Sequence record: NC_007603.1
Origin: Escherichia phage Rtp
Reading direction: 5' to 3' (one strand)
Length of the DNA stretch: 46,219 nucleotides
Shown here piece after piece: positions 1 through 46,219 of the stretch. Under the pieces are notes generated by a model. The model was not told where the DNA came from, did not search any database, and worked only from the letters and a program-made list of their open reading frames with translations. Numbering within the stretch: the first letter of the stretch is position 1; the number at the start of each line of letters is the position of its first letter. The translations under genes were made by a program, and so were the position numbers.

Positions 1-214
1 AGCAATATTGCTTCAGATGCAATGATGTTTTTGATTGTTGCGGGTTGAGCAATGAAGTGATGAGTGAGTGAATGAAAGATTGATGGACTATCATACAAGT
101 TGATTTTGATCCTAGCTGAGCCATTTTAAGCATACGCGTTATAAAGGTTATGCCGTGTAGATTAGTCCTTCCGCGGAAATTCATACACGCCGTACCACGC
201 CAAGTTACGCCATA

Positions 215-296
215 GTTACACTATAATATCTATATATAACAACCATTTAGTGTAATTATTATTATTATATATATTACTATGTATATCATGTATATC
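215..296. repeat. about 80-bp AT-rich repeat, copy A
   Basis: TTACACTATAATATCTATATATAACAACC...TTATTATTATTATATATATTACTATGTATATCATGTA aligns at roughly 85 percent with 28088-28170. Confidence 0.7.
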
Positions 297-476
297 CCCC
301 TTGCGGGGAGGGTCGATAGTTTTTCTATGAAAATGACAATTTCTATATATATAAGGATAGGCATATACCCTCCGCGTTTTCCGCGGAAATCCATCTACAG
401 GCAAATTACATGAGCTATAGCTGGGCTTGGGCGCCCAAGAGCGTAGACATTGCCAAATATAAACACGAGATAACAC

Positions 477-504
477 TTGATAACGCGTATGTATGTGGTA
501 ATAT
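477..504 (+). promoter_or_regulatory. sigma70-like promoter (TTGATA-16bp-TAATAT, TGn extended -10)
   Basis: TTGATA at 477-482, 16-bp spacer, TAATAT at 499-504 preceded by TGG; lies upstream of the first ATG with an SD. Confidence 0.45.
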
Positions 505-545
505 GGAATCACCTTAACGAAGGGCAACCAATCAGGAGTAATAAA

Positions 546-1064
546 ATGTCAGAACATAAAGCAGTGGTAAGTCTCGGTGAAGTGGTTCGATACATGGCAA
601 AAAAGGCCCTGTCTAACGATACGAAATCATTTTTGGTGCCGGTGCGCATGATTGCACAGCAAGTGTATGGACTTGATAAAGTGGAAATGACGAGGGTGTA
701 CCAGGAAGACCTAGAGCCTGGTGGTAAGTACCACATGAATAAACTTAAATCATCATACGTTTCAAACACGGTAAGTCGCATGCCTGAAATCAAGTCTGCT
801 AACGTCAGGGCTAGACTCTCAATTAAGGACGCAGAGTTTGAGGGGGAGGTGGTTAGATGCGCGGTGATCTCACTTGTGCCAGGAGCTATCAATAGTGGGT
901 CGCGCAATAAAGCAGAGGCAGAGAAGGAGGCGGCAACCATTGAAAGGTTCAAGGCTCGACTGCTCAAGCTGTCACCGAGCGTCGCTGGCCTGGAAGGCGA
1001 TGAACTTAAGGGGGCCGTGGCAATGATTAACGCCTATCAGGAAATGATTAAGGAGACCAACTAA
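546..1064 (+). CDS. hypothetical early protein (173 aa)
   Basis: ORF track 477..1064 trimmed to ATG 546, which has AGGAG 8 nt upstream; the 477 start lies inside the promoter. Confidence 0.6.
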   Translation: MSEHKAVVSLGEVVRYMAKKALSNDTKSFLVPVRMIAQQVYGLDKVEMTRVYQEDLEPGGKYHMNKLKSSYVSNTVSRMPEIKSANVRARLSIKDAEFEGEVVRCAVISLVPGAINSGSRNKAEAEKEAATIERFKARLLKLSPSVAGLEGDELKGAVAMINAYQEMIKETN

Positions 1065-1123
1065 TGTTTGATTTTACCGAAGAGAAGCTGACAGATGAGC
1101 AGGTTATGAGGATTGTAGAATGA
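1064..1123 (+). CDS. 19-codon ORF MFDFTEEKLTDEQVMRIVE, homologous to the N-terminus of the 42193..43776 protein (possible gene remnant or translated mini-ORF)
   Basis: Strong SD AAGGAG 8 nt upstream, TAATG overlap with upstream stop; 13 of 17 residues match MFDFNEDKLSVEQVMAI of the minus-strand P-loop protein. Confidence 0.3.
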   Translation: MFDFTEEKLTDEQVMRIVE

Positions 1124-1383
1124 AACGTTTAATGAAATGCATGACTATTATTGCGGCAATGGTTGCTCTTACTGGCTGCAAGAAGGCGTCGGAGGTTCAG
1201 ATTCAGTCAGGTGAGTTCAATGTGGAGCGTCTATTCACAGTGGATGGATGTACCGCCTACCGATTCCTAGATAACAGTAGAGCCGTCTACTACACAAATT
1301 GCCATGGCAGTACGCAGAGTGAGTACAAGTCAGGCAGGGTCATGAAACAAGAAACAGTTCAGACAGATCGCACGAATTGGTAA
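1120..1383 (+). CDS. putative lipoprotein (87 aa)
   Basis: N-terminal signal with lipobox LTGC (MKRLMKCMTIIAAMVALTGC); GAGGA SD 7 nt upstream of ATG. Confidence 0.6.
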   Translation: MKRLMKCMTIIAAMVALTGCKKASEVQIQSGEFNVERLFTVDGCTAYRFLDNSRAVYYTNCHGSTQSEYKSGRVMKQETVQTDRTNW

Positions 1384-1443
1384 AAGGGGATTCATCCTGA
1401 CTGGTATAATCCCCATATAAAAAACGAGAAAGGAAGTTAACGA

Positions 1444-1983
1444 ATGAATCAGATGTACACCATGATTAAGCATCAACTGAACACGGAAGCAATAAATAAG
1501 CCCGTATACGTGTTTGACTACGACGGCACGCTATCGGACAGCTCTCATCGACTTGACAAGCTGCCAGCAAACGACTTGCATCTCACGGAGTCATGGTCTG
1601 AGTTCAACCGATTGTCAATACGTGACGAACCTATCGAATCAACCATTCAGGTAATGAATAGCCTCTTCGACTCAGGCGCATTCATAATCATCCTAACAGG
1701 CAGGTCAGATGAGACGTGTGAGATTTCTACTCAGTGGCTTCATGATGCCGGAGCAAAATACAACGTGATGGTCATGCGCCAGGCTAGCGACAACCGAAAA
1801 GACACAGTTATTAAAGAGGAGTTTTTACGATACATTGGCTTGCATCGAATCACCGCCTCGTGTGATGATAGCCCAAATGTGGTAGAGCACCTAAGAGGCC
1901 TAGGTATTACCACGTATCAGGTATGTGACTATGGCGATAAACTACACACCGGACTCGGATCGCATGGCGTTCATCATAAGTGA
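1444..1983 (+). CDS. HAD-superfamily phosphatase (possible polynucleotide 3'-phosphatase / nucleotidase)
   Basis: N-terminal DxDGT motif (FDYDGTL) typical of HAD hydrolases; SD AAGGAAG upstream. Confidence 0.55.
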   Translation: MNQMYTMIKHQLNTEAINKPVYVFDYDGTLSDSSHRLDKLPANDLHLTESWSEFNRLSIRDEPIESTIQVMNSLFDSGAFIIILTGRSDETCEISTQWLHDAGAKYNVMVMRQASDNRKDTVIKEEFLRYIGLHRITASCDDSPNVVEHLRGLGITTYQVCDYGDKLHTGLGSHGVHHK

Positions 1984-2101
1984 CGATATACGAACATAAA
2001 TTCAGCAGCAGGGGTATTGATATGCTCCTGCACTATGTAGACGAAAAATACGCAAAGCTCATGCTTAAGACGCATGGCGGCACAATAGCGAGGATTAATA
2101 T

Positions 2102-2362
2102 ATGAGCAAGTACGACCGCAGAATCATTGGTATTGATGGCACGGTAACGACAGTAGATGTTTATCGTGTTCTTGAAGCTTTTGGCGTATCTGACCCAGCA
2201 ACGCAGCACGCGGTAAAGAAGATGCTTTGTATGGGGTTGCGTGGCCACAAAGATTACTTAACTGATCTTAATGACTCTATTGAGTCACTACAGAAAGCTA
2301 AAGAGCTTTACGGGCAGAAGATGATTCATGAATCGTCTAAATCAATCCAGGCTGGTAAATAG
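2102..2362 (+). CDS. hypothetical protein (86 aa)
   Basis: ORF with AGGA SD; its TAG stop is the first triplet of the palindromic cassette. Confidence 0.55.
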   Translation: MSKYDRRIIGIDGTVTTVDVYRVLEAFGVSDPATQHAVKKMLCMGLRGHKDYLTDLNDSIESLQKAKELYGQKMIHESSKSIQAGK

Positions 2363-2402
2363 CACGAATTGCTAAAACCGCTCCGGCGGTTTTAGTTATA
2401 GT
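2360..2402 (+). promoter_or_regulatory. palindrome-promoter cassette (TAGCACGAATTGCTAAA, 22 bp, TATAGT)
   Basis: TAGCA-N5-TGCTA palindrome at 2360-2374; TATAGT at 2397-2402; small inverted repeat AAAACCGC/GCGGTTTT in the spacer. Confidence 0.5.
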
Positions 2403-2431
2403 TAGTTAACACCAAACGAGAGGAAAGAGAA

Positions 2432-2524
2432 ATGAAGCAATACCCATCAAGTAATCACCATAACGGTCACATCATGCAGTTCTACCGCCACAATCTGAAG
2501 ACTAAGGGAGTATTTGGAAAATGA
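2432..2524 (+). CDS. small ORF (30 aa)
   Basis: ATG 2432 behind cassette leader SD GAGAGGAAAGAG; ATGA overlap with next gene. Confidence 0.4.
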
Positions 2525-2745
2525 TTACAATTAACCTATCAGATAAAGACGCCGCAATCCTGAAGAGCATAGCTCAATTCAGTAACTCCAGCCCATTCGA
2601 GCAGATGAGGGTTGCCAAAGAGGTCGTGACGCAGATTAATAACCAGCAGTTCGACGTCGGCGACTTCGAGTCATCACGTCAGTACGAGGCGCTTAGCGTA
2701 AATGCGGCATACCTTAACAATTGGGATAAGGCGAATAAGAAATGA
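2521..2745 (+). CDS. hypothetical protein (74 aa)
   Basis: ORF track; start overlaps the upstream stop (translational coupling). Confidence 0.5.
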
Positions 2746-2930
2746 AAGATATTAAAACCACAGATCGAAGCGATGACTCCCTAATGTTCCAGGTTGACAG
2801 CAAGACAACGAAAGAGCACATGAATAAACTGGAGTCATTTGGGATTGATGTTGGCGTATCGAAAACAACATATGCCGATAAAATAATCAAATCAGCCATT
2901 CAATATAATGTTGGGTTCGGGGAGGGCTGA
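2742..2930 (+). CDS. hypothetical protein (62 aa)
   Basis: ORF track; ATGA overlap with upstream gene. Confidence 0.5.
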   Translation: MKDIKTTDRSDDSLMFQVDSKTTKEHMNKLESFGIDVGVSKTTYADKIIKSAIQYNVGFGEG

Positions 2931-2933
2931 AGG

Positions 2934-3080
2934 ATGATTTACATTCACACTTACTACACAGGTAAGTTTAATAGCGTTAAGCACGTTCGGCTACATGAGA
3001 AGAAGATCGATGCGATTAAGCAACATGAAGTTCTTGGAGGTGTAGTTATTGAGGCAATGAAAACCCAAAACATCAAATAG
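2934..3080 (+). CDS. small ORF (48 aa)
   Basis: ATG 2934 with GAAGG SD; TAG stop at 3078 is shared with the palindrome; below the ORF-track length cutoff. Confidence 0.4.
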   Translation: MIYIHTYYTGKFNSVKHVRLHEKKIDAIKQHEVLGGVVIEAMKTQNIK

Positions 3081-3120
3081 CACGAATTGCTAAAACAGTA
3101 CCGGGGTAATTTGTTATAGT
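3078..3120 (+). promoter_or_regulatory. palindrome-promoter cassette
   Basis: TAGCACGAATTGCTAAAA at 3078; 22-bp spacer; TATAGT 3115-3120 followed by TACCCCATCGACAAC leader. Confidence 0.5.
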
Positions 3121-3151
3121 TACCCCATCGACAACTACCAAGGATTAAGCC

Positions 3152-3442
3152 ATGAAAACTATTACCGCATTTATCGCAAAAGATGTAATTGACGGAGAAA
3201 TGTCATTATTCGCGTTCGAGCATAAAACGGGATCGCACTGGCACACTTACAGTCATTACATCGTTATCCCAACCAGCGCCTGCACTGGAGACTCACTAAA
3301 TGAGAAGCTGCGTAATTTAATTGAGTTAGTTGAGATAATGGAAGGTTGCGAGGAAAATAACAAAGTACCACGCATGTTCGATATGATTGATCCGGTTTTC
3401 ATTGAGTCTTTAGAGCTTGATTATGATGTGGTATCTAGTTGA
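3152..3442 (+). CDS. hypothetical protein (96 aa)
   Basis: ORF track; SD AAGGA upstream; downstream of a cassette. Confidence 0.55.
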   Translation: MKTITAFIAKDVIDGEMSLFAFEHKTGSHWHTYSHYIVIPTSACTGDSLNEKLRNLIELVEIMEGCEENNKVPRMFDMIDPVFIESLELDYDVVSS

Positions 3443-3459
3443 GGAAGTAGGGTGAGCGA

Positions 3460-3502
3460 TAGCACTTTTTATTAAAAAAGGATCGGACTATCTTGCTATA
3501 GT
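3460..3502 (+). promoter_or_regulatory. palindrome-promoter cassette (variant TAGCACTTTTTATTAAAA)
   Basis: TAGCAC at 3460; TTGCTATAGTTACCCCATCGAAAC at 3493-3516. Confidence 0.45.
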
Positions 3503-3533
3503 TACCCCATCGAAACTAAACGAGGAAGCGCAA

Positions 3534-3713
3534 ATGAAATTTCAACAGAGCAAACCCAAGCTCCAGGCCAACCACTTCGACGGCTACGCGACATTCATCA
3601 TTGCCCAGGCTTGCGGGATGCGTGACGAGCCACAGGTTCACACCATCCACATGACCGAAGAACAGGCCCGAGAGTTGGCGTACGAAATTCTAGAGCAATT
3701 AAACCGAATTTAA
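3534..3713 (+). CDS. small ORF (59 aa)
   Basis: ATG 3534 behind cassette leader with SD GAGGAAG. Confidence 0.45.
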   Translation: MKFQQSKPKLQANHFDGYATFIIAQACGMRDEPQVHTIHMTEEQARELAYEILEQLNRI

Positions 3714-3764
3714 CGCCCATAAAACGCATTCTAACGAACTATAATTTAAGTAAGGTGATTCATC

Positions 3765-3887
3765 ATGGAAGTACAAGAAAGCCCTGTAGAGTGGTGCAAG
3801 CGAATGCAGGACGAGGCCAAAACGGGTGAAGAGGCAATGGCCTACTACGAGTTGACGAAAATTTGGATGGAACGGGAGAAGAAATAA
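3765..3887 (+). CDS. small ORF (40 aa)
   Basis: ATG 3765 with SD AAGGTGA; TAATG overlap with the next ORF. Confidence 0.35.
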   Translation: MEVQESPVEWCKRMQDEAKTGEEAMAYYELTKIWMEREKK

Positions 3888-4030
3888 TGAGCTTCACTGA
3901 ATATGCAATAGCATGCGAAAGGCTGGTCTTTGATATGAAGACCTTCCACTGGTTCATCATTAAAGATTTAATTAAGCCTTATAAGCAAGGCGTCACGCCT
4001 GAACAGTTTGTTAAGTCATTCTACAAATAG
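3887..4030 (+). CDS. small ORF (47 aa)
   Basis: Translationally coupled start; TAG stop shared with the palindrome at 4028. Confidence 0.4.
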   Translation: MSFTEYAIACERLVFDMKTFHWFIIKDLIKPYKQGVTPEQFVKSFYK

Positions 4031-4070
4031 CACTAATTGCTAAACGCAGTCGCCAAGGATGGCATATAAT
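4028..4070 (+). promoter_or_regulatory. palindrome-promoter cassette
   Basis: TAGCACTAATTGCTAAA; 22-bp spacer with inverted repeat GCCAAGGATGGC; TATAAT 4065-4070. Confidence 0.5.
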
Positions 4071-4100
4071 TACCCAATCAACACAACGAGAGATTGAGAG

Positions 4101-4283
4101 ATGAAAAAAGCTAGTGAACTATTCGAGCACTACGTTGAAGTTTTAGGAATGGACATTGATGATGCGGCTTTGGAGCTTTTACGTCTTGGATACCCACCGA
4201 GAGAGATACCACCAATAAGAGATCTTGACTGCTCCGAGGTTATTGAGTTTATTTTCAGTCAGTTACGAACTAATGATAACTAA
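4101..4283 (+). CDS. hypothetical protein (60 aa)
   Basis: ORF track; SD GAGAGATTGAGAG leader. Confidence 0.5.
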   Translation: MKKASELFEHYVEVLGMDIDDAALELLRLGYPPREIPPIRDLDCSEVIEFIFSQLRTNDN

Positions 4284-4298
4284 GCAGGAGATTGAGAC

Positions 4299-4535
4299 AT
4301 GTTCGGACTAAATGACGCATACTTTAACGCGGTAAAACGCCAGGCAGACAAGCTAAATGATGAGTACAGCAAGCTGGGCGCAAAGAAGAAAGATGATAAG
4401 GTTGTTGCCGCACTAATCACACAGATTTGGGGTCCAGTATCAACCTTAATCGCTCGCGATAAATTCGTGTGGATTGCGGGTTATAGAAAAGGTCGCGTGG
4501 GTCATGACGAGAATGGGAATAGTCTTTATGAGTGA
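4299..4535 (+). CDS. hypothetical protein (78 aa)
   Basis: ORF track; SD AGGAGATTGAGAC upstream. Confidence 0.5.
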   Translation: MFGLNDAYFNAVKRQADKLNDEYSKLGAKKKDDKVVAALITQIWGPVSTLIARDKFVWIAGYRKGRVGHDENGNSLYE

Positions 4536-4614
4536 GTTAACAATCTGGTTTATCGCGGGGCTGATTGCTTGGGGTTACTTTTTAATCGCTTAGATGGAGA
4601 TTGTTAAAAAGAGC

Positions 4615-4643
4615 TTGCATCACTGAGTGGAACTATCTAATAT
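4615..4643 (+). promoter_or_regulatory. sigma70-like promoter (TTGCAT-17bp-TAATAT) upstream of the tRNA region
   Basis: Hexamers read directly; no ORF in the following 250 nt before the tRNA. Confidence 0.4.
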
Positions 4644-4892
4644 TAACCACGTAGACAAACGAGGCCACCAAGTGGCAACGGCGCACGGAGCGCACTACAC
4701 GGTAAGTCCGTAGCTCATTAATTAGCGTATGCGGCGCATAAAATCCCACATGGGACTTGTAAGACCTAGCGCAAATAGGCCGACATGTTCCAAGTCGAAA
4801 AAACTGACCGGACCTGAGCATGTCACTAAAGTAGCTCTATGTTAATCGGTCGTTACAGGCGACCCCGGAGCCGTAACCGGGACTCATTCAAA

Positions 4893-4969
4893 GCCCCGCT
4901 AGCTCAATTGGATAGAGCAACGACCTTCTAAGTCGTAGGTTACTGGTTCGAATCCAGTGCGGAGCGCCA
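4893..4969 (+). tRNA. tRNA-Arg (anticodon UCU)
   Basis: Hand-folded cloverleaf: acceptor GCCCCGC/GCGGAGC (one C-A mismatch), D-arm GCTC-AATTGGATA-GAGC, anticodon arm ACGAC-CTTCTAA-GTCGT, T-arm ACTGG-TTCGAAT-CCAGT, encoded CCA. Confidence 0.7.
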
Positions 4970-4996
4970 AGCTAAACCAATAATCCTGGGGGATTT

Positions 4997-5182
4997 ATGA
5001 AAATTGTAACATTTATCGTAAAAGATTCAGAAACAGGCTCCGTTCAGAAGTTTAACGCAAAGATGGACTTCACGAAAACCCGAGTTATCAAAGGCTCACT
5101 TAATGGAGTTTCTGTATCAGCGCAGCTCCCGCATGGCTTCGAACACTTATTCGGAAAAGAGTCATCAAATGACGATGAGTAG
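4997..5182 (+). CDS. hypothetical protein (61 aa)
   Basis: ORF track; SD GGGGGA upstream. Confidence 0.45.
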   Translation: MKIVTFIVKDSETGSVQKFNAKMDFTKTRVIKGSLNGVSVSAQLPHGFEHLFGKESSNDDE

Positions 5183-5366
5183 CTTGTGGGATGTGAAGTT
5201 GTCCATTCGCTTAATGGGCCGCTCGTGCAAGAATTGCACTCAAGATTACATCGCGTCAGTTGCCGCAATCAGCGCTGAGGATGCGGTAGAGAAAGTAAAG
5301 GAGTTGTCGGGCGCTGACCCTGATACTCACAAATTCTTAGTAGCTTACGTTCGTGAGCGAAAGTAA
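5169..5366 (+). CDS. hypothetical protein (about 65 aa; start uncertain)
   Basis: ORF track 5103..5366 trimmed to in-frame ATG 5169 overlapping the end of the upstream ORF. Confidence 0.35.
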   Translation: MTMSSLWDVKLSIRLMGRSCKNCTQDYIASVAAISAEDAVEKVKELSGADPDTHKFLVAYVRERK

Positions 5367-5409
5367 AAAGTGTTATACCCTCGTTAAGTTTCGTTTCTCT
5401 CGTTGTTTT

Positions 5410-5433
5410 AGCCCTCGCTTGAGGGCTTTTTTT
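5410..5433 (+). terminator. rho-independent terminator
   Basis: GCCCTC-GCTT-GAGGGC hairpin followed by a T7 run. Confidence 0.6.
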
Positions 5434-5443
5434 CGCCTGCATG

Positions 5444-5472
5444 TTGACAATAATATATGGGTGCGTTAGTAT
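5444..5472 (+). promoter_or_regulatory. near-consensus sigma70 promoter (TTGACA-17bp-TAGTAT)
   Basis: Hexamers read directly. Confidence 0.5.
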
Positions 5473-5513
5473 TAACTCATCGGGGCGACCCACTAACCAG
5501 AAGGAGACTCAAA

Positions 5514-5738
5514 ATTATTACATTAAAAGCAATTCACAAAGACGGTAGCGAGCAGGTTTTTGAAGTCCATAAGTTCGGATACAACGTAAAATCAAATAGG
5601 ATTGACGCGGTTGATGATGCTGGCCCATTCACAATTTGCATGGGTGAGTTGATTTCAGTCGTGTACGCAATGAACTCGAGAGGCTCAACAGTTGGTAGGT
5701 ACTTCAATACCGGTATAGACAGAGCAAAAGCAGAGTAA
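5514..5738 (+). CDS. candidate ORF with non-canonical AUU start (about 74 aa), or alternatively a non-coding transcript
   Basis: AAGGAG at 5501-5506, in-frame ATT 7 nt downstream; the ORF-track ATG 5457 lies inside the promoter with no SD; unit bounded by promoter and terminator. Confidence 0.25.
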   Translation: MITLKAIHKDGSEQVFEVHKFGYNVKSNRIDAVDDAGPFTICMGELISVVYAMNSRGSTVGRYFNTGIDRAKAE

Positions 5739-5744
5739 ACACCA

Positions 5745-5768
5745 AGCCCCTTAATTGGGGCTTTTTTA
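5745..5768 (+). terminator. rho-independent terminator
   Basis: AGCCCC-TTAATT-GGGGCT hairpin plus T6. Confidence 0.6.
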
Positions 5769-5812
5769 CGCCTGTAATATGGTATAATCTACCATCAACA
5801 AAGGAGGATTAA

Positions 5813-6319
5813 ATGAGCAAAGCAGCATTAAAGATGGGTGAGGGAAATTTCAAGGCGCTCTACAACAAGAAGTATGGCGACATTGCTATGGTGGCAATCA
5901 ACCGCAAGTACACGCCTGAGGAGGTTTTCGATTTCGCCGTTCGATACTTCTCCTGGGCAGAGAGTGCAGCAATCAAGGCAGCCGAGACAGCGTCATTCCA
6001 GGGCGTAGTAACTGAACACCTCATACACAAGCCTCGAGTGTTCACCTTAACGGGTTTGGCGCTCTTCATGGGTGTTAACATCAATAGATTCGCTCGCTGG
6101 CGTACTGAGGCTGGATACTCTGATGTGATGGAATTCATTGATAACGTAATCTACGAGCAGAAATATCAGCTTGGTGTTGCAGGCATCATTAACTCCACCA
6201 TTGTTGGTAAAGAGTTGGGAATCGACAAGCCGCAGGAGATCACCATTAGCAATAACTCTACGGCTAACGATGTTGATAGCATGAAGGAAGCGCTTGAATC
6301 TGTGATTGGTAAGCTGTAG
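5813..6319 (+). CDS. putative terminase small subunit
   Basis: 168-aa ORF immediately upstream of the large terminase; SD AAGGAGG; extended -10 TGgTATAAT upstream; call by position and size only. Confidence 0.5.
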   Translation: MSKAALKMGEGNFKALYNKKYGDIAMVAINRKYTPEEVFDFAVRYFSWAESAAIKAAETASFQGVVTEHLIHKPRVFTLTGLALFMGVNINRFARWRTEAGYSDVMEFIDNVIYEQKYQLGVAGIINSTIVGKELGIDKPQEITISNNSTANDVDSMKEALESVIGKL

Positions 6320-6364
6320 CACTTTTTGTTAAAAGAAGAGGCCCAATCAATGAGATAATGGGCC
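6317..6364 (+). promoter_or_regulatory. palindrome-promoter cassette (variant TAGCACTTTTTGTTAAAA)
   Basis: TAG shared with the terS stop; 22-bp spacer; GATAAT 6354-6359 inside inverted repeat GGCCCA/TGGGCC. Confidence 0.45.
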
Positions 6365-6387
6365 CAATGAAATAACGAGGTGATGAT

Positions 6388-6864
6388 ATGAATTGGCATG
6401 ATATTTTTGATTATGATGGATGTAATTTATACAGAAGGGATTCTGGAAAAAAGGCTGGAACAAAAGCGGGCCCTAGAGGTTACATTCAGTGCAGAGTTGG
6501 TGGTGGACTACCTAAGGTTTATGCTCACAGGATTATATGGGAGATGCACAATGACAAGATACCTAACAGCATGGTTGTTGACCACATTAACCACATATAC
6601 GACGACAATAGAATTGAAAACCTAAGGTTAGTAACAGTTAAGGAAAATTCTAGCAACATTAAGAGATCAAAGAGAAATACAAGTGGCATACAAGGAGTTA
6701 GGAGAAGGAGTGATAACGGAAATTGGTACGCGGACTTAAGAGTTGATGGAAAGCTAAGGCAAATGCCAATGCGACATTGCTTTGAAGACGCAGCAGCCGA
6801 TAGGATATATCTTGAAGTGTACCACGGGTTTCATCCAAATCATGGAGCAATAGTAAATGAGTGA
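6388..6864 (+). CDS. HNH endonuclease with AP2 domain (homing endonuclease-like)
   Basis: HRIIWEMHNDKIPNSMVVDHINHIYDDNRIENLRLV motif; paralog of 21464..21979; sits between terS and terL. Confidence 0.8.
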   Translation: MNWHDIFDYDGCNLYRRDSGKKAGTKAGPRGYIQCRVGGGLPKVYAHRIIWEMHNDKIPNSMVVDHINHIYDDNRIENLRLVTVKENSSNIKRSKRNTSGIQGVRRRSDNGNWYADLRVDGKLRQMPMRHCFEDAAADRIYLEVYHGFHPNHGAIVNE

Positions 6865-8428
6865 CCTAATCGTATGGGATGAGCTGACTCACGCTGAGAA
6901 GATGGCTATAAAGGCCATCTCTGAGCATAGTTTCGAGGGATTCTTGCGTTGTTTCTTCCAGATAACTCAGGGTGAGAGATTTAAAATGAATTGGCATGCG
7001 AAATACCTTTGCCGCGTCATAGATGAGATTCTTGAGGGTAAGAGAAAGGACACCATCATAAACGTAGCTCCTGGGTCAGCCAAAACCGAACTGTTTAGCA
7101 TCCATTTCCCTGTTTATAGCATGATTAAGATTAAGAAGGTTAGGAATCTTAGCTTGTCGTTCTCTGACTCACTTGTTAAGCGCAACTCCAAGCGCGTCCG
7201 CGACCTGATTAAGTCAAAAGAGTTTCAGGAACTTTGGCCATGCTCCTTTGGAACATGCAGGGATGACGAGATTCAGGTTCTGGATGAGAATGGTAAAGTT
7301 AGATTTGAGTCTATATCTAAGGCAATGGCGGGACAGGTGACGGGAAGCAGGGGTGGCTACATGACCGATGATTACAGTGGTTGCATAATGCTGGATGACC
7401 CGCTAAAACCTGATGATGCGCTGAGTAATGTAAGGAGGGAGGCTGTCAACATGCTTCTCAAGAACACAATTCGCTCGCGTCGCGCTAGCTCGGTAAAAGG
7501 GAAGGAAACGCCAATAATTGCTGTGCAGCAAAGACTTCATGTTCTGGATACTAGCCACTTCATGGAGTCAGGACAAATGGGCATCAAGTTCGATGTGGTG
7601 AAAGTTCCTGCCATAGTCACGGAGGATTACGCCGACACGCTTCCTGATTGGATCAAACAACAATTTATTGATGATGTTCTTTCATCACCATTTGTAGAGC
7701 GGGATGGGGTTAAGTATTACAGCTATTTTCCAGCAAAGGAATCAATAGAAGACTTAATGGCCATGCGAGACGCTGACCCTTACACATTCCTTAGTCAGTA
7801 CGCTCAAGAACCCGTAGCGCTTGGTGGCAATCTTATTAACGTGGATTGGTTCCAGCGCCTTAGTGATACATTCAGACCTCCAGCTAAGTACGATTATAGA
7901 TTCATAACTTGCGACACGGCGATGACTACAAAGAGTTATAGCGACTTCTCTGTACTCCAGTTGTGGGGCTATAAGGACGCTAAGATTTACCTGATAGACC
8001 AGCGCAGGGGTAAGTGGGAAGCTCCGGAGTTGGAAGCTGAACTGCTGGATTTCGAGAAGAAATCAAGGTCAACCAGTCAGTCAGATGGCATCCTTAGAAA
8101 GATTATTATCGAGAAGAAAGCATCCGGCATCGGACTCATTCAGTCGGCAGGAAGGGTAATGCGAACACCCATAGAGCCATACGTACCTGATAACGACAAG
8201 CTAACCAGGGTAATGAGCGCACTGCCGCAGATTAAGGCTGGCAATGTAGTTCTTCCAGAATCAGCGCCGTGGTTAAGCGGATTGCTTACTGAGATTGCAG
8301 CTTTTACGGCAGATGACTCGCATAAGCACGATGACCAAATTGACTGTCTAACAATGGCAATCAACCTGGTACTTAACATTGCCGATGATCCTAAGGCTCG
8401 ACTAATGCGCATAGCTGGAATGAAATAG
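6857..8428 (+). CDS. terminase large subunit
   Basis: 523 aa; N-terminal ATPase region and C-terminal nuclease-like region (ITCDTAMTT...DFSVLQLWG), typical terminase architecture. Confidence 0.85.
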   Translation: MSDLIVWDELTHAEKMAIKAISEHSFEGFLRCFFQITQGERFKMNWHAKYLCRVIDEILEGKRKDTIINVAPGSAKTELFSIHFPVYSMIKIKKVRNLSLSFSDSLVKRNSKRVRDLIKSKEFQELWPCSFGTCRDDEIQVLDENGKVRFESISKAMAGQVTGSRGGYMTDDYSGCIMLDDPLKPDDALSNVRREAVNMLLKNTIRSRRASSVKGKETPIIAVQQRLHVLDTSHFMESGQMGIKFDVVKVPAIVTEDYADTLPDWIKQQFIDDVLSSPFVERDGVKYYSYFPAKESIEDLMAMRDADPYTFLSQYAQEPVALGGNLINVDWFQRLSDTFRPPAKYDYRFITCDTAMTTKSYSDFSVLQLWGYKDAKIYLIDQRRGKWEAPELEAELLDFEKKSRSTSQSDGILRKIIIEKKASGIGLIQSAGRVMRTPIEPYVPDNDKLTRVMSALPQIKAGNVVLPESAPWLSGLLTEIAAFTADDSHKHDDQIDCLTMAINLVLNIADDPKARLMRIAGMK

Positions 8429-8468
8429 CACAAATTGCTAAACAATGAGGCCACGGATGGCGTATATT
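8426..8468 (+). promoter_or_regulatory. palindrome-promoter cassette
   Basis: TAGCACAAATTGCTAAA shares TAG with the terL stop; 22-bp spacer; TATATT 8463-8468. Confidence 0.5.
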
Positions 8469-8499
8469 TACCTTACACAAACGAGAGGAGAAAAGACAA

Positions 8500-8856
8500 A
8501 TGGCACGCACTTCAAAGGCTGTATATCTTGGCAACAACGATGATGTGTATTATGGTTTCACCGTAGGTAAGGAATATGAGATTGTATCGTATACTGGTGA
8601 TGACCTCATTCTGATCGCTGATGATGATGGCGAATGCCGTGGCATCAATAACGGGGCATTCCACAAGTTCGAACTCTCAGAAACAGAATGCGCAGCCGCA
8701 GCCACTGGCAATAATAAAAGACCAGATCTCAGATATTACATAAACGGACATGAGGTTGATTTACTTGAGTTTGACAAAGTTCGCTCTCACACCCTTGAGC
8801 TTGCCCACCTAGGCGTAAAATGCGACACAATAAAGTTCGAGGTAAAATTCGAGTAA
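8500..8856 (+). CDS. hypothetical protein (118 aa), moron-like insert between terL and portal
   Basis: Own cassette promoter upstream, own terminator downstream; SD GAGAGGAG. Confidence 0.6.
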   Translation: MARTSKAVYLGNNDDVYYGFTVGKEYEIVSYTGDDLILIADDDGECRGINNGAFHKFELSETECAAAATGNNKRPDLRYYINGHEVDLLEFDKVRSHTLELAHLGVKCDTIKFEVKFE

Positions 8857-8877
8857 CCACAAAAGCTATGATAAACT

Positions 8878-8899
8878 AGCCCCTACATGGGGCTTTTTT
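8878..8899 (+). terminator. rho-independent terminator
   Basis: AGCCCC-TACAT-GGGGCT hairpin plus T6, directly followed by ATTGGAGAAA SD. Confidence 0.6.
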
Positions 8900-8912
8900 A
8901 TTGGAGAAAAAC

Positions 8913-10181
8913 ATGGTCAAGACAGACAGCTACGCCAATATCTTTCTCGGCGGTAGTGATGGTAGTGAGATTTACGGGAGCTTGCAGAACCAGGCTCCTA
9001 CAATTCTGGCTTCGCTATATGCGGACAATGCTCTGGTGCGTCGAATCATCGACACAATCCCGGAGACAGCATTGGCGGCAGGATTCCATATTGACGGCAT
9101 TGATGACGAACCTGCATTCTGGTCGAGATGGGATGATTTGGAGATGACGCAGAATATCAACGATGCCTGGTCATGGGCCAGATTGTTCGGTGGGGCTGCT
9201 ATTGTCGCTATCGTCAAGGACAATAGAGCATTAACAAGCCCCGTCAGAGAAGGTGCCGAGCTTGAAACCGTTCGCGTTTACGACCGCACGCAAGTAAAAG
9301 TACAAACTCGCGAGGAGAATCCACGCAACGCGCGCTTTGGTGAGCCACTAACCTATCGCATCACAACTAATGAGAGCGATATGTTCTATGATGTTCATTA
9401 CAGCCGCATTCATATCATCGATGGCGAGCGAATCCCTAACGTAATGCGTCGGCAAAATGACGGCTGGGGCCGTAGCGTTCTATCCAGTGACATTCTTGAC
9501 TCAATCAAGGATTACACCAACTGTGAACGACTTGCTACGCAATTACTGAAACGTAAGCAGCAAGCGGTATGGAAAGCTAAAGGTCTGGCTGAACTGTGTG
9601 ATGATAGCGAAGGATTTGGTGCAGCAAGATTACGCCTGGCCCAGGTTGACAACAATAGCGGTGTTGGTCAGGCGATTGGCATTGACGCAGAATCTGAAGA
9701 GTACAGCGTTCTAAACTCTGATATTGGCGGGATTGATGCGTTTCTGGATAAGAAGTTTGACAGAATAGTCGCCCTGAGCGGTATTCATGAAATCATCCTG
9801 AAGAACAAGAACGTTGGTGGCGTGTCATCAAGCCAGAATACGGCGCTAGAGACATTCCACAAGCTGGTTGACCGCAAGCGCAATGCTGAGTTGCTCCCTA
9901 TTCTTGAATTCTTGATCCCGTTCATCGTGAACGCAGAAGAGTGGTCAGTTGAGTTTAATCCGTTGGCTCAGGAATCAAGTAAGGATAAGGCCGAGATTCT
10001 TGAGAAGAACGTAAACAGCATTGCGGCACTAATTGCAGCAGGCGCTATGGATATCGACGAGGCTCGTGATACACTACGAACTATAGCCCCAGAGGTTAAG
10101 ATCAATGATGGTTCAGTAGAGACAGAGGTGACAATTAGTGAAACCAGTAACGACCCGTTGGAAGTACCCACAGACGATTGA
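8913..10181 (+). CDS. portal protein
   Basis: About 422 aa, immediately after the terminase block; start trimmed from TTG 8901 to ATG 8913 (GGAG 6 nt upstream). Confidence 0.75.
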   Translation: MVKTDSYANIFLGGSDGSEIYGSLQNQAPTILASLYADNALVRRIIDTIPETALAAGFHIDGIDDEPAFWSRWDDLEMTQNINDAWSWARLFGGAAIVAIVKDNRALTSPVREGAELETVRVYDRTQVKVQTREENPRNARFGEPLTYRITTNESDMFYDVHYSRIHIIDGERIPNVMRRQNDGWGRSVLSSDILDSIKDYTNCERLATQLLKRKQQAVWKAKGLAELCDDSEGFGAARLRLAQVDNNSGVGQAIGIDAESEEYSVLNSDIGGIDAFLDKKFDRIVALSGIHEIILKNKNVGGVSSSQNTALETFHKLVDRKRNAELLPILEFLIPFIVNAEEWSVEFNPLAQESSKDKAEILEKNVNSIAALIAAGAMDIDEARDTLRTIAPEVKINDGSVETEVTISETSNDPLEVPTDD

Positions 10182-10866
10182 GAGCCAGGTTAACCGCAAT
10201 CTCAGTATTGCGGTAACTGAGTTAATTTCGGCAATGAGGGAGTCTGCAACAAGGCTTAAAATTGATACTGCAGAGGAGCTTGAGCAAGAGGATGGATACC
10301 TTGACGGGATAATTGCGGCGCTGGTGGCGTCATTTATATCAACCATCCCAGCTATAGGGGCAGCAATATACAGATACAATAGTTCGCAATTTCTTGTTCT
10401 TGCAATCAAGACTGGAGGGAGGTCTAATCCTAGCGTTCTAGACCTTGAAGTTAACGGAATAAATGGCGATGAGCCGTGGTATAATGATGACCTCAAGAAG
10501 TGGATTTACACCACGGATAAGTCAGCCAGAAAACTGCTAAACAACATCAAGGATGATTTCTTACAGACGACTGCAACAATACAGAATGGTGACTACGTTA
10601 AGCTATCTGACAGGTACAAAATCTACAGGAAGCGAACGGCAAACATTGCTTCTGGGATTGTTTCAAGCCTAAACTCGACGCTTATGAGGCGCAGGCTTGA
10701 GGATGCTGGTGTTAGCCGTTATATCTGGCATGGCATGCTAGATGAGAGGGAGCGCCAATCACACATAGCAAGAGAAGGCCTTAGCTTTAAACTTGGTGGG
10801 GCAGATATATTTCCGGGCCAAGAGTATGGCTGTCGTTGCTGGTCAGTTCCAGATTGGGAATCATAA
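10138..10866 (+). CDS. head morphogenesis protein (Mu F / SPP1 gp7-like minor head protein)
   Basis: Position after portal; C-terminal HIAREGL...GCRCWSVP motif; GTG start with SD AGAGGTGA; overlaps the portal 3' end. Confidence 0.55.
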   Translation: MKPVTTRWKYPQTIESQVNRNLSIAVTELISAMRESATRLKIDTAEELEQEDGYLDGIIAALVASFISTIPAIGAAIYRYNSSQFLVLAIKTGGRSNPSVLDLEVNGINGDEPWYNDDLKKWIYTTDKSARKLLNNIKDDFLQTTATIQNGDYVKLSDRYKIYRKRTANIASGIVSSLNSTLMRRRLEDAGVSRYIWHGMLDERERQSHIAREGLSFKLGGADIFPGQEYGCRCWSVPDWES

Positions 10867-10879
10867 TAGGAGAGTTTAA

Positions 10880-11968
10880 ATGAGTAAAATCCGCTATGAC
10901 AGCGCAAAGTTTAAGGCAACAATCGACGAGAATGGATTCTTAGTCGACACACCAGTAGTCGCGCGTCTCGGCGTGCAAGTCTACTACATGGAGGACGGTC
11001 GCACCGTTCGAGAGTTTCGTCCAGCAGAGGAGGTTTTCAAGGATGAGTCTCTGGCAAGTTACCAGGGCAAGCCAATGACGCTGGACCACGTCTTCGTTAA
11101 CTCGGAGAATGCTAAAGACGTAGTGGTAGGTTCCGTTACTGGCAAGGCTGAACCATTGGGTAGCTCGGTCGTTGCTCCGATTGTTGTTTACGACAACACA
11201 GCCATTCAGGAAGCTATGGCAGGTAACGCCAAAGAGTTATCAGTCGGATACACTGCGGTTCTTGACGAGACCCCAGGCTGGGGAGACCCTGTTACTGGCG
11301 AATATATCCTAAAAATTGATGACAGACAGGAGCTTCAACCGCCAGAAGGATGGCTAGAGTTCGACGCAATTCAGCGTGACATTAAAGTGAACCATCTCGC
11401 AATGGTATATCGCGGTCGTGCAGGTATTGCCAAATTGAATATGGACGGTGAGCAGGAAAACCCGTATACTACTGACGTTGATATCAATAAAGAGGATAAA
11501 CAGGAAATGATTAAGATTAAACTCGACGGCGCGCAGGAATTTGAGGTCGCACCGGAAGTCGCTTCTCACATCGAAGCGCTGAACGCAAAGGCTGACACCG
11601 CAATCGCTGAGCGCGACTCGCTGAAAGCTAAGGTAGATGCAATCCCGGCTGAAATCGAAGCTGCCGTCGCTAAAGCTAAAGCTGACGCTGACGCCCTGGC
11701 TGCCCTGGTAGCTGTTGCCGCTGAAGCTGGTGTCAAAGCTGATGGTCTGGATGCTAAAGGTATTAAAGTGGCTTACGTTAAAGAAGTCTCAGGCCTGGAT
11801 GTTTCCGAGAAATCCGACGCTTACATCGACGCAGCGTTCGACATTGCCAAAGAATCTGATAAAATGGCAGAAGTACGTAAAGCGACTACCGCTTCCGACA
11901 AATCTGACAGCGCCGAAGAGCCTAAGAAATTAGACCCGCGTGCTCGTTTAGCTAAAATCAAGAAATAA
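10880..11968 (+). CDS. putative capsid scaffolding protein (possibly protease-scaffold fusion)
   Basis: Ala/Lys-rich coiled-coil-like C-terminus; located directly upstream of the capsid genes. Confidence 0.45.
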   Translation: MSKIRYDSAKFKATIDENGFLVDTPVVARLGVQVYYMEDGRTVREFRPAEEVFKDESLASYQGKPMTLDHVFVNSENAKDVVVGSVTGKAEPLGSSVVAPIVVYDNTAIQEAMAGNAKELSVGYTAVLDETPGWGDPVTGEYILKIDDRQELQPPEGWLEFDAIQRDIKVNHLAMVYRGRAGIAKLNMDGEQENPYTTDVDINKEDKQEMIKIKLDGAQEFEVAPEVASHIEALNAKADTAIAERDSLKAKVDAIPAEIEAAVAKAKADADALAALVAVAAEAGVKADGLDAKGIKVAYVKEVSGLDVSEKSDAYIDAAFDIAKESDKMAEVRKATTASDKSDSAEEPKKLDPRARLAKIKK

Positions 11969-11980
11969 GGAGTTATAAAC

Positions 11981-12460
11981 ATGGCAATTCGTTCTGTAGC
12001 ACTCGCTGGTATGGTTTCTGATACCTCTCTCTATAACATCGACGGCGCTTGTGTAGTTGGTGGTGCAAATGCTATTCCGGTCGGGACTGTTGTTGGTGCG
12101 TCAGTGCCCGCTGATGAGCGCCTGGCTGGTCACAAGGTGATTACAGCCACTGGCATCACTGCTGATAATGTTTACGGTGTGGTTGTTCGCTCTCATTATG
12201 AGACTCCTGATGGCACCGCTCGCGTAAATGAAGCAGTTAACGTAATGACCCACGGTCGAATCTGGGTTCGCACAAGCCTTACTGCCGCGCCTACATTTGG
12301 TGCCCCAGTTCTTGTATCTGCCACTGGACTGGTTGAATCAGCAGGTGCAGTTGAGACTGGTTGGACTTTTGCAGGTGGTTACATCGCAAACACTGGCACA
12401 GACCCACAAAACCTGAGCGTTGATGGCGCCCTGGTTGAAGTTCAGGTTAAGCAGAAGTAA
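11981..12460 (+). CDS. putative head structural or decoration protein
   Basis: 159 aa, Gly/Ala/Val-rich; between scaffold and major capsid; followed by a strong terminator. Confidence 0.4.
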   Translation: MAIRSVALAGMVSDTSLYNIDGACVVGGANAIPVGTVVGASVPADERLAGHKVITATGITADNVYGVVVRSHYETPDGTARVNEAVNVMTHGRIWVRTSLTAAPTFGAPVLVSATGLVESAGAVETGWTFAGGYIANTGTDPQNLSVDGALVEVQVKQK

Positions 12461-12476
12461 AGCTTAAAGCTAAATT

Positions 12477-12501
12477 AAAGCCTCCTTCGGGAGGTTTTTT
12501 T
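12477..12501 (+). terminator. rho-independent terminator
   Basis: CCTCC-TTCG-GGAGG hairpin plus T7. Confidence 0.65.
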
Positions 12502-12507
12502 ACACCA

Positions 12508-12535
12508 TTGCGTGGGCTAAAAACTCGTGTATAAT
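12508..12535 (+). promoter_or_regulatory. sigma70-like promoter (TTGCGT-16bp-TATAAT) upstream of the major capsid gene
   Basis: Hexamers read directly. Confidence 0.45.
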
Positions 12536-12573
12536 GAACTCGTAGACACCTAACTGAAAAGGAACAATAAAGA

Positions 12574-13518
12574 ATGGCCATTAAATTTGATGCAGAACAA
12601 GCTAAAATCACTACTCACCTTGAGCAAATGGGCGTAGAGAAAGCGGATGCCGCTGGTATCTGGGCCGTTAGCCAGCTGACCGCAGCCCTTAATCGCGCTT
12701 ATGAAAAAGAATACGCAGAGAACTCTGTTGTTAATATCTTCCCGGTAACCAATGAAATCCCTGGTCATGCGAAGTATTTCGAATATCCAGAATTTGATGG
12801 TGTTGGCATTGCTCAGATTATCGCTGATTACTCTGATGACCTTCCGCTGGTTGATGCTTTCATGACTGAGAAACAAGGCAAAGTGTTCCGTTTCGGTAAC
12901 GCATTCCTGATTTCTACTGATGAAATCAAAGCTGGTGCCGCAACTGGTCAGTCGCTGTCAGCTCGTAAGCAAGCACTGGCTTTTGAGGCTCACGATAACC
13001 TGCTTGATAAACTGGTATGGTCTGGCTCAGCTCCGCACGGTATCGTAAGCGTATTTGACCAACCGAACATCAACAACGTTGTTGCAACTCCAAACTGGAG
13101 CGTCCCGCAGAACGCAATTGATGACGTCACCGCGATGATTGATGCGGTTGAGAGTTCAACTCAGGGCCTGCATCATGTAACTGACATTCTGCTTCCGGCT
13201 TCCGCTCGTCGAGTAATGCAGGGCCTGGTTCCGCAGACAAACCTGAGTTACGGCGAATTGTTCACTCGTAATAACCCGGGTCTGACTATTCGTTTCCTGC
13301 AATTCCTGGACAACTACGATGGCGCAGGTGGTAAGGCTGCCCTGGCGTTTGAGAAGAGTCCACTCAATATGTCTATTGAGATTCCAGAGGTTACTAACGT
13401 ACTTCCGGCTCAACCTAAAGACCTGCATTTCCGCTATCCTGTAACATCAAAAGCTACAGGTTTGATCGTTTATCGCCCCCTGACGATGGCTGTAATCAAA
13501 GGCATTACCTTCGCTTAA
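12574..13518 (+). CDS. major capsid protein
   Basis: 314 aa; flanked by promoter and terminators (high-expression unit); size and position typical of an HK97-fold capsid protein. Confidence 0.7.
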   Translation: MAIKFDAEQAKITTHLEQMGVEKADAAGIWAVSQLTAALNRAYEKEYAENSVVNIFPVTNEIPGHAKYFEYPEFDGVGIAQIIADYSDDLPLVDAFMTEKQGKVFRFGNAFLISTDEIKAGAATGQSLSARKQALAFEAHDNLLDKLVWSGSAPHGIVSVFDQPNINNVVATPNWSVPQNAIDDVTAMIDAVESSTQGLHHVTDILLPASARRVMQGLVPQTNLSYGELFTRNNPGLTIRFLQFLDNYDGAGGKAALAFEKSPLNMSIEIPEVTNVLPAQPKDLHFRYPVTSKATGLIVYRPLTMAVIKGITFA

Positions 13519-13523
13519 TAAAT

Positions 13524-13546
13524 CGCCCTCTTCGGAGGGCTTTTTT
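13524..13546 (+). terminator. rho-independent terminator
   Basis: GCCCTC-TTCG-GAGGGC hairpin plus T6. Confidence 0.65.
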
Positions 13547-13609
13547 ACGTCTGTACCAAATGGATTTGTTGAGTTATAATCACTCAATCAGATAACAAAG
13601 GAGACAAAA

Positions 13610-13855
13610 ATGATTCGTTTAGAACACACTGGCGCTTGCCTCATTGTTTACAAGGGTGAGAAATATTTACCTGGTGACACTTTCGAGGTCGACGTAATTT
13701 GCGACGGACTCAAGCGTTTAATCGCAGAGGGTAAACTCACCATTGAGGGTGACGCTAAGGCAACCAAGCAGATCGCGCAAGAAATTGTTAGCAAGAAAAA
13801 GCGCAAAGAACCGAAAACCATCTCCGAAGCTGAGACTGGTAGCGAGTACAAATAA
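13610..13855 (+). CDS. hypothetical protein (81 aa)
   Basis: ORF track; SD AAGGAG upstream; weak hairpin GGACGC-TTAT-GCGTCC downstream. Confidence 0.5.
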   Translation: MIRLEHTGACLIVYKGEKYLPGDTFEVDVICDGLKRLIAEGKLTIEGDAKATKQIAQEIVSKKKRKEPKTISEAETGSEYK

Positions 13856-14006
13856 ATCACATGGACGCTTATGCGTCCTTTATTGTATGGAGCTAATATG
13901 TTGTTATTTTTAGCAGTTATGTCACTACTAATATCCATTCCGCTCGCATTTGTTGGTCTAATTCTTCTTATTGGATTCATTAAAGGTGGGGCTTCCTGGA
14001 GGTAAC

Positions 14007-14405
14007 ATGAATGATGCAATTTTGGCGTTTATGCGATCGCTTGTTCCTGCGCTCAAAGCAGTGGATGACGAATCAATTAATGTGTGGATCGATTTGGCGC
14101 GTCTCTACGTATGTGCGGATAAGTTTGGTAATGATGCAGATCGCGCTGTGGGCCTTTATGCACTACACCTGATGCTTTCTGATGGAGCATTTAAGGGTGA
14201 GAATGAAGGCTTGGAAACATACAGCCGTAGAATGGCAAGCTACTCACTGAGCGGTGAATTCTCTATCACTTATGATAATCAATCAGCAATCCAGGGTGAC
14301 TTATCATCTTCCTCTTGGGGCCGCATGTACAAGGCACTCCTGCGCAAGAAAGGTGGCGGCTTTGGGTTGATTACTTCCGCTGCTGGCGGTGGGTGCGGTT
14401 GCTGA
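14007..14405 (+). CDS. putative head-tail joining protein
   Basis: ORF track 13971..14405 trimmed to ATG 14007 (GGAGG upstream); position in the head-tail module. Confidence 0.5.
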   Translation: MNDAILAFMRSLVPALKAVDDESINVWIDLARLYVCADKFGNDADRAVGLYALHLMLSDGAFKGENEGLETYSRRMASYSLSGEFSITYDNQSAIQGDLSSSSWGRMYKALLRKKGGGFGLITSAAGGGCGC

Positions 14406-14776
14406 TGAACTATAACGAAATCGAATCAATCACTCGCGATGGCATTAATTTCTTTAGTGATGCTAATGGCGTTTACGAGATGAGTACTGGCGCTGGATAT
14501 GTTGAAATCGTTAACGGCGTTGAAGTAGAAGTGCCGGCGCAAACATTCCAGCTAAAAGGCTTAGTGCGGGAAATCAAGACGCGAGATATCGATGGTGAGT
14601 TTATCCAGTTTGGCGATAAGCGCGGAATCTTCACAGCTCAGGTTGAAATTAAACAGGGTTATCAGATTAAAGTTGATGGCGAGACTTTTGTTGTTGTTGA
14701 CCCGCGCCCCGTTAAACCAACAGGGACGACTGTTGGTTATCGTCCGATTCTTCGCAGGGTGGCTACTTATGGCTAG
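14405..14776 (+). CDS. putative head-tail joining protein
   Basis: ATG 14405 overlaps upstream stop (ATGA); ORF track 14315..14776 trimmed. Confidence 0.5.
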   Translation: MNYNEIESITRDGINFFSDANGVYEMSTGAGYVEIVNGVEVEVPAQTFQLKGLVREIKTRDIDGEFIQFGDKRGIFTAQVEIKQGYQIKVDGETFVVVDPRPVKPTGTTVGYRPILRRVATYG

Positions 14777-15206
14777 AAACATTGGGAGTGTAGTTACGTT
14801 TGAGAAATCTATTGCTGACTGGATTGACAGAGCGGAGGATGGTTTTGGGATTGTGGTATCCAATACGGTTATCAAGACAGCAAACGCAATTGTTGACCTT
14901 TCACCCGTCGATACCGGCAGATTCAAGGCTAACTGGCAAATCTCCGCAAACTCACCAGCTCAACAGTCACTCAATGAGTACGACCAGACTGGCGGCCAGA
15001 CCAAAACATATCTCGCCAGGCAAGCCAGAGCAGTCGCCAACTCAAAAGCTACTAGTGTTATTTATATCACTAACCGACTTGATTACGCAGCCGACCTTGA
15101 GTATGGGGCTTCAAACCAAGCTCCAGCTGGTGTTTTAGGTGTGGTGCAAGCGAGGCTTGGCAGGTATTTCCAGGAAGCGGTGGAGGAGGCTCGTCGTGCA
15201 ATATGA
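14769..15206 (+). CDS. putative neck / tail completion protein
   Basis: ATG 14769 overlaps the previous gene end; ORF track 14592..15206 trimmed. Confidence 0.5.
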   Translation: MARNIGSVVTFEKSIADWIDRAEDGFGIVVSNTVIKTANAIVDLSPVDTGRFKANWQISANSPAQQSLNEYDQTGGQTKTYLARQARAVANSKATSVIYITNRLDYAADLEYGASNQAPAGVLGVVQARLGRYFQEAVEEARRAI

Positions 15207-15597
15207 ATTGTCATTAGCAGCAAGGAAGTTCGTCAACGATTTGTTGGTGAATGAATTTCCGGTCAGATATCCAGTTGCGTGGGAGAATGCTGCATTCACT
15301 CCTCCTGCGGATGGATCAATATGGCTTAAGTACGACTACACGGAGGTTGATACTGTAACTTACGGACTAAGCAGGAAGTGCAAATACTACGTTGGCATGG
15401 TGCAGATTTCAGTGTTCTTCAGTCCGGGCACTGGAATTGATAAGCCGAGACAAATAGCTAATCAATTGGCAGAATCTATCGTTGATGGTACAATGCTTGA
15501 CAGCGGGACCATTTATGAGTCTGGAGTTGTTAACCCGGTTATCAAATCCAAGTCTGGGTGGTTTATCCCGGTTCGTTTTTATGTTCGTCTAGACTAA
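15139..15597 (+). CDS. putative tail terminator protein (start uncertain, GTG)
   Basis: ORF track; no in-frame ATG near the 5' end; GTG 15139 overlaps the upstream gene by 68 nt. Confidence 0.4.
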   Translation: MWCKRGLAGISRKRWRRLVVQYELSLAARKFVNDLLVNEFPVRYPVAWENAAFTPPADGSIWLKYDYTEVDTVTYGLSRKCKYYVGMVQISVFFSPGTGIDKPRQIANQLAESIVDGTMLDSGTIYESGVVNPVIKSKSGWFIPVRFYVRLD

Positions 15598-15612
15598 CAA
15601 AAGGAAAAATAC

Positions 15613-16269
15613 ATGGCTCATTTATCAAACGGCACTCAGGTGCTCGTAGAAGGCTCCCGTGGTGATGCTATTGCCGTTACTGCAATCTCTAACGCCGCCA
15701 GCCCAGTCCTAACTGTTGATGATGCTTCTGGCATTGTTGTTGGTGATTACCTGCTGTTTACAGCATCTGCTTCCACGCTGCTGGCTGACAAGCAAGTTCG
15801 CGTAACTGCGGTAAGTGGCACATCTGTTACGGTAGAGGGCATTGATACCTCCAGCACCACAAAATTCCCGGCAGGTTTAACTGGTGAAGTTGTTAAGATT
15901 CTTTCCTGGTTCGAAGTTCCGTGTGTTCAGGACGTTTCCACTGATGGCGGCGAACAGCAGTTCGTTAACTTCCAGTGTCTTTCTGATGACCGTGAACAGA
16001 AGATTCCTACTTATAAGTCTGCGGTAACTAACACCTTCACTTTCGCGCATGAGTACACTAACCCGGTCTATCCGGTTCTTCGTGACTATGATGAGTCTGG
16101 TCAGGTTGTTGCGATTCGCCTGTTTGTACCTCGCGCTCAGGAAATGCGTTTGCAGTCCGGCACTATCGCTTTCAATGACACCCCGACCATTGGCGTTAAC
16201 GAAATCGAAACGGTATCCATCGCAGTATCCATTCGCGGTCGACTGTCCTCTGTGGCAGCTGAAGTTTAA
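15613..16269 (+). CDS. major tail protein
   Basis: 218 aa directly upstream of chaperone/tape-measure genes; strong terminator follows. Confidence 0.65.
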   Translation: MAHLSNGTQVLVEGSRGDAIAVTAISNAASPVLTVDDASGIVVGDYLLFTASASTLLADKQVRVTAVSGTSVTVEGIDTSSTTKFPAGLTGEVVKILSWFEVPCVQDVSTDGGEQQFVNFQCLSDDREQKIPTYKSAVTNTFTFAHEYTNPVYPVLRDYDESGQVVAIRLFVPRAQEMRLQSGTIAFNDTPTIGVNEIETVSIAVSIRGRLSSVAAEV

Positions 16270-16276
16270 AACACAA

Positions 16277-16297
16277 ACCCTCTTCGGAGGGTTTTTT
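16277..16297 (+). terminator. rho-independent terminator
   Basis: CCCTC-TTCG-GAGGG hairpin plus T6. Confidence 0.65.
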
Positions 16298-16303
16298 ATT
16301 GCA

Positions 16304-16346
16304 TAGCACTTTTTGCTAAAGCGCTTATTAAAATTTGCTGTATATT
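16304..16346 (+). promoter_or_regulatory. palindrome-promoter cassette inside the tail module
   Basis: TAGCACTTTTTGCTAAA; 22-bp spacer; TATATT 16341-16346; leader TACCTTATCGAAACGAAA. Confidence 0.5.
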
Positions 16347-16379
16347 TACCTTATCGAAACGAAATGAGAGATTAAAGAA

Positions 16380-16766
16380 ATGAAAGCAATCATCGCAATT
16401 ATGGCAACCTTGTTACTTGCTGGATGCAACTCAGATAAAGTAAAGACACTCAACGTTGACCTCACTGCAAACGAATGCAAGAACATCGTATACAACGCAA
16501 CGGTTAACAATGAATCATTTACTCATATTTCATTCAAATACCCAGATCTAAAGGATGCCGTTATGTACGTATCGCACATTGAATGCACGAAAACTGTTAG
16601 CAACTTTACACGTGGTGTTGTGATTGAGCGCACTGCAACATTGGCAAAGGTATCAAAGCCTAGTGACGCTTCAATTGAGATGGTTTATACTAAGCTCTAC
16701 AGTTTAGAAGGTTTCGCTAAGGAAGTTGGCGAGAAGCTGGCTTACTCACGCGTTGTTATGAAATAA
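16380..16766 (+). CDS. putative lipoprotein (128 aa), moron within the tail gene cluster
   Basis: Signal peptide with lipobox LAGC (MKAIIAIMATLLLAGCNSD); own cassette promoter upstream. Confidence 0.6.
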   Translation: MKAIIAIMATLLLAGCNSDKVKTLNVDLTANECKNIVYNATVNNESFTHISFKYPDLKDAVMYVSHIECTKTVSNFTRGVVIERTATLAKVSKPSDASIEMVYTKLYSLEGFAKEVGEKLAYSRVVMK

Positions 16767-16784
16767 AATAGAGGGCAAAACTAG

Positions 16785-17099
16785 ATGGCAAAGTTCAAAC
16801 TTTCACTGGCGGCACTGCCAGACTTCAAGCTACCAGTAAAATTCAAACTGGCTAACGACCAGGATGTAGAGGTTATCTTTACGGTCAAGCACAAGAAGAC
16901 CTCAGAGCTTCAGGAGTTACTACAAAAAGAAGACTTAAGCACTAAAGAATTGATTACGGCAATCGCCTCTGATTGGGATCTGGAAGAAGAATTTAATGAA
17001 GAAAACGTCATTGAGTTTGCTGACCTATTCCCAGCTTCTACAGTTGCATTAACTACTGCTTATATGCAGGCACTGGCGGGTCAGCGAGTAAAAAACTAA
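16785..17099 (+). CDS. tail assembly chaperone (lambda G-like)
   Basis: 104 aa directly upstream of the tape measure; slippery heptamer A_AAA_AAC at its 3' end. Confidence 0.65.
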   Translation: MAKFKLSLAALPDFKLPVKFKLANDQDVEVIFTVKHKKTSELQELLQKEDLSTKELITAIASDWDLEEEFNEENVIEFADLFPASTVALTTAYMQALAGQRVKN

Positions 17100-17419
17100 A
17101 ACGAGCGGTGTATCTACAGTACCAGTCAGACCCAACCGATGCTGAACTGGAAGCTATTGGGATGCGCCGCTCTGATTACGAAGATGAAGAGCCTGAAGTT
17201 TTACACTTCGACGACAACATGATGAAGGCGTGGGACATTTATTGTTCAATGGCTACACAGTGGAGAGTCGGAGCTAACGGAGCTACAGGCCTAGATTACA
17301 GCGTGCTAAACTTCCTCTTTAGAGTGTATAATGTTTCTGAAGAAGAATTGGTGCTCAGCGATTTACGCATCCTTGAAGCTAAGGCTCTAGAGATGATGGA
17401 TAACCTGAGAAAAAAATAA
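17096..17419 (+). CDS. tail assembly chaperone -1 frameshift extension (GT-like product, in-frame continuation after slip at 17090-17096)
   Basis: -1 frame open from 17096 to 17419; ORF track 17108..17419 has only a GTG start and a weak SD, consistent with expression by frameshift. Confidence 0.5.
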   Translation, partial: LKRAVYLQYQSDPTDAELEAIGMRRSDYEDEEPEVLHFDDNMMKAWDIYCSMATQWRVGANGATGLDYSVLNFLFRVYNVSEEELVLSDLRILEAKALEMMDNLRKK

Positions 17420-17440
17420 CCCGCTTCGGCGGGTTTTCTA
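17419..17440 (+). terminator. rho-independent terminator-like hairpin
   Basis: ACCCGC-TTCG-GCGGGT followed by TTTTCTATT. Confidence 0.45.
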
Positions 17441-17454
17441 TTATGGAGGCTTAG

Positions 17455-20220
17455 ATGGCAACAAATGAATTAGCCGGAATCACACTAGCCGTAGACGTCT
17501 CGCAGGTAGACAGGGGAACGCAATCCCTACAAAAGTTTAGGCAGGCAAACCAGCAAGCCGCTTCCGGCATTAGTGAATTCGTCAATGCTGAGCAGGTTGC
17601 TAAAATCCAGGCGAGGGATACCGCTCGCGCACTGGCTGAACAGCAAGCATCTTTAGCAAGGCTGCAAACAGCTATTGATCCAACTGCGGCAAAGTTTCGC
17701 AAGCTACAAGAGGCTGCGGTAGGTCTTGATAAGGCATTTGCTGCTGGCGTAGTTCCTGATGAGGAGTTTTTCCGCTTAGGCGAAGCTCTAGAAACCCAAA
17801 ACGCAAGACTTGCACGCTCCAGAGCAGCCCTTACCGAAGAAGGTAGAGCGGCAGCGCAGGCAGCAAAGGATAAGGCAAGGGCAAAGGCTGAGGCAGATAG
17901 ATTCATCGCATCACTGCAACGCCAGGCTCAAGCTGCGACATTGACGCGCGAGGAGTACTTAAAGTTACAGGCAGCACAACTTGGTGTATCCGCAGAGGCG
18001 ACACCATTAATTAACCAGATTAGCACTGCAACCCAGAGAACTGTTGAAAATCTTGGCAGGCAAGCAGCGGCATTTCAGAAATCAGGATTAAGCGCCGGGC
18101 AATACAAGAATGCCATATCTCAACTACCGGCGCAGATTACTGATATTGGCACGTCGCTTGCTGGCGGCATTCCGATTTGGCTTATTGCAATTCAGCAGGG
18201 TGGTCAGATTAAGGATAGCTTTGGCGGCATTGCTAATACTGCGAGATTCCTCCTTTCTTATCTCAACCCGCTCACAGTAGCCGCTGGTGTTCTTGGTGCT
18301 GGCTTTGCTTACGCTGCGGTAAGCATTTACCAGAGCGAATCTGCAATAAAGGCAGCAAGAAAAGCGGTTGAGGAAACGCTTGGAGTCACGGATGAGGCGG
18401 CTAGGCAGCTAAGCATTAGCATCGCCAAGATTTCTGAGGCCTCGGGAAAGACAGCTGAAGATATCGCGAAGTCATTCGTATCAACCCGTGACGGAGCGCA
18501 AGAAGCAATTCTGAAGCTGATTGATGTTGGTGTTAGTTACGATGAAGCTAGGGAGCTTGTGGAGCGTTACAAGAATGCATCAAACTTTACCCAGGTTAAC
18601 GCGCAAATTGAGCAGCACAGACTTGAGGCTGCAAAGATTCAGGATAGCTGGTTCGAGAATGCTATGGCCGTTAGCTACTACAATGATGTTGCAGTGCCGG
18701 GGCTGGTTAACTCGCCATTAACCAATGTATCAGCAAGAAACAACGCAGCAATTCAGGAGTTTGCTATCCTTCTTGAGAAGGATGTAAACAAGGCTCTAAT
18801 TGATGGAAACCGATACGTTGCTGAACAAGTTGATTTGATTGGCAAGGAATATCTGGCACTTGATCGCGTTGCTGGAGCGGAGAAGTCACTTGCAGACGCA
18901 AGAAAACAGGCCGCAGCAATTGCAAGGAGCGGTAATGCGGAAGCTATTGCTCAAGCTAACAGAGTAATTCAGTTAAGGCAGCGTGAACTTGACGAGGCAA
19001 TTAAGGCAGAGAAAGAAAGAAATAAACCAGCAAAAACGAAAGCACCAAAGGAAGCTAGAGACCTTACCATTAATTATGAGTCGGGAGTCCTCGCTCTGGA
19101 GGCTCAGTTAAGGTTGCTTCAGAATGTAGGAAGTCAGACAAAGGCCATCAGCACTGAGCGGAGAAAGCTACTTGAGGAGGAAGCTAAGTTTGCAATCCTT
19201 GAGGAGCGCCAGGCGGCTGGTACAATCGGCAGAGAGCAGGCCAGACTTCTTCTTGAGAAAGACAAAGTTCTCGAGTTGGCCAGGCAGAAGGCTGAGCTAG
19301 GTGATCAGATTGTTTTGCAGGAACGCGCAAATAAGCTAGCTGAAGACAATAGGAAGAAGACTCTTCAGATTAACAATGAGGCAAATAACATTGATTTGGG
19401 TGCTGGTTTGTCATCTCGAGAGCAGCAGAGGGCTAAAGAGATTCAGGCTCTTCAATCCAATCAGGTTAATGCTGGTGGCTCTCTCGATGACGTCGATTTC
19501 CAGCAATTACTGGAAGCGAGAAAGCAGTACTACAAGGATGAGGATGCTCTTAGGGCAGACTGGAAAGCTGGTGTGACTTCAACTCTCGCTGACTTGACTG
19601 AGAAGTACACTGACTACAATCAGATTGCTAATGATTTAACTGTTGCGGCATTCGACGGGATAACAGAGCAAATTACAAACCTTGTAACCACTGGTGAGAC
19701 GAACTTTAGGGAGTTTACAGCAAGCATCCTGAAAATGATTGCGAAGATTGCAACTCAGTTACTTTTGGTTAAGGCCATCGAATCAACATTGACTAGCTTT
19801 GGTGGTGGGGGAGGTAACGCGTTTGGCTCATTTGCATCTGCCATAGGTTTTGCTGGTGGCGGTTACACTGGCGATGGTGGCAAGTATCAGCCCGCTGGTA
19901 CAGTTCATAAAGGTGAGTTTGTATTCACTAAGGAAGCGACAAGCCGAATCGGTGTTAAGAACCTTTACGCACTAATGAAAGGTTACGCAAGCGGCGGTGT
20001 TGTTGGCGGCCCTTCCGGTTACGCAAATGGCGGCTTAGTTTCTGGTGGCACTAATGTTGATGTTAGTGGCATCACTGTTAACGTGAACTCAGGGGTTGGT
20101 AGCGACCCAGAGCAAGCCAAAGCGTTGCAGAACGGCGTCAAGGCAATCGTAGCGGAAGAGATTGCTCAGTCATTCCAGCAGGGTGGCAAGGCCTATCAGT
20201 ACCTGCGCGGATTCAATTAA
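17455..20220 (+). CDS. tail tape measure protein
   Basis: 921 aa, Ala/Gln/Glu-rich coiled-coil composition, Gly-rich C-terminal region; after the chaperone pair. Confidence 0.9.
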   Translation: MATNELAGITLAVDVSQVDRGTQSLQKFRQANQQAASGISEFVNAEQVAKIQARDTARALAEQQASLARLQTAIDPTAAKFRKLQEAAVGLDKAFAAGVVPDEEFFRLGEALETQNARLARSRAALTEEGRAAAQAAKDKARAKAEADRFIASLQRQAQAATLTREEYLKLQAAQLGVSAEATPLINQISTATQRTVENLGRQAAAFQKSGLSAGQYKNAISQLPAQITDIGTSLAGGIPIWLIAIQQGGQIKDSFGGIANTARFLLSYLNPLTVAAGVLGAGFAYAAVSIYQSESAIKAARKAVEETLGVTDEAARQLSISIAKISEASGKTAEDIAKSFVSTRDGAQEAILKLIDVGVSYDEARELVERYKNASNFTQVNAQIEQHRLEAAKIQDSWFENAMAVSYYNDVAVPGLVNSPLTNVSARNNAAIQEFAILLEKDVNKALIDGNRYVAEQVDLIGKEYLALDRVAGAEKSLADARKQAAAIARSGNAEAIAQANRVIQLRQRELDEAIKAEKERNKPAKTKAPKEARDLTINYESGVLALEAQLRLLQNVGSQTKAISTERRKLLEEEAKFAILEERQAAGTIGREQARLLLEKDKVLELARQKAELGDQIVLQERANKLAEDNRKKTLQINNEANNIDLGAGLSSREQQRAKEIQALQSNQVNAGGSLDDVDFQQLLEARKQYYKDEDALRADWKAGVTSTLADLTEKYTDYNQIANDLTVAAFDGITEQITNLVTTGETNFREFTASILKMIAKIATQLLLVKAIESTLTSFGGGGGNAFGSFASAIGFAGGGYTGDGGKYQPAGTVHKGEFVFTKEATSRIGVKNLYALMKGYASGGVVGGPSGYANGGLVSGGTNVDVSGITVNVNSGVGSDPEQAKALQNGVKAIVAEEIAQSFQQGGKAYQYLRGFN

Positions 20221-20250
20221 TTAACGGGGCTTCGGCCCCTAAGGATTTCT

Positions 20251-20601
20251 ATGGCTATCGATACATTTAATTACTGCACTCAAGTCCAAAATGGAGGCGG
20301 CTCATTTTCTAACACGAACAACGTGCGAATTGTTAGCTTCGGAAATGGTTATTCACAACGCGGAACGGGTGGATATCGTAGTAATACCAGAAGCTACCAG
20401 ATGACTTACACAAATAAGGACTGGCGCGAGGTTATGGAATTTTGTTTCAACCACATCATCACCCCATTCTTCTGGACCACACCGCAAGGTGATACATCAA
20501 TGTTTGTGATTCAGCAGGATAGCATTAGTGTAACTCCGCTCAGCAAGGAAGTTCAGACTGTAAACATGCAATTCGTAGAAGTATTTAGCTCAATGCGTTA
20601 A
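20251..20601 (+). CDS. minor tail protein (lambda M-like)
   Basis: 116 aa directly after the tape measure; synteny M-L-K-I-J. Confidence 0.65.
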   Translation: MAIDTFNYCTQVQNGGGSFSNTNNVRIVSFGNGYSQRGTGGYRSNTRSYQMTYTNKDWREVMEFCFNHIITPFFWTTPQGDTSMFVIQQDSISVTPLSKEVQTVNMQFVEVFSSMR

Positions 20602-20605
20602 ACTA

Positions 20606-20627
20606 AGCCCCATTAGGGGCTTTTTTT
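20606..20627 (+). terminator. rho-independent terminator
   Basis: AGCCCC-ATTA-GGGGCT plus T7, followed by ATTGGAGAAA SD (same arrangement as at 8878). Confidence 0.6.
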
Positions 20628-20640
20628 ATTGGAGAAATAT

Positions 20641-21396
20641 ATGTTAAGTCCAAAGTTTGAAAATCAGTTGCAAAGTCTTTTCCCTGGCGAGATTGTGACT
20701 CTAATCCAGGTAGACGGGACGGCGTTTGGCTCTCTCGTTTACAACTTCCACAATGAAAACATTTCATATACACCAGAAGAAATAATGCTGGCCCAAATGA
20801 ATGGCGAGCCACTACCAGAGAAGATAATCACATTTCGCGGAGAAGAGTATGGCCCAAGACCTTTCGGTATCTCTGGTATAAATATGACTTCTGACGGCAA
20901 GGCTAACAAGGTCACGTTGACAGTATCAAACGTAGACCAGAGAATTAGCGCACTTATCCGCACCTACAATGGATTGGTTAAAGCAAAGGTTACTATCTGG
21001 ATTACTACGCGCGATAACATCAATGAGGATGGAAGCATTGCCGATGGTGACTATCGCCGATTCGTTTACTTCATTGAGAGACCAAAGCAAGTTGATTACA
21101 AGACGGCATCATTTGAGCTTAGCAGTCCGATGGATATGGATGGTATCTACATTCCTGCGCGACTTGTTCAGTCTGTTTGCTATTGGGCGTCAAGGGGGTG
21201 GTATCGCAGCGGTAATGGCTGCGACTACGCTGGTAATCGTTATTTTGACAAGGATGACAATCCAGTTAATGACCCCTCCTTAGACTTCTGCGCCGGAACT
21301 GTTAATAGCTGCAAGATTAGATTCGGCGAGAATAACCAGCTTTCATTTGGTGGATGCGCGGCTGCAAGCCTGCAAGCTAAAGCTAATCAATCATAG
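20641..21396 (+). CDS. minor tail protein (lambda L-like)
   Basis: C-terminal cysteine cluster (C..C..C..C) as in gpL Fe-S proteins; ORF track 20629 trimmed to ATG 20641 with GGAG SD. Confidence 0.75.
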   Translation: MLSPKFENQLQSLFPGEIVTLIQVDGTAFGSLVYNFHNENISYTPEEIMLAQMNGEPLPEKIITFRGEEYGPRPFGISGINMTSDGKANKVTLTVSNVDQRISALIRTYNGLVKAKVTIWITTRDNINEDGSIADGDYRRFVYFIERPKQVDYKTASFELSSPMDMDGIYIPARLVQSVCYWASRGWYRSGNGCDYAGNRYFDKDDNPVNDPSLDFCAGTVNSCKIRFGENNQLSFGGCAAASLQAKANQS

Positions 21397-21441
21397 CACT
21401 TATTGCTAAGAGGATAGCTCAATATTGCGCTATCCTATAAT
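21394..21441 (+). promoter_or_regulatory. palindrome-promoter cassette (27-bp spacer variant)
   Basis: TAGCACTTATTGCTAAG shares TAG with the L stop; inverted repeat GGATAGC/GCTATCC; TATAAT 21436-21441. Confidence 0.45.
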
Positions 21442-21463
21442 CTCTTAAATTGGGGGTTAAAAT

Positions 21464-21979
21464 ATGAATTGGCATGATTACTTTAGATATGAAGACGGCA
21501 AGTTATACTGGATTAGCTTTCCAAACCCAGAGCAGACAAGGAGCGTAAAGATAGGAGATGTTGCTGGATACAAACACCCTGACAACAAGGGTTACATTAG
21601 GGTTCAAGTTATGGGTAAGATGCTAAGGGTCCATCGCGTGATATGGGAAATGCATAACGGAAAAATACCAGAAGGCATGGAGATTGACCACATAAATGGG
21701 ATTAGATCAGACAACAGAATTGAAAACCTAAGAATTGTTAATGGTCTTGAGAACATGAAAAATAAGGGGATTTATAAAAACAACAAAACTGGATTTGTTG
21801 GGGTTGAGAAAATTAAAGCAAACGGAAAGTACAGGGCAAGCATAAGAGTTAATAAAAAACTTATTTTTCTAGGTGAGTATATTTCAATTGAAGATGCCAT
21901 TGACGCTAGAAAGAAAGCTGAATGTGAATACCTTTTCCATAAGAATCACGGAGTTAGAAATGCTTACACCAAAAGTTAA
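21464..21979 (+). CDS. HNH endonuclease with AP2 domain (homing endonuclease-like), paralog of 6388..6864
   Basis: HRVIWEMHNGKIPEGMEIDHINGIRSDNRIENLRIV motif; inserted between L-like and K-like tail genes. Confidence 0.8.
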   Translation: MNWHDYFRYEDGKLYWISFPNPEQTRSVKIGDVAGYKHPDNKGYIRVQVMGKMLRVHRVIWEMHNGKIPEGMEIDHINGIRSDNRIENLRIVNGLENMKNKGIYKNNKTGFVGVEKIKANGKYRASIRVNKKLIFLGEYISIEDAIDARKKAECEYLFHKNHGVRNAYTKS

Positions 21980-22718
21980 ACTGGAAATCTTCCAGCACGC
22001 AAAAGAAGTTTACCCGCACGAATGTTGCGGGATTGTCACGCAAAAGGGTCGGGCTCAAAAATATCACAGAATCACTAATGCCAGCAAGGATCCAGAAAAC
22101 GAGTTTATCCTTGATTCAAATGAGTATGCTGATGTTCTTTTTGAGTTAGCTCACAATGAATCTATTGTTTACGTGGTTCACTCTCATACGGGTGACGGAG
22201 CGACAACGAGACCTAGCCCAGCAGATATCTGTAGCTGCAATGAATGCGAGATTCCGTATGTTATCGTCAGCATTCCAGAGGGTGACATGAGAATTCTCGA
22301 GCCATCAACCATGCATCTGATTGGTAGGCCATGGGGGCTTGGTAGCTTCGATTGCTGGGAGTTGGTGATGGCGTTTCACAAGAAATACGGCGTCAAACTG
22401 AATGACTATCGAGTCAATTACCCGTGGTGGGAGAAGCGGTACAATGAAAACATATATGACGACAATTGGATTAAGGAAGGATTTGAGCTGGTAAAAACTT
22501 CAGATATTCCTATTGGCTCCATGATTATGATGCAGGTGCAAAGTGAGGTGACAAACCACGCCGGAATCTACATTGGCAATAACAGGTTCATCCACCATCT
22601 CTATGGTAAAATGAGCTCTGTTGATATCTACTCCGATTACTGGCGAGAGCGCACAGTGCGAATCGTTCGCCATAAGGATTTACCAGAGGATGTAATTTAT
22701 GACCCAGAAACTGATTGA
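21960..22718 (+). CDS. tail tip assembly protein (lambda K-like; JAMM/MPN plus NlpC/P60)
   Basis: HSHTGDGATTRPSPAD (JAMM-like) and a C-terminal Cys/His region; ORF track 21873 trimmed to ATG 21960 (GGAG upstream), which overlaps the HNH gene 3' end. Confidence 0.75.
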   Translation: MLTPKVKLEIFQHAKEVYPHECCGIVTQKGRAQKYHRITNASKDPENEFILDSNEYADVLFELAHNESIVYVVHSHTGDGATTRPSPADICSCNECEIPYVIVSIPEGDMRILEPSTMHLIGRPWGLGSFDCWELVMAFHKKYGVKLNDYRVNYPWWEKRYNENIYDDNWIKEGFELVKTSDIPIGSMIMMQVQSEVTNHAGIYIGNNRFIHHLYGKMSSVDIYSDYWRERTVRIVRHKDLPEDVIYDPETD

Positions 22719-23271
22719 TATTAAGTTAGGATTATCACTAGGCCGCAAGTTTGGAAAGATTCACCAGATGGCAGTGAATAGCGTTCCCGAGGCTATGCGA
22801 GCACTATGCTCACAGATTCCAGCATTCAAAGAATTCATGAACAGTCATGTTGGTCAAAATACAAGGTACGCCGTGTTCGTTGATGGCAAAAATGTGAACG
22901 AGCATCGAATCTCTGATTTTAGTGCCGTTCAGGAGATACGCATCTTACCAATCCCTCAAGGCCGCAAGTCTGGAGGGTTGTTTCAGACTATCCTGGGAGC
23001 AGCACTAATCGTTGTTGGTGTTGTTTTTCAGCAATACTACCTTGTTGGGGCTGGCATTTCACTTGCTGCTGGCGGCGTTGCTCAGTTGCTTTCACCTCAA
23101 GCTACCGGGTTGAAAGACCAAAGTAACCAGACAAGTAACAGGGCATCTTACGCATTCGGTTCGGCTGTGAACACTGTAGCTGCTGGTTATCCAGTATGCC
23201 TTCCATATGGATATCGAACGGTTGGAGGTTCGGTATTTAGTGCCGGCAGCTACGCTGAAGACAATGCTTAA
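22699..23271 (+). CDS. tail assembly protein (lambda I-like)
   Basis: 190 aa between K-like and J-like genes; hydrophobic central segment. Confidence 0.65.
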   Translation: MTQKLIDIKLGLSLGRKFGKIHQMAVNSVPEAMRALCSQIPAFKEFMNSHVGQNTRYAVFVDGKNVNEHRISDFSAVQEIRILPIPQGRKSGGLFQTILGAALIVVGVVFQQYYLVGAGISLAAGGVAQLLSPQATGLKDQSNQTSNRASYAFGSAVNTVAAGYPVCLPYGYRTVGGSVFSAGSYAEDNA

Positions 23272-23278
23272 ATATCAT

Positions 23279-23300
23279 ACCCGCCTAGTGCGGGTTTTTT
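23279..23300 (+). terminator. terminator-like hairpin between I-like and J-like genes
   Basis: CCCGC-CTAGT-GCGGG plus T6. Confidence 0.4.
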
Positions 23301-23312
23301 ATTTAGTGTAGA

Positions 23313-26300
23313 ATGGCACAAATGATCAAAACAAACATGAGGCTTTGTGATATGGCTGAAGAGATTAAGATTTATGGTGCCAAGGGTGGTAGCCAAAAGC
23401 AGCATCAACCAGTGGAGCAGGAAGATAACCTAATTTCACTTAACAAGGTTAAGGTTCTTTTGGCGGTTGCTGACGGTGAGGTGGATCCTAACTTCTCATT
23501 GAAGGATTTATACCTTGCTGACGTTCCGGTACAAAATCAGGATGGTAGCTACAACTATGAAGGTGTTCGCGCTGAGTTCCGTGCTGGCACGCAGTATCAG
23601 GACTATATCGCCGGTCTTGACGGTGCTAACTCAGAGATTCAGGCATCCAGAGAAATCAAGAACGATACCCCGTACATCATTGCAGTTAACAATACTCAGC
23701 TTTCAGCAATTCGAGTTAAGCTATTCTGGCCTCGACTGGTTAAGCAAGAAAGCAATGGAGACCTGAACGGAACAACCTGCGAGTATGCAATTGACCTTTC
23801 TGTTAATGGTGGCGCTTACCAGGAATACACTCGCGGAGTTGCTAACGGAAAGACCACTACAGGTTACGACCGAAGCATTCGCGTAAACCTTCCGGCAGAA
23901 TTTGATAGCGCGCTTGTTCGCATCCGTAAGATTACGCCGGATTCAACAAGTAGCACCCTGGTTAACGGTATGCAGATTACAACCTATCAGGAAGTAATTG
24001 ACGCTAAATTCCGCTATCCGCTTACGGCTCTGGTTTACGTTGAGTTTGGTTCTGACTTGTTCCCTAACGGCATCCCAACAATCTCAATCAAGAAGAGATG
24101 GAAGTTGATTCAGGTTCCTACAAACTATAACCCTGAAACCAGAACTTATAGCGGCACATGGAATGGCCTATTCAAGATGGCATGGTCAAACAACCCAGCA
24201 TGGGTTCTTTATGACTTAGTAACAAACCGCCGTTACGGACTTGACCAGCGAGAACTAGGTGTAGAGATTGATAAGTGGGGCCTGTACGAAGCTGCACAAT
24301 TCTGTGACCAGATGGTTCCAGATGGTAAGGGTGGCTTAGAGCCGCGTTACCTTTGCGATATGGTTGTACAGAACAAGGTTGAGGCTTACACGCTAATTCG
24401 TGATATCTGTTCAATCTTTCGCGGCCTGACTTTCTATGACGGCGAAAAGATTGGCATCGTGGTTGATAAGCCTCGCAACCCATCTTACATCTTCACCAAT
24501 GATAACGTTGTAAACGGATTGTTCAGTCGCACATTTGCCAGCGATAAAAGTCTTTACACCACGGCAAACGTTCAGTTTGATGATGTAGAGAACAACTATC
24601 AGCAGGATGTTGAGCCAGTATTTGAGCTTGAGGCTACTCGCAGGTTCGGGTTTAATCCAGTCGACCTTACGGCAATTGGCTGCACTCGCAGAAGTGAAGC
24701 AAACAGACGTGGCAGATGGCTCCTAAAAACCAACCTGAGAAGCGAAACTATCAGCTTCACTACCGGGCTGGAAGGCATGATTCCGATGATTGGCGAGGTA
24801 ATTGCGGTCAATGACGCAGCATGGTCTAGCAACTATCAGTTGAACCTTTCCGGTCGTATTGAATCAGTTCAGGGATTGCAGGTTTTTACACCGTTTAAAG
24901 TTGACGCCGCGCCTGGTGACAGAGTTCTTCTGAATAAGCCTGACGGAAGTCCGGAGGCGAGAACGATCGCAAGCGTTTCTGAAGATGGAAGAACTATAAA
25001 CCTTAACACTGCTTTCAGTTTTGTAGCTCAACCTGATACTGTTTTTGCAATCGATAAAGATAATCTGGCCCTTCAGCAATATGTTGTGACCGGGATTCAA
25101 AAAGCAGATTCTGACAGTTCGGATTCATTTCAGTATACGATTACCGCAGTAGAGTATGACCCGAACAAGTATGACGAGATTGACTACGGCGTTAATATTG
25201 TTGACCGTCCAACTTCAGTCGTAGAGCCTGATAGATTGTCGCCACCTGAGAATTTAACAGTGTCAAGCTACAGCAAGGTTGTTCAAGGATTATCAGTTGA
25301 GACGATGGTTATCGGGTGGGATAAAGCGCCATACGCTAAAACCTACAATGTTCAGTGGAGAAAAGAGAATGGCAACTGGATTAACGTACCAAGAACAGCT
25401 AGCACAGAGGTTGATATCGAAGGTATTTACGCAGGAATTTATGACGTTAGGGTTCGCAGCGTATCAGATACTGAAAACGTGTCTGCCTGGTCTGGTATTG
25501 TAACTGTATCGCTAACTGGCAAGATTGGTCGCCCATCGGCACCTACGGTTATCACGGCGTCAACTGATGAAGTATTTGGTATCCGTGTTAAATGGGGATT
25601 CCCTGAAGGCTCTGGTGATACTGCTTACACTGAGCTTCAGCAGGTTCCAGATAATGGTGATGGTACTTACAATCCTGATAATGCAAGTTTGCTTACGTTG
25701 CTTCCTTATCCTGCCTACGAATACTGGCATACGCCAATTCAGCCAGGTAAGGTGATTTGGTATCGCGCAAGATTGATTGACAGAATCGGAAATACCTCTG
25801 ATTGGTCTAATTTCGCAAGAGGCATGAGTACTGACGACGCCAACATTATCAATGATTTCATCAAGGTTGATATTGAAGGTTCAGAAGGATTCAAATACCT
25901 CGAGCAGAATGCGATTCAAAAGAATCAGGACATTCAGAATCAAGCTGAGGCAATTATCGAGAACGCACTGGCTAATGATGGCGATGTTCGCAGAATGACA
26001 AAGGAGAACGGCAAGCGTAAGGCTGAATATGTTCAGGCTGTGAATCTCATAGCCGATGAAACTCAGGCGCGCGTAGAGGCTCTAACGGCCCTTAAGGCGC
26101 AGATAGATGATGAAGTTGTAGCATCGATTACAGAAGTTCAGACTGCATTAGCCACAGAGACAGAGGCAAGGACTACCGCAGACACGACTCTATCAGCAAG
26201 ACTTGGTGAAAATGAGGCGGCTTTAAACCAGAAGCTGGACGCATTCTCTAATGCCACATCGACTGGTGTGCAGTACGGAATTAGTCTTGGCCTGAAATAC

Positions 26301-26723
26301 AATGGACAGACTTATTCATCCGGTATGAGCATGGAGCTTGTCGGCACTGGTGACAATGTTCGTAGTCAATTCATTTTTGACGCAAACAGATTCGCTATCA
26401 GCAACGGCATTGGTTCTGGTTCCGGTCAGTGGCAACTACCATTCGTTGTCGAGAATGGAAACGTAATCATCCAGAGCGCAGTAATTGGTGATGGCTCAAT
26501 CAGTAACGCGAAGATTGGTAACTTCATTCAGTCCAGCAACTACGTAGCAGGAAGCACAGGCTGGAGGATTGATAAGGATGGTAACGCCGAAATTCGCGGT
26601 AAGCTGTACGCTAACAGTGGGGAGTTCGCTTTTAATGGCACTAATAACACAGTGCAGATTAATGGCAATGGCATTACTGTTAACTTACCAAATGGAGGAA
26701 GAGTTGTTGTAGGTACATTCTAA
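23313..26723 (+). CDS. central tail fiber / host specificity protein (lambda J-like)
   Basis: 1136 aa after M-L-K-I; fibronectin-like central region and C-terminal fiber region; alternative start at ATG 23352. Confidence 0.9.
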   Translation: MAQMIKTNMRLCDMAEEIKIYGAKGGSQKQHQPVEQEDNLISLNKVKVLLAVADGEVDPNFSLKDLYLADVPVQNQDGSYNYEGVRAEFRAGTQYQDYIAGLDGANSEIQASREIKNDTPYIIAVNNTQLSAIRVKLFWPRLVKQESNGDLNGTTCEYAIDLSVNGGAYQEYTRGVANGKTTTGYDRSIRVNLPAEFDSALVRIRKITPDSTSSTLVNGMQITTYQEVIDAKFRYPLTALVYVEFGSDLFPNGIPTISIKKRWKLIQVPTNYNPETRTYSGTWNGLFKMAWSNNPAWVLYDLVTNRRYGLDQRELGVEIDKWGLYEAAQFCDQMVPDGKGGLEPRYLCDMVVQNKVEAYTLIRDICSIFRGLTFYDGEKIGIVVDKPRNPSYIFTNDNVVNGLFSRTFASDKSLYTTANVQFDDVENNYQQDVEPVFELEATRRFGFNPVDLTAIGCTRRSEANRRGRWLLKTNLRSETISFTTGLEGMIPMIGEVIAVNDAAWSSNYQLNLSGRIESVQGLQVFTPFKVDAAPGDRVLLNKPDGSPEARTIASVSEDGRTINLNTAFSFVAQPDTVFAIDKDNLALQQYVVTGIQKADSDSSDSFQYTITAVEYDPNKYDEIDYGVNIVDRPTSVVEPDRLSPPENLTVSSYSKVVQGLSVETMVIGWDKAPYAKTYNVQWRKENGNWINVPRTASTEVDIEGIYAGIYDVRVRSVSDTENVSAWSGIVTVSLTGKIGRPSAPTVITASTDEVFGIRVKWGFPEGSGDTAYTELQQVPDNGDGTYNPDNASLLTLLPYPAYEYWHTPIQPGKVIWYRARLIDRIGNTSDWSNFARGMSTDDANIINDFIKVDIEGSEGFKYLEQNAIQKNQDIQNQAEAIIENALANDGDVRRMTKENGKRKAEYVQAVNLIADETQARVEALTALKAQIDDEVVASITEVQTALATETEARTTADTTLSARLGENEAALNQKLDAFSNATSTGVQYGISLGLKYNGQTYSSGMSMELVGTGDNVRSQFIFDANRFAISNGIGSGSGQWQLPFVVENGNVIIQSAVIGDGSISNAKIGNFIQSSNYVAGSTGWRIDKDGNAEIRGKLYANSGEFAFNGTNNTVQINGNGITVNLPNGGRVVVGTF

Positions 26724-26726
26724 AAC

Positions 26727-26750
26727 AAAAGCCCCGAAAGGGGCTTTATC
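26727..26750. terminator. bidirectional rho-independent terminator
   Basis: AGCCCC-GAAA-GGGGCT hairpin with T-rich runs on both sides, between convergent genes. Confidence 0.6.
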
Positions 26751-26751
26751 T

Positions 26752-27686
26752 TTAATACATATCAGGTAGGTAAGGTAGAGGTATGCCAAGTGTAACGTCT
26801 GGTCTATTTCCAATTCCATATCTAACTATCCTTGTGCCCGTGCCGCTTCTTACGTTACCACCAGTCATTACCACGCCTTTGTTTCTCAACTCCTTGTATG
26901 CAGGTATTGCCCTTGTGTTAAACCCACACCTAAGTATTGGGAAGTATGAGTTTCCTATGCTCTGGTTTGAGCTTGTCAAAGTCACGAACCCAGAAACGAC
27001 AAGAGGCCTCGTTAATGTTGAAAAAGTGCACTGATTGTTCGAGTTGAATATGTTTATTCCAGGCCCTGGGGTTGGCGCAACTTGCTGGAATATTATTAGA
27101 TCAAGAGTTACGCTACCAGGGGTATTCCCAGTATCTTTTGTATTTATATTCGTGCAATATAGAGTTCTGTTACCATCAAACTCAACTGAGACACCTGAGT
27201 TATTCCACTTCCCAAAAGGTATTCCAGCTATTGGCATTGTGTAGCTGTTTGTGAATGATACGGTTCCTGAAAATTTGCAAGTAAGAAGCCTATCCCTTGT
27301 TGTTATAGAGGCAAAATCAGTACTGTCAGCAACGTATATACCTTGCCCAGTTGACGCTCTCAATACCTCTACTACAGTTCCCGAAAATTGCGTAATACGG
27401 TCATTATAAGCATTCTCTCCACCAATAGTTATCGTTCCCTGAGTATTGGTTGCTGAAAATCCATTTATATAATAAATCTCAACCCCCCTATCAAGTTCAA
27501 AACTGTAAGCGCCATTTCTTGGTAGTAAGAATTTTGATGAACCATTGCTACCACTTATTGGGAATGTCTTTGTAAATCCTCCGCTAGAAACGTTGAAGTT
27601 ACCAGCAAAAGACAACCCCCTCATCCCTGAGGTTATCGTCATTGGTTTTCGACCATCATTTAGATCAATGTAGATGCCTTGAGCCA

Positions 27687-27687
<1 letters not shown>
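26752..27687 (-). CDS. putative receptor-binding protein (tail tip), G/S/T/N-rich
   Basis: 311 aa; AAGGAG SD; TAATG overlap with the upstream lipoprotein gene; composition typical of fibre or RBP proteins; located after the J-like gene as expected for T1-like RBP loci (from memory). Confidence 0.45.
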
Positions 27688-28000
<313 letters not shown>

Positions 28001-28087
28001 TCGTATACACGTAACCGATGTAACTCGATGTATACAATCTCATCCGCGGAAAATGATATACGCGCTGTTACGCTAATTTACGCATTG

Positions 28088-28170
28088 GTTACATTAAAAT
28101 ATCTATATATATCAACCTTTTACTCTTATTATTATTATTATATATATTACTGTGTATATCATGTAACTAC
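28088..28170. repeat. about 80-bp AT-rich repeat, copy B
   Basis: TTACATTAAAATATCTATATATATCAACC...TTATTATTATTATATATATTACTGTGTATATCATGTA; pairs with 215-296. Confidence 0.7.
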
Positions 28171-28310
28171 TTCTATAGAGTGTTCCGCTTATAATTTTAA
28201 TGTCATGTTGATTTACACAGTATATAATAGCCAGCATAGCAATGCACCCTCCACTAGAAATGATATACACGATATACACGCTGGTTACATTGAGCTATAG
28301 CTTGGATGAG

Positions 28311-28658
28311 ATGCCAAAAAACGTAACAAGCGCCAATGCCTACACGAAATTACAAGTATTCACGCGTAAGTTTGAATCAACGATTGGCGAAACCAATTGG
28401 ACTGGATACGGTGCTGAATATATAGTTACCTCATCGAAAGCAAACAACCAGAGAGATACAGAAATGGCCTACTACATTATCAAAGAGAAAAACAATGCAC
28501 TGTTCGGCGACTGCTATTTCGGCGGCCCTGCTGGATACACCACAGATAAGAGTGAAGCCGACAGATTCGATACCAAAGAAGAAGCCCGGGATGTACTGAC
28601 TGGTTACTTCACTGAAGAAGATTTGAAGTCTGTTAAAGTAGTTAAGGTTAAGGAATAG
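28311..28658 (+). CDS. hypothetical protein (about 115 aa)
   Basis: ORF track 28242..28658 trimmed to ATG 28311 (the upstream part overlaps the repeat/promoter region). Confidence 0.45.
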   Translation: MPKNVTSANAYTKLQVFTRKFESTIGETNWTGYGAEYIVTSSKANNQRDTEMAYYIIKEKNNALFGDCYFGGPAGYTTDKSEADRFDTKEEARDVLTGYFTEEDLKSVKVVKVKE

Positions 28659-28661
28659 GAT

Positions 28662-29627
28662 ATGAGCTTTAAAGTTTTTACTCGAGAAGAGTTAAGCAAC
28701 GAGACTTACCACGATGAAACTGACCACATCTCCGGTAGCTCACTTGTCGAGATTATCCATGGATCACCAGCCAAGTGGAAATTCAAGCAGCGCGATAGCG
28801 ATAGCAAGGCCCTTAAGTTTGGAACGCTTAGCCACACTTACATCCTGGAAGATGACATGTTTGATAAAGAATACCTTCGAGCTACAGACCTTGACGCGAT
28901 TGAAGGCTTAATTACAAGTCAGACAGGTTTAGCTTCAGCACTTAAAAAAGTTGGTATAGCTGGCACGTCCGGGAAGGGGTATAGCGATCTCGTAGAGATG
29001 ATGTATCGCTCTGGTGAGGATTGGCCTGTTAAATGGCTAATTGAGCAGTATGAGAGCTCACAGGCTCTTGTAGAGGGTAAGGAGCTAGTTAGCGCAGTAG
29101 ACTATGACAAGGTTGTAGCGATGCGTGAGGTTCTCTGCAACATTCCGGCGTATAATGCGATCGTGAACAGTGAGACGGCGCAGAAAGAGTTATCGATCTT
29201 CGGTGAGATTCTAGGAGTCGGCGTTAAGATTCGAATTGACCACGTTGATGTTGTTGATGGAGTAGTTCGGATCACAGATTACAAAACGACAGCAGACGCA
29301 AGCCCGGAAGGATTCGGTAAGTCAGCATTCAACCACGGATACCTTGCAAAAATGGCACTTCAGCGTGATCTGTTTGTGAAAGCATTCAACGAGAAGCGCA
29401 AGGTTGTTGTGGGGTTGCTGGCACAGGAGAAGGTGGAGCCATACTTACCAATGCTGTACACCCTAACTGACGAACAGCTTCGCATTGGTCGTCTCCAGTA
29501 CCTTGAGGCGCTAGCCACTTACAAGAAGTGCAAGGAGCTAGATATCTGGCCTGGTTACTCGAATGGCATTACAGAGCAAGAGCTATTAGTTCCTGAGTGG
29601 GCAATTAAACAATATAGAGAGATATAA
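28662..29627 (+). CDS. PD-(D/E)XK family exonuclease (recombination exonuclease-like)
   Basis: RIDHVDVVDG...ITDYKT motif pattern; directly upstream of the Erf-like gene. Confidence 0.5.
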   Translation: MSFKVFTREELSNETYHDETDHISGSSLVEIIHGSPAKWKFKQRDSDSKALKFGTLSHTYILEDDMFDKEYLRATDLDAIEGLITSQTGLASALKKVGIAGTSGKGYSDLVEMMYRSGEDWPVKWLIEQYESSQALVEGKELVSAVDYDKVVAMREVLCNIPAYNAIVNSETAQKELSIFGEILGVGVKIRIDHVDVVDGVVRITDYKTTADASPEGFGKSAFNHGYLAKMALQRDLFVKAFNEKRKVVVGLLAQEKVEPYLPMLYTLTDEQLRIGRLQYLEALATYKKCKELDIWPGYSNGITEQELLVPEWAIKQYREI

Positions 29628-29628
29628 A

Positions 29629-29671
29629 TAGCACGAATCGCTAAAGACAAAATTAAAAGGCGGGGTATGAT
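29629..29671 (+). promoter_or_regulatory. palindrome-promoter cassette
   Basis: TAGCACGAATCGCTAAAG; 22-bp spacer; GGGGTATGATTACCCC containing TATGAT. Confidence 0.5.
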
Positions 29672-29700
29672 TACCCCATCAACAACGAACGAGGTTAAAG

Positions 29701-30351
29701 ATGCAAATTTCAGAATTATGCAAATCAATTTTAAAAGCGCTTCACACTGCTAAATCGTTATTTGCGAAGGCTGAAAAGTCTAAGCAGAACTCTCACTTAA
29801 AGAATAAATACGCTACCTTAGAAGACGTTTTGGCGGCTGTTGAGCCTGGTTTATATGAGTGTGGTTTGGTGATGTTCCAGAGTGTACTTGATGACGAACA
29901 AACAAATCGCATGAAGGTCGAGACAAAGCTGTTTCATGTTGAATCTGGAGAGTGGGTAAGCTTCTTAATGATAGTCCCAATCAGCAAGAATGATGCACAG
30001 GGTTACGGATCAGCTTTAACATACGCTCGTCGCTACGGTATCACAGCTGCCTTGGGTCTTAGCCAGGCTGATGATGATGGAAATCTTGCAGCTAAAGGCG
30101 TTAAGGATTTCAAGCGAGAGCTAGAGAAATGCAATACTCTTGATGAGCTTCGTAACGTCTGGAAAGAGGCTAAGCAGTCACTTGATGCGGCTGGATGGAA
30201 GGTTTTTGAACCTCACATTATCGAGCGCAAGGCAGAGATTGAGGCAAATGCGATGACTGGCTTCAACCCAGCAACACCAAAGAAAGTTGCAGAAAAAAGT
30301 AGTCCTGAAGAAAAGATTAAAGTAGAATCACAACAAATCGACACATTCTAA
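29701..30351 (+). CDS. Erf-like single-strand annealing protein
   Basis: 216 aa; N-terminal region resembles the ERF family; synteny exonuclease-Erf-SSB. Confidence 0.55.
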   Translation: MQISELCKSILKALHTAKSLFAKAEKSKQNSHLKNKYATLEDVLAAVEPGLYECGLVMFQSVLDDEQTNRMKVETKLFHVESGEWVSFLMIVPISKNDAQGYGSALTYARRYGITAALGLSQADDDGNLAAKGVKDFKRELEKCNTLDELRNVWKEAKQSLDAAGWKVFEPHIIERKAEIEANAMTGFNPATPKKVAEKSSPEEKIKVESQQIDTF

Positions 30352-30394
30352 ATTTAACGGGGCTGCGGCCCCAACAAACATAGAGAGATAAAAC

Positions 30395-30826
<432 letters not shown>

Positions 30827-30829
30827 AGA

Positions 30830-30855
30830 TAAGGCCCCTTTCGGGGCCTTTTTTA
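30830..30855 (+). terminator. rho-independent terminator
   Basis: AGGCCCC-TTTC-GGGGCCT plus T6. Confidence 0.65.
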
Positions 30856-33738
30856 TTAAATCAATTTAACAGATCTTAACTCATTACCAGAAGTTGTAGA
30901 TATTGTTGTTGAACTAACTAACGTCCCAGACAATGCAAACGAAATAGCTCCAGTCGATGAGGATCTAGTAGCAAACCTTTGAGGTGAATCGCTTATAACA
31001 CTTATCTTATTTGCTGTAAAAGTATTAGAGCCAGAAAAACCAGTAGTTACAACCAAATCCTGATTGAGTCTAAATCCAAATCCAACAGTAACAGAGGTTG
31101 ACTCGCTCACAGGAATGTTAAGCCCATTTAGCCGCACACCTGAGATATCAAAGAAATCACAAGAAGAAAGAAGCGCCCTTCTTGAAATGCCTGTTGTTAT
31201 TGGTAGCGTACTCTGAGACTGTCCATTGAAGTTACATACAAATCTTGTGTTAATGAAACTAATATCATGATTAACAGAGCCATCAACCGGAGAGGCCGTA
31301 TCAGATGTTGACTTAACAATACCGCCAACAAATTTTATTGCCACAGGTCCATTTGGGTCTGAACCATAGTAAGCTCTAAGCCTTTCAACATTACAATTAA
31401 CCATGTAATAGCTCCCCCTCTGGTTTGTCTCAAATATAGGGTATCTCGAGCTTCCGACAGGTGAAGAGAGATCATATATAGAAACGTTAGGGTTATGAAG
31501 ACTGTTAGCACCCATGAAAACGATATTATTTGATAAAATCCCCTTTATACTTATGTTGGTAGTAAACCTTCCAGTCAATGAGCTTTCAGAATTTGTCATG
31601 TCCGAGAATGGCCCCTTAAACCTTGAAAAATCAATAGTAAGCCCCAAGCTAGCAGATGATGGGAAAGCCGACATGTTAACATCTGATATTGAAACGTCAG
31701 AAGGGAAAAGCAGCGCACCATCTCTACTTGAGTAGAATAAATTACCAGGATGAGAACTGTAGCTTCCTGACTTGAAGTTAAGGCCCTTAATCCTAACTGA
31801 GTTAAACAGAGTGCTCTTTATTGGTGAGCCAGCTACAGGTCCATTTCCTTCATAAGAAATTCCATTTATCAAACCCGTCCCGGTCAGGCCAGTACTTCTT
31901 GTGCCTGTAAAAGTAATGTTATCCATGTAAAGGTTTCCGTCAAAGAAACCTCCAGCGTCTGCCCTTGTTGTTATGATATTCCCATTCGTATATCTAGACG
32001 CATTAAATGCACTATCCCTTATATGCAAATCGCCAAGACCAGTAACAACAACACCACGGGCACCGATATTGCAGTTTTCAATCTTAAGGTAGTTATGGAA
32101 AGGCATGTGAAAGTCAATTCTACTTAGATCACAATTTTCAAAAGTTACGTTTGCGCAGTTGTTACTACCATTTGCGCCCCATCCTTTACCGTTAACCCTT
32201 GCGTTCATAATCCTTACGTTCATTGATTCACCTATTGATAAGGCGTATGAGTAAAGCTCACCAGAAGAATCTCTTGCGTCTGCAACAGACTCGGCAAAAA
32301 GACCATCAACTGTGATATCATATGAGTTAGCTATTGCCAACCTTGTATCGCTAAACCCTTGTGTTATCGGCTTGTTAATAAAAGAAATATCTTTTATTGA
32401 CAACCTTGTAGAATTATTAACATAAACTATCTGATACCGTGTCGAAAGACTTTCATCTATAGTTAAACCCTTGATTTCCTGAGTTGTCTTGTTTATCTTC
32501 AAGGCTCTAACTGATGTAACATTATTTCCAAGATCATACTTCAGTGAGTTCTCCAGATAACCCCTATTGTAAACCCTATTGAGTTCAATTCTTTTCTGAA
32601 CAGAATCCCTATATGTGTACATGTCCTGATTTGTATAAAAAACAATAAAACAACCATCAAGGTCACGATTTTCAGATATAGAGTCGAACAAATTACTTCC
32701 AGCAGTTCTTGATTCATTAGACATGGAGTTAAAAGATGAAACAACAGATGACGAAGCGTCATAAGTTGTAGGTTCCCCGTTGGTTATAGTTATCTGCCCG
32801 GTCCATGAGGATGATGGTTTTATAACAGAGCCTGTAAAATCAGCACTCAATGAACCAATATCAATATAATCGGAACCAGAAACAAGAAAAACACCATCAT
32901 TCTGCTTTATCTTTAGATTTTTGGATTTTGCGTAGTTTATCGCTCGATTTATACCTGAAATATCATTAGTAATACCATCTCCAACACACCCAAAATCATA
33001 GAAACTAACATAACCTTTAGATCCTAGCTCAGACCACGAAGAATCACCAATCCCACCAGAAGAATATGGTGTCGAGTTTTCCGGGACTGTCTTAGGTAGA
33101 TCTCCCATCCATACGTATGACTTTGGCTTACCGGAGTCAAGCCATATCATTTGTTGATTTCTTGACTCTATTACACCTCCGGACTCAAATGATGAAATTA
33201 AGGCACCAGATAATGATTCCGCATAACCCCGTGCAGCTTGTTCTGATGACATTGCTAATCCAGCACTCGCTGCAGCAGAAGCCATATCACCTGCTACCTG
33301 GGCAGCATTCTGCGCAACCTGTGATGACATGTTTACAACATCGCCATACTGATTGTTAACCTGTGTTACTTTAGATTCAAAATCATTAAAGTCAAAGTTG
33401 TTAAATACATCAACTGCATCAGCAACCTCAGTTTCACGTGACTGATAGTAACGAAGAGTCTCAGCAACATCTTGAGCTAATCCCTGAACGGTAATCCCAT
33501 CATGAGCAAGAATAGCGTAACCAGTTCCAGCAGGAACAGTTTCAGAATTAGGGTTATAAACATTAATCTGCGTATCGCTGATGATCTCAGAGATGGTGTA
33601 AATTTTTACTGGCTCAGTTTTAAATACAATGGTGGCACCTACGCGAATCAGTGTAAGCGGTGCTTTCCATGTTGTCCCGACACCAGTCACCTCGCCGTTT
33701 GCAGCTAATGATGCGGATCCCAAGTCATAAATTGCCAT
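30856..33738 (-). CDS. lateral tail fiber / tailspike with right-handed beta-helix (pectate-lyase-like) domain
   Basis: About 960 aa; FYDFGCVGDGITNDISGINRAINYA resembles the pectate-lyase/tailspike N-cap motif; ORF track GTG 33768 trimmed to ATG 33738. Confidence 0.7.
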   Translation of the reverse strand: MAIYDLGSASLAANGEVTGVGTTWKAPLTLIRVGATIVFKTEPVKIYTISEIISDTQINVYNPNSETVPAGTGYAILAHDGITVQGLAQDVAETLRYYQSRETEVADAVDVFNNFDFNDFESKVTQVNNQYGDVVNMSSQVAQNAAQVAGDMASAAASAGLAMSSEQAARGYAESLSGALISSFESGGVIESRNQQMIWLDSGKPKSYVWMGDLPKTVPENSTPYSSGGIGDSSWSELGSKGYVSFYDFGCVGDGITNDISGINRAINYAKSKNLKIKQNDGVFLVSGSDYIDIGSLSADFTGSVIKPSSSWTGQITITNGEPTTYDASSSVVSSFNSMSNESRTAGSNLFDSISENRDLDGCFIVFYTNQDMYTYRDSVQKRIELNRVYNRGYLENSLKYDLGNNVTSVRALKINKTTQEIKGLTIDESLSTRYQIVYVNNSTRLSIKDISFINKPITQGFSDTRLAIANSYDITVDGLFAESVADARDSSGELYSYALSIGESMNVRIMNARVNGKGWGANGSNNCANVTFENCDLSRIDFHMPFHNYLKIENCNIGARGVVVTGLGDLHIRDSAFNASRYTNGNIITTRADAGGFFDGNLYMDNITFTGTRSTGLTGTGLINGISYEGNGPVAGSPIKSTLFNSVRIKGLNFKSGSYSSHPGNLFYSSRDGALLFPSDVSISDVNMSAFPSSASLGLTIDFSRFKGPFSDMTNSESSLTGRFTTNISIKGILSNNIVFMGANSLHNPNVSIYDLSSPVGSSRYPIFETNQRGSYYMVNCNVERLRAYYGSDPNGPVAIKFVGGIVKSTSDTASPVDGSVNHDISFINTRFVCNFNGQSQSTLPITTGISRRALLSSCDFFDISGVRLNGLNIPVSESTSVTVGFGFRLNQDLVVTTGFSGSNTFTANKISVISDSPQRFATRSSSTGAISFALSGTLVSSTTISTTSGNELRSVKLI

Positions 33739-33803
33739 TGTGTAAAGTCTCCATTTGTAAAATAGCACGAATTGCTAAGTTGGATTGTAGCATCTTTCAG
33801 GCA

Positions 33804-33828
33804 TAAAAAAACCTCCCGAGGGAGGTTA
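33804..33828 (-). terminator. rho-independent terminator (minus strand)
   Basis: Minus-strand CCTCCC-TCG-GGGAGG plus T7, overlapping the primase stop. Confidence 0.6.
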
Positions 33829-34749
33829 GTTTAGCAAGTCTTTGGCTTTGTACACTTTCTTGCGTATTCCTGTTTTGAATGACTTCCCGTCATTAGGTAT
33901 CACCACATCAACATTGCGATCATCAGCGGCAATAAGTATATCAGTATCACAATCGCGGCAAGCAACCCTAAACTTCCTTGACCTGTCGCGGTGGATGACC
34001 ATTTCCACGTTGTAAGAGGAGAAAGCAACAAACACTTCGCGACCACCTGTAGCCAAGTGAACACGTACACCATCAATAAAATTATCGACAATATAAGTAT
34101 AGCTACCATCCTGCTTAGAACCAATAACGGAAACAGAATCACGTGTGTAATCACCAGCAAGGAATTTAACATTTGAATCTCCATCAATAAACATTAAGTT
34201 GCAGAACTCATCACCAAGACCATCCTCGTAAACCATTGAGCAGGGTACGGCATGAATCATTGAGCCATCCTTAGCTATGCCAACATCGAATCCATCATCA
34301 AGATAAATACCTTCATATGTTGTGAGTGGGCTTGATTCAACTCTTACAGTCCGATCCATGACTTCAAGAACTTTTTCATGATCTACCTGTGCGCCCATTT
34401 TGTAACGCTGAGTCCTTGATGCTTGCTTATTTGCCTTATTAACCACCTCTACAGGGATAAGGTTTAACCACTCACCGAGAACATCTATACATTCACTGAA
34501 TGACTCCCCCCTCATCTTTTGTAACCACAGAATTCCATCGCCTGAGCCACACTGGTTGCAGATAATGCCACCATCACCTTCTTTGCTAACCTTGTTAGTC
34601 CATCGTGCTCGGTCGTTTCCTCCACAATAAATACATGGCTGATGCTTTTTGGTCTGGAAGAATTTTGGGTCTGCGCCGCAGATATTGATAAGTGCCTTAT
34701 CCCACAGGCCGCGCATTCTTGGTAAAACCTCTTTCTTATCGTAGTGCAT
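33826..34749 (-). CDS. putative DNA primase (zinc-ribbon type)
   Basis: N-terminal CIYCGG-x-DR...C-x-QCG-x-GDG zinc-binding motif resembling P4-type primase zinc ribbons. Confidence 0.5.
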   Translation of the reverse strand: MHYDKKEVLPRMRGLWDKALINICGADPKFFQTKKHQPCIYCGGNDRARWTNKVSKEGDGGIICNQCGSGDGILWLQKMRGESFSECIDVLGEWLNLIPVEVVNKANKQASRTQRYKMGAQVDHEKVLEVMDRTVRVESSPLTTYEGIYLDDGFDVGIAKDGSMIHAVPCSMVYEDGLGDEFCNLMFIDGDSNVKFLAGDYTRDSVSVIGSKQDGSYTYIVDNFIDGVRVHLATGGREVFVAFSSYNVEMVIHRDRSRKFRVACRDCDTDILIAADDRNVDVVIPNDGKSFKTGIRKKVYKAKDLLN

Positions 34750-34807
34750 ATCAATCTATCTCTGAACAAATAAAAAAGGATGCACCGATTATGGCACATC
34801 CAATTCC

Positions 34808-35281
34808 TTACTCTTTAGCTTTTCGTGCTGCCTCATTAGCGGCCTTGATCTTTCTCCATGAACGACACTCTGGTTTGGTTGCTAACTCGGACTCAGTAAC
34901 CACACGCAGCATGTGACGCTTCTTGCACCGTAATGTCAGCGGCTTTCCGTTGCCGTCGAATTGCAGGTCTGGTCGGCAGAATGTAGCGCGAAAACCTTCT
35001 CCATTTCGCTTGTAGTAGTTGTGAGAAAGCTGAGCGCCGCGAGCAGATATCATTCCACGCTTAAACCATTCCTCTACAGCCTGTGGTGTTACCTTTAACT
35101 GCTTTGCGATATTCGCCTTTGTGCCGAAGAAATCAAGAACAATCTCCAGTCGCGCGCGCAACCCTGCCCTTACTTCATCTTTCAAAACGTAGTAACCTGA
35201 AGGTCGTTTTCGTTGTTTTTTGTCTTCAGTGCGGACAGTTCCGTTATTACCGTTGATTGTTCTCTTGTCGACTGTATTCAT
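34808..35281 (-). CDS. putative HTH DNA-binding protein
   Basis: IAKQLKVTPQAVEEWFKRG resembles a Cro/C1-type helix-turn-helix; basic N-terminus. Confidence 0.5.
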   Translation of the reverse strand: MNTVDKRTINGNNGTVRTEDKKQRKRPSGYYVLKDEVRAGLRARLEIVLDFFGTKANIAKQLKVTPQAVEEWFKRGMISARGAQLSHNYYKRNGEGFRATFCRPDLQFDGNGKPLTLRCKKRHMLRVVTESELATKPECRSWRKIKAANEAARKAKE

Positions 35282-35294
35282 TTCATTACCTCAA

Positions 35295-35336
35295 TAGCAT
35301 TTTTTGTTAAAAGTCATTCTGATTTGATGGTAGTAT
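35295..35336 (+). promoter_or_regulatory. palindrome-promoter cassette (variant TAGCATTTTTTGTTAAAAG)
   Basis: Motif plus TAGTAT at 35331-35336 upstream of the helicase gene. Confidence 0.4.
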
Positions 35337-35382
35337 TGTACTCAATTAAACGCTACAAGACAATTTTTATAGGAATTTAGAT

Positions 35383-37377
35383 ATGTTGCCTATCGAGAAG
35401 CTGGTTGCTAACTTTGATAAAGAAAGAATCAAACAGATTCAGAAGGATTACCAGTTTGGGGAGATAACCCCATACGAGTTCCAGTGCGTAACATTTGATG
35501 CTATCGGAAAGGCTATTGGGAAGTATGAGGCCCCATTTATAGCAGACCTTTCAGTTTCTGCTGGTAAGACAATCATTCTTGCCATGATTGGTAAGCGCAT
35601 GGAGCAATTGGGATTGCCTTATATGGTTCTTTCTCGCCAGTCAGAGATAATCAGCCAGAACTCAGAGGAGCTTCGTAATTTCGGCATCCGTAATAGCGTC
35701 TATTGCGCTGGCCTTAATGTTAAATCAGTTTACTACCCAACCATAGTTGCCAGTGAGGGCACGGCGGCTAATGGCTTGTTTAAGGGGCTTGGTGACTATG
35801 TTCCGGCAGTTATCGCTATAGATGAGTGTCATCATATGGACCATATGGATATTGTTGAAGCAGAGGAGAACGAAGAAACATTTGAACAAATGAGCACAAA
35901 GAAAGGCGAAATGGTTTTTAAGGATGGCGTAAACACGGGATTGCTTGGCACTGGTCGTGCGCAGTACACGCTAATCATTACTGAAATGAAACGTCGTTGT
36001 CGTGAGAGGTATGGTCGTGAGCTTCGTATATTCGGTCTAACTGGCAGCCCATATCGTAACAATGATCATATCGTCGTTAGCAACCCAAACATCCGTGGCT
36101 TCTGGCGCAAAACAGTTATTCAGGTCCCAACCAATTACCTGGTTGATTTAGGATTCGTGGTACCAACAGTTTACGGCGAGGTTGGTGATTTGGGTTATGA
36201 CCTTGCGGAGTTTGCGCCAGACGGAAGTGATGGTGTGAAAGACTTTGGCAAGAAAGAAATGGACGCCATGCAGGAAAAGATTCATCAAAACCAGTCCATG
36301 ACGCAAAAGATTATGCAATTTGCTGCAAAGTTCATGGAGACTCGCAACGCTGCGCTTGTGACATGTGCCGGTAAACGTCATTGTGAGGAAGCAGCAGCAG
36401 CGCTTCCTGAGGGTGTAACCTGGGCTATAGTAACTGACTCTACTGGTGAGAAAAAGCGTAGGGAGATTCTTTCTGACGCAGTTGAAGGTAAGTATAAATT
36501 CATATTTCAGATCGGTTGTCTCACAACTGGCGTGAACGTCCCGCCATGGGATACATCAATCATTCTGCGCAAAGTTGGTAGTATCACGCTTCTTATTCAG
36601 CTTTTGGGGCGAGGCATGCGAATACTTAAGAAGAAACATAAGGAAATGGGGATGGTCAAGGATGATCACGTGGTGCTAGACTTTGCTGGCACTCTTGATG
36701 ACATGGCAGAATTATACTTTGATCCAATCATAGAGGAGGTGCAGGATCAGAAATTCAAGTCCTCTCGTAAAGTTGGGGATAAGTCAAGAGTATGTCAGGC
36801 CTGTGGCTATAAAAACCCCCCACTTGCTCGTCGTTGCAATAACGTAATTGACGGTAAACGATGTGAGCATTTTTTTACATTTCGCTTGTGTGAAGATATA
36901 GAGGACCCGCAGACAAAATCTATTATTAAGAAAGGTTGTGGTGAGAAGAATGATATTGCCGCTAAAAACTGTCGGTGCTGCGGAGAGATGCTAATAGACC
37001 CGAATGCAAAGTTATCTGGGAAAATGTATCGTAAAGGCGACTGGTTGCGAGTCTACGACTTTAAGATTGGATTAACAAAGAATCAATCAGGGATTGTTGC
37101 CTCATACGAGGTCATGGCTCATAGTGGTGATAGGTTCCGGGCCTATGAGACGTTTTTTCCAGAGTCAGACCATCGCGTTTGCTCTGTAAGATGGAAATCA
37201 TTTTGCTCGACTCACATAGAGAGCAGGACTGAGGCTTTTAGAATTGGCAGGTTGCGTAATGCTAAGATGATTATGACTAATGCTCACCTTTTCCGTGCGC
37301 CATTAAGGATTACACACCGTAAGAACCAGAAAGGCCAGGATATTATCGCCAATAAATCTTTTACTATGGAGGATTGA
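35383..37377 (+). CDS. SF2 (DExH-type) helicase with C-terminal zinc-ribbon cysteines
   Basis: Walker A SAGKT, DECHH motif, multiple CxxC pairs near the C-terminus. Confidence 0.75.
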   Translation: MLPIEKLVANFDKERIKQIQKDYQFGEITPYEFQCVTFDAIGKAIGKYEAPFIADLSVSAGKTIILAMIGKRMEQLGLPYMVLSRQSEIISQNSEELRNFGIRNSVYCAGLNVKSVYYPTIVASEGTAANGLFKGLGDYVPAVIAIDECHHMDHMDIVEAEENEETFEQMSTKKGEMVFKDGVNTGLLGTGRAQYTLIITEMKRRCRERYGRELRIFGLTGSPYRNNDHIVVSNPNIRGFWRKTVIQVPTNYLVDLGFVVPTVYGEVGDLGYDLAEFAPDGSDGVKDFGKKEMDAMQEKIHQNQSMTQKIMQFAAKFMETRNAALVTCAGKRHCEEAAAALPEGVTWAIVTDSTGEKKRREILSDAVEGKYKFIFQIGCLTTGVNVPPWDTSIILRKVGSITLLIQLLGRGMRILKKKHKEMGMVKDDHVVLDFAGTLDDMAELYFDPIIEEVQDQKFKSSRKVGDKSRVCQACGYKNPPLARRCNNVIDGKRCEHFFTFRLCEDIEDPQTKSIIKKGCGEKNDIAAKNCRCCGEMLIDPNAKLSGKMYRKGDWLRVYDFKIGLTKNQSGIVASYEVMAHSGDRFRAYETFFPESDHRVCSVRWKSFCSTHIESRTEAFRIGRLRNAKMIMTNAHLFRAPLRITHRKNQKGQDIIANKSFTMED

Positions 37378-37378
37378 T

Positions 37379-37798
37379 ATGAATATTACAGACAAAGTTG
37401 ATTACATTGAGTTTTACCCTGGCCCGGTTAAGTCATGCCCTAAAGAGGATGATGAACAAATCTTTTGCTCTGATTGGGTTAAGTATAACTACCCAGAGAT
37501 GGTATTTTTCCACTGCGTGAATGAGGGTAAGAAAACCATTGGTCAAGCAAGAAAAGATCAGGCTAAGGGTCTCCTTAAGGGAGTGTCAGACTGTATGTTT
37601 CTTATACCTGAATCTATCCGAGGCAAATACCCTTTCGGAGCTATAGAGCTAAAGAGAGCAGGAAAAACGCAGGCAAGCCCAGTCAGTGAGGAGCAGAAGG
37701 CTTTCCTTAAAAGCGTAATGGAATCAGGTGGTTTTTCCGCAGTTGCCTACGGCAGGGAAGGGTTCCTTGCAGCATTCAAAGAAATGATTTCAAAATAG
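37379..37798 (+). CDS. VRR-NUC-like nuclease
   Basis: 139 aa; SD...IELK pattern resembling a PD-(D/E)XK / VRR-NUC core; immediately follows the helicase. Confidence 0.45.
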   Translation: MNITDKVDYIEFYPGPVKSCPKEDDEQIFCSDWVKYNYPEMVFFHCVNEGKKTIGQARKDQAKGLLKGVSDCMFLIPESIRGKYPFGAIELKRAGKTQASPVSEEQKAFLKSVMESGGFSAVAYGREGFLAAFKEMISK

Positions 37799-37838
37799 CA
37801 CTAATTGCTAAAGGCGATTTTAAAAGATGGGGTATAGT
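37796..37838 (+). promoter_or_regulatory. palindrome-promoter cassette
   Basis: TAGCACTAATTGCTAAAG shares TAG with the upstream stop; 22-bp spacer; GGGGTATAGTTACCCC. Confidence 0.5.
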
Positions 37839-37874
37839 TACCCCATCGAAACGAAACGAAGAGAGAGAAACAAA

Positions 37875-38075
37875 ATGGCTACTATCTACACTGGAAAATT
37901 CTACGAGTCACGCAAAACTGGTTATATTTATGAGTTGCAAATCACTGAGGATGGTTATGTTTTGGTTGATATCGAAGATTGCACTTACGCATTCGAGGTT
38001 AGCCCGACCTACAAGGATGACTTGGAAACTGTTAAAAACGAATTTGGAGAAAAATTTAATGAGGTATCAGAATAA
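37875..38075 (+). CDS. hypothetical protein (66 aa)
   Basis: ORF track 37827 trimmed to ATG 37875 behind the cassette leader. Confidence 0.45.
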   Translation: MATIYTGKFYESRKTGYIYELQITEDGYVLVDIEDCTYAFEVSPTYKDDLETVKNEFGEKFNEVSE

Positions 38076-38296
38076 TGGCAATTTTTACATTTGAGCATCA
38101 ATGGGAAGCATTCAAGGTAATGGCGGCGGAGGAATTATACAACGCACATTATAAGCGTGATTTATGGGGTGTTGTGAGTTGCCTGGATATGAGCTTCGAA
38201 GAAGAGTACCTGAACACTGATATCGAAACATGGCGCGACCGCATGGTTGCTGATATCGAAGAGATGAAAAAAGATTGCCCGGAGGATTTTTTATGA
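38075..38296 (+). CDS. hypothetical protein (73 aa)
   Basis: TAATG coupling with the upstream gene. Confidence 0.45.
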   Translation: MAIFTFEHQWEAFKVMAAEELYNAHYKRDLWGVVSCLDMSFEEEYLNTDIETWRDRMVADIEEMKKDCPEDFL

Positions 38297-38481
38297 TTGG
38301 CATCTGCGTAAAAACAAATGGCTTCTTTACACTTCTTGAGGATTATGAAATTAATTTCGATTCAAATGAAATAACAGTGTTAAGCGATGATGGGTGCTAT
38401 TGGTTCCTTAGTTATCAAGGTGATGGTTATTACGGTTGCAGAGATTCAGGCGGAAAAGAGGTTATTTTCTTAGTCGAATAG
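38293..38481 (+). CDS. hypothetical protein (62 aa)
   Basis: ATG 38293 with GGAGG SD and ATGA overlap; TAG stop shared with the palindrome. Confidence 0.45.
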   Translation: MIGICVKTNGFFTLLEDYEINFDSNEITVLSDDGCYWFLSYQGDGYYGCRDSGGKEVIFLVE

Positions 38482-38521
38482 CACTTTTTGTTAAAAATCA
38501 AATCCATGGATGGATTATATT
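38479..38521 (+). promoter_or_regulatory. palindrome-promoter cassette
   Basis: TAGCACTTTTTGTTAAAAA; 22-bp spacer with inverted repeat ATCCATGGATGGAT; TATATT. Confidence 0.45.
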
Positions 38522-38551
38522 AAACACATCAACAACGCAGAGGTTTGAGAG

Positions 38552-38677
38552 ATGAAAATTGTAGACAGAGAGATGTTTGAGATCGCACAGATATACGCAA
38601 ATGATGCTGTAAAAACTGGCTCTGATTATTGCTGGATGTGCGCTAAAGAATACCTGAAAATGGCCTACGGCTTATGA
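38552..38677 (+). CDS. small ORF (41 aa)
   Basis: ATG 38552 behind leader SD AGAGGTTTGAGAG; ATGA coupling downstream. Confidence 0.35.
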   Translation: MKIVDREMFEIAQIYANDAVKTGSDYCWMCAKEYLKMAYGL

Positions 38678-38922
38678 TAGTTGAAACCGGGCGAGCAGCA
38701 GTATGGGCGCATTGTGGAGAGGCTGGATTGCAAGATGACATTAAGCAGATATCCCGATTCTTTGACATAAAAGATATTAGCGTTGTGTTCAATGGTAAAT
38801 TCTCTTATATGGATGAGCGCCCAAGAAAATACGTGAGAGTTAAGCCAGGTGTTAGAATTGATGTTAATGAGTTCCTCAAAGCTGAGGGATACAAGTTTAA
38901 GATAACGAAGCCTAAGGATTAA
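38674..38922 (+). CDS. hypothetical protein (82 aa)
   Basis: ORF track; coupled start. Confidence 0.45.
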   Translation: MIVETGRAAVWAHCGEAGLQDDIKQISRFFDIKDISVVFNGKFSYMDERPRKYVRVKPGVRIDVNEFLKAEGYKFKITKPKD

Positions 38923-38924
38923 GT

Positions 38925-39176
38925 ATGTTGGGTTTAGATTTCCAGCCAGATCATTACGACTTAGTATATGGTCAAAGTGGTGCAAAGTTTAGAGCGATAC
39001 CTATTGCTGACTGGTTTCCTCCTGATTATGTGGATGTGAACGCAAAAACTAAAGACGGGAAGTGGGTTCAGATTTACTACTCCCCAGCATGCGGAAACCT
39101 TTGCATGACTGACCTTGATCAGAAGTTAGCAATTAGTGCGGAAGTTATCGACTACTGGTTGAAAGAAGTTGAATGA
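38925..39176 (+). CDS. hypothetical protein (83 aa)
   Basis: ORF track; SD AAGGA upstream. Confidence 0.45.
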   Translation: MLGLDFQPDHYDLVYGQSGAKFRAIPIADWFPPDYVDVNAKTKDGKWVQIYYSPACGNLCMTDLDQKLAISAEVIDYWLKEVE

Positions 39177-39258
39177 AGAGCCTGATACTAGTAGCATTAG
39201 TCCAACTGTTTAGCTTTACTATCTTATACTTTATGGTAATGAATTAAGGAACTTATAA

Positions 39259-40395
39259 ATGGCAACTGCAAAGATTACTAACGAGCAGCTTCTTGAAGAA
39301 CTAGCAAACGGCATGACAAACAAGGCAATCGCAGAGAAGTACGGAATGAACATTCGCAACGTTGAATTGCGTCGTAGTAAACTGGCGAAGAGTGGAGAAT
39401 TGCACGGAAACCCGGGCATCAAGAAGTTAGTTCCTGACGGTTATTTGGTTAAGGGAACCTCCACGATGATTGATGCTGATGGTAACGAAAAGCTGCGCTG
39501 GGTTAAAACATCTGTAGATAATGAGAGACTTGAGGTTTTAATGGAGCAAGCTCGCGAGGCATTTTGCTCTGATTTGCCAAAGGCTACTCCATCTGAATCA
39601 CCTAATGTTAACTTTGATGATAACACGCTTGCGATGTATCCAGTTTTTGATTTGCACATTGGGGCGATGGCTCACAAACATGAGTGCGGCGAAAACTATG
39701 ATACAGCAACAGCAGAGAAGGTTATGAATGGGTTCTTTGACTACGCTGTAGATAAGGCGCCAAACTCTAAGAATGCTGTATTGGTATTGGGTGGCGATTT
39801 CCTGCATTACGACTCCCTGGAGGCTAAAACCCCGGCCTCAGGCCATATCTTAGATTCTGACAGTCGTTACGCCAAGATTGTTTATGTTGCAATCCGCTCG
39901 GTCAGGCGTGCAATTTCTCGAATGATGGAAAAGCATCAAGTTATTGATATTAAAGTAATAAGTGGGAATCACGACGAGGCAGGAATGGTTTGGCTCCGCG
40001 CTGCACTTGCTGCGTTTTATGAAGATGAGCCTCGCGTAAATGTTGATATTAGCCCTGCCGCAATGATGATGACCAGCTTTGGAACTACGCTTATTGGATA
40101 CACTCACGGGCACCAAATGCGGAAAGCCGATACTAGACTAACTGTTATGGCAACTGATTTTCGTAAGTTATTTGGTCAAAGTGAGTATGTTTACACACAT
40201 AGTGGCCACTGGCATTCGCAGAAGATTACAGAAACAAACTTGGGAATTGATGAGGTTCATGGTCAGCTTGGAAGTCCAGACGCATACTCTGCTAATGGTG
40301 GGTGGCGCTCACAAAGACAGGCTGCGGTAATCGTCTACCACAAAGAATTTGGTGAAGTTGGACGATTTATTTGCCGCCCTAAAATGTTTAGCTAA
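39259..40395 (+). CDS. metallophosphoesterase (calcineurin-like) with N-terminal HTH-like region
   Basis: DLHIG (DxH), GGDFLHYD (GDxxD) and GNHDE motifs in canonical order. Confidence 0.6.
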   Translation: MATAKITNEQLLEELANGMTNKAIAEKYGMNIRNVELRRSKLAKSGELHGNPGIKKLVPDGYLVKGTSTMIDADGNEKLRWVKTSVDNERLEVLMEQAREAFCSDLPKATPSESPNVNFDDNTLAMYPVFDLHIGAMAHKHECGENYDTATAEKVMNGFFDYAVDKAPNSKNAVLVLGGDFLHYDSLEAKTPASGHILDSDSRYAKIVYVAIRSVRRAISRMMEKHQVIDIKVISGNHDEAGMVWLRAALAAFYEDEPRVNVDISPAAMMMTSFGTTLIGYTHGHQMRKADTRLTVMATDFRKLFGQSEYVYTHSGHWHSQKITETNLGIDEVHGQLGSPDAYSANGGWRSQRQAAVIVYHKEFGEVGRFICRPKMFS

Positions 40396-40438
40396 TAGCA
40401 CTTTTTGCCTAACTCATGCCGTAAAAATGCGGCATAAT
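40396..40438 (+). promoter_or_regulatory. palindrome-promoter cassette
   Basis: TAGCACTTTTTGCCTAA; inverted repeat ATGCCG/CGGCAT in the 22-bp spacer; CATAAT. Confidence 0.45.
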
Positions 40439-40468
40439 CACCAAATCTAAACAAACGAGGATTCAATC

Positions 40469-40642
40469 ATGGTTAAATTGTTTTGCATTAAGAACGCATC
40501 TAAGACACTTCCGTTCACTGAGGATAAGCCATATAGCGGTGAGTATCAGGGTGACGGATACTACAAAATTTATGGTGACGACATGACGTGTATTCTTGCG
40601 CCGATTGATGGTTCGCTTGTTGAATTTATTATCGAAGATTAG
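40469..40642 (+). CDS. small ORF (57 aa)
   Basis: ATG 40469 with SD ACGAGGA; followed by a strong terminator. Confidence 0.4.
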   Translation: MVKLFCIKNASKTLPFTEDKPYSGEYQGDGYYKIYGDDMTCILAPIDGSLVEFIIED

Positions 40643-40668
40643 CGCATCTAAAACATAGTGTTACGCAC

Positions 40669-40694
40669 GGGGAGCCTTTTGGCTCCCCTTTTTT
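40669..40694 (+). terminator. rho-independent terminator
   Basis: GGGGAGCC-TTTT-GGCTCCCC plus T6. Confidence 0.7.
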
Positions 40695-40772
40695 ATGCTT
40701 CCTTTCCAAGCAGGGCCAATGTATCATTCTTTTACTAACTTAAACATTGACAAATAGATAAAGGTGGGTCAC

Positions 40773-40988
40773 ATGAGGGAAGTAATTAACGCCGCTACGG
40801 CATCAACTGGCGGTGCTGCGGTAACTGGCGCGGCAACTGGTCAAATGACTATAGCAATAATCAGCCTTATAGCTCTAATCATTTTTGGAGCTTGGGGTGC
40901 TTACTGGAAGTATAAGGATAGCCAGGCGATTCGACGAGCGCTTGAATCAGGGGATTTAAAGACGGCAATCAAGATAAGGAGCAAGTAA
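40773..40988 (+). CDS. holin (pinholin-like, two hydrophobic segments)
   Basis: 71 aa; Gly/Ala-rich first hydrophobic segment then IAIISLIALIIFGAWGAYW, charged C-terminus; immediately upstream of the endolysin. Confidence 0.55.
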   Translation: MREVINAATASTGGAAVTGAATGQMTIAIISLIALIIFGAWGAYWKYKDSQAIRRALESGDLKTAIKIRSK

Positions 40989-41474
40989 ATGAAGCAGAAG
41001 CTAGTGGTTGGTGCTGCGACCGCTGCGGCAATATACATCGCAGCGCCGCTTATTGAGCTTGTTGAAGGCGTAGAGAATAAGCCATACATGGATATTGCTG
41101 GAATCCCTACAGTTTGCGCCGGCGTTACTGGCCCTGACGTGGTTTGGGGAAAGAATTACAGCAATAGAGAGTGCCGAAAACTTCTAGAGAAGCACATTCA
41201 GATTCATGGCAAGTATGTTGAGGATGCAGTTACCTACCCAATTGCACCTCAGACGAGAGCGGCCTTAATCAGCTTTAGCTATAACGTTGGCGGCTCCTCG
41301 ATGAGGAAATCTACGGCTGTAAGGCTAATCAACCAGGGCAAAGTGGAGCAAGGTTGTAAGGCTTTGGGTCTTTGGAATAAAGCTACCGTTAATGGCAGGA
41401 AGGTTGTGGTTAAGGGGTTGGTGAATCGCAGGAATGAGGAGATTAAGTTATGCTTAAGTGGATTGCAGCGTTAG
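40989..41474 (+). CDS. SAR endolysin (phage lysozyme, P21 R-like)
   Basis: N-terminal signal-anchor-release segment VVGAATAAAIYIAAPLI followed by a lysozyme-like catalytic region resembling P21 R as recalled. Confidence 0.75.
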   Translation: MKQKLVVGAATAAAIYIAAPLIELVEGVENKPYMDIAGIPTVCAGVTGPDVVWGKNYSNRECRKLLEKHIQIHGKYVEDAVTYPIAPQTRAALISFSYNVGGSSMRKSTAVRLINQGKVEQGCKALGLWNKATVNGRKVVVKGLVNRRNEEIKLCLSGLQR

Positions 41475-41839
41475 TAATGTGCGTAGCTTTATCTGGATGC
41501 TCAGCAACATCTGCTCTGACCGGATTAATTGGCAGTAAGCCAGAGATTAGCGCTCAAGCTGGTGCAGAAAATAATAAGGTTGGTGTTGGGTTAACGAACA
41601 AGGTTGACTCAAGTAACTCAAGTGAAGCCACGGTTAAAGATTCTAATGTTGGGTCACTGGATAGCTCGAGCGGGAAAAAGACTGCTGACAACTCGATTAA
41701 GGCCTCAACAATCACTGCCGAAAAGATTGAAATTACCAATAACGAATCATCAGCGCTTCCGTGGGTTGGAACAGGAGCTATGGGGTTGCTGGTTTTAATT
41801 CTCATGGCATTAATCTTAAGACGTAAAAAAGCCTCCTAA
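41450..41839 (+). CDS. unimolecular spanin-like lipoprotein (u-spanin)
   Basis: N-terminal lipobox LSGC plus C-terminal transmembrane segment (GLLVLILMALIL) then RRKK; position after the endolysin. Confidence 0.6.
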   Translation: MLKWIAALVMCVALSGCSATSALTGLIGSKPEISAQAGAENNKVGVGLTNKVDSSNSSEATVKDSNVGSLDSSSGKKTADNSIKASTITAEKIEITNNESSALPWVGTGAMGLLVLILMALILRRKKAS

Positions 41840-41855
41840 TGGAGGCTATATTTTT
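41825..41855. terminator. bidirectional rho-independent terminator
   Basis: A6-GCCTCC-TAAT-GGAGGC-TATATTTTT between convergent genes. Confidence 0.6.
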
Positions 41856-42189
41856 AGCTAAATAACTCGTCGTCAGTCATTGTTCCTACATTCATAATCT
41901 CTTTTATGTACTTGCTCTCATACCCGCTAAGTGCCTCGAAGTTGAAATCAAATGGCCTTTTCAAACTCCCCTTGCTAACAAACTCACCACACTTACCATC
42001 AATGTATCCAGCAGTTAACATCTTTGCGCAGAACTCCTTTGAAGCAGCACTGCAAAACTCTCTATGCGATAAACCCGATGCCTTGCTGAACCTCTCAGAG
42101 TCCTTATGTTGGTATATGAACCGCGCCAAATGCTGGCGCGTAAAGTATGAATACGACTCACAGAAGCGGTATAAATCCAAAATGAACAC
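41854..42189 (-). CDS. hypothetical protein (111 aa)
   Basis: ORF track; last gene of the leftward block. Confidence 0.5.
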   Translation of the reverse strand: MFILDLYRFCESYSYFTRQHLARFIYQHKDSERFSKASGLSHREFCSAASKEFCAKMLTAGYIDGKCGEFVSKGSLKRPFDFNFEALSGYESKYIKEIMNVGTMTDDELFS

Positions 42190-42192
42190 TTA

Positions 42193-43776
42193 TCACCCCA
42201 ATAGTCGTGGATTAACGTAAACTTTATCACCAATCAGGCACGTATAGTTTTTCTCATCAAGCATTGGCAGTAAGCGATCTTTAATCTTTGTCATTACACC
42301 AGCTTGAGCCTCAAACGGCTTAACCTTTCGAGCTGCCTCATACAATGAACGAATACCAACTACACCTTTCCCGTTCTTGCCTTGCTTGATCAGTATATCA
42401 ACCAGCTTGCTCATCTCAGCATGGTCGCCAGCGTGACCAGCAGCGTTAGCTGATGACAGATACGTCTTGCTCAGCTCCTGGAACATAATCACAGCTTCTT
42501 GCATGGTATCAAGTTCAATCTCTCTGGATTTCTGTGGACTACCGCCATTTGGGTTGAACCAGTTGCGCACAGTGTGAAGAACAGCTGCAATCCTGATGGC
42601 CTGCTTATCGAACTTACCCAACGCGCCACGTAACATTGTGTGTGAATACTTCCCGCCATCTGCAAGGTGAGGCTCCATCTCCTGACGCGCACGGTTGAGG
42701 TATTTCATCGCTGAGTTGCTCACTGTCAGCTTAACATCTTGCTCATTCATTATTTCATGAACTAAACGGAAGTAATCTGCCTTCAGCTCGCCATTAATTG
42801 GTTCGTATGTTGAGTTGCCATTCTCATCAACGAATACGCGCTCACCAAGGAATGATTTTTCACGAACCAAAAGGAAACGTTCAGATACACCGATACCACG
42901 CGCACCAGCATTCATGATGGCGTTGATTGTTTCATCCTGCGCAATTACAGAGATGCAACCCATAGCAACGAAACTCATGTTATTTTCTGCGTTGGCACGC
43001 GCGATAGATACGTTACCGGCATCCCATGCCTTAAGCACAAGTTCGCTGTTCGTTTTCTTAGAGCCATCACCATAGGTCATGCCAAGAAGTGAATTGACGC
43101 TAGTTGCTTCATCCGAGATTACAGCGAAGTTACCCTGTCGGTTGTTTATTCGCGCAAGACCTTCCGGAGTGGTATCTGACACTGGAAATACGATATCGCA
43201 CATCTTTTCCAGCTTTTCCTCTAAATCCTCTTTTTCCTCAAACAGCGCCGCCATCTCTGATGGTGACTTCTCCTGCTTCATCTCTTTTGATAATACAGAT
43301 AGTTTTGCCATGATCTTCTTGCGCTCACGCTTTCTCAATTCATTCAGTCGCTCAGTCTCAGCAATCATTGGAGCAATTGAAAGTGAGTTGATGGCTGATT
43401 TACCTGTCGATGGTGGTTGGCTTGTCACGACATAAAGCGAAGTTGGCTGCTGAGTTCCATGATACTCAACAGTAAAACGGCCCAGCATGGCAGCGGAAAT
43501 ACACCCCAGAAAGTGCATATAAGCTGAAGACTCAGGGAACTGAACAGAACGGGCAATATTGGCTGAAAGCTTACCAACAACATCAATGTCATTACCGAGT
43601 GAGATTACGGGATACTTGTCATTAGCCGCATCAATCTCGACTGGTGCTTTCCAGAATGATTGAGACTGACGATAGCCATTAGCATTAATAGCGACGCGCA
43701 GGGGTGGGAGGTTGTCTGCGGCAGCAATTGCCATAACCTGTTCAACAGATAGTTTATCTTCGTTGAAATCAAACAT
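42193..43776 (-). CDS. P-loop NTPase (putative replication / primase-associated ATPase)
   Basis: 527 aa; Walker A-like PPSTGKS; cassette promoter variant upstream; function not resolved. Confidence 0.55.
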   Translation of the reverse strand: MFDFNEDKLSVEQVMAIAAADNLPPLRVAINANGYRQSQSFWKAPVEIDAANDKYPVISLGNDIDVVGKLSANIARSVQFPESSAYMHFLGCISAAMLGRFTVEYHGTQQPTSLYVVTSQPPSTGKSAINSLSIAPMIAETERLNELRKRERKKIMAKLSVLSKEMKQEKSPSEMAALFEEKEDLEEKLEKMCDIVFPVSDTTPEGLARINNRQGNFAVISDEATSVNSLLGMTYGDGSKKTNSELVLKAWDAGNVSIARANAENNMSFVAMGCISVIAQDETINAIMNAGARGIGVSERFLLVREKSFLGERVFVDENGNSTYEPINGELKADYFRLVHEIMNEQDVKLTVSNSAMKYLNRARQEMEPHLADGGKYSHTMLRGALGKFDKQAIRIAAVLHTVRNWFNPNGGSPQKSREIELDTMQEAVIMFQELSKTYLSSANAAGHAGDHAEMSKLVDILIKQGKNGKGVVGIRSLYEAARKVKPFEAQAGVMTKIKDRLLPMLDEKNYTCLIGDKVYVNPRLLG

Positions 43777-43962
43777 TACTTCTCTCCGTGTTGTTTCTGA
43801 GCGGCCATTATATCAACGACCGCTTATAATTCATTATCAATTTGTGCTATTAATTGTTCTTAATCCACTTTAGACACATCCAGGTGCCAGCAACGTAAAG
43901 CGCTAGCTTTGCTAACTCGTACGCTAAGTGTGTAAATAAAGCAAAATTAGAAATAAGCTCAC

Positions 43963-44202
43963 TCATTTTTTAATCTTCATCTCCAGAATTTCATAACTTA
44001 TGTAATTATTTATCATTCCAATAAGTGATTTTGGGTATGTTTTCATATGCTTCTTGGCTGAATCTTCATCAAGATGCGCTGATATGTTGTGATAATTGTA
44101 TTCATAATCCATGCCCATTAGTACGTATATCTTATCGTGCGCATTAATGAAGTTATTTGATTTTATTTCCCCAAGCGACCAGCCCTTTCCTTTTCTAATC
44201 AT
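43963..44202 (-). CDS. hypothetical protein (79 aa)
   Basis: ORF track; ATGA coupling with the upstream gene. Confidence 0.45.
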   Translation of the reverse strand: MIRKGKGWSLGEIKSNNFINAHDKIYVLMGMDYEYNYHNISAHLDEDSAKKHMKTYPKSLIGMINNYISYEILEMKIKK

Positions 44203-44552
44203 TTGTATTGAGCCTCAAATAAGTAAGTCTGGCAAAGCGTGTAGAAACCAACGTCCTCACTTCGGTAAAGCTGCCATGCATTACCATCCTCATCGTAAAT
44301 GTAACCGGCATTTTGTCCCAGCCCTGCATGAAGTGACACCTGATAGCGCTCCCCTTCTTTAAAGTCTTTTTTAACCCCTGACTTGTGATTAACCTTAGTT
44401 ACATAAAGCGTTTTGGTCTTAATGTACTTGCCGCGCTCTTCCAGGTTAATCCATTTGCCATCTTTCTTGATTTGCTCTACACCATCTTTAACGCGAGCTT
44501 TGTAGAGTACGTTTTCGCTGCTAATCCAGTTTTTAGTCAGTGTAGTAGTCAT
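44199..44552 (-). CDS. hypothetical protein (117 aa)
   Basis: ORF track 44199..44576 trimmed to ATG 44552, which overlaps the TAA of the upstream small ORF (TAATG). Confidence 0.5.
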   Translation of the reverse strand: MTTTLTKNWISSENVLYKARVKDGVEQIKKDGKWINLEERGKYIKTKTLYVTKVNHKSGVKKDFKEGERYQVSLHAGLGQNAGYIYDEDGNAWQLYRSEDVGFYTLCQTYLFEAQYK

Positions 44553-44713
44553 TATTTCGCTCTCTTCGTTGTCCACATGAATTTGTTTGGTACTGATTTG
44601 CGCACTATTCGTACAACAATCTTATCAGTCTTCTGAACTAAACCGTAAATCTTTCCATCAAGGGAGGCTCGGTAAACGGCCTCCTCCATTGCGTCATGAA
44701 AGTTGTCGAACAT
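44552..44713 (-). CDS. small ORF (53 aa)
   Basis: ATG at 44713 overlaps the upstream stop (TAATG); translational coupling chain; not in the ORF track. Confidence 0.35.
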   Translation of the reverse strand: MFDNFHDAMEEAVYRASLDGKIYGLVQKTDKIVVRIVRKSVPNKFMWTTKRAK

Positions 44714-44886
44714 TAGTGAGCCTTGTAGTTGGTAGAGAATTTAGCACCTTCGAATTTTGAAGGGCGGCGGTTAGCGTTAATTGCTTCGTAAGTTTTTTTA
44801 GTGTCGCGAGCATCAATCACTTCAACAACCATCATGGCAACCATCGGGAAAACTACTGCGATAACCATCAGAGTTAAAATAATCAT
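44713..44886 (-). CDS. small membrane protein (57 aa)
   Basis: ORF track 44713..44934 trimmed to ATG 44886 (the upstream part is the translated cassette leader); hydrophobic segment IILTLMVIAVVFPMVAMMVV. Confidence 0.45.
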   Translation of the reverse strand: MIILTLMVIAVVFPMVAMMVVEVIDARDTKKTYEAINANRRPSKFEGAKFSTNYKAH

Positions 44887-44922
44887 TTTCTTTACCTTTC
44901 GTTGTTTCGTTTCGATGGAAAG

Positions 44923-44966
44923 ATAATACCGCATCCTTGCGATTCTGTTTTAGCAATTCGTGCTAT
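44923..44966 (-). promoter_or_regulatory. palindrome-promoter cassette (minus strand)
   Basis: Minus-strand TAGCACGAATTGCTAAA; 22-bp spacer; TATTAT; leader TTTCCATCGAAACGAAACAACG. Confidence 0.5.
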
Positions 44967-45110
44967 TTCGTGCCTTTTCTATCGCCTTGAGCATAATTTC
45001 ATGACTCTCAAGCAAGTCTTCGCGAAACCAGTCGCCGCAGGGCCAACCCTTTCCGCTGTATGCGCTAATAACTGCCAGATCGAAATAATTTATCTCAGAT
45101 GGTAGAAGCA

Positions 45111-45350
45111 TCATTTCACCTCGTCAAAAGTTGCAACCCCAGGAATAAACATCCCAACCTTCCAACCCGCAATGGCAATCCATCCAGAATCGTGCTTGTG
45201 TGGTCGCTCAGCGCCATTAATCACCCATTCGTTCGGGATTATCTTCCCGTTAATGATTAGCGGCTCAGCGTCGTATACAGAGCCTTTAACGAATGGCGTT
45301 AATACTTTCTTGTCGGTACTTGTAATGCAATTGGTGCAGCGAATTTTCAT
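45111..45350 (-). CDS. hypothetical protein (about 79 aa; start uncertain)
   Basis: ORF track 45111..45446 trimmed to internal ATG 45350 because the upstream part overlaps a better-supported small ORF. Confidence 0.35.
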   Translation of the reverse strand: MKIRCTNCITSTDKKVLTPFVKGSVYDAEPLIINGKIIPNEWVINGAERPHKHDSGWIAIAGWKVGMFIPGVATFDEVK

Positions 45351-45360
45351 ATCTAAATAC

Positions 45361-45537
45361 TCAAATAAATGGTAGGCATTCAGTGCAGCCAAGGCCATCG
45401 CAGCACAGGAATTCATCCTCTGACTGGAATTGTTTCGCCAGATCAATGTCTAACTTTCCGCGCACCACAAGGTCAGTGTAATCTTCATTAAGCCCAATCA
45501 GTGCGCATTCGCTTCGTAATTCGTCTTTCTTATTCAT
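45361..45537 (-). CDS. small Cys-rich ORF (58 aa, CCDGLGCTEC)
   Basis: ATG with GAGGTGGG SD immediately after the upstream gene stop; not in the ORF track. Confidence 0.35.
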   Translation of the reverse strand: MNKKDELRSECALIGLNEDYTDLVVRGKLDIDLAKQFQSEDEFLCCDGLGCTECLPFI

Positions 45538-45545
45538 TTCCCACC

Positions 45546-45749
45546 TCAGAAGTTACCAAGAACCAAAGACATTTGCTTGCGAGTCTTGCACTCAGACAGC
45601 TTACCGAATAAAGTCTTGGCCTCAATATCATTAGCCTGTTTTGCATAGAATGCGCAGTCACAGGCAATATCTTTAACAGCGCGGCGAGCTACCTGAATCT
45701 GCATTGCGATTTCGTTTAAAGTGTTCTTGATTGCGATATCCATCTTCAT
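45546..45749 (-). CDS. hypothetical protein (67 aa)
   Basis: ORF track; first gene downstream of the leftward promoter cassettes at the window end. Confidence 0.5.
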   Translation of the reverse strand: MKMDIAIKNTLNEIAMQIQVARRAVKDIACDCAFYAKQANDIEAKTLFGKLSECKTRKQMSLVLGNF

Positions 45750-45875
45750 TCCCTCATCTCGTTTAACTTAGTGTTTTTAGAGGTTCGCTTTGATGCCATC
45801 GCTGCTTGAGTGGTTATCCTGTTCCTTCAGGAGGCCGTTCGGCTCTTTACTTCCCACCCCGTTCTCTATGTACTA

Positions 45876-45918
45876 ACTATACTTCTTTTCTTCACTGCCG
45901 TTTTAACAAAAAGTGCTA
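45876..45918 (-). promoter_or_regulatory. palindrome-promoter cassette (minus strand)
   Basis: Minus-strand TAGCACTTTTTGTTAAAA; 22-bp spacer; TATAGT. Confidence 0.45.
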
Positions 45919-46117
45919 TTTACTAACTTTCTACTTCATTTACTTCTTTCGAGGAACCCGGTCAGACTTTGCTGCCGGAGAAGGTGTCTGGGAGTTTACC
46001 TATTCGGAAGTGACTCAACGTGCCCTTTCTCAACACTTGCCGGCATTTTTCATCCGGACGATTCGACCTCTGGGAGGCAGCTACTTGGCGTTCGCTTCAC
46101 TGCTTCCTTGAGATACA

Positions 46118-46159
46118 TATTACCAGTTTCTCGATTTATGTCTTTAGCAAAAAGTGCTA
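46118..46159 (-). promoter_or_regulatory. palindrome-promoter cassette (minus strand), second tandem copy
   Basis: Minus-strand TAGCACTTTTTGCTAA, about 20-bp spacer, TAATAT. Confidence 0.4.
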
Positions 46160-46219
46160 TTCGTTGGATTTATGGATTGTTGAAGATATTGCAATGATTC
46201 ACATGATTATTGCACGTAT

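Follow-up and report, generated by a model that had tools for sequence, protein, structure and literature searches.

Does the short open reading frame that precedes the head-tail adaptor gene of Escherichia phage Rtp encode a small membrane peptide, or is it just an open leader? The window analysed here is the stretch of 46,219 nt of this phage in record NC_007603.1. The preliminary description, which left both readings standing, had placed in it a 35-codon hydrophobic mini-ORF with an ATG at 13898 and a stop at 14003–14005. The mini-ORF was recovered with these ends and with the peptide as written, its translation reading MLLFLAVMSLLISIPLAFVGLILLIGFIKGGASWR. It lies among the following features.

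13610–13855, plus strand: gene of an 81-aa DUF7444 protein, the upstream neighbour (Pfam PF24231, 5.8e-20; phrog_2716, 6.6e-32).
13863–13878, plus strand: GC-rich hairpin GGACGC-TTAT-GCGTCC with a weak T tail, terminator-like in the scan.
13888–13900, plus strand: 5´ junction repeat TGGAGCTAATATG, made up of the SD GGAG, a 5-nt spacer and ATG, from alignments with relatives.
13898–14005, plus strand: mini-ORF of 35 codons and a stop (ATG 13898–13900, TAA 14003–14005).
13898–14006, plus strand: extra segment of 109 nt, the ORF plus one base, missing from about 100 related genomes.
13997–14009, plus strand: 3´ junction repeat TGGAGGTAACATG, made up of the adaptor SD GGAGG (13998–14002), the stop, a C and the ATG at 14007.
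14007–14405, plus strand: gene of the 132-aa head-tail adaptor, the downstream neighbour (Pfam PF13262, 3.1e-21; phrog_302, 3.1e-35).

The GGAG SD at 13889–13892, followed by the 5-nt spacer, provides a plausible ribosome-binding site (RBS) for the mini-ORF. The SD of the adaptor gene is embedded in W34-R35, the last two sense codons of the mini-ORF, and the adaptor ATG lies one base past the TAA. The mini-ORF had been described as lying after a weak terminator and before the SD of the next gene; the terminator-like hairpin does lie on its 5´ side, but the SD lies inside its 3´ end. The list of ORFs also contains a 44-aa version that starts within the hairpin loop, at an ATG at 13871 that has no SD and does not occur in the homologues. 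This in-frame upstream ATG (13871–13873) results from the loop TTAT-G of Rtp, whereas the loop of the relatives is TTCG and yields no such ATG. The left stem of the hairpin carries an A in Rtp in place of the G of most relatives, so that an A-T pair replaces a G-T wobble. A 123-aa ORF on the minus strand (13648–14019), which overlaps the DUF7444 gene and the mini-ORF and is disrupted in CY1, is most likely spurious.

No promoter-like site was found by sequence scan around 13856–13897. The mini-ORF also has no terminator of its own, the sole hairpin being upstream, and it therefore depends on read-through of the operon. The hairpin at 13863–13878 has a 6-bp GC-rich stem and a poor T tail (TTTATTGTAT). 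It is conserved both in the phages that contain the mini-ORF (carriers) and in those that lack it (non-carriers), is marked as a terminator in the AHP42 and ETEP102 records, and probably serves as a partial terminator or as an attenuator where the capsid genes give way to the head-tail genes. A strong intrinsic terminator (13525–13540; GCCCTC-TTCG-GAGGGC followed by T6) is located directly after the major capsid gene, and the two elements look like stepwise attenuation from the capsid to the head-tail genes. The DUF7444 gene is kept in all relatives, where it is labelled as a hypothetical protein. The adaptor belongs to a family of DUF4054 / E217_gp27-like virion structural proteins.

The closest sequenced relatives of Rtp are members of Rtpvirus (Drexlerviridae, Braunvirinae), such as IME253, ACG-M12 and the Piccard phages, at 86–92% identity. 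The alignment of Rtp to IME253, JeanPiccard and SU57 revealed one clean gap that spans 13898–14006, with boundaries that are ambiguous by at most 3 nt because the ATG is repeated. All the 28 near-full-length megablast matches align in two pieces (78–97% coverage), and the interval between the DUF7444 and adaptor genes in 17 IMG/VR relatives is only about 40–50 nt and contains no ORF. In the relatives, GGAGCTAAT-ATG starts the adaptor gene directly, whereas in Rtp it starts the mini-ORF; the 109-nt block terminates in GGAGGTAAC-ATG, which is the adaptor start in Rtp. The two 13-nt junctions (13888–13900 and 13997–14009) are identical at 11 of 13 positions, and the displaced adaptor gene obtains from the 3´ end of the mini-ORF an equivalent RBS, which is a near-copy of the original. 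The start site of the mini-ORF is thus the adaptor start site of the relatives, so that initiation of the peptide would use a site that, as homology shows, drives an essential structural gene. The mini-ORF is dispensable: sister phages lack it, and one of them, IME253, has an adaptor protein 98% identical to that of Rtp.

A patchily distributed segment that is bounded by 13-nt direct repeats, with a hint of lateral exchange (see below), could also be an element that acts at the RNA or DNA level, such as a regulatory RNA, a recombination site or the remnant of a mobile element, in which the open frame is incidental. The direct repeats are, however, simply the RBS plus ATG of two adjacent genes. 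The folding z-score of the segment is unremarkable (-0.94), no Rfam family matches it at E≤1, and no other copy is present in the Rtp genome, in E. coli genomes or in the metagenome and genome collections. The substitutions described below follow a 3-nt periodicity in one frame, which also argues against this explanation, and we regard it as highly improbable.

Only three other genomes contain a homologue of the mini-ORF (34–38 codons, four phages in total), all in the same slot.

ETEP102 (OR979723), Nouzillyvirus-like: MLLFLAVMSLLLFIPLSLVGLILLIGFIKGGPSWR, 35 aa, 86% aa identity to the Rtp peptide; another frame is called in the record (ETEP102_31).
CY1_Cui-2023 (OQ357823), Christensenvirus: MSLFLAVMSVLLFIPMSLVGLILIAAFINGDLFRRFYE, 38 aa, 57% aa identity to the Rtp peptide; unannotated.
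Phagiculus (OR896821), Rogunavirinae: MLIFFLVMTLILFAPLTLIGAILLIGYLSGGRTR, 34 aa, 47% aa identity to the Rtp peptide; hypothetical protein WWD11005.1.

The stop/start arrangement of ETEP102 is like that of Rtp, while the mini-ORF and the adaptor gene overlap by 8 nt in CY1 and by the 4 nt ATGA in Phagiculus. The Phagiculus homologue (E=5.5e-4) is the sole real candidate that emerged when 1.84 billion representative proteins were searched exhaustively with a profile. In tblastn searches of 2.3 Gb of phage DNA, the Phagiculus peptide retrieves ETEP102 with E=1e-3 and the CY1 peptide retrieves it with E=4e-6. DNA-pattern and peptide-pattern scans of IMG/VR found no further carrier besides the Rtp sequence itself. 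Among metagenome contigs, a strict pattern gave 0 matches and a loose pattern gave 53, all of which are chance matches on inspection. No homologue was found in 100,044 representative bacterial and archaeal genomes or in 5,426 complete E. coli genomes, and these searches identified no cellular source. A word-indexed protein search with the 44-aa extended form gave no candidate.

The preliminary description had named a frame that is not conserved in relatives as its refutation, and the outcome is divided: the frame is kept in the few carriers, but the whole ORF is absent from about 100 genomes. Within the four carriers, the start and the stop are conserved, and no frameshift or internal stop is present; the remaining two forward frames contain stops. 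Rtp and ETEP102 differ at 15 nt, of which 4, 1 and 10 fall at codon positions 1, 2 and 3 (p=0.0085 for the excess at position 3). The changed codons comprise seven synonymous and five conservative replacement codons, with a dN/dS of 0.13. Rtp differs from CY1 at 30 nt (9, 7 and 14 by codon position) and ETEP102 differs from CY1 at 20 nt (5, 6 and 9), with a dN/dS of 0.4–0.5 for both pairs. Rtp and Phagiculus differ at 50 of 102 nt (49%) but are identical at 16 of 34 amino acids. The differences in this pair are distributed as 18, 7 and 25 over the codon positions (p=0.0017 for the deficit at position 2), the only indel is one terminal codon, and the hydrophobic profile is unchanged. None of 20,000 neutral simulations of the Rtp-Phagiculus pair retained the open frame, the amino acid identity and the hydrophobicity jointly (P<5e-5).

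Nine residues are invariant in the four peptides (M1, F4, V7, M8, P15, G20, I22, L23 and G30), and a G/AxxxG pattern is kept at positions 26–30. The last codons (GG or WR) are doubly constrained because the RBS of the next gene is also located there. In Rtp the pattern is G26xxxG30, and the basic residues are K29 and R35. Judged from the aligned sequences, conservation in the three other phages is far beyond neutral expectation. With statistics drawn from four members and about 105 sites, the frame looks selected as a protein, under purifying selection.

The Rtp peptide has a GRAVY of 1.94 and a best 19-residue Kyte-Doolittle window of 2.83; the best windows of the four peptides (2.71–2.89) are long enough to span the bilayer. 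AlphaFold2 models a single continuous helix from residue 2 to residue 34 with a pLDDT of 89.7. The hydropathy windows and the model support the single transmembrane helix predicted earlier for this peptide. Basic residues and charges are confined to the C-terminus in all four peptides and none is N-terminal, a distribution for which the positive-inside rule predicts an N-out/C-in topology. The conserved proline, glycine and small-xxx-small pattern suggests the binding of another transmembrane helix. Among the 361 ORFs of 25–60 aa in the Rtp genome, three reach the hydrophobicity of the mini-ORF, the other two being antisense inside large genes. T occupies 21 of the 35 second codon positions of the mini-ORF, and T-rich DNA yields hydrophobic codons by default.

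A lipoprotein is ruled out by the lack of a cysteine, and the peptide is unlike a signal peptide, having no N-terminal charge. Searches of Pfam, PHROGs, NCBIfam, PADLOC and PDB sequences with the peptide returned nothing significant, and the Rtp genome contains no paralogue at the protein or DNA level. A membrane-anchored form of the adaptor produced by frameshift fusion was also rejected: the adaptor frame is +1 relative to the mini-ORF in Rtp and -1 in Phagiculus. A comparison of the 411 Rtp ORFs of at least 30 aa revealed no carrier-specific partner gene, since the mini-ORF is the only one common to the carriers and absent from three sister non-carriers.

Part of this evidence is also compatible with a translated spacer or leader that feeds ribosomes to the adaptor gene by coupling, or with neutral baggage, the hydrophobicity being a by-product of T-rich DNA. 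In each of the four carriers, the stop adjoins or overlaps the start of the next gene, and the RBS is embedded in the 3´ end of the ORF. The insert is composed of 41% T and 38% GC, 15% of its shuffles stay open (chance openness of a single sequence), and in about 100 relatives the adaptor is expressed directly, with no such ORF before it. However, a coupling spacer need not keep its amino acid sequence, whereas in these phages position-2 changes are depleted and the amino acid identity far exceeds the neutral level at 49% nucleotide divergence. The length is held at 34–38 codons, Pro15, Gly20 and the basic residues of the C-terminus are all kept, and the peptide is still retained in Phagiculus, relative to which the synonymous sites are saturated. 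The adaptor gene also retains its own strong SD, so that coupling is not needed. We consider a spacer, leader or neutral origin unlikely. Between the two readings offered at the outset, the evidence favours the membrane peptide, for which the frame, length, start, helix and C-terminal basic residues are all kept, and the open leader is weakened.

Taken together, the mini-ORF appears, on balance, to be a genuine, optional protein-coding micro-gene of T1-like coliphages, which forms a 109-nt cassette between an RBS and the start codon of the adaptor gene. The best reading of its product would be a late-expressed, translationally coupled inner-membrane micro-protein, encoded by what may be termed a promoterless "micro-moron". 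Transcription would occur late, on read-through of the structural operon from capsid to tail genes past the leaky weak hairpin. Translation would start at the resident adaptor-type RBS at roughly the level of the adaptor gene, and the ribosomes would then be handed on to the adaptor gene; from the arrangement of stop and start, we infer that adaptor translation may be coupled to the mini-ORF. A 35-residue product is released before it emerges from the ribosome tunnel, and small bacterial membrane proteins insert post-translationally. Being released before it leaves the tunnel, the peptide would have to insert post-translationally, and it would enter the inner membrane as a single helix with the N-terminus out and the C-terminus in.

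Once in the membrane, the helix might, late in infection, contact a membrane protein of the host or of the phage through Pro15, Gly20 and the G/AxxxG of positions 26–30. The effect could be a tuning of holin triggering and lysis timing, or an influence on another membrane-level process of importance in some hosts only, on a host-specific membrane factor or on a defence effector. Given late expression in a virulent phage, the modulation of a late membrane event would be the most plausible function; a specific role can be proposed with low confidence. Late expression argues against classical superinfection exclusion. Since more than 100 relatives lack the mini-ORF, any benefit must be conditional or small.

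Several known systems share part of these properties. Morons are extra genes located between genes that are adjacent in related phages, for example in lambda- and HK97-like phages, and HK97 gp15 is a membrane example. The mini-ORF likewise separates two genes that directly adjoin each other in about 100 relatives, is dispensable, has a GC content of 38% compared with 44% for the genome, and would encode a membrane protein as many morons do. In contrast to morons, it is not an autonomous transcription unit with its own promoter and terminator, it starts from the RBS and start codon already in place and supplies the displaced gene with a new RBS, and its 109 nt make it far smaller than a typical moron. 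Because Rtp is virulent, the mini-ORF also cannot be expressed from a prophage, unlike morons.

AcrZ, MgtS, MgrB, KdpF, CydX and YohP are small bacterial inner-membrane proteins with one membrane span, which modulate larger proteins of the membrane. The mini-ORF product resembles this type in its length (30–50 residues for such proteins), its one transmembrane helix, and a basic C-terminus that predicts a C-in orientation. It also has the small-xxx-small and proline features that are typical of helix-helix binders, and genes of this kind are routinely missed by annotation. However, Pfam, NCBIfam and PDB searches gave no sequence relationship (the best match is MgtS-like with E=9.7), and the mini-ORF is encoded by a phage and presumably expressed late.

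Small phage lysis proteins include holins and pinholins, antiholins such as T4 RI, and lysis peptides of ssRNA phages such as the 37-aa LysM. The mini-ORF product is similarly a small transmembrane peptide, presumably late, for which control of timing at the membrane level is plausible. In contrast, the mini-ORF is far from the holin, endolysin and spanin genes (about 40.8–41.8 kb), is shorter than the known dsDNA-phage holins, and is not similar to the Rtp holin or to any PHROG lysis family. The distance to the lysis cassette is about 27 kb, and a lysis role is therefore not favoured. An origin of the mini-ORF by duplication, for example of the holin transmembrane segment, was rejected, as there is no similarity to the Rtp holin (phrog_2877, 40764–40988).

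Type I toxins (Fst/Ldr, TisB, Hok/Gef, Ibs and ShoB) consist of a small hydrophobic helix with a short charged tail. By analogy with them, the mini-ORF might encode a membrane-damaging peptide that causes late depolarisation, host shutdown or earlier holin triggering. In its size, in a nearly all-hydrophobic helix with a proline at mid-length and in a short C-terminal tail of polar and basic residues, it would resemble these toxins, and placement in a late operon would restrict toxicity to the end of the cycle. However, Pfam, NCBIfam and PADLOC searches, toxin families included, gave no match at E≤10, and no homologue is present in the 5,426 E. coli or the 100,044 representative bacterial and archaeal genomes. 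Type I toxins are associated with an antitoxin RNA or an architecture of translational repression, whereas the mini-ORF is located in a structural operon behind a canonical strong RBS, and nothing in its sequence points to an antisense RNA, to a structured leader or to translational repression. The check for an antisense RNA found no Rfam match, no unusual RNA structure and no antisense promoter in a scan of the sequence. We consider a toxin-like peptide improbable and retain the reading as an inner-membrane micro-protein.

The four carriers fall into four clades of the adaptor-protein tree, each beside non-carriers: Rtp beside IME253, CY1 beside IME542, ETEP102 beside ESCO41 and CJ19, and Phagiculus beside AHP42 and BECP10. 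The peptide tree broadly agrees with the flanks and has Phagiculus (38–58%) as its outgroup. The Phagiculus copy is saturated at synonymous sites, which indicates an old gene. In comparisons of Rtp, ETEP102 and CY1, however, the synonymous divergence of the mini-ORF (pS 0.37–0.53) is lower than that of the flanking genes (0.61–0.83). At conserved residues, identical codons are used in 74% of cases between Rtp and ETEP102, compared with 53% in the flanks (p=0.033), and in 76% between ETEP102 and CY1, compared with 43% in the flanks (p=0.004). A distinctive upstream intergenic stretch, TAAATCACATGGACGC, is common to Rtp and ETEP102. These data, which comprise about 27 synonymous sites, hint at lateral exchange among the Rtp, ETEP102 and CY1 lineages.

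We infer that gain and loss are both mechanistically easy, by recombination between the RBS copies or in the conserved flanks, and the patchy distribution would result from both loss and gain through recombination at the duplicated RBS and these flanks. The IME542/CY1 junction was considered as a test of gain versus loss and was rejected as uninformative; junctions do not discriminate between the two because an indel between direct repeats is symmetric in both directions. Megablast alignments of ETEP102 to its nearest relatives (ESCO41 and CJ19) begin only about 100 nt into the adaptor gene, and its segment with the capsid gene, the DUF7444 gene and the mini-ORF is instead about 74–77% identical to Rtp. 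A mosaic boundary may lie near the mini-ORF in this phage.

A more specific proposal is that the cassette is an RBS-to-RBS unit that is self-contained, is exchanged horizontally between co-infecting Drexlerviridae through recombination at the two RBS copies and the conserved flanks, and is kept for a host-specific advantage of the membrane peptide, which might neutralise a membrane-based effector of abortive infection or defence or might retune lysis timing. We regard this proposal as decidedly doubtful; if it were true, the cassette would represent a new minimal class of phage accessory gene that is invisible to standard annotation. A micro-gene of this form can fit into a tightly packed structural operon without disturbing expression, since it seizes one RBS and provides a copy, and it is easily lost again. 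It offers a small and genetically clean test case for late membrane micro-proteins, because a 109-nt deletion recreates the natural junction of the non-carriers. The mini-ORF family is a small new family within a known kind of element, and its practical stakes are modest.

Other parts of these genomes also vary in gene content. The capsid-gene region (Rtp 13519–13609 and its counterparts) is a hot spot of insertion. In CY1, a gene of a 202-aa 'DNA-binding protein' separates the major capsid and DUF7444 genes (segment 612–1220), and one IMG/VR relative has at the same place an ORF (about 1003–1179) that, from its sequence alone, may be AP2/HNH-like. Between its cement and major capsid genes, Phagiculus contains two additional genes (2479–4595), one for a product of 163 aa and one for a 513-aa 'tail fiber protein'. 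The gene of a 179-aa polynucleotide kinase/phosphatase (Rtp 1444–1983; phrog_415, 1e-59) is common to ETEP102 and CY1 and absent from IME253, IME542, AHP42 and Phagiculus, a patchy distribution with no strict match to that of the mini-ORF. On the minus strand at 26752–27965, downstream of the tail-tip gene, Rtp encodes a membrane protein of 314 aa (phrog_1265) next to a protein of 92 aa; the two, we presume, could be a receptor-binding / exclusion pair. This pair is present in ETEP102, CY1, IME542 and AHP42, while IME253 has a different module there, and its distribution is unrelated to that of the mini-ORF.

The mini-ORF also appears to be missing from the Rtp record, as judged from gene numbering and a protein collection. 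Notes in the AHP42 record cite Rtp numbers, namely rtp26 (the gene before the major head gene), YP_398971 (major head protein) and YP_398984 (HNH endonuclease), and these agree with the order of the genes only when the mini-ORF is left out of the count. Exact look-ups of six possible peptide forms found none of them in a collection of 15 billion proteins, in which only the wrong-frame ETEP102_31 and the Phagiculus protein are present. If the peptide is made, its gene is absent from, or wrongly called in, the records of three carriers (Rtp, ETEP102 and CY1), and of the four records only that of Phagiculus lists it. ETEP102_31 is a 40-aa ORF in a different frame over the mini-ORF (segment 1506–1628), a frame that is closed by a TAA in Rtp. 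In CY1, the adaptor call CY1_00053 (start 1623) extends 8 codons upstream into the mini-ORF, while the conserved adaptor start is MNEQ.

Follow-up and report, generated by a model that had tools for sequence, protein, structure and literature searches.

The window analysed here is the complete 46,219-nt genome of Escherichia phage Rtp (NC_007603.1), a virulent T1-like coliphage of the Drexlerviridae, subfamily Braunvirinae. Among its tail genes lies rtp34 (16380..16766, plus strand), which starts with ATG and encodes a 128-aa prolipoprotein beginning MKAIIAIMATLLLAGC; the product of the open reading frame at 16380-16766 is 100% identical to the database entry "hypothetical protein rtp34 [Escherichia phage Rtp]." The Rtp genome has been published, and the UniRef label for the protein is already "lipoprotein." The 5' neighbour is the gene for the major tail (tube) protein (15613..16269, plus strand; Pfam Phage_tail_3, 5e-68; phrog_584, 3e-85), and the 3' neighbour, that for tail assembly chaperone G (16785..17099, plus strand; Pfam Phage_TAC_4, 3e-34), begins after a gap of 18 nt from the rtp34 stop codon. 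A -1 slippery site, A AAA AAC, can be read from the sequence at 17090-17096 (plus strand), and the ORF at 17108-17419 (plus strand; Pfam DUF1799, 1e-15; phrog_680) supplies the T portion of the fused chaperone G-T. The GC content of rtp34 is 40.3% compared with a mean of 45.9% in the structural region (4th percentile), and its GC3 is barely different from that of the neighbouring genes (42.6% vs 43-47%). An earlier note on this DNA had described a 128-aa gene with the lipobox LAGC at this place as one of four lipobox proteins in the window; the gene is present as described, and so are the other three, namely an ORF at 1120..1383 (plus strand), Rtp45 at 27687..27917 (minus strand), and the u-spanin at 41450..41839 (plus strand).

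The major tail gene ends in an intrinsic-terminator-like hairpin found by a terminator scan, AAACCCTCTTCGGAGGGTTT, with a UUCG loop (stem 16275-16294, T-run to 16299, plus strand). The earlier note had placed this terminator at 16277-16297, and it is confirmed here at 16275-16299; it is invariant in nine related loci. The same scan detected no hairpin in the 18-nt gap that separates rtp34 from chaperone G, and the first terminator-like hairpin 3' of rtp34 lies at 17418..17435 (plus strand), where it would end the unit rtp34-G-G/T. Since there is no terminator before chaperone G and the next is at 17418-17435, the unit consists of rtp34, G, and G-T and is not a self-contained moron. A transcript driven from the element described below probably continues from rtp34 into the chaperone genes G and G-T.

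Between the terminator and rtp34 is an inverted repeat, TAGCACTTTTTGCTA (TAGCAC-TTT-TTGCTA; 16304..16318, plus strand), which is repeated in the genome, conserved, and a candidate operator of the putative regulator Rtp52. Exactly 22 nt past it is the -10-like hexamer TATATT (16341..16346, plus strand), and the two together are referred to here as the cassette. The leader (16347..16379, plus strand) holds the conserved block ATCGAAACGAAA (16353-16364) and the Shine-Dalgarno sequence GAGAGA (16366-16371), and a mini-ORF of three codons, ATGAGAGATTAA, lies within it at 16364-16375 (plus strand). With at most one mismatch, the inverted repeat occurs 19 times in the 46,219-nt genome as against 1.82 occurrences expected, and none of 100 shuffles reached 19. 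There are 16 cassette copies genome-wide, every one oriented like the genes of its region; 14 of the 16 have a -10-like hexamer at the exact 22-nt spacing, and the same number have an ORF downstream, the first start lying ~70-90 nt from the start of the cassette. The exceptions are the copy at 33763, which has neither hexamer nor ORF, that at 35295, which has no hexamer, and that at 46159, which has no ORF. Several copies have a similar leader (...CATCGAAACGAAA...GAGAG...). The genes behind cassette copies include helicases, Erf recombinase, two HNH endonucleases, and many small ORFs, as well as a 118-aa gene labelled "virion structural protein" by PHROGs.

In the nine related loci the terminator, the inverted repeat, the -10 block (CTGTATAKTT), the leader, and the ribosome-binding site are all kept, while the 22-nt spacer varies; a spacer that is free to vary among elements that are kept is the footprint expected for a functional promoter. 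A standard sigma-70 scan (-35/-10, 16-18 nt spacing) called no promoter at 16300-16380, and TTGCTA, being 22 nt from the -10 hexamer, is too far away for a -35 element. The promoter function of the cassette is thus indicated by repetition and conservation and not by a match to the consensus, so that the promoter proposed in the earlier note at 16304-16346 stands as a repeated and conserved element but not as one that a sigma-70 scan recognizes. Transcription would start ~7 nt past the -10 hexamer, near 16353; with such a start the inverted repeat would be centred ~42 nt upstream, in the classic position of a class II activator. Canonical sigma-70 sites are rare in the genome (five reach 10 or more of 12 matches), and most of them are intragenic, so the cassette looks like the general promoter type of the phage and no separate "late" class can be defined as a contrast to it. 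The label "early-type," which had been given to the cassette, is accordingly unproven and is not justified by sequence alone; a literature search found no transcriptome of any T1-like phage. As terminator, cassette, leader, and ribosome-binding site are kept with any gene that follows, the promoter is a feature of the site no less than of the gene.

Wietzorrek and colleagues are said to have described, in 2006, ten conserved inverted repeats upstream of Rtp genes, with Rtp52 reportedly proposed as the regulator, and the repeat TAGCAC-N3-TTGCTA is presumably the candidate operator of Rtp52. The gene rtp52 (34808..35281, minus strand) encodes a putative Cro-type regulator of 157 aa with a weak match to P22_Cro (E 4e-6, under the curated cut-off), and the inverted-repeat copy at 35295 is in the divergent intergenic region of rtp52 itself. 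A gene table (PMC5816109) has an entry that matches it in size and position, with the label "putative transcriptional regulator (phage Rtp)." None of the papers searched mentions rtp34 or Rtp52 of phage Rtp.

The N-terminus of Rtp34 (MK-AIIAIMATLL-LAGC) has a positively charged start followed by a hydrophobic stretch and conforms to the lipobox pattern [LVI][ASTVI][GAS]C within the first ~30 residues; the signal peptide comprises residues 1-15, the lipobox L-A-G-C residues 13-16, and the codon of Cys16 positions 16425-16427. The match to Pfam LPAM_1 is under the cut-off (14.4 vs 20 bits). The lipobox cysteine is kept in 17 of 18 aligned members of the family and in both distant homologues, while the member P0014 has a plain signal peptide. 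In E. coli, the residue after the lipobox cysteine sorts lipoproteins to the inner or the outer membrane (the Lol +2 rule). This residue is Asn in Rtp34 and in the related protein of the TR1 type, and Asp in the distant homologue P0031; outer-membrane sorting is thus predicted for Rtp34 and inner-membrane retention for P0031. Two further cysteines, Cys33 (16476-16478) and Cys69 (16584-16586), are invariant even when the distant members are included. The AlphaFold2 model of Rtp34 is helical and confident (pLDDT 84.8, pTM 0.75), and it places Cys33 and Cys69 in two long helices, where they probably form a disulfide; such a bond would in turn suggest an extracytoplasmic location. A fold search of the model against PDB and BFVD returned no relative, and searches of Pfam, PHROGs, NCBIfam, PADLOC, and PDB sequences gave nothing above threshold. 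The weak matches that did appear (LPAM_1, TrbK, YecR, and phrog_902/6360/1754) are driven by the signal peptide.

The space between the major tail and chaperone genes, called the slot below, differs widely among relatives. In other subfamilies of the Drexlerviridae it measures only 70-115 nt and holds no ORF, only the terminator and an extended -10-like element, TGnTAnAAT; this is the arrangement in Jk06 (Rogunavirinae), LL5 and PeterMerian (Tempevirinae), SH6 (Tunavirinae), Klebsiella phage K50_evo12 (whose record carries no family assignment), and six IMG/VR Rogunavirinae-like loci. In the Rtp-like phages the slot is always filled, by differing genes. In 82 Rtp-like isolates the occupant encodes a protein of 82 aa that has a signal peptide and a conserved pair of cysteines; the possibility that this is a truncated relative of Rtp34 was rejected (hhalign probability 0.5%), and its AlphaFold2 model is too poor (pLDDT 60.7) for a fold search. 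In the annotated phage collection, which does not include Rtp itself, the only carriers of rtp34 are AugustePiccard, MM01, and RobRod40; the best match there is that of AugustePiccard (89.8%), and the MM01 gene is 89% identical to that of Rtp. The slot gene of TR1, found in one isolate, encodes a 126-aa lipoprotein with 31% identity to Rtp34. The check proposed in the earlier note, presence or absence at this position in related phages, therefore gives a clear result: rtp34 is not in all relatives, the position holds no gene in other subfamilies, and in most close relatives it is taken by an unrelated one.

Aligned DNA of the slot is identical from the terminator to ATGAA at the start codon and then diverges fully until the ribosome-binding site of the chaperone gene. 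In TR1-type loci the T-run that follows the terminator and the extended -10 persist 3' of the lipoprotein gene (TTTATGTGATACAAT vs TTTTTATGTTATAAT in the Rogunavirinae), which is what the insertion of "cassette + gene" between the terminator and an ancestral chaperone promoter would leave behind. The Rtp-type loci have since lost this extended -10 promoter, and the 18-nt gap remains. As judged from these loci, rtp34 is an accessory insertion that is rarely found. Approximately 30 homologues keep the reading frame with a dN/dS of 0.12-0.22, so rtp34 is a real gene under purifying selection. For the same genome pairs, the flanking major tail and chaperone genes have values of 0.02-0.10; the ratio for rtp34 is 2-5 times above theirs, which indicates faster evolution than that of its neighbours.

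The Rtp34 family is tiny. A search of 5.8 billion proteins yielded only 14 close sequences and 16 of the TR1 type, a profile run against 1.84 billion cluster representatives matched only five clusters, and a scan of IMG/VR with the family alignment returned only Rtp itself; all close members are in the same slot. A search for homologues in 5,426 complete E. coli genomes and another among PLSDB plasmids found none, so that neither pointed to a host or plasmid origin of rtp34. P0031 and P0032, the two distant homologues, are likewise lipoproteins and come from other T1-like phages; their genes lie in the replication/lysis region, after a VRR-NUC gene, and each is directly behind a cassette of the same type. 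One of these phages has the order cassette, lipoprotein gene, and neighbour gene; the other has cassette, neighbour gene, a second cassette, lipoprotein gene, and terminator. P0032 has both the promoter and the terminator of the full moron definition, whereas rtp34 does not. The 82-aa gene that adjoins P0031 was considered as a member of the 82-aa family of the slot and rejected, as its product is an unrelated, cytoplasmic-looking protein. The occurrence of P0031 and P0032 behind cassettes in differing order shows that the Rtp34 family moves between the cassette sites of T1-like phages, either along with the cassette or to places behind one.

Rtp already has an envelope protein of known purpose: Rtp45, encoded beside the receptor-binding gene rtp44, is a structurally characterised exclusion lipoprotein for LptD (bioRxiv 10.1101/2025.07.07.663478). 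A point against an exclusion role of Rtp34 is that Rtp is virulent and already encodes Rtp45. Co-occurrence of rtp34 with an LptD-type receptor-binding module was considered as well and rejected. Two carriers of rtp34, Rtp and AugustePiccard, target LptD, but JeanPiccard, which also targets LptD, carries the 82-aa slot gene, MM01 carries rtp34 with neither rtp44 nor rtp45 (it has a T1-type receptor-binding module and a Cor-like lipoprotein instead), and most LptD-type phages do not have rtp34.

Taken together, the best explanation is that rtp34 is an accessory gene of a mobile family, transcribed from the cassette, whose product is an exported lipoprotein with an exclusion-like role; this joint reading falls just short of an even chance of being right in all its parts. 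Transcription would proceed from the cassette, that is, inverted repeat, 22 nt, and -10 hexamer, with Rtp52 as the candidate factor. The product, with its predicted signal peptidase II-type signal peptide, would be exported by Sec and lipidated on Cys16, and the Lol pathway would then send it, given the Asn at +2, to the inner leaflet of the outer membrane. There a compact domain of ~110 residues, helical and probably held together by a Cys33-Cys69 disulfide, would face the periplasm and might block a periplasmic infection step of other, probably related, phages, or otherwise protect the infected cell or the progeny. An exported protein has no part in cytoplasmic tail assembly, so Rtp34 would have to act on the infected cell's envelope; as the anchors vary across the family (P0014, P0031), a mechanism that needs an outer-membrane anchor is disfavoured and a periplasmic target is indicated. 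By analogy with known phage proteins, Rtp34 may be a superinfection-exclusion-like or otherwise protective periplasmic factor, an assignment that is tentative and somewhat more doubtful than an even bet.

The most serious competing explanation concerns the promoter and not the protein. The cassette at 16304 might serve mainly to restart transcription for the tail-chaperone genes past the strong terminator of the major tail gene, with rtp34 as a passenger wedged in, having no promoter of its own and expressed on the late, tail-gene schedule. This is possible but clearly the less likely course. It would account for the retention in relatives of terminator, cassette, leader, and ribosome-binding site irrespective of the cargo, for the terminator-free 18-nt gap between rtp34 and chaperone G, and for the fact that a terminator followed by a promoter-like element stands at this junction in all Drexlerviridae examined; moreover, TR1-type loci have kept an ancestral extended -10 promoter for the chaperone genes, and the Rtp-type loci have lost it. 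However, the subfamilies with no gene in the slot use the extended -10 TGnTAnAAT there and not the cassette, TR1-type loci have the cassette 5' and the extended -10 3' of the lipoprotein gene, and the distant homologues located elsewhere in their genomes are also directly behind a cassette. The earlier description of rtp34 as a moron with its own promoter is only partly right: the accessory gene behind a cassette holds good, but the gene has no terminator of its own, and the promoter is kept whatever the cargo and is probably shared with the chaperone genes. That Rtp34 is instead a conserved component of the virion or of tail assembly, belonging to the structural operon, is almost certainly wrong. 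The gene does sit between the major tail and chaperone genes and is probably co-transcribed with the latter, but tails are assembled in the cytoplasm, from which the signal peptide and lipobox export the protein, the gene is missing in most relatives and in entire subfamilies, its homologues are found outside the tail module, and the protein matches no tail family. The earlier note had treated the protein as something other than a virion component, and the export signal, the patchy distribution, and the failure to match a tail family all point the same way.

The remaining alternatives accept an envelope protein but assign it another task. A counter-defence or host-takeover factor directed against an envelope-located barrier of the host or a prophage, or against a host periplasmic function, is rather unlikely: the patchy distribution, the elevated dN/dS (2-5 times that of the flanking genes), and a slot with interchangeable, unrelated periplasmic proteins form a pattern typical of arms-race genes, but Rtp34 matches no known anti-defence or defence protein, there is no candidate target, and the BASEL phages grow on E. 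coli K-12 whether they carry the gene or not. The probability is low, too, that Rtp34 serves the lytic programme in the envelope, whether in the timing of lysis, the tuning of spanin and endolysin, or stabilisation until lysis. Most relatives lyse without rtp34, the cassette of holin, endolysin, and u-spanin is complete alone, rtp34 is 25 kb from the lysis genes in Rtp, and no similarity to known lysis regulators is found; these points outweigh the predicted periplasmic location in a virulent phage, the position of P0031 and P0032 within a few genes of the holin-endolysin cassette, and the variable anchor types, which suggest a periplasmic and not an outer-membrane target. Receptor masking had been among the roles suggested in the earlier note, and in the form in which Rtp34 would join Rtp45 as a further exclusion protein and mask or modify LptD, the terminal receptor of Rtp, or else a co-receptor, it is improbable. 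Like Llp, Cor, and Rtp45, Rtp34 is a predicted outer-membrane lipoprotein, and two LptD-targeting phages, Rtp and AugustePiccard, carry it. However, Rtp45 already performs this task for LptD, and the combination in MM01 of an 89%-identical rtp34 with a T1-type receptor-binding locus, and with no rtp44 or rtp45, makes masking of the phage's own receptor unlikely; the 82-aa gene stands in its place in JeanPiccard and in many phages whose receptor-binding protein is of the LptD type, rtp34 is away from the receptor-binding locus, whereas the known exclusion lipoproteins of small siphophages are all encoded beside it, and Rtp34 has neither sequence nor fold similarity to Llp.

The preferred reading, a cassette-driven accessory lipoprotein with an exclusion-like role, may be extended to the slot as a whole, with considerably less assurance. 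The slot may be a hot spot for swapped periplasmic proteins that block the ejection machinery of superinfecting T1-like phages, with the Rtp52-box cassettes as recombination substrates; at present this is an unlikely proposal. The occupants would be the Rtp34-type lipoprotein, the TR1-type lipoprotein, and the 82-aa two-cysteine secreted protein, and the target would be the tape measure protein or the tail tip. On this proposal, the occupants would lie beside the chaperone and tape-measure genes because the ejection machinery is their target, and as Gram-negative equivalents of Ltp and HK97 gp15 they would have a fold not seen before. If Rtp34 does exclude phages after adsorption, then it would represent a new family and fold among the few exclusion factors of Gram-negative systems that act elsewhere than on the receptor, and would be relevant to the design of phage cocktails and to T1-type contamination of fermentations. 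The layout of slot and cassette is also a concrete example of virulent T1-like phages swapping small envelope-directed genes, and experimental tools are ready in Rtp, the BASEL phages Bas01-03, and the Rtp45/LptDE system.

As a type of feature, an envelope-directed accessory gene in a siphophage tail operon is known, while the Rtp34 family and fold are uncharacterised. A moron has been defined as an extra gene that is absent from relatives, has its own promoter, its own terminator, and a deviating composition, and benefits the host through expression from the prophage (PMC3594210). [quoted passage not shown] 2000; Cumby et al. 2012; reviewed in PMC3594210). Both HK97 gp15 and rtp34 are extra small genes among siphophage tail genes, near the chaperone and tape-measure genes, with a promoter upstream (a putative one in the case of rtp34) and an envelope-bound product (predicted in the case of Rtp34), and both are missing from related phages. 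However, HK97 is temperate and its gp15, a YebO-like protein of the inner membrane, is made from the prophage, while Rtp34 is a predicted lipoprotein of a virulent phage; HK97 gp15 has its own terminator and bacterial homologues, and rtp34 has no terminator of its own and no homologue in the E. coli genomes and plasmids searched; and rtp34 is upstream of the chaperone genes while HK97 gp15 is downstream. Since Rtp is virulent and no copy of rtp34 was found in the 5,426 complete E. coli genomes, the part of the definition that concerns prophage expression probably does not apply.

The cassette has a parallel in the promoter-early stem-loop (PeSL) elements, mobile regulatory cassettes of T4-type phages that Arbiol and colleagues reportedly described in 2010. 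Both are short, scattered promoter repeats that flank small accessory genes and whose neighbours are reshuffled, as with P0031 and P0032, but they differ in sequence, phage family, and architecture, that of Rtp being an inverted repeat and a -10 element at a fixed 22 nt; recombination at the Rtp cassettes is suggested by gene order. Among lipoproteins, Llp of T5, Cor of T1, phi80, and N15, and Rtp45 resemble Rtp34 in being small phage proteins that face the periplasm and have an intramolecular disulfide (predicted in Rtp34). They are 60-80 aa long, lie beside the gene for the receptor-binding protein, and track the type of receptor, whereas Rtp34 has 128 aa and a helical model without sequence or fold similarity to them, and its gene is ~10 kb upstream of rtp44/45 and does not track the receptor. 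Ltp is said, in work by Bebeacua and colleagues from 2013, to block DNA injection by way of the tape measure protein. It differs from Rtp34 in belonging to a temperate phage of a Gram-positive host, in being encoded in the lysogeny module, and in having tandem helix-turn-helix-like domains. Ltp of Streptococcus phage TP-J34 is a lipoprotein (PMC3952083). Like Rtp34, for which the anchor is predicted, it is lipid-anchored, mainly helical, and extracytoplasmic, and it serves as a model for a periplasmic block to genome entry.

The composite promoter cassette, an inverted repeat (TAGCAC-N3-TTGCTA) with TATAnT 22 nt downstream, is present in 16 copies in the Rtp genome, each oriented like the genes of its region, and appears to be the main promoter type of this phage. 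The copies start at 2360, 3078, 4028, 6317, 8426, 16304, 21394, 29629, 33763, 35295, 37796, and 38479 on the plus strand and at 43849, 44965, 45918, and 46159 on the minus strand. In the 14 copies with a downstream ORF the first start codon lies approximately 70-90 nt from the cassette start, a distance set by the leader and ribosome-binding site, which are similar in several of the copies. The other two copies, at 33763-33777 (plus strand) and 46145-46159 (minus strand), have no obvious downstream gene. The former lacks the -10 hexamer and leads into a terminator-like hairpin; the latter has the hexamer TAATAT, and a scripted ORF search (minimum length 30 aa, ribosome-binding site required) found none downstream of it. 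Possible roles for these two cassettes are as operator-only sites or as promoters of a non-coding transcript.

Within the structural module, two HNH endonuclease genes on the plus strand, at 6388-6864 (phrog_99, 6e-48; GC 39.8%) and 21464-21979 (phrog_99, 5e-63; GC 36.6%), are each immediately 3' of a cassette and look like cassette-associated insertions, as does the lipoprotein gene rtp34. The sole putative structural gene preceded by a cassette is a 118-aa gene in the head-gene region (8500-8856, plus strand; phrog_14592), labeled "virion structural protein" in PHROGs. Just 5' of the rtp34 start, the leader contains a three-codon mini-ORF (ATG AGA GAT TAA; 16364-16375, plus strand) that overlaps the Shine-Dalgarno sequence; it is identical in the related phages AugustePiccard, JulesPiccard, and EC3a but not in MM01 or at the related locus L018. 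The 3' end of chaperone gene G carries the heptamer A AAA AAC (17090-17096, plus strand), a canonical -1 slippery site; a -1 shift here continues translation in the T frame (ORF 17108-17419), producing the G-T fusion. The metagenomic phage locus L016, which carries the non-lipobox variant of the rtp34-family protein (P0014), encodes a major tail protein of 315 aa (790-1737), about 100 residues above the usual 216-218 aa, and the greater length suggests an added decoration domain.

The left-end small-gene region includes a gene for an uncharacterized 87-aa lipoprotein (1120-1383, plus strand; lipobox LTGC; phrog_6360, 2e-22), which is without a homologue in MM01. A single tRNA gene, tRNA-Arg with anticodon TCT (4893-4969, plus strand), was identified by ARAGORN and has an Rfam match; an equivalent tRNA is present in MM01.

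The inverted repeat of the Rtp cassette is at a position like that of a class II activator site. The same inverted repeat, TTAACAAAAAGTGCTA, also occurs in opposite orientation in T1-like phages that have no gene in the slot between the major tail gene and gene G, at approximately 1555-1575 in PeterMerian (L008) and 1565-1585 in SH6 (L009). There it is placed between an extended -10 element and the ribosome-binding site of the chaperone gene, a position more typical of a repressor site than of an activator site.

Follow-up and report, generated by a model that had tools for sequence, protein, structure and literature searches.

Frameshifted tail chaperones and the Rtp locus

The -1 frameshift that links genes G and T of phage lambda is the model for tail assembly chaperones made in two lengths; it was reportedly described by Levin, Hendrix and Casjens in 1993 and by Xu, Hendrix and Duda in 2004 and 2013, and the G/GT type is said to have been defined as a class by Xu et al. 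in 2004. The lambda genes run in the order tube protein, G, T and tape measure, and a shift on the heptamer G_GGA_AAG, five codons before the stop near the 3' end of G, yields a short and a long isoform. This shift is commonly regarded as working without a 3' stimulator. The ratio of G to GT in lambda is approximately 30:1 (PMC5009743). Two E. coli systems share parts of the signal discussed below. The dnaX gene uses A_AAA_AAG together with a 3' stem-loop and an upstream Shine-Dalgarno (SD)-like element, and its shift truncates the protein. IS1 InsAB' uses A_AAA_AAC, a proven E. coli shift site of low efficiency that gives little fusion protein and has no established stimulator (PMC4066793). 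Among T1-like phages, the genome announcement of Klebsiella phage Skenny mentions a frameshift 'analogous to G and GT' (PMC6763657), and the record of OzMSK (PQ659294) carries a two-piece joined CDS named 'tape measure chaperone'. The frameshift considered here is thus of a well-known kind, a textbook mechanism already known for the phage family, and its novelty is low because the same site is already annotated in close relatives. What is new is the hairpin downstream of the site and an annotation correction for Rtp, T1 and their relatives.

The DNA analysed is the whole genome (46,219 bp) of coliphage Rtp, a T1-like phage, and is called the window here. We compared its chaperone locus (Table 1) with these systems. 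An earlier note on this DNA had read the end of ORF1 as A_AAA_AAC lying directly before the TAA, with the -1 frame open into an ORF2 that has only a GTG and a weak SD of its own, and had assigned the pair to the G/GT type ahead of the tape measure gene. The sequence bears out this reading and its coordinates. ORF1 ends in frame as ...CAG CGA GTA AAA AAC TAA, which places the heptamer in the canonical X_XXY_YYZ register, and the -1 frame has no stop from 17024 until the TAA at 17417-17419. The GTG at 17108 is preceded only by GAG, 3 nt upstream, and its distance from the ORF1 stop is 9 nt (8 intervening). A ribosome that moves to the -1 frame at the heptamer would make a protein of 211 aa, join(16785..17096,17096..17419), for which C17096 is read twice. 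The gene order, the protein families and the conserved sites of homologues, described below, likewise support the assignment to the G/GT type.

Table 1. Features of the Rtp tail chaperone region (window coordinates)
Feature	Coordinates	Strand	Remarks
Major tail (tube) protein gene	15613..16269	+	Pfam Phage_tail_3, E 5e-68; PHROG 584, major tail protein
G-like tail assembly chaperone, ORF1, 104 aa	16785..17099	+	Product of standard decoding
Slippery heptamer A_AAA_AAC, proposed -1 shift site	17090..17096	+	Register read from the sequence
TAA stop of the G frame	17097..17099	+	Directly 3' of the heptamer; within the 6-nt spacer
T-like -1-frame extension, 107 codons plus stop	17096..17419	+	Pfam DUF1799; PHROG 17368 positions 108-210
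GTG used as ORF2 start in the public Rtp record	17108..17110	+	103-aa ORF2 to 17419
Candidate frameshift-stimulating hairpin, 6-nt spacer	17103..17172	+	Fold energy -34.2 kcal/mol
Terminator-like hairpin plus T run	17418..17435	+	Between the T stop and the tape measure start
Tape measure protein gene	17455..20220	+	Pfam TMP_2 and Tape_meas_lam_C; PHROG 24

ORF1 is identical to CAJ42239.1/YP_398979.1 and ORF2 to CAJ42240.1/YP_398980.1, and the next-closest records in the phage collection are about 91% identical over the chaperone region. ORF1 belongs to Pfam Phage_TAC_4 (PF08748; E 2.6e-34, 118.5 bits against a gathering cut-off of 21.1) and the -1 extension to DUF1799 (PF08809; E 1e-15, 58 bits against a cut-off of 26). 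The resulting order Phage_tail_3, Phage_TAC_4, DUF1799, TMP_2 is the V-G-T-H order of lambda. The chaperone pair (16785-17419) sits between the tube and tape measure genes, with a lipoprotein ORF (16380-16766) inserted upstream of the pair. Moreover, PHROG 17368, a 213-position profile, takes in both ORFs, ORF1 on positions 1-107 and ORF2 on positions 108-210; since the profile spans the two as one protein, fused products of this family are already present in the databases. Solved structures of tail assembly chaperones include the HK97 chaperone (2OB9) and YqbN (3KLU), as well as 3FGX; a PDB sequence search with the fusion protein gave no match at E values up to 1.

As in the G/GT class, then, the Rtp pair is located between the tube and tape measure genes, its second ORF overlaps the first and has no conserved start, the shift site lies in register within the overlap, and the layout is conserved in diverged homologues. 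Rtp and lambda differ in that the Rtp heptamer abuts the stop and is followed by a strong 3' hairpin. The likeness does not extend to recognizable homology of the G proteins: hhalign of a 16-sequence alignment of the Rtp-type G protein against lambda G returned a probability of 0.06% (E 0.74). By analogy, Rtp ORF1 would work like lambda G without being a recognizable homolog of it. OzMSK, about 91% identical over the region, shares with Rtp the protein families, the site and an identical GTAAAAAACTAAA, and differs in annotation only. With dnaX, Rtp shares an A-rich heptamer, the single E. coli Lys tRNA and a stable stem-loop a few nt downstream. However, the Rtp heptamer ends in C rather than G and is much less shift-prone in E. 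coli than A_AAA_AAG (PMC5009743), Rtp lacks a conserved upstream SD-like element, and its shift extends the protein. The heptamer of IS1 is identical and functions in the same host, whereas the Rtp hairpin at 6 nt is without an established counterpart in IS1 (PMC4066793) and the proteins are unrelated.

The heptamer motif alone is not beyond chance: the window has 13 copies of AAAAAAC, and 13.4 are expected. Of these copies, however, only the one at 17090 closes a long ORF in register and has a long open stretch in the -1 frame after it (102 codons upstream, a stop 2 codons later and 107 codons in the -1 frame). Other candidate signals were considered and rejected. The only other slip sites in the 76-nt overlap are the weak tetramers C_CCA and G_GGT, which were discarded because in phage EP23 the overlap shrinks to the heptamer itself. 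A dnaX-like upstream SD stimulator was sought in GGCGGG (17075-17080), 9 nt upstream of the heptamer; relatives have GGCAGG, GCTGGT or GCCGGA there, and it was dropped since the sequence is not conserved. A permissive Rfam scan of 16700-17500 returned sub-threshold chance hits only, with no frameshift element family among them.

Conservation of the slip site and limited occurrence of the ORF2 start

We gathered loci from IMG/VR (28), metagenome contigs (6) and annotated relatives in the Drexlerviridae and beyond (18), of which 42 were usable. In every one of these 42, an NNA codon followed by a Lys codon lies at the end of ORF1 with ORF2 in the -1 frame, and the stop comes after the Lys codon plus zero or one sense codon. 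The heptamer A_AAA_AAC is identical in 34 loci, with ORF1 ending GTA AAA AAC TAA (16 loci), GCA AAA AAC TAA (16) or GAA AAA AAC TAA (2, EP23 and phiES15). The other eight have A_AAG or A_AAA_G in the same place: GCA AAG GTC TAA (5 loci), GCA AAA GTT TAA (1, KP36), CAA AAG CCT TAA (1) and CAA AAG TAA (1), the CAA AAG sites being those of Border_ER3 and Koroua. The Lys is preceded by V, A, E or Q (from GTA in 16 loci, GCA in 22, GAA in 2 and CAA in 2), yet the third base of that residue's codon is A throughout the 42 loci. Among the genes of the window, GTA and GCA make up a minority of their codon families (28% of Val and 35% of Ala codons, respectively), and the Lys codon at the site is AAA in 35 of the 42 loci though AAG is preferred elsewhere (65% of Lys codons). 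Outside this set, a Ralstonia phage homologue has no Lys codon at this place and reads CGG GGA AAC TGA, that is G_GGA_AAC, one base different from the lambda heptamer. A shift-prone site and the -1 layout are kept down to approximately 30% protein identity.

Two deviating groups of sequences deserve mention in their own right. An IMG/VR clade (L011-L013, L015 and L016, at positions ~1800-1815) with GCA AAG GTC TAA has the A_AAG tetramer only and no downstream hairpin; this A_AAG clade and KP36 (GCA AAA GTT TAA) are natural signal variants within one family. Escherichia phage 2725-N35, a close relative (MN840485; L002, 3300-3315), has A5 rather than A6 at the slip site GTAAAAACTAAA, which places ORF2 in the +1 instead of the -1 frame and extends ORF1 to 117 aa. 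The shorter run is probably an error of homopolymer sequencing; a genuine difference in length at this site could also account for it.

The relatives also bear on how ORF2 is entered. It could be a separate 103-aa protein, made by initiation at the GTG at 17108 or by termination at the TAA (17097) and re-initiation 9 nt downstream, in which case no fusion would be needed. The public Rtp record starts ORF2 at this GTG, the annotators of OzMSK note that it 'also has independent RBS', and the distance from the ORF1 stop is compatible with coupling. However, the GTG is limited to the Rtp-like clade; all other lineages have GTA, GTT or GTC in its place. The first in-frame start of ORF2 in T1 is at +122, without an SD, and in EP23 the first 200 nt of ORF2 contain none of the start codons ATG, GTG and TTG. 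EP23 furthermore has a -1-frame TGA immediately 5' of the heptamer, and because this stop abuts the heptamer, the heptamer is the only place where the frame can be changed. Despite the missing starts, the -1-frame peptide KLKRAVYL, which begins at the slip site and lies upstream of any start codon, is conserved in the relatives, with synonymous codon changes (e.g., CGA, AGG and AGA for Arg). In Rtp itself the SD is merely GAG at a distance of 3 nt and the GTG is paired inside a stem of -34 kcal/mol, and independent initiation leaves the invariant NNA-AAR context unexplained. The conserved site, the narrow distribution of the GTG and the conserved KLKRAVYL together support a frameshift and argue against independent initiation, so that a separately translated ORF2 is very improbable and the GTG at 17108 is probably not the main entry point.

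Slippage of RNA polymerase rather than the ribosome was also considered, whereby one A of the A6 run would be deleted (or two added) in a fraction of the transcripts. The site is indeed a homopolymeric run, and the A5 deposited for 2725-N35 indicates that its length changes, although that may be a sequencing error only. Productive transcriptional slippage in bacteria, however, reportedly needs longer runs in general, about 8-9 or more according to Baranov et al. in 2005. In addition, homologues with the non-homopolymeric sites G_GGA_AAC, CAA AAG and GCA AAG GTC keep the layout, and a 3' hairpin at 6-7 nt suits slippage by the ribosome and not by the polymerase. We regard polymerase slippage as the least credible account of the locus, with hardly any weight left to it, and ribosomal frameshifting at the heptamer as the preferred one.

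The hairpin downstream of the heptamer

The earlier note had also proposed a search for a stimulatory structure downstream of the heptamer, and folding does predict a stable one there. The hairpin is long and irregular and consists of a 13-bp basal stem (17103-17115/17160-17172) followed by the helices 17117-17121/17155-17159 and 17122-17126/17146-17150, the GTG at 17108 lying inside the basal stem. Its minimum free energy of -34.2 kcal/mol corresponds to a z of -5.75 against dinucleotide shuffles, none of 200 being as stable, and it ranks first among the 11,536 sliding 76-nt windows on the plus strand of the whole genome. Likewise, none of 300 synonymous recodings of the same peptide reached this energy (z -4.6). 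The distance of 6 nt from the heptamer falls within the 6-8 nt at which stem-loop stimulators work best (PMC3458567). Folding 17097-17220 also predicts a second, smaller hairpin (17179-17210, plus strand) that directly follows the main one.

The main hairpin occurs in the Rtp-like clade alone. Its arms are the same in 13 distinct sequences of the clade, which differ in the ORF1 tail and the apical loop. No compensatory double changes were found among these 13 sequences, as invariant arms leave none to count. Of the single changes in the clade, two preserve pairing (A-U to G-U and U-A to U-G) and the other three disrupt pairs at the ends of helices. A metagenome scan yielded six contigs, all of the Rtp-like clade and all with invariant stems. 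Counting pairs across the whole family, 70.9% of the cells are paired compared to 68.2% in shuffles, with no excess of changes on both sides. The stem arms have 5 variable sites in 58 nt, which is below ORF1 but not significantly below the rest of ORF2 (0.154 per nt), and the conserved stretch runs past the stem to 17190.

Other lineages have a different structure at this place. In T1, TLS-like phages, Hanrivervirus, K50 and Warwickvirus, a shorter hairpin, GGCGGUU...AACCGCC, begins 6-7 nt after the heptamer, with the same 5' arm (GGCGGUU) as in Rtp and a nearby 3' arm (AACCGCC). In these T1-type hairpins, too, stability significantly exceeds that of synonymous recodings (z -2.5 to -4.4). The GC-rich 5' arm, encoded by the R-A-V codons 6-7 nt past the slip site, is shared within the Drexlerviridae and the 3' arm differs by clade, closing a local hairpin of ~30 nt in T1, TLS and Warwickvirus versus the 70-nt hairpin of the Rtp-like clade. 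In the regions folded for Sd1, ES and the A_AAG_GTC group, no comparable downstream structure was found.

These results can be read in two ways as far as the hairpin is concerned. On the predicted fold and its position, we lean slightly towards the hairpin being a stimulator of the frameshift. It is the most stable 76-nt plus-strand fold of the genome and starts exactly 6 nt past the heptamer, it is far more stable than the encoded peptide demands, and an independent, different hairpin stands at the same spacing in the T1-type lineages. It may instead be that the frameshift is real and the hairpin is an element of mRNA stability or processing, such as an RNase III site, or a by-product of conserved coding sequence. 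Long perfect stems are typical RNase III substrates, covariation is missing within the Rtp-like clade, conservation extends beyond the stem, and Sd1, ES and the A_AAG group keep the shift site without a hairpin. Such a role is the less probable of the two, though it has to be taken seriously.

If the hairpin is a stimulator, it might be an evolving, lineage-specific module in which heptamer and hairpin strength co-vary and hold the G:GT ratio constant. The clade with the intrinsically slippier A_AAG has no hairpin, though Sd1 and ES keep A_AAA_AAC, also without one, and we advance the idea only tentatively. The hairpin series across the family would provide a compact natural system for the trade-off between slippery-site and stimulator strength.

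Proposed decoding and the state of the records

Taken together, the locus is best explained by a -1 frameshift that yields a short and a long tail assembly chaperone, an explanation to which we give a probability of roughly 0.9; a boost from the hairpin is likely, though by a narrow margin only. Most ribosomes would stop at the TAA (17097) and release the 104-aa G-like chaperone, while a minority would slip back one base on A_AAA_AAC. In a tandem slip, the Lys tRNA would re-pair from AAA to AAA and the Asn tRNA from AAC to AAA; alternatively, the Lys tRNA alone might slip, or a P-site slip might occur at the adjacent stop, and the TAA may contribute as a 'shifty stop'. A_AA.G and A_AA.A are shift-prone tetramers (PMC4066793). 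The mode of slipping would show in the junction peptide, VKN-LKR vs. VKK-LKR. Slipped ribosomes would then read the -1 frame to 17419 and complete a 211-aa G-T fusion whose C-terminal DUF1799 domain would otherwise be left untranslated. The hairpin may pause the ribosome on the heptamer, raising the efficiency of a site that is intrinsically weak in E. coli, and may at the same time bury the GTG at 17108 and disfavor independent initiation. The low efficiency of A_AAA_AAC fits the G:GT ratio known for lambda. By analogy with lambda, both isoforms would attach to the tape measure protein, and the tube protein would be recruited through the T part, with the efficiency of the shift setting a fixed low ratio between the isoforms. 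Production of the fusion protein is deduced here from the sequence, and a search of the literature did not find direct protein evidence for it in Rtp or any T1-like phage. The chaperone isoforms are of current interest as triggers of the bacterial Avs17 immune sensors (bioRxiv 10.64898/2026.01.04.697583).

The practical value of the analysis lies mostly in annotation, as the ORFs are separate, truncated or missing in the records of Rtp, T1, KP36, EP23 and many other Drexlerviridae. The Rtp record lists the pair as separate genes, without a fused product, and the T1 RefSeq (NC_005833) lists ST40 plus an ST39 cut to 55 aa. In EP23, aaroes, ityhuna and mar001J1 the T ORF is not annotated, which leaves out about 300 nt of conserved coding sequence. 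Records of Rtp, T1 and their kin should carry a joined CDS at A_AAA_AAC, with the join given above for Rtp. The naming of the pair is also inconsistent, and RefSeq/GenBank records often misname G and T 'tail length tape measure protein'.

Finally, several features around the chaperone genes were observed. The 16380-16766 ORF (plus strand), which follows the tube gene terminator and precedes the chaperone gene, encodes 128 aa with a textbook lipoprotein signal MKAIIAIMATLLLAGC. The segment is common to only 3 of 79 close relatives, most of which carry an unrelated 82-aa ORF there, and it looks like a moron. As a guess, the lipoprotein might act in superinfection exclusion, in the manner of T5 Llp or Cor. 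The 3' end of ORF2 (17407-17416, plus strand) reads AGA AAA AAA TAA, an A7 run after a G and ahead of the stop and terminator hairpin; with no long alternative frame behind it, the run is probably insignificant. The chaperone region is bracketed by two strong, bidirectional terminator-like hairpins, the first after the tube gene (16275-16294) and the second (17418-17435) in the 35-nt gap from the T stop to the tape measure start. Since both positions also carry annotated terminators in the T1 and KP36 records, transcription may be attenuated before it reaches the tape measure gene.

Follow-up and report, generated by a model that had tools for sequence, protein, structure and literature searches.

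A hairpin followed by a run of T residues separates the I-like and J-like tail tip genes of Escherichia phage Rtp. Does the late rightward transcript end at this point and, if so, how is the J gene behind it expressed? The window, i.e., the whole stretch of DNA analysed here, is the complete Rtp genome of 46,219 bp. Rtp is a T1-like phage of the Drexlerviridae; close relatives are T1-like Drexlerviridae with 88–94% identity, and one IMG/VR contig is 100% identical to it. According to the Pfam matches, the gene order in Rtp is tape measure, M, L, HNH endonuclease, K, I, J. Our preferred reading, with a probability of about 0.6, is that the I/J element acts as a moderate intrinsic terminator on the late rightward transcript and that a promoter-like box behind it restarts the transcription of J.

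The junction between the I and J genes of Rtp

The features of the junction are as follows.

22699..23271 (+), I-like tail assembly gene, 190 aa (Pfam Lambda_tail_I, E = 2.7e-9; exact match to YP_398986.1)
23279..23295 (+), terminator-type hairpin with conserved orthologues, ACCCGC / loop CTAGT / GCGGGT, 6 pairs, 5 of them G-C
23286..23291 (+), TAGTGC at the expected −35 position (17-nt spacer), within the hairpin loop and 3′ arm, 2/6 match
23295..23304 (+), T-run TTTTTTATTT, with T6 at 23295–23300 and then ATTT; the first T can close the stem
23309..23314 (+), −10-like box TAGAAT with TG ahead of it; T, A, A and T are invariant in 11 lineages, and a BPROM promoter is recorded in SU57
23313..23331 (+), degenerate copy of the DR repeat (ATAGCACnnnTTGnTAAAA, 4 mismatches), at the position of DR8 of phage TLS
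23339..23342 (+), Shine-Dalgarno sequence GAGG of J, 9 nt before the ATG at 23352; the homologous stretch of SU57 is annotated as a ribosome-binding site
23352..26723 (+), J-like central tail fibre / tip attachment gene, 1123 aa (Pfam FNIII-A_GpJ, Phage-tail_3 and Phage_Tail_Tip)

The I-like gene is the last of the L-(HNH)-K-I block and lies upstream of the hairpin; its stop codon, TAA, ends at 23271. The start of J has been placed at several positions. The Rtp record (YP_398987.1, an exact match of the long J ORF) begins the gene at 23313 (1136 aa), which is the start of the longest J ORF and falls within the conserved box, and other gene callers chose 23337 (1128 aa). The start used by the relatives is the ATG at 23352, with the conserved N-terminus MAEEIKIY (1123 aa, as in BEK6). 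The 13 codons at 23313–23351 are not conserved as coding sequence, being interrupted by a stop in one relative (L023) and carrying non-synonymous substitutions in others; therefore, the true non-coding I/J gap measures 80 nt. Comparison of the sequences thus indicates that J probably starts at 23352 and that the start in the record lies inside a regulatory box. For the engineering of J to alter host range, the block 23279–23351 is best kept whole.

The initial annotation had described a hairpin CCCGC-CTAGT-GCGGG followed by T6 between the I-like stop and the J-like start, and the sequence is exactly so. The arms are A-CCCGC (23279–23284) and GCGGG-T (23290–23295), around the loop CTAGT (23285–23289). 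The hairpin starts 8 nt past the I stop codon and ends 52 nt short of the conserved J start. It has the features of an intrinsic terminator: a G+C-rich stem of 6 pairs (at least 5 are expected) with a loop of 5 nt (expected range 3–8 nt), a U-rich tract directly 3′ of the stem (TTTTTTATTT begins at the last stem position), a location past a stop codon in non-coding sequence of the transcribed strand, and pairing that is kept by compensatory change among the orthologous stems, of which there are at least six different sequences. The T-run is found on the + strand only, and the reverse strand is without one at the hairpin.

A consensus scan lists the site as terminator-like on the + strand, with 6 pairs (5 G-C) and a 5-nt loop; terminator-like sites in the scanned region numbered 29, as against 15.8 ± 4.2 in shuffles. 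The 53-nt context folds with −15.4 kcal/mol (z = −3.2), a stability equalled by 1 of 200 shuffles, and the hairpin alone with −9.2 kcal/mol. On a d'Aubenton-Carafa-type score, the hairpin reaches approximately +20, a middling value for the window, which has 13 canonical sites. As the stem is short (6 pairs, −9.2 kcal/mol) and the loop has 5 nt, termination efficiency could be low.

A long-range alternative fold of the 93-nt gap, which would hide the J ribosome-binding site (−23.5 kcal/mol in Rtp), was also considered; it was dropped because it is not conserved in Rogunavirinae and because transcription reaches its downstream partner too late for an effect on termination. The sequence TGTANAATG is not significantly enriched (5 sites vs. 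2.16 expected, matched by 6 of 100 shuffles). The Rfam search returned no known RNA family at the I/J site, its sole match being a tRNA; this single tRNA gene is located in the early region at 4893–4966 (+) (RF00005, 65 bits).

The I/J terminator is already known as a prediction. In the T1 record (NC_005833), a rho-independent terminator is annotated at the orthologous site, at 24972–24994 between genes 34 and 33, and the AHS24, Sazh and Motto annotations have one as well; in TLS, this site is terminator T49, with the direct repeat DR8 just downstream (PMC11447400, Table S1). The terminator proposed in the initial annotation is thus borne out as a genuine terminator-type hairpin on the sense strand, conserved family-wide. 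The hairpin is an ordinary rather than a surprising signal, since it is annotated at the same spot in T1 and relatives and is always followed by a small promoter-like box. What is gained here is confirmation of the I/J junction of T1-like phages as a selected transcription signal, an annotation that is years old in T1; what comparison adds is the invariant box, the insertion of genes solely upstream of the hairpin, and sister terminators with no promoter behind them.

Conservation of the hairpin and of the box

The I/J gap was taken from 70 loci and eight annotated phage records. A hairpin with a T-run lies directly upstream of J in all 12 Drexlerviridae lineages sampled: the Rtp-like phages, Rogunavirinae, two IMG/VR lineages, Henuseptimavirus, Tlsvirus, T1, Erwinia phage Snitter, Kyungwonvirus SG01, Motto, Webervirus and Warwickvirus. 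The stems differ and yet remain paired, namely CCCGC/GCGGG, CCAGC/GCTGG (a double compensatory change), CCCCGC/GCGGGG, GGCCGCA/TGCGGCC, GCCCCG/CGGGGC and GCCTGGGGGC/GCCTCCGGGC. In the MAFFT alignment of 11 lineages (A1, 52% mean column identity), the stems were out of register, and hairpins were called sequence by sequence in place of formal pair counting; its invariant positions are the GG of the 3′ arm, the T-run and the T-A-n-A-.-T of the box. This conservation at the orthologous site rules out a chance origin of the hairpin. Webervirus FZ10 has a strong stem with only T4. For most Drexlerviridae, it is not only the structure but also the sequence of the stem core that is conserved, which could reflect a constraint other than termination.

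Outside the family, two distant J-encoding groups (L033 and L074) have unrelated stems followed by T6–7 at the I/J junction, and some other distant groups (L062, L064, L066, L068 and L070) have no I/J gap at all; therefore, the hairpin is widespread but not universal. The distant hairpins, those of lambda and of the L033 and L074 groups, are not followed by the box.

The −10-like box matches TATAAT at 5–6 of 6 positions in 14 sites (5/6 for TAGAAT of Rtp), and its T1, A2, A4 and T6 are invariant in 11 lineages. In these 14 sites it lies 10–16 nt from the start of the T-run and 28–45 nt ahead of the J ATG, a slot in which such a box would occur by chance with a probability of approximately 0.06 per lineage. 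The −35 position reads TTGCGC (3/6) in T1, the TLS-like phages, Snitter and Warwickvirus. A sigma-70 promoter is expected to have TTGACA at 17 ± 1 nt or an extended −10; the best relatives reach 3/6, and the TG of Rtp lies at −14/−13 rather than at the extended −10 positions −15/−14, the canonical TGn being found only in Henu7. The consensus promoter scan listed no promoter at the I/J box, whereas the SU57 record carries a BPROM promoter over the homologous sequence. The −35 region is weak throughout (2–3/6), so that promoter activity appears especially uncertain in Rtp. Nevertheless, the box and the hairpin together suggest a terminator-then-promoter unit in which the −35 position lies inside the hairpin. 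Counts of the pattern TTGCGY-N15-18-TANAAT (one site in Rtp and two in T1) were too small to interpret.

Three independent gene insertions have occurred at the junction, each of them between the I stop codon and the hairpin, and the hairpin and the box still adjoin J in every case.

I stop–hairpin interval of IME253, Rao1 and Sd1 (L006, L002 and L007): HNH gene of the Rtp/Rogunavirinae type
I stop–hairpin interval of Warwickvirus (L082 and L083): a different HNH gene, with its own DR-type promoter (see below)
I stop–hairpin interval of the L074 group: an unrelated gene

The I/J gap is a hot spot for genes of free-standing HNH homing endonucleases, of which ityhuna retains only a remnant. Rtp itself has no HNH gene at this junction; its HNH gene lies at 21464–21979, between L and K.

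Other putative promoters and terminators of Rtp

A 19-nt repeat, ATAGCACnnnTTGnTAAAA, which is the "DR" of the TLS paper, occurs in 20 copies in the Rtp genome, as compared to 2.2 expected.

1367, 2359, 3077, 3459, 4027, 6316, 8425, 16303, 21393, 29628, 33762, 35294, 37795, 38478 and 40395 (+), DR copies
28001, 43850, 44966, 45919 and 46160 (−), DR copies

A −10-like hexamer is found exactly 19 nt past DR in 17 of the 20 Rtp copies and in 16 of 24 in T1 (background 0.02 per position), and the hexamers so spaced are followed by a conserved leader, TACCCCATCGAAAC..GAGG-ATG. The repeat contains a dyad, TAGCA-N5-TGCTA, centred at about −42, a position which we take to be that of a class II activator site; the common variant TGTTA pairs only as G.U. 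DR would thus seem to serve a phage-specific class of promoters as their upstream element. The dyad might be bound by the 156-aa protein of the ORF at 34808–35281 (−), a homologue of the T1 "transcriptional regulator" whose P22_Cro-like helix-turn-helix match is weak (E = 4e-6, below the Pfam cut-off).

At some DR-type promoters, the −10 hexamer sits in a perfect inverted repeat of 6–10 bp and variable sequence, e.g., GATGGGGTA-tagt-TACCCCATC.

3077–3140, 6316–6380, 29628–29690 and 37795–37860 of Rtp: DR-type promoters with an inverted repeat
3535, 4344, 4864 and 40308 of T1 (L008): DR-type promoters with an inverted repeat

The mean number of pairs at DR-type promoters is 5.6 vs. 3.4 in shuffles for T1 and 4.2 vs. 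3.3 for Rtp, and some of these inverted repeats carry terminator annotation in T1. The I/J box was not found within such a repeat (mean of 3.83 pairs vs. 3.90 in shuffles).

The I/J box is not preceded by a DR that ends 19 nt upstream. It is not of the DR type, because the hairpin fills the place that DR would occupy and the sole DR-like sequence of the gap comes after the box; T1, Sazh and Snitter carry AAATAGCACAAAAGG where Rtp has this degenerate copy. Of the HNH genes, the one in Rtp is preceded by the DR at 21393 with TATCCT 19 nt downstream, and the Warwickvirus cassette shows the same DR-type arrangement (DR, 19 nt, TACAAT); at least some HNH cassettes appear to bring their own DR-type promoter.

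The window contains approximately 12 intergenic hairpins with a T-run on the sense strand. Almost all of the strong sites are intergenic sense-strand sites, found downstream of the capsid, major tail and J genes, upstream of the tape-measure gene, and at the M/L and I/J junctions. Three sister sites are of particular relevance.

8872–8900, hairpin and T-run before the portal gene, hairpin end at 8894
17418–17454, hairpin and T-run before the tape-measure gene, hairpin end at 17434
20605–20640, hairpin and T-run before L, hairpin end at 20621

Fewer than 25 nt separate these hairpins from the starts of the portal, tape-measure and L genes, and this space holds a Shine-Dalgarno sequence alone and no promoter. 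Since essential genes are located behind promoterless terminators, read-through must occur; judging from this arrangement, the hairpins of the class must be leaky or antiterminated, and a mechanism of antitermination may act at such sites. Between the convergent J and DUF6453 (26752–27696, −) genes, a further hairpin, AAAGCCCC-GAAA-GGGGCTTT (26728–26747), appears to serve both genes as a two-way terminator; the better of its T-runs is that of the − strand.

These sites bear on the role that the initial annotation had proposed for the I/J hairpin. That it could be a partial attenuator is plausible, since the sister hairpins cannot be fully efficient. The box suggests that J has a start signal of its own; the presence of this box after the T-run (14 nt from its start in Rtp) across Drexlerviridae lineages suggests that J is not simply fed by attenuated read-through. 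Nothing supports the further proposal that the terminator sets the stoichiometry of J, and no reason is evident why J should be made in smaller amounts than K and I. In lambda, the low copy number at which J is required is about that of the other tip proteins. An argument from stoichiometry would fit the terminator after the major tail gene.

Proposed termination and restart, alternatives and known systems

From the observed structure and position of the hairpin, its conservation with compensatory stem changes, the invariance of the box and the linkage of both to J, we infer that termination really takes place at the hairpin, which is likely, that it is of moderate efficiency, and that the box has promoter activity, for which the odds in Rtp seem to fall a little below even. 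Host RNA polymerase transcribing L-(HNH)-K-I would make the 6-bp G+C-rich hairpin and then U6AUUU; some polymerases would release at this point, leaving hairpin-protected 3′ ends near 23298–23302, and the remainder would read through. The conserved −10-like box just behind, with its −35 region in the loop and 3′ arm of the hairpin and the T-run as the spacer, would (re)start transcription approximately 30 nt upstream of the J start codon, at a predicted position of about 23321. The junction would thus form a compact terminator-then-promoter border between two transcription modules, the "transcriptons" proposed for T1. The searchable literature yielded no 3′- or 5′-end map and no transcriptome of a Drexlerviridae phage (in the one candidate paper, the RNA-seq concerned a T5-like phage). 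For the first transcript-end mapping in the Drexlerviridae, our reading predicts that 3′ ends will be found near 23300 and a 5′ end near 23321.

A stricter version of this reading, in which hairpin, T-run and box overlap obligatorily as one "stop-and-restart" cassette throughout the Drexlerviridae, with a dedicated J promoter that overlaps the terminator, is unlikely, if still worth considering. If it were true, J, the host-range gene, would carry insulated expression signals of its own wherever it moved, and a polymerase released at the terminator might re-initiate locally.

The hairpin could instead mainly stabilise the 3′ end of the L-K-I mRNA or, once the RNA has been cleaved, block 3′-to-5′ exonucleases, while terminating little, with J expressed from read-through RNA. 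The hairpin that lambda has at the same junction is followed by an interrupted T-run, TTTTGTCATTT, and has a negative terminator score, and lambda late transcription is generally known to be Q-antiterminated, so that termination is not the main role there. The strong stem of Webervirus FZ10 with its T4 and the necessary read-through at the sister hairpins point the same way. However, a stabiliser has no need of a T-run, which is nevertheless invariant in nearly all Drexlerviridae lineages, and the conserved box would be left without explanation; we consider this alternative improbable.

Slightly more improbable is that the block is primarily a J promoter, with the hairpin DNA and the T-run serving as upstream and spacer elements and termination being incidental. 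This would account for the conservation of the stem at the level of sequence, for the constant spacing between the stem and the invariant −10 positions, and for the TTG in the loop at the −35 position in six lineages; the hairpin and the box also remain next to J despite three insertions, and T1 has a second copy of the hairpin with a TAGAAT box at the M/L junction. Nevertheless, SG01, Motto, FZ10 and Warwickvirus have unrelated stems that still pair, and this replacement of stems with retention of pairing indicates that it is the RNA structure, rather than a recognition sequence in the DNA, that is selected. Moreover, the −35 matches are limited to 2–3 of 6, and the hairpin occurs without the box in distant phages.

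It is very improbable that the junction is a module boundary without a transcriptional role, i.e., a recombination linker and/or a homing-endonuclease target for the exchange of J host-range modules. HNH genes are inserted at I/J in several lineages, conservation is higher in the intergenic core than in the adjacent I gene, and the identities of I and J are uncoupled in some loci (e.g., in L046, I has 49% identity vs. approximately 34% in its group, with equal J identity). However, this alternative leaves the compensatory stems, the T-run, the sense-strand specificity and the key −10 match unexplained, and it is compatible with the terminator-and-restart reading rather than exclusive of it.

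The least probable alternative, in which the box is conserved as the start codon (TAnAATG) of a mini upstream ORF that couples translation to J, was rejected as probably fortuitous: 10 of 12 lineages have an ATG overlapping the box, from which a reading frame of 7–12 codons runs to, or nearly to, the J ribosome-binding site (T1 MSPPINSTKR*, Snitter MALPLNSTKG*, PHB07 MAARLNSTKG*; in frame with J in Rtp), but the 14 nt upstream lack a Shine-Dalgarno sequence, FZ10 has no ATG and Motto a shifted one while both retain T-A-n-A-n-T, a start codon would not explain the invariant upstream T, A and A, and the conserved peptide tail stems from a DR-like DNA motif that is conserved elsewhere outside ORFs.

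The terminator-and-restart reading may be compared with what is known from other systems. T1 shares with Rtp the orthologous I/J position, the stem core CCCGC/GCGGG, the T-run and the membership of a set of terminators that divide up the late region, and its T-run is followed by CTG-TATAAT. It differs from Rtp in the loop (CTTGC, giving TTGCGC at −35, vs. CTAGT, giving TAGTGC), in the length of the T-run (T8 vs. T6) and in the box (TATAAT vs. TAGAAT). The T1 genome (L008) has two near-identical copies of the hairpin and box, at 22793–22827 (M/L) and 24972–25006 (I/J), of the form cccgccttgcgcggg-T7/8-..CTG-TAGAAT or TATAAT. Rtp has no copy at M/L, where its hairpin is a different one, AAGCCCC-ATTA-GGGGCTT, without a box.

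In the T1 late region, modules have been described as flanked by terminators and each equipped with its own promoter ("transcriptons"), an organization that was not confirmed in TLS under stricter promoter criteria (PMC11447400). TLS resembles Rtp in the placement of T49 (cccgcggttgcgcgggttttt, dG −8.5) at the junction of the I-like and J-like genes, closely followed by DR8 (PMC11447400). The same paper lists no promoter there and leaves the function of DR open, whereas in our comparison the box between T49 and DR8 is family-invariant.

Lambda resembles Rtp in having a G+C-rich hairpin, AAACCGCC-TGCG-GGCGGTTT, at the I-J junction. It is unlike Rtp in its interrupted T-run, in the absence of a −10-like box, and in the J ribosome-binding site that follows directly; at 15445–15504 of the lambda genome (L081, NC_001416), the hairpin is followed by TGTCATTT between I and J. 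If internal promoters are needed only where terminators really act, the box-less hairpin of lambda would fit. Lambda late RNA is a single transcript made by a polymerase that Q renders resistant to terminators, and an internal J promoter is therefore not needed there. To our knowledge, no function has been described for the lambda hairpin.

The E. coli rplJL-rpoBC attenuator is a partial terminator within an operon that tunes downstream expression. It resembles the role proposed in the initial annotation in being a leaky intrinsic terminator between co-transcribed genes; the terminator of Rtp, in contrast, has a conserved promoter-like box behind it.

Follow-up and report, generated by a model that had tools for sequence, protein, structure and literature searches.

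The genome of Escherichia phage Rtp (sequence record NC_007603.1), which is analysed here as a single window of 46,219 nucleotides, carries an AT-rich segment at 28088–28170, and the initial annotation of this DNA pointed out that a segment of ~80 bp with about 85% identity is present at 215–296. Palindromes centred on CCGCGG and short reiterated motifs were noted around both copies, and two candidate roles were put forward, namely paired early promoter/operator regions and replication origins with iterons. The question raised by this locus is how far the repeat extends and which function, in replication, in transcription or elsewhere, has kept two copies of it in one genome.

The recurrence is real, the two AT-rich segments being 88% identical. 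Self-BLAST of the 46-kb window aligns 132–495 (element A) with 28005–28374 (element B), both on the plus strand, over 371 columns with 65% identity and an E value of 1.5e-33, so the repeat is ~370 bp long rather than 80 bp. This match is the top self-match, and the A/B pair is the strongest internal repeat of the genome. The same extent of homology is seen in the alignments, which were made with MAFFT from both loci of ten Braunvirinae phages and comprise 20 sequences. Both elements are present in all ten phages.

Genomic setting of the two elements

The window is the complete genome of a T1-like phage (Drexlerviridae, Braunvirinae), and its gene order is the same as in T1, CEB_EC3a, SU57 and G8. 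Element B is situated between the leftward cor/RBP genes and a small ORF that is followed by recE, erf and ssb in the rightward direction. Element A is located 5′ of the first rightward gene (at 546; DUF7174 by Pfam). When the map is closed into a circle, A too proves to be a divergent intergenic region, with its opposite side occupied by a leftward group of early genes, among them that of the DUF3987 helicase. Both elements are intergenic between diverging early transcription units, and the two copies have the same orientation. The gene maps agree with the initial annotation in this respect, which had placed B between a leftward lipoprotein/RBP pair and the rightward recombination genes, and A before the first rightward gene. 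The DUF3987 helicase gene (42193–43776) is separated from A by ~2.4 kb across the record junction and from B by ~14 kb, and the primase gene lies ~5.5 kb from B.

Anatomy of elements A and B

The alignments reveal a layout that is shared by the two elements. From the left, it begins with the block ACRCGTWA, which is kept in 20 of the 20 aligned sequences and is accompanied by GTAAC/GTTAT repeats. A TCCGCGGAA-type palindrome, four direct repeats of the form (A/T)TACRC and a TATAAT/TAAAAT hexamer follow in this order. The AT-rich core, AATATCTATATATATCAACCTTTTACT(ATT)n(TA)nTTACTGTGTATATCATGTA, comes next and is followed by a variable stretch, a second array (GATATACACGATATACACG..GGTTACATT) that is like the first, the palindrome GAGCTATAGCT, and a final group of CGTAAC, CTACACG, TTACA and ACGCGTA motifs.

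The left edge of B is marked by an inverted repeat (28003–28035), in which GTATACA at 28003–28009 and TGTATAC at 28029–28035 enclose two copies of GTAAC (28011 and 28020). The left repeat array of B (28057–28094, plus strand) is made up of ATACGC at 28057, TTACGC at 28068 and again at 28078, and TTACAT at 28089, with a spacing of 11, 10 and 11 bp, and the hexamer TAAAAT is next to it at 28095–28100. The corresponding array of A (183–221, plus strand) contains ATACAC at 183, CCACGC at ~196, TTACGC at 205 and TTACAC at 216, and TATAAT is found after it at 222–227. The left arrays of A and B align with each other in 20/20 sequences. On the right side of the core, the array of B (28262–28302, plus strand) consists of a GATATACAC tandem (two units, 28262–28279), GGTTACATT, and the 10-bp palindrome AGCTATAGCT located inside GAGCTATAGCT; it resembles the left array (GAAATGATATACRCG ... 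GGTTACATT). The right array of A (391–424, plus strand) has CATCTACAGGCAAATTACAT and then GAGCTATAGCTGG. Further to the right, the distal motifs CGTAAC, CTACACG, ATTACAA and TTCACGCGTAAG are spread over 28321–28370 in B.

All palindromes and short motifs listed in the initial annotation are present, at most 2 bases from where it had placed them, and several of them are nearly or wholly restricted to the elements. ATACACG occurs at 183, 28005, 28265 and 28274, and GAGCTATAGCT is found in the window only at 412 and 28292. ATTATTATTA is restricted to elements A and B in each of the five whole Braunvirinae genomes checked. Twelve copies of TATATA fall in the two elements vs 4 in the other ~45 kb. 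When six whole genomes were tested, the short motifs were enriched 5–20 fold in the elements, on both sides of the AT core; for TACRCG, 10 copies were observed vs 0.5 expected (P 3e-11), a figure that depends on the pattern chosen, as do all such enrichment statistics for repeats that are short and degenerate. In the window the repeats occur in both orientations on both sides of the core.

The sequence CCGCGG occurs three times in the 46 kb, each time as TCCGCGGA and each time in A or B. Two of these sites belong to A, the TTCCGCGGAA palindrome at 169–178 and the TTTCCGCGGAAA palindrome at 378–389 (TTCCGCGGAA itself is found at 169 and 379), and the third is the TCCGCGGA palindrome of B at 28043–28050. 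At the first site of A, the other phages have imperfect palindromes of the TCCGTAGGA type. The second site is kept in G8 and IME542 and is degenerate in the others. Since the palindrome is intact in 8/10 B copies and in few A copies, it is not the essential feature. The emphasis that the initial annotation placed on the CCGCGG palindromes is not borne out by the relatives, in which they vary, and they are probably not the key feature of the elements.

Stability and coding potential of the AT-rich core

The cores of A (215–296; AATATCTATATATA..(ATT)n(TA)n..GTATATCATGTA) and of B (28088–28170) are candidate DNA unwinding elements (DUEs). According to nearest-neighbour energies, 216–296 is the least stable 80-bp segment of the genome (z 5.2) and 28089–28169 is the second least stable (z 5.0), with a z of 3.6 for the next one. 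Runs of (TA)n are essentially confined to the two cores. GC skew tracks gene direction in this genome and provides no independent origin signal.

Minus-strand ORFs at 230–394 and 28112–28279 extend over the cores. They were rejected as genes, as they are alike only where the DNA is alike and the frame is broken by one- or two-base indels between phages. A search of 5,426 E. coli genomes and 72,556 plasmids yielded no host or plasmid homolog of the elements.

A role of the elements as RNA was considered as well, in which they would be transcribed into the downstream operons and function as an antitermination pair of the nut/put type or as small RNAs. The nutL/nutR sites of lambda and the putL/putR sites of HK022 are pairs located at the heads of early operons, and A and B are likewise paired homologous cis elements at early operon heads. 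The pair has the same orientation in both copies and heads rightward operons that are rich in intrinsic terminators. However, nut and put act as structured RNA, and no conserved RNA structure was detected here: RNAalifold on the 20 sequences returned -1.4 kcal/mol with 0 compensatory pairs. The sole hit of an Rfam gathering scan of the whole window was a tRNA, with none for the elements. Small hairpins 3′ of the core, formed by CCCC/GGGG in A and by TCTATAGA in B, differ between groups and are not kept across phages, and no convincing promoter feeds the core. This makes a function of A and B as RNA very improbable.

Conservation among the Drexlerviridae

Among the ten Braunvirinae phages, the B copies share a mean identity of 0.855 and the A copies one of 0.599. 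When A is compared with B, the identity is 0.545 inside a single phage and 0.549 from one phage to another. This equality rules out gene conversion between the two copies and suggests that A and B are ancient paralogs held by selection. The alignments indicate that A and B split before the ten phages did, and that the shared blocks are selected at both loci. Conservation is highest in the core, with a B-B identity of 97.9% (10 phages), an A-A identity of 0.79 and an A-B identity of 0.80, and in the flanks the A-B identity is 0.49–0.58. The variation of the core between phages is only in the number of ATT units, which ranges from 4 to 9.

Element B is found in 132 phage records at 79–92% identity, and in Rogunavirinae only the left array and the core of B are retained. 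BLAST detected no similarity to the elements of the window in T1 (Tunavirinae) and TLS (Tempevirinae). Even so, both phages carry at the same two loci a homologous A/B pair of their own, which is composed of a (TA)n-rich core and lineage-specific repeats, and an A/B pair is present at the same loci in three subfamilies of Drexlerviridae. The repeats of T1 are ATTACGC, GATTAACAC and GTGTAACA. Those of TLS are GTTCAC on the left of the core and GTGAACA/GGAACA on the right, an orientation that is cleaner than in the window. In Braunvirinae, T1 and TLS, the repeats of each lineage are common to its own A and B. That the repeats are lineage-specific and yet match between A and B would be expected if one phage protein binds both elements.

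Proximity of element A to the likely packaging site

A conserved pac-proximal stretch lies to the left of A, outside the repeat, at 1–131, continuing from 46165–46219 across the record junction. It is 85–94% kept in 21 phage records, and the homology stops at 107–139. The packaging terminus of phage Msk was placed by PhageTerm at position 36,862 in the forward direction, and a single terminus was reported (PMC8421802). This position falls at about window position 91, left of element A, which starts at 132 and hence ~40 bp right of the likely pac cut. Element A therefore adjoins the pac region and is distinct from it.

This proximity brings up the possibility that A and B are packaging or recombination sites, such as accessory pac sites, sites of terminase/IHF assembly, or sites of RecE/Erf exchange that make module boundaries. 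The similarity to other phages is interrupted at the left-hand boundaries of the two elements (~107–139 for A and 28005/6 for B). For B, this boundary forms a mosaic junction in relatives, with differing cargo genes inserted left of B. Mosaic junctions are, however, expected at any conserved non-coding block. The IHF-consensus match TATCAACCTTTTA in the core of B (28110–28122) was rejected as a site, since such matches occur at chance frequency (4 found vs 3.1 expected) and are not significant. The comparison of A with B reveals no counterpart of the pac-proximal 1–131 at element B, and the only terminus reported for Msk maps to the left of A. Furthermore, the A-B identity is no higher within than between phages, and thus A and B do not recombine together. 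Packaging or recombination is on these grounds an unlikely function of the pair.

Promoters and early transcription

A sigma70-type promoter, TTGATA-16-TAATAT with a TG, is present on the plus strand at the right edge of A (477–504) and would drive the DUF7174 gene at 546. The repeats TAACAC at 471 and TAACGC at 481 overlap or flank it around the -35 hexamer. A PWM scan of the 20 copies identified this site as the top promoter-like site in 10/10 A copies, with scores of 10–13. Neither the alignment nor the PWM scan shows a promoter in B at the equivalent position. A promoter-like site on the plus strand to the right of B, TTGGAC-18-TATAGT (28397–28426), is located 5′ of the small ORF at 28464 and recE, within a 38-bp segment that is absent from A. 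Inside the core, TTTACT-18-TATATT reaches a score of ~9 in 9/10 B copies, and its spacing would shift with (ATT)n. The hexamer TATAAT/TAAAAT after the left array is found in 19/20 copies, and also in T1 and TLS. It was rejected as a standard promoter, because a usable -35 is missing.

A different signal, the DR box, abuts the left edge of B. This leftward copy (ATAGCACGAATAGATAAA; 27984–28001, minus strand) is situated upstream of cor, and the A locus of T1 is arranged in the same way. The DR box is present in 20 copies and accompanies most transcription units. The repeats of the elements differ from this ubiquitous box, so they are not the general promoter signal of the phage. The TLS paper describes a 21-nt DR rather than elements A and B. 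We also note that the intergenic region between the regulator and helicase genes has a DR box only, and autoregulatory repeats of the type seen in the elements were not found there.

The promoter at the right edge of A gives substance to the early promoter/operator candidate of the initial annotation. A and B would be early transcription control regions according to this explanation, and their repeats would be operator or activator sites of a phage regulator, for example a Cro-like HTH protein, or of a host factor. Such a factor would co-switch the four early units that diverge from A and B, with the core serving as a promoter, an UP-element or bendable DNA. Both elements sit between divergent genes, at the heads of early operons, the promoter of A overlaps the last repeats in all ten A copies, and predicted promoters are annotated there in related records. 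Direct repeats of 7 bp with 4-bp spacers just upstream of a -10 hexamer resemble activator sites of the PhoB/OmpR type, and the conserved hexamer after the left array could be read in this way. The placement where early units diverge, with A overlapping a sigma70 promoter, fits a regulatory role equally well as an origin.

Several observations are difficult to reconcile with transcription control. Most of the ~370 bp is located 100–350 bp upstream of the operon promoters, and most repeats are >100 bp upstream of the promoter of A, which has no equivalent in B. The hexamer after the repeats is without an acceptable -35. The moderate scores in the core are at the chance level for AT-rich DNA, and the spacing would change as the number of ATT units varies. 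Compared with the site at the edge of A, those in the core are weaker, and AT-richness alone may account for them. The abutting DR box, at B and at the A locus of T1, would link the elements to transcription. As this different repeat is the general signal of transcription units, a second control element of 370 bp has no obvious use. The region between the regulator and helicase genes also lacks such repeats. Early transcription control is regarded as the main rival to an origin role of A and B and as the less probable of the two.

Candidate DNA-binding proteins

If one phage protein binds both elements, two products of the genome are candidates. The first is a protein of 527 aa (42193–43776, minus strand), which Pfam assigns to DUF3987 and which is predicted from an AF2 model to be an AAA+ helicase of the MCM-like type that ends in a winged helix. 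The model, built from a 41-sequence alignment, has a pLDDT of 89.4 and a pTM of 0.87. The top 50 matches of the model in the PDB are all MCM helicases, with a probability of ~1 and low TM-scores of ~0.34. Residues 451–527 at the C-terminus are modelled as a winged helix with the order H-b-H-H-b-b. Compared with the T1 protein, the identity is 45% in the winged helix, 41% in the N-terminus and 61% in the AAA+ core, and within Braunvirinae the proteins are 88–100% identical, domain by domain. As judged from these identities, the faster divergence of the winged helix and the N-terminus would fit a specificity domain.

The second candidate trans factor is a Cro-like HTH protein (157 aa; 34808–35281, minus strand), which has a weak P22_Cro hit in Pfam. 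Its gene is directly upstream of the primase gene, and it is annotated as a "transcriptional regulator" in relatives. The primase (33826–34749, minus strand) has a P4-type zinc ribbon (PF08273, E 2e-9). The other Pfam matches in the genome include an SF2 helicase and a VRR-NUC nuclease, and Pfam detected no DnaB-type helicase or loader in the genome. Neither the helicase nor the HTH protein had a useful match when its sequence was searched against the PDB.

A and B as proposed paired origin-like elements

The candidate of origins with iterons, the second proposal of the initial annotation, has gained from the enrichment of motifs on both flanks, the least stable cores of the genome, the conserved pairing and the predicted MCM-like helicase. 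We tentatively interpret A and B as paired origin-like elements of the form iteron-DUE-iteron, an interpretation to which we give slightly less than an even chance. In each element, the conserved and easily melted AT core would be the DNA unwinding element with repeat arrays on both sides, and the repeats of 6–8 bp (TTACGC / ATACACG / GTTACAT / GTAAC) would be the sites for one phage-encoded DNA-binding protein.

From the directly established anatomy, conservation, low duplex stability and lineage-specific repeats, together with the helicase fold as a prediction, we infer protein binding, melting, initiation and a division of labour between A and B. In the first step, an initiator would bind the repeats that flank the core. 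The best candidate is the DUF3987 helicase, which could do so through its C-terminal winged helix, and the alternative initiator is the Cro-like HTH protein, whose gene neighbours that of the primase. The core would then melt and the helicase would be loaded. Finally, the phage primase and the host polymerase would begin synthesis. Two copies could be used as in SPP1 oriL/oriR, in which case one of them would fire theta replication. With the initiator bound to it, the other copy may cause forks to stall and pass them to the products of the adjacent RecE/Erf/SSB genes, leading to concatemer synthesis. Given the overlap of element A with a conserved promoter, early transcription may be modulated through these sites as well.

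Several observations count against the origin interpretation, among them the mixed orientation and the degeneracy of the repeats, the placement at diverging early units, the uninformative GC skew and the low TM-scores of the MCM matches. The elements also do not adjoin the helicase or primase genes, and the core is conserved beyond its AT-richness, which an element that merely unwinds would not need. The authors of the SU57 and TLS papers report that an origin had not been found in these phages, and neither a transcriptome nor a mapped origin of a T1-like phage turned up in the literature searched, which consisted of publications other than the original genome papers on T1 and Rtp.

Comparison with known replication systems

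The staphylococcal pathogenicity island type of origin, the SaPI ori of Staphylococcus aureus, has 6–12 iterons that flank a central AT-rich region on both sides (PMC9371898). The SaPI Rep proteins are self-loading initiator-helicases of the SF3 or the MCM-like SF6 type, and their C-terminal winged helix binds iterons of 5–6 bp (PMC9371898). In a similar manner, short repeats are found here on both sides of an ~80-bp AT core for which easy melting is predicted, and the modelled DUF3987 protein is an MCM-like helicase with a C-terminal winged helix. The likeness of this protein to SaPI Rep is one of predicted fold and domain layout only. The arrangement differs from that of SaPI in several respects. 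The SaPI ori is single and directly downstream of rep, in contrast to the two copies located kilobases from the helicase gene in the window. The repeats are opposed across the core in SaPI and are of mixed orientation in the window. In addition, the core sequence itself is strongly conserved here, unlike in SaPI.

A precedent for two sites is provided by SPP1, a pac-type siphovirus of Bacillus, in which two distant origins with similar direct repeats as well as a DUE rich in AT are both bound by gp38 (PMC6316719). At oriR, a fork stall has been proposed to lead to recombination-dependent concatemers by means of an exonuclease, an SSAP, an SSB and a Holliday junction (HJ) resolvase (PMC6316719). 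The two regions described here are similarly distant from each other and of similar layout, with repeats and an AT-rich candidate DUE. Genes for RecE, Erf, SSB and VRR-NUC are also present in the T1-like phage, with those for RecE, Erf and SSB immediately right of B. There is no sequence or protein homology between the two systems, and the SPP1 proteins are gp38, gp39 (the loader) and gp40 (of DnaB type). Moreover, oriL is inside gene 38, in contrast to A and B, which are both intergenic. By analogy with SPP1, the T1-like phages might operate a two-site system, in which a self-loading MCM-like helicase would start theta replication at one element and a fork stall at the other, to which the same initiator would be bound beside the RecE/Erf/SSB genes, would lead to recombination-dependent concatemers. 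Such a system in its entirety is a speculative proposal with a low, though not negligible, probability.

In P4, two separate cis regions, ori and crr, have an iteron in common, to which the alpha primase-helicase binds via a C-terminal winged helix; crr is not known to have a comparable AT core. The primase of the T1-like phage shares the P4-type zinc ribbon, and the TLS repeats TGTTCAC/GTGAACA are similar to the type I iteron of P4, TGTTCACC. This is in contrast to the repeats of the window, which are TTACGC/ATACACG/GTTACAT rather than TGTTCACC. Primase and helicase are also separate proteins here, and the P4 helicase belongs to SF3, in contrast to the MCM-like model obtained for the DUF3987 protein.

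The oriF and oriG of T4 and the primary origin of T7 have a promoter and a downstream AT-rich unwinding element and are primed by R-loops, and such origins are present in multiple copies per genome. A and B have a comparable arrangement in that a -10-like hexamer, with activator-type repeats in place of a -35, is directly upstream of the AT-rich segment. They differ in that no MotA-like activator was identified and no conserved RNA features are seen, and the hexamer is, from its sequence, only promoter-like.

Implications

T1 belongs to the seven classical T phages. Its relatives are often met with as contaminants of fermentations and in collections for phage therapy. For this family, the analysis yields two precise candidate sites that are family-wide and two candidate binding proteins. 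If A and B are confirmed as origins, they would provide a Gram-negative example of dual phage origins and would tie the MCM-like DUF3987 helicases to a defined DNA target. Phage engineering would likewise gain parts, for example for plasmid amplification that depends on an origin or for replication-defective mutants. The two-site system, if true, would mean that a logic like that of SPP1 has been assembled from unrelated parts of archaeal/eukaryotic type in a classical coliphage. Should A and B prove to be switches of transcription, the family's early regulatory circuit would be defined by them instead.

Repeat boxes of the transcription units

The direct-repeat (DR) box, ATAGCACnnnTTGnTAAA, which lies near most transcription units and differs in motif from the repeats of elements A and B, occurs in 20 copies in the window, against an expectation of 0.5. 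Examples are found at 2359-2376, 3077-3094, 4027-4044, 8425-8442, 16303-16320 and 37795-37812, and on the minus strand at 44949-44966 and 46143-46160. Within the box lies the inverted repeat TAGCA-N5-TGCTA. The box is the one known from TLS as a 21-nt repeat, and a second conserved box, TATAGTTACC(C/T)CATCGAAAC, usually follows ~22 nt downstream. TTGCTA and TATAGT are separated by 22 nt, a spacing that exceeds what an ordinary sigma70 promoter allows.

Upstream of the first leftward gene, a stretch of ~390 bp (45750-46135) holds two leftward DR boxes. Conservation of this stretch was not found in the relatives checked, nor was a minus-strand ORF of at least 50 aa; a long leader or a small gene missed by the annotation may lie here. 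The pac-proximal stretch (46165-46219 and 1-131), in which GCAATGA and TGATTG repeats occur, is 85-94% conserved across 21 phage records. Phage Msk has a reported packaging terminus that corresponds to position ~91 of the window.

Other genes and repeats

The paralogous ORFs at 6388-6864 and 21464-21979 share 60% nucleotide identity across 221 bp and match by position genes annotated as HNH endonuclease in relatives; one of the two is directly upstream of the large terminase gene. A tRNA-Arg with anticodon tct (4893-4969) is also present in related T1-like phages. The ssb-like ORF (30395-30826) carries CAG/CAA repeats, coding for polyglutamine, at its 3' end (30725-30802).

Elements A and B and the DUF3987 protein

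In the AT-rich core of element A, the (ATT)n tract comprises 4 to 9 units depending on the phage (1047-1071 in L006, 148-166 in L004 and 556-574 in L010, among other A copies), a length variation that resembles a microsatellite. The element B tract is nearly constant at 5 units. A mosaic junction marks the left edge of element B (28005/28006), and in relatives the interval between the leftward gene cor and element B is occupied by a gene for a Roi/anti-repressor-like DNA-binding protein, by a DNA methylase gene or by a small ORF (L001 4782-5435, L002 25604-26251, L007, L009 and L013).

For the T1-like DUF3987 “helicase” (42193-43776, minus strand), a candidate trans factor for both elements, no sequence-level match was found among solved structures. 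Structural modelling predicts an MCM-like AAA+ protein and, at its C-terminus, a winged helix.

Follow-up and report, generated by a model that had tools for sequence, protein, structure and literature searches.

What is a gene for a putative virion spike doing inside a replication module, on the strand opposite to its neighbours, and what would such a spike act upon? These questions are raised by a long leftward reading frame of Escherichia phage Rtp, which we have examined in the context of the whole window, the complete genome of this phage (46,219 nucleotides, record NC_007603.1). The features discussed below are collected in Table 1.

Identity and extent of the gene

The uninterrupted minus-strand ORF is 960 aa long from ATG 33738 to a stop codon at 30856-30858, and an earlier note on this DNA, which had placed a leftward gene for a protein of ~960 residues at 30856-33738, matches the ATG-started frame exactly. 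The ORF list also offers an alternative in-frame start, GTG 33768, giving 970 aa; this was set aside because ATG 33738 has a GGAG Shine-Dalgarno sequence 10 nt upstream and agrees with the annotated starts of the tail fibre proteins of Rtp and IME253. The 960-aa product is 100% identical to YP_398994.1 (Q333D4), which is annotated in Escherichia phage Rtp as 'tail fiber protein'; its match to PHROG 16586, likewise labelled 'tail fiber protein', reaches 1312 bits, and it has 1344 database homologues. On these grounds the ORF is a genuine gene and not a chance reading frame. Going by UniProt accession order it is probably rtp50.

Table 1. Features of the Rtp lateral tail fibre gene and its flanks (window coordinates; residues are those of the 960-aa product)
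Feature	Position	Strand	Evidence
GC-rich hairpin in the gap where the SSB and tail fibre genes converge	30831..30850	.	Terminator scan, sequence
Complete CDS, lateral tail fibre/tailspike (960 aa + stop)	30856..33738	-	ORF list, identity to YP_398994.1/Q333D4, PHROG 16586
C-terminal beta-sandwich-like domain, residues 855-960	30859..31176	-	AF2 antiparallel strands, pLDDT 78-93
Right-handed parallel beta-helix with predicted catalytic site, residues ~245-840	31219..33006	-	AF2, Foldseek, phmmer
Arg592, codon AGG, aligned to Arg628 of K64-ORF41	31963..31965	-	phmmer alignment, codon check
His544, codon CAC, aligned to His574 of K64-ORF41	32107..32109	-	phmmer alignment, codon check
Tyr498, codon TAC, aligned to Tyr528 of K64-ORF41	32245..32247	-	phmmer alignment, codon check
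Tail_spike_N domain PF18668 (CBA120 TSP1 / G7C gp66 type), residues 182-239	33022..33195	-	Pfam, Foldseek
Two long alpha-helices, residues 84-113 and 117-179	33202..33489	-	AF2, pLDDT up to 97
Small all-beta N-terminal domain, residues 1-80	33499..33738	-	Column conservation, AF2 (six strands)
Operator-like inverted repeat TTAGCAATTCGTGCTAT over the predicted transcription start	33762..33778	-	Genome motif count
TGcTACAAT, candidate extended -10 promoter of the fibre gene	33784..33792	-	Sequence
Terminator-like hairpin with T7 run, directly after the primase stop codon and upstream of the fibre gene	33810..33827	-	Terminator scan, sequence

Genomic context

The gene map confirms that the gene lies between those for SSB and primase: it is flanked on the plus strand by genes for a PDDEXK exonuclease, Erf and a 143-aa protein ending in DSDIPF (annotated as SSB in relatives), and on the minus strand by genes for a Zn-ribbon-bearing primase and a Cro-like regulator (34808-35281). 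The order SSB (plus strand) followed by fibre, primase and regulator (minus strand) is also found in JulesPiccard, CEB_EC3a, e4/1c and CJ19, and the convergence of the fibre and SSB genes seen in Rtp was confirmed in five relatives including IME253, to which Rtp DNA is 97.5% identical and whose counterpart gene is annotated as a tail fibre. A lateral tail fibre locus sharing only its 5' end, with recombination and SSB genes on one side and primase and helicase genes on the other, is conserved across the Drexlerviridae (BASEL 2021, S1C Fig), and the Rtp gene is a member of that locus in the Drexlerviridae (Rtpvirus), at the family's standard site. Thus the opposite-strand location within the replication module is as the earlier note described it, but it is the norm for the family and not a peculiarity of Rtp; an unusual gene position was ruled out, as the position is kept in every relative inspected and is published (BASEL 2021).

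The beta-helix body

The AF2 predictions, which are of the monomer only, give a model with an overall pLDDT of 84.5, mostly above 90 across residues ~185-960, in which the anticipated beta-helix is present; its domain limits in Table 1 are our own reading of the DSSP pattern. The top Foldseek match of the model is 8x8m_A (K64-ORF41), with a TM score of 0.86, an rmsd of 3.4 Å and an E value of 5.8e-41, and phmmer aligns residues 242-935 to the same protein with an E value of 3e-51. Longer antiparallel strands begin after a helix at residues 846-854, and the C-terminal domain that they form remains alignable with 8x8m as far as residue 935.

K64-ORF41 (8X8M), a K64 capsule lyase and the tailspike of Klebsiella podophage SH-KP152410, resembles the Rtp protein in its beta-helix and in the positions of a Tyr/His/Arg triad, with a weaker second match to Rtp residues 118-242 that takes in the Tail_spike_N region. 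The two proteins differ in that their identity is only about 21-25%, in the host genus, Rtp being an E. coli siphophage, and in the N-terminal anchor, which is of the Drexlerviridae type in Rtp and of the KP32-like type in K64-ORF41. The substrate-groove residues of K64-ORF41 are not conserved in the Rtp protein, so its specificity is almost certainly not K64.

The pectate-lyase-like signature on which the beta-helix had been proposed survives in part. The cap motif GCVGDGITNDISGINRAINYA does occupy residues 250-270, at the start of the helix, and gives the protein a GxxGDGxTdD...I..AI likeness to PF12708 (Pect-lyase_RHGA_epim), although the match is weak: the isolated cap segment scores 18.7 bits (E 0.0016) against a gathering threshold of 27 and covers profile positions 3-34 of 213, whereas the remaining 180 positions are without a match in the Rtp protein. 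With the full protein as query there was no Pfam match to PF12708 at E<=1. Membership of the pectate-lyase family is therefore ruled out, the likeness being below threshold and confined to the cap.

Predicted catalytic residues and the probable lyase assignment

K64-ORF41 is a beta-elimination lyase with the catalytic residues Tyr528, His574 and Arg628, and it has been classed together with K1-ORF34 and gp54 as lyases having common catalytic residues (PMC11652154). We took these residues from the table of that review, and the numbering takes account of a 20-residue tag offset in 8x8m, whose PDB chain has 1037 residues where the native protein has 1017. All three align with identical residues in the Rtp protein, where they are the most conserved feature of the homologue family: Tyr498 and His544 are each present in 111 of 111 sequences and Arg592 in 109. 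Homology to a characterised capsule lyase and conservation of the triad both support the earlier proposal of a polysaccharide-degrading enzyme, and this near-invariant triad, together with the sub-threshold PF12708 score, marks the protein as a lyase-type tailspike and not a pectate-lyase family member. Judged from this homology and triad, the chemistry is most likely that of a lyase, and the enzymatic module (residues ~245-960) is most likely one of the phage capsule lyases grouped with K64-ORF41 and K1-ORF34; a glycosidic bond adjoining a uronic acid would be cut by beta-elimination with the help of Tyr498, His544 and Arg592.

The strongest competing view takes the beta-helix for a glycoside hydrolase that cleaves neutral O-antigen as an endoglycosidase, in the manner of the tailspikes of P22, HK620 and Sf6, with the Tyr, His and Arg serving in substrate binding or structure. 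The Sf6 (4urr), P22 and phi92 colanidase (6e0v) structures do occur further down the Foldseek ranking, an E. coli prophage homologue (see below) fills a P22-type tailspike slot beside gtrABC, and the lateral fibres of the Drexlerviridae are thought to target O-antigens (BASEL 2021). We nevertheless think a hydrolase unlikely. Those hydrolase matches have TM scores of 0.15-0.25 and rmsd values above 13 Å, and the sole strong neighbour in both structure and sequence is a characterised lyase, K64-ORF41, which is followed in the Foldseek list by the K1-ORF34 K1 lyase (7W1C), AP22 gp54 (4Y9V) and LKA1 gp49 (4RU4). These three superpose poorly on the Rtp model (TM 0.28-0.48, rmsd 12-14 Å), and phmmer at E<=1 found no sequence similarity of the Rtp protein to any of them. 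The grouping of K64-ORF41, K1-ORF34 and gp54 as lyases in the review, and a lyase triad that is invariant or nearly so in 111 sequences, also argue against a hydrolase.

Less probable still, in our view, is a non-catalytic adhesin that binds glycan reversibly and uses the beta-helix as a rigid scaffold only. Many O-antigen-targeting fibres are indeed without enzymatic activity (BASEL 2025), but the Rtp protein keeps all three catalytic residues of its characterised homologue, none of the 17 residue differences between the Rtp and IME253 fibres touches the triad, and the strictness with which the triad is kept, among homologues of only 20-30% identity, points to selection for catalysis.

The presumed N-terminal anchor and stalk

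The virion-anchor-like character ascribed to the N-terminal region is borne out by comparison. Over residues 1-171 the protein matches two depolymerases of the Drexlerviridae, Depo32 and DpK2, at their N-termini (phmmer, E ~6e-35), and this stretch retains 60-90% identity among homologues having otherwise unrelated C-termini; across 78 homologues, conservation of at least 90% is seen in most columns of residues 1-80 and in ~80 of the columns for residues 1-127. A first AF2 run gave pLDDT values below 50 over residues 1-90, where the alignment was shallow, and a second run, supplied with the 78 N-terminal homologues, confidently predicted a small beta domain of six strands, for which a Foldseek search with residues 1-80 found no significant counterpart among solved (PDB) folds. 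From its conservation and the published family comparison (BASEL 2021), this module presumably attaches the fibre to the virion. The two modelled helices that follow are likely to form a trimeric coiled-coil stalk. Residues 182-239 score 48 bits against PF18668 (Pfam gathering cut-off 25), and this Tail_spike_N region matches 4oj5, 6nw9 and 4qnl in Foldseek with rmsd values of 1.2-2.4 Å and 37-40% identity, 4oj5 fitting most closely (1.2 Å, 37% identity).

Depo32 (7VYV) and DpK2 (7LZJ) are K2 capsule depolymerases of Klebsiella Drexlerviridae whose N-terminal 170 residues are homologous to those of Rtp, and which follow the same plan of anchor, stalk and beta-helix. Their catalytic domains, in contrast, act as hydrolases through Glu/Asp pairs set in clefts between chains, and bear no meaningful resemblance to the C-terminal part of the Rtp protein (Foldseek TM 0.12).

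That the product is instead a replication-module protein or moron, mis-annotated as a fibre and found outside the virion, could be suggested by its place in a region of recombination and replication functions, on the strand opposite to its left-hand neighbours, but is scarcely credible given the N-terminal homology to the tail fibre depolymerases Depo32 and DpK2, the Tail_spike_N domain, the recognition of the locus as that of the Drexlerviridae lateral tail fibre, and the fact that all 18 of the PHROG matches carrying a category are tail proteins.

Modularity and spread of the C-terminal module

The lateral fibres of the Drexlerviridae (BASEL Bas01-Bas13 and IME253 gp70) have in common with Rtp the locus, the orientation and, at up to ~90% identity, the first ~150 residues, while nearly all of them other than gp70 have unrelated C-termini (PF12708, PF13229, sialidase-like PF13088, SGNH and others). 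IME253 gp70 is about 97-98% identical to the Rtp protein over its full length and 98% identical in the enzymatic C-terminal region, and differs in a 7-residue tandem duplication at residue 174 that is absent from Rtp. Among 50,697 phage records the C-terminal module is common to these two phages only; the next-best C-terminal matches, at 47%, are tailspikes of Shigella phage MK-13 and Enterobacter phage fGh-Ecl02, and Klebsiella phages account for 165 of the 190 records that match the module.

Alignment ends to 120 homologues cluster at residues ~140-160 and ~220-300, with 32 homologue alignments stopping at residues 140-160. The first putative recombination junction falls within the helical stalk (~140-160) and the second at the border of Tail_spike_N and the beta-helix (~220-300). 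The GC content is 43.8% in the 5' part of the gene and 38.1% in the 3' part, with a genome value of 44.3%. On sequence grounds the beta-helix module (residues ~245-960) is most likely horizontally exchangeable. A segment with ~67% DNA identity to the catalytic core is present in seven of 5,426 genomes, as E. coli prophage homologues; the one inspected is a P22-like remnant carried by an O38-type strain, with the distant homologue in the position of a P22 tailspike next to gtrABC. No uronic-acid-specific genes were seen in the O-antigen cluster of that strain, which gave no decisive clue to the substrate of the spike.

T1-like phages often contaminate fermentations and are also candidates for the engineering of host range, and the module boundaries at residues ~150 and ~240 could guide the swapping of tailspikes among them. 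Our understanding of Drexlerviridae genome organisation is unchanged by these findings, the locus and its mosaic nature having been published already.

Host, receptor and entry

The earlier note had assigned to the spike the setting of primary host range. IME253, with its nearly identical enzymatic region, infects the rough, capsule-less strain BL21(DE3) through FepA/TonB, so the spike does not decide entry on rough hosts, and by analogy it would set primary host range at most conditionally, depending on the host. Rtp is reportedly of laboratory origin, with a rough laboratory strain as its host. The enzyme has no obvious target on the rough strains used to propagate Rtp and IME253.

Many O-antigens lack uronic acids, and this, like the rough hosts and the O-antigen cluster of the O38-type strain, speaks against an acidic substrate. 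Colanic acid carries glucuronic acid in its side chain, so that a lyase would not depolymerise its backbone, and colanic acid is an unlikely substrate of the spike. The lateral fibres of the Drexlerviridae are expected to bind O-antigen, and LptD is the proposed target of the terminal receptor protein Rtp44 (BASEL 2021). We infer a two-step entry, in which residues 1-179 (beta domain and helical stalk) would fix a trimer, assumed from the homologues, to the tail tip; the spike would bind an acidic glycan (capsule, exopolysaccharide or O-antigen) and cut the virion a path through it; and the separate tip protein, the putative LptD binder Rtp44, would then reach the outer membrane. Hosts that lack such a glycan, as K-12 and BL21 do, should be open to infection without the spike.

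Taken as a whole, a modular lateral fibre at the standard locus, bearing a lyase-type enzymatic module that cuts an acidic surface glycan, is an explanation that we consider probable. It replaces the 2006 label 'tail fiber protein' with a specific assignment as a Tyr/His/Arg beta-elimination lyase, which is of modest practical value, and predicts a natural host of Rtp and IME253 with an acidic capsule or O-antigen.

Candidate promoter, operator-like repeat and probable terminators

The TG, TA, A and T positions of the candidate extended -10 element are invariant across the six phages aligned, which is consistent with a promoter of the fibre gene. The motif of the repeat TTAGCAATTCGTGCTAT occurs 17 times genome-wide where 0.81 copies are expected, and its half-sites at the fibre gene are invariant in the relatives aligned. 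At about 14 other Rtp promoters the same repeat sits near -42, an activator-like position, whereas at the fibre gene it overlies the predicted start of the extended -10 promoter, a repressor-like position.

Operators for Rtp52 and a tail tip in the form of a four-leaf rosette are reportedly described in the 2006 account of Rtp and in papers citing it. We offer three linked readings, which together seem to us doubtful: the 'rosette-like tail tip' after which Rtp is named may consist of stubby lyase tailspikes, in place of the thin, flexible fibres found in T1; an inverted wiring of the fibre gene into a single-operator regulatory network of the phage might allow one regulator, probably Rtp52, to time a structural gene stranded in the replication module; and the natural host may be an unrecognised encapsulated one. 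If these readings are true, a phage whose only known hosts are rough laboratory strains keeps an intact lyase for a capsule or acidic glycan, pointing to such a host.

The hairpin between the SSB and fibre genes is likely to be a bidirectional terminator; the equivalent site in CEB_EC3a carries a terminator annotation on both strands, and the T-run in Rtp is weak on the minus strand. At the other end of the gene, the stem and T-run of the hairpin that follows the primase gene are invariant in five other Drexlerviridae aligned.

Relationship to K64-ORF41

Both sequence and structure comparisons support the assignment of the enzymatic module of the Rtp lateral tail fibre to lyase tailspikes of the K64-ORF41 type, with conservation of the catalytic triad. 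A phmmer search of PDB sequences matched residues 242-935 to 8X8M (E 3.1e-51), which is K64-ORF41, a beta-elimination lyase of the Klebsiella K64 capsule (review PMC11652154). The earlier note had proposed a beta-helix, and this is borne out by the AF2 model (input, a 111-sequence alignment), which is mostly above pLDDT 90 over residues 185-960, has the regular short strands typical of such a fold, and has 8x8m_A as its top Foldseek match (E 5.8e-41, TM 0.86 on target, rmsd 3.4 Å). The runners-up were the K1 capsule lyase 7w1c, AP22 gp54 and LKA1 gp49, and hydrolase tailspikes appeared well down the ranking.

The catalytic residues of K64-ORF41 are Tyr528, His574 and Arg628, and are common to the K1 lyase (review PMC11652154). 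The native protein has 1017 aa and the PDB chain 1037 aa, so the chain numbering is shifted by +20; the phmmer alignment places Rtp Y498, H544 and R592 against chain residues Y548, H594 and R648. In the family alignment of 111 sequences no column is invariant apart from those of Y498 and H544, and R592 is kept in 109 of the sequences. Among 1.84 billion cluster representatives, searched exhaustively, 534 relatives of the module were found (84 below 1e-30). Among cultured phages the module is closely shared by vB_EcoS-IME253 only, the next closest (47%) being in the tailspikes of Shigella phage MK-13 and Enterobacter phage fGh-Ecl02; Klebsiella phages account for 165 of the 190 phage records that match.

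A pectate-lyase signature had also been noted. The motif itself is real, at residues 250-270, but it is a helix cap only and scores 18.7 bits against PF12708 (cut-off 27), over the first 34 of 213 profile positions; a Pfam search with the full-length protein gave no PF12708 match. Membership of that family is thus rejected, and the protein is predicted to work like a polysaccharide lyase outside PF12708. With such corrections, the interpretation in the earlier note is supported.

A related segment is present in E. coli ECNB21-M121 (NZ_CP083585.1; L002 here), an O38-type strain in which a P22-like prophage remnant adjoins gtrABC (L002 7951-10481). The remnant comprises a pseudogene for a head-binding domain and a 537-aa protein, the gene of which has about 67% DNA identity to the Rtp catalytic core; 7 of 5,426 genomes carry this segment. 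The lyase-like module is thus in circulation among E. coli prophages too, as a tailspike.

Gene identity and locus

The fibre is encoded by a single long minus-strand ORF with its stop codon at 30856-30858 and two candidate starts, GTG 33768 (970 aa) and ATG 33738 (960 aa). GGAG precedes the ATG with a 10 nt spacing and database proteins agree with this start, and therefore 30856-33738 are the correct coordinates and the tailspike ORF is confirmed. The encoded protein matches CAJ42254.1 / YP_398994.1 / UniProt Q333D4, 'tail fiber protein [Escherichia phage Rtp]', with 100% identity; since Rtp45 is Q333D9, Q333D4 should be Rtp50 by accession order. The closest phage-collection record, IME253 (Drexlerviridae; Braunvirinae; Rtpvirus), is 97.5% identical over 5 kb, and its counterpart is annotated as a tail fibre, gp70.

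The ORF map agrees with placement between SSB and primase, on the strand opposite to SSB. That this position is odd can be dismissed: conserved, syntenic recombination and primase/helicase genes flank the Drexlerviridae lateral tail fibre locus (BASEL 2021, PMC8594841), and gene order and orientation are identical in JulesPiccard, CEB_EC3a (Guelphvirus), e4/1c (Rogunavirus) and CJ19 (Nouzillyvirus), so that a fibre locus inside the replication module is normal for the family. The gene was thus annotated before and its locus is published and conserved; the K64-ORF41-type lyase tailspike assignment, the conserved Tyr/His/Arg triad and the defined module junctions are new.

Pfam did not detect an SSB domain in the 143-aa protein, despite the annotation in relatives. 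A CAG/CAA repeat tract in its gene (30725-30802) encodes about 25 residues, almost all Gln, and this near-pure run immediately precedes the acidic DSDIPF tail.

Features around the fibre gene and upstream of its ATG
Feature	Position	Strand	Remark
PDDEXK exonuclease	left of fibre gene	+
Erf recombinase	left of fibre gene	+
143-aa protein, poly-Gln tract, DSDIPF tail	left of fibre gene	+	SSB by annotation in relatives
Zn-ribbon primase	right of fibre gene	-
Cro-like regulator	right of fibre gene	-
Helicase	beyond Cro-like regulator	+
Primase stop codon	upstream of fibre ATG	-
Hairpin and T7 run	33827-33810	-
TGcTACAAT	33792-33784	-	-10-like
Inverted repeat TTAGCAATTCGTGCTAT	33778-33762	-
GGAG	after repeat, before ATG	-
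Other repeat copies	2359, 3077, 4027, 8425, 29628, 37795, 44950		examples among 16

Modular anatomy

Tail_spike_N (PF18668), at residues 182-239, is the sole Pfam detection in the whole protein. In PHROG the highest score, 1312 bits, goes to a tail fibre family, and numerous further PHROG tail-fibre families match the first ~170-240 residues only. The ends of BLAST alignments with 120 homologues are clustered: 32 proteins (85-91% identity) stop matching at residues ~140-160 and about 65 stop at ~220-300. These two clusters mark two recombination junctions. The 5' part of the gene has a GC content of 43.8%, against 44.3% for the genome, and the C-terminal two-thirds (30856-33018) are visible as a dip to 38.1%, which is consistent with a compositional trace of a horizontally acquired enzymatic module.

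A separate AF2 run on residues 1-245 (pLDDT 84.8) predicts a small beta domain at residues 1-80, followed by long helices at 84-113 and 117-179 and by a second beta domain (181-240) that superposes on CBA120 TSP1/TSP3 and G7C gp63.1 at 1.2-2.4 Å. Residues 1-80 have no significant match among solved structures; from conservation and the literature we infer that they are the virion attachment piece. Only the extreme 5' end of fibre genes is common to members of the Drexlerviridae (BASEL 2021, PMC8594841).

Regulatory context

The operator-like inverted repeat ATAGCACNAATTGCTAA occurs in 17 genome copies, against 0.81 expected. About 14 share the orientation of the downstream gene and have a TATAGT-like -10 element 20-21 nt further on, a spacing that centres them near -42, an activator-like position. 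At the fibre gene alone the repeat lies downstream of the -10-like element of a predicted extended -10 promoter and overlaps the predicted start of transcription. An alignment of six Drexlerviridae shows no variation in the hairpin, in the TG/TA..A.T positions or in the half-sites of the repeat. In 2006, Wietzorrek et al. reportedly assigned ten repeats of this kind to the regulator Rtp52.

Role in infection

The C-terminal region of the fibre is 98% identical between IME253 and Rtp, and the two proteins differ by 17 substitutions and a 7-residue duplication that leave the triad untouched. The duplication is a tandem SLSGALI in IME253, placed where the helical stalk ends and absent from Rtp (window ~33217, residue 174); the substitutions are scattered, with several grouped in the last 150 residues.

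The IME253 host BL21(DE3) is rough and non-encapsulated, and FepA and TonB are strictly required (PMC6499177); LptD binding has been proposed for the Rtp tip protein Rtp44, and Rtp45 is the cognate exclusion lipoprotein. The fibre is thus best understood as a first-step device that would act conditionally: it would matter on hosts with the cognate acidic glycan and would make no difference on laboratory strains.

Rtp and its 97.5%-identical relative IME253 differ at the receptor-binding locus, which lies downstream of the gpJ homologue. There Rtp has a 314-aa DUF6453 protein (minus strand, 26752-27696) that is probably Rtp44, for which LptD binding is proposed, and IME253, which uses FepA, has two ORFs (1199-2364, plus strand, of the compared IME253 DNA, L001). 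Thus the terminal-receptor module has been swapped and the lateral fibre has not.

Other repeats

One copy of a 161-nt direct repeat (76% identity) is at the left genome end (132-292) and the other is directly upstream of the recombination genes (28005-28165). Two paralogous stretches (72-75% identity; 6379-6590 and 21455-21696) lie where ORFs 6388-6864 and 21464-21979 begin; they probably correspond to the two HNH endonucleases that have been reported for Rtp.
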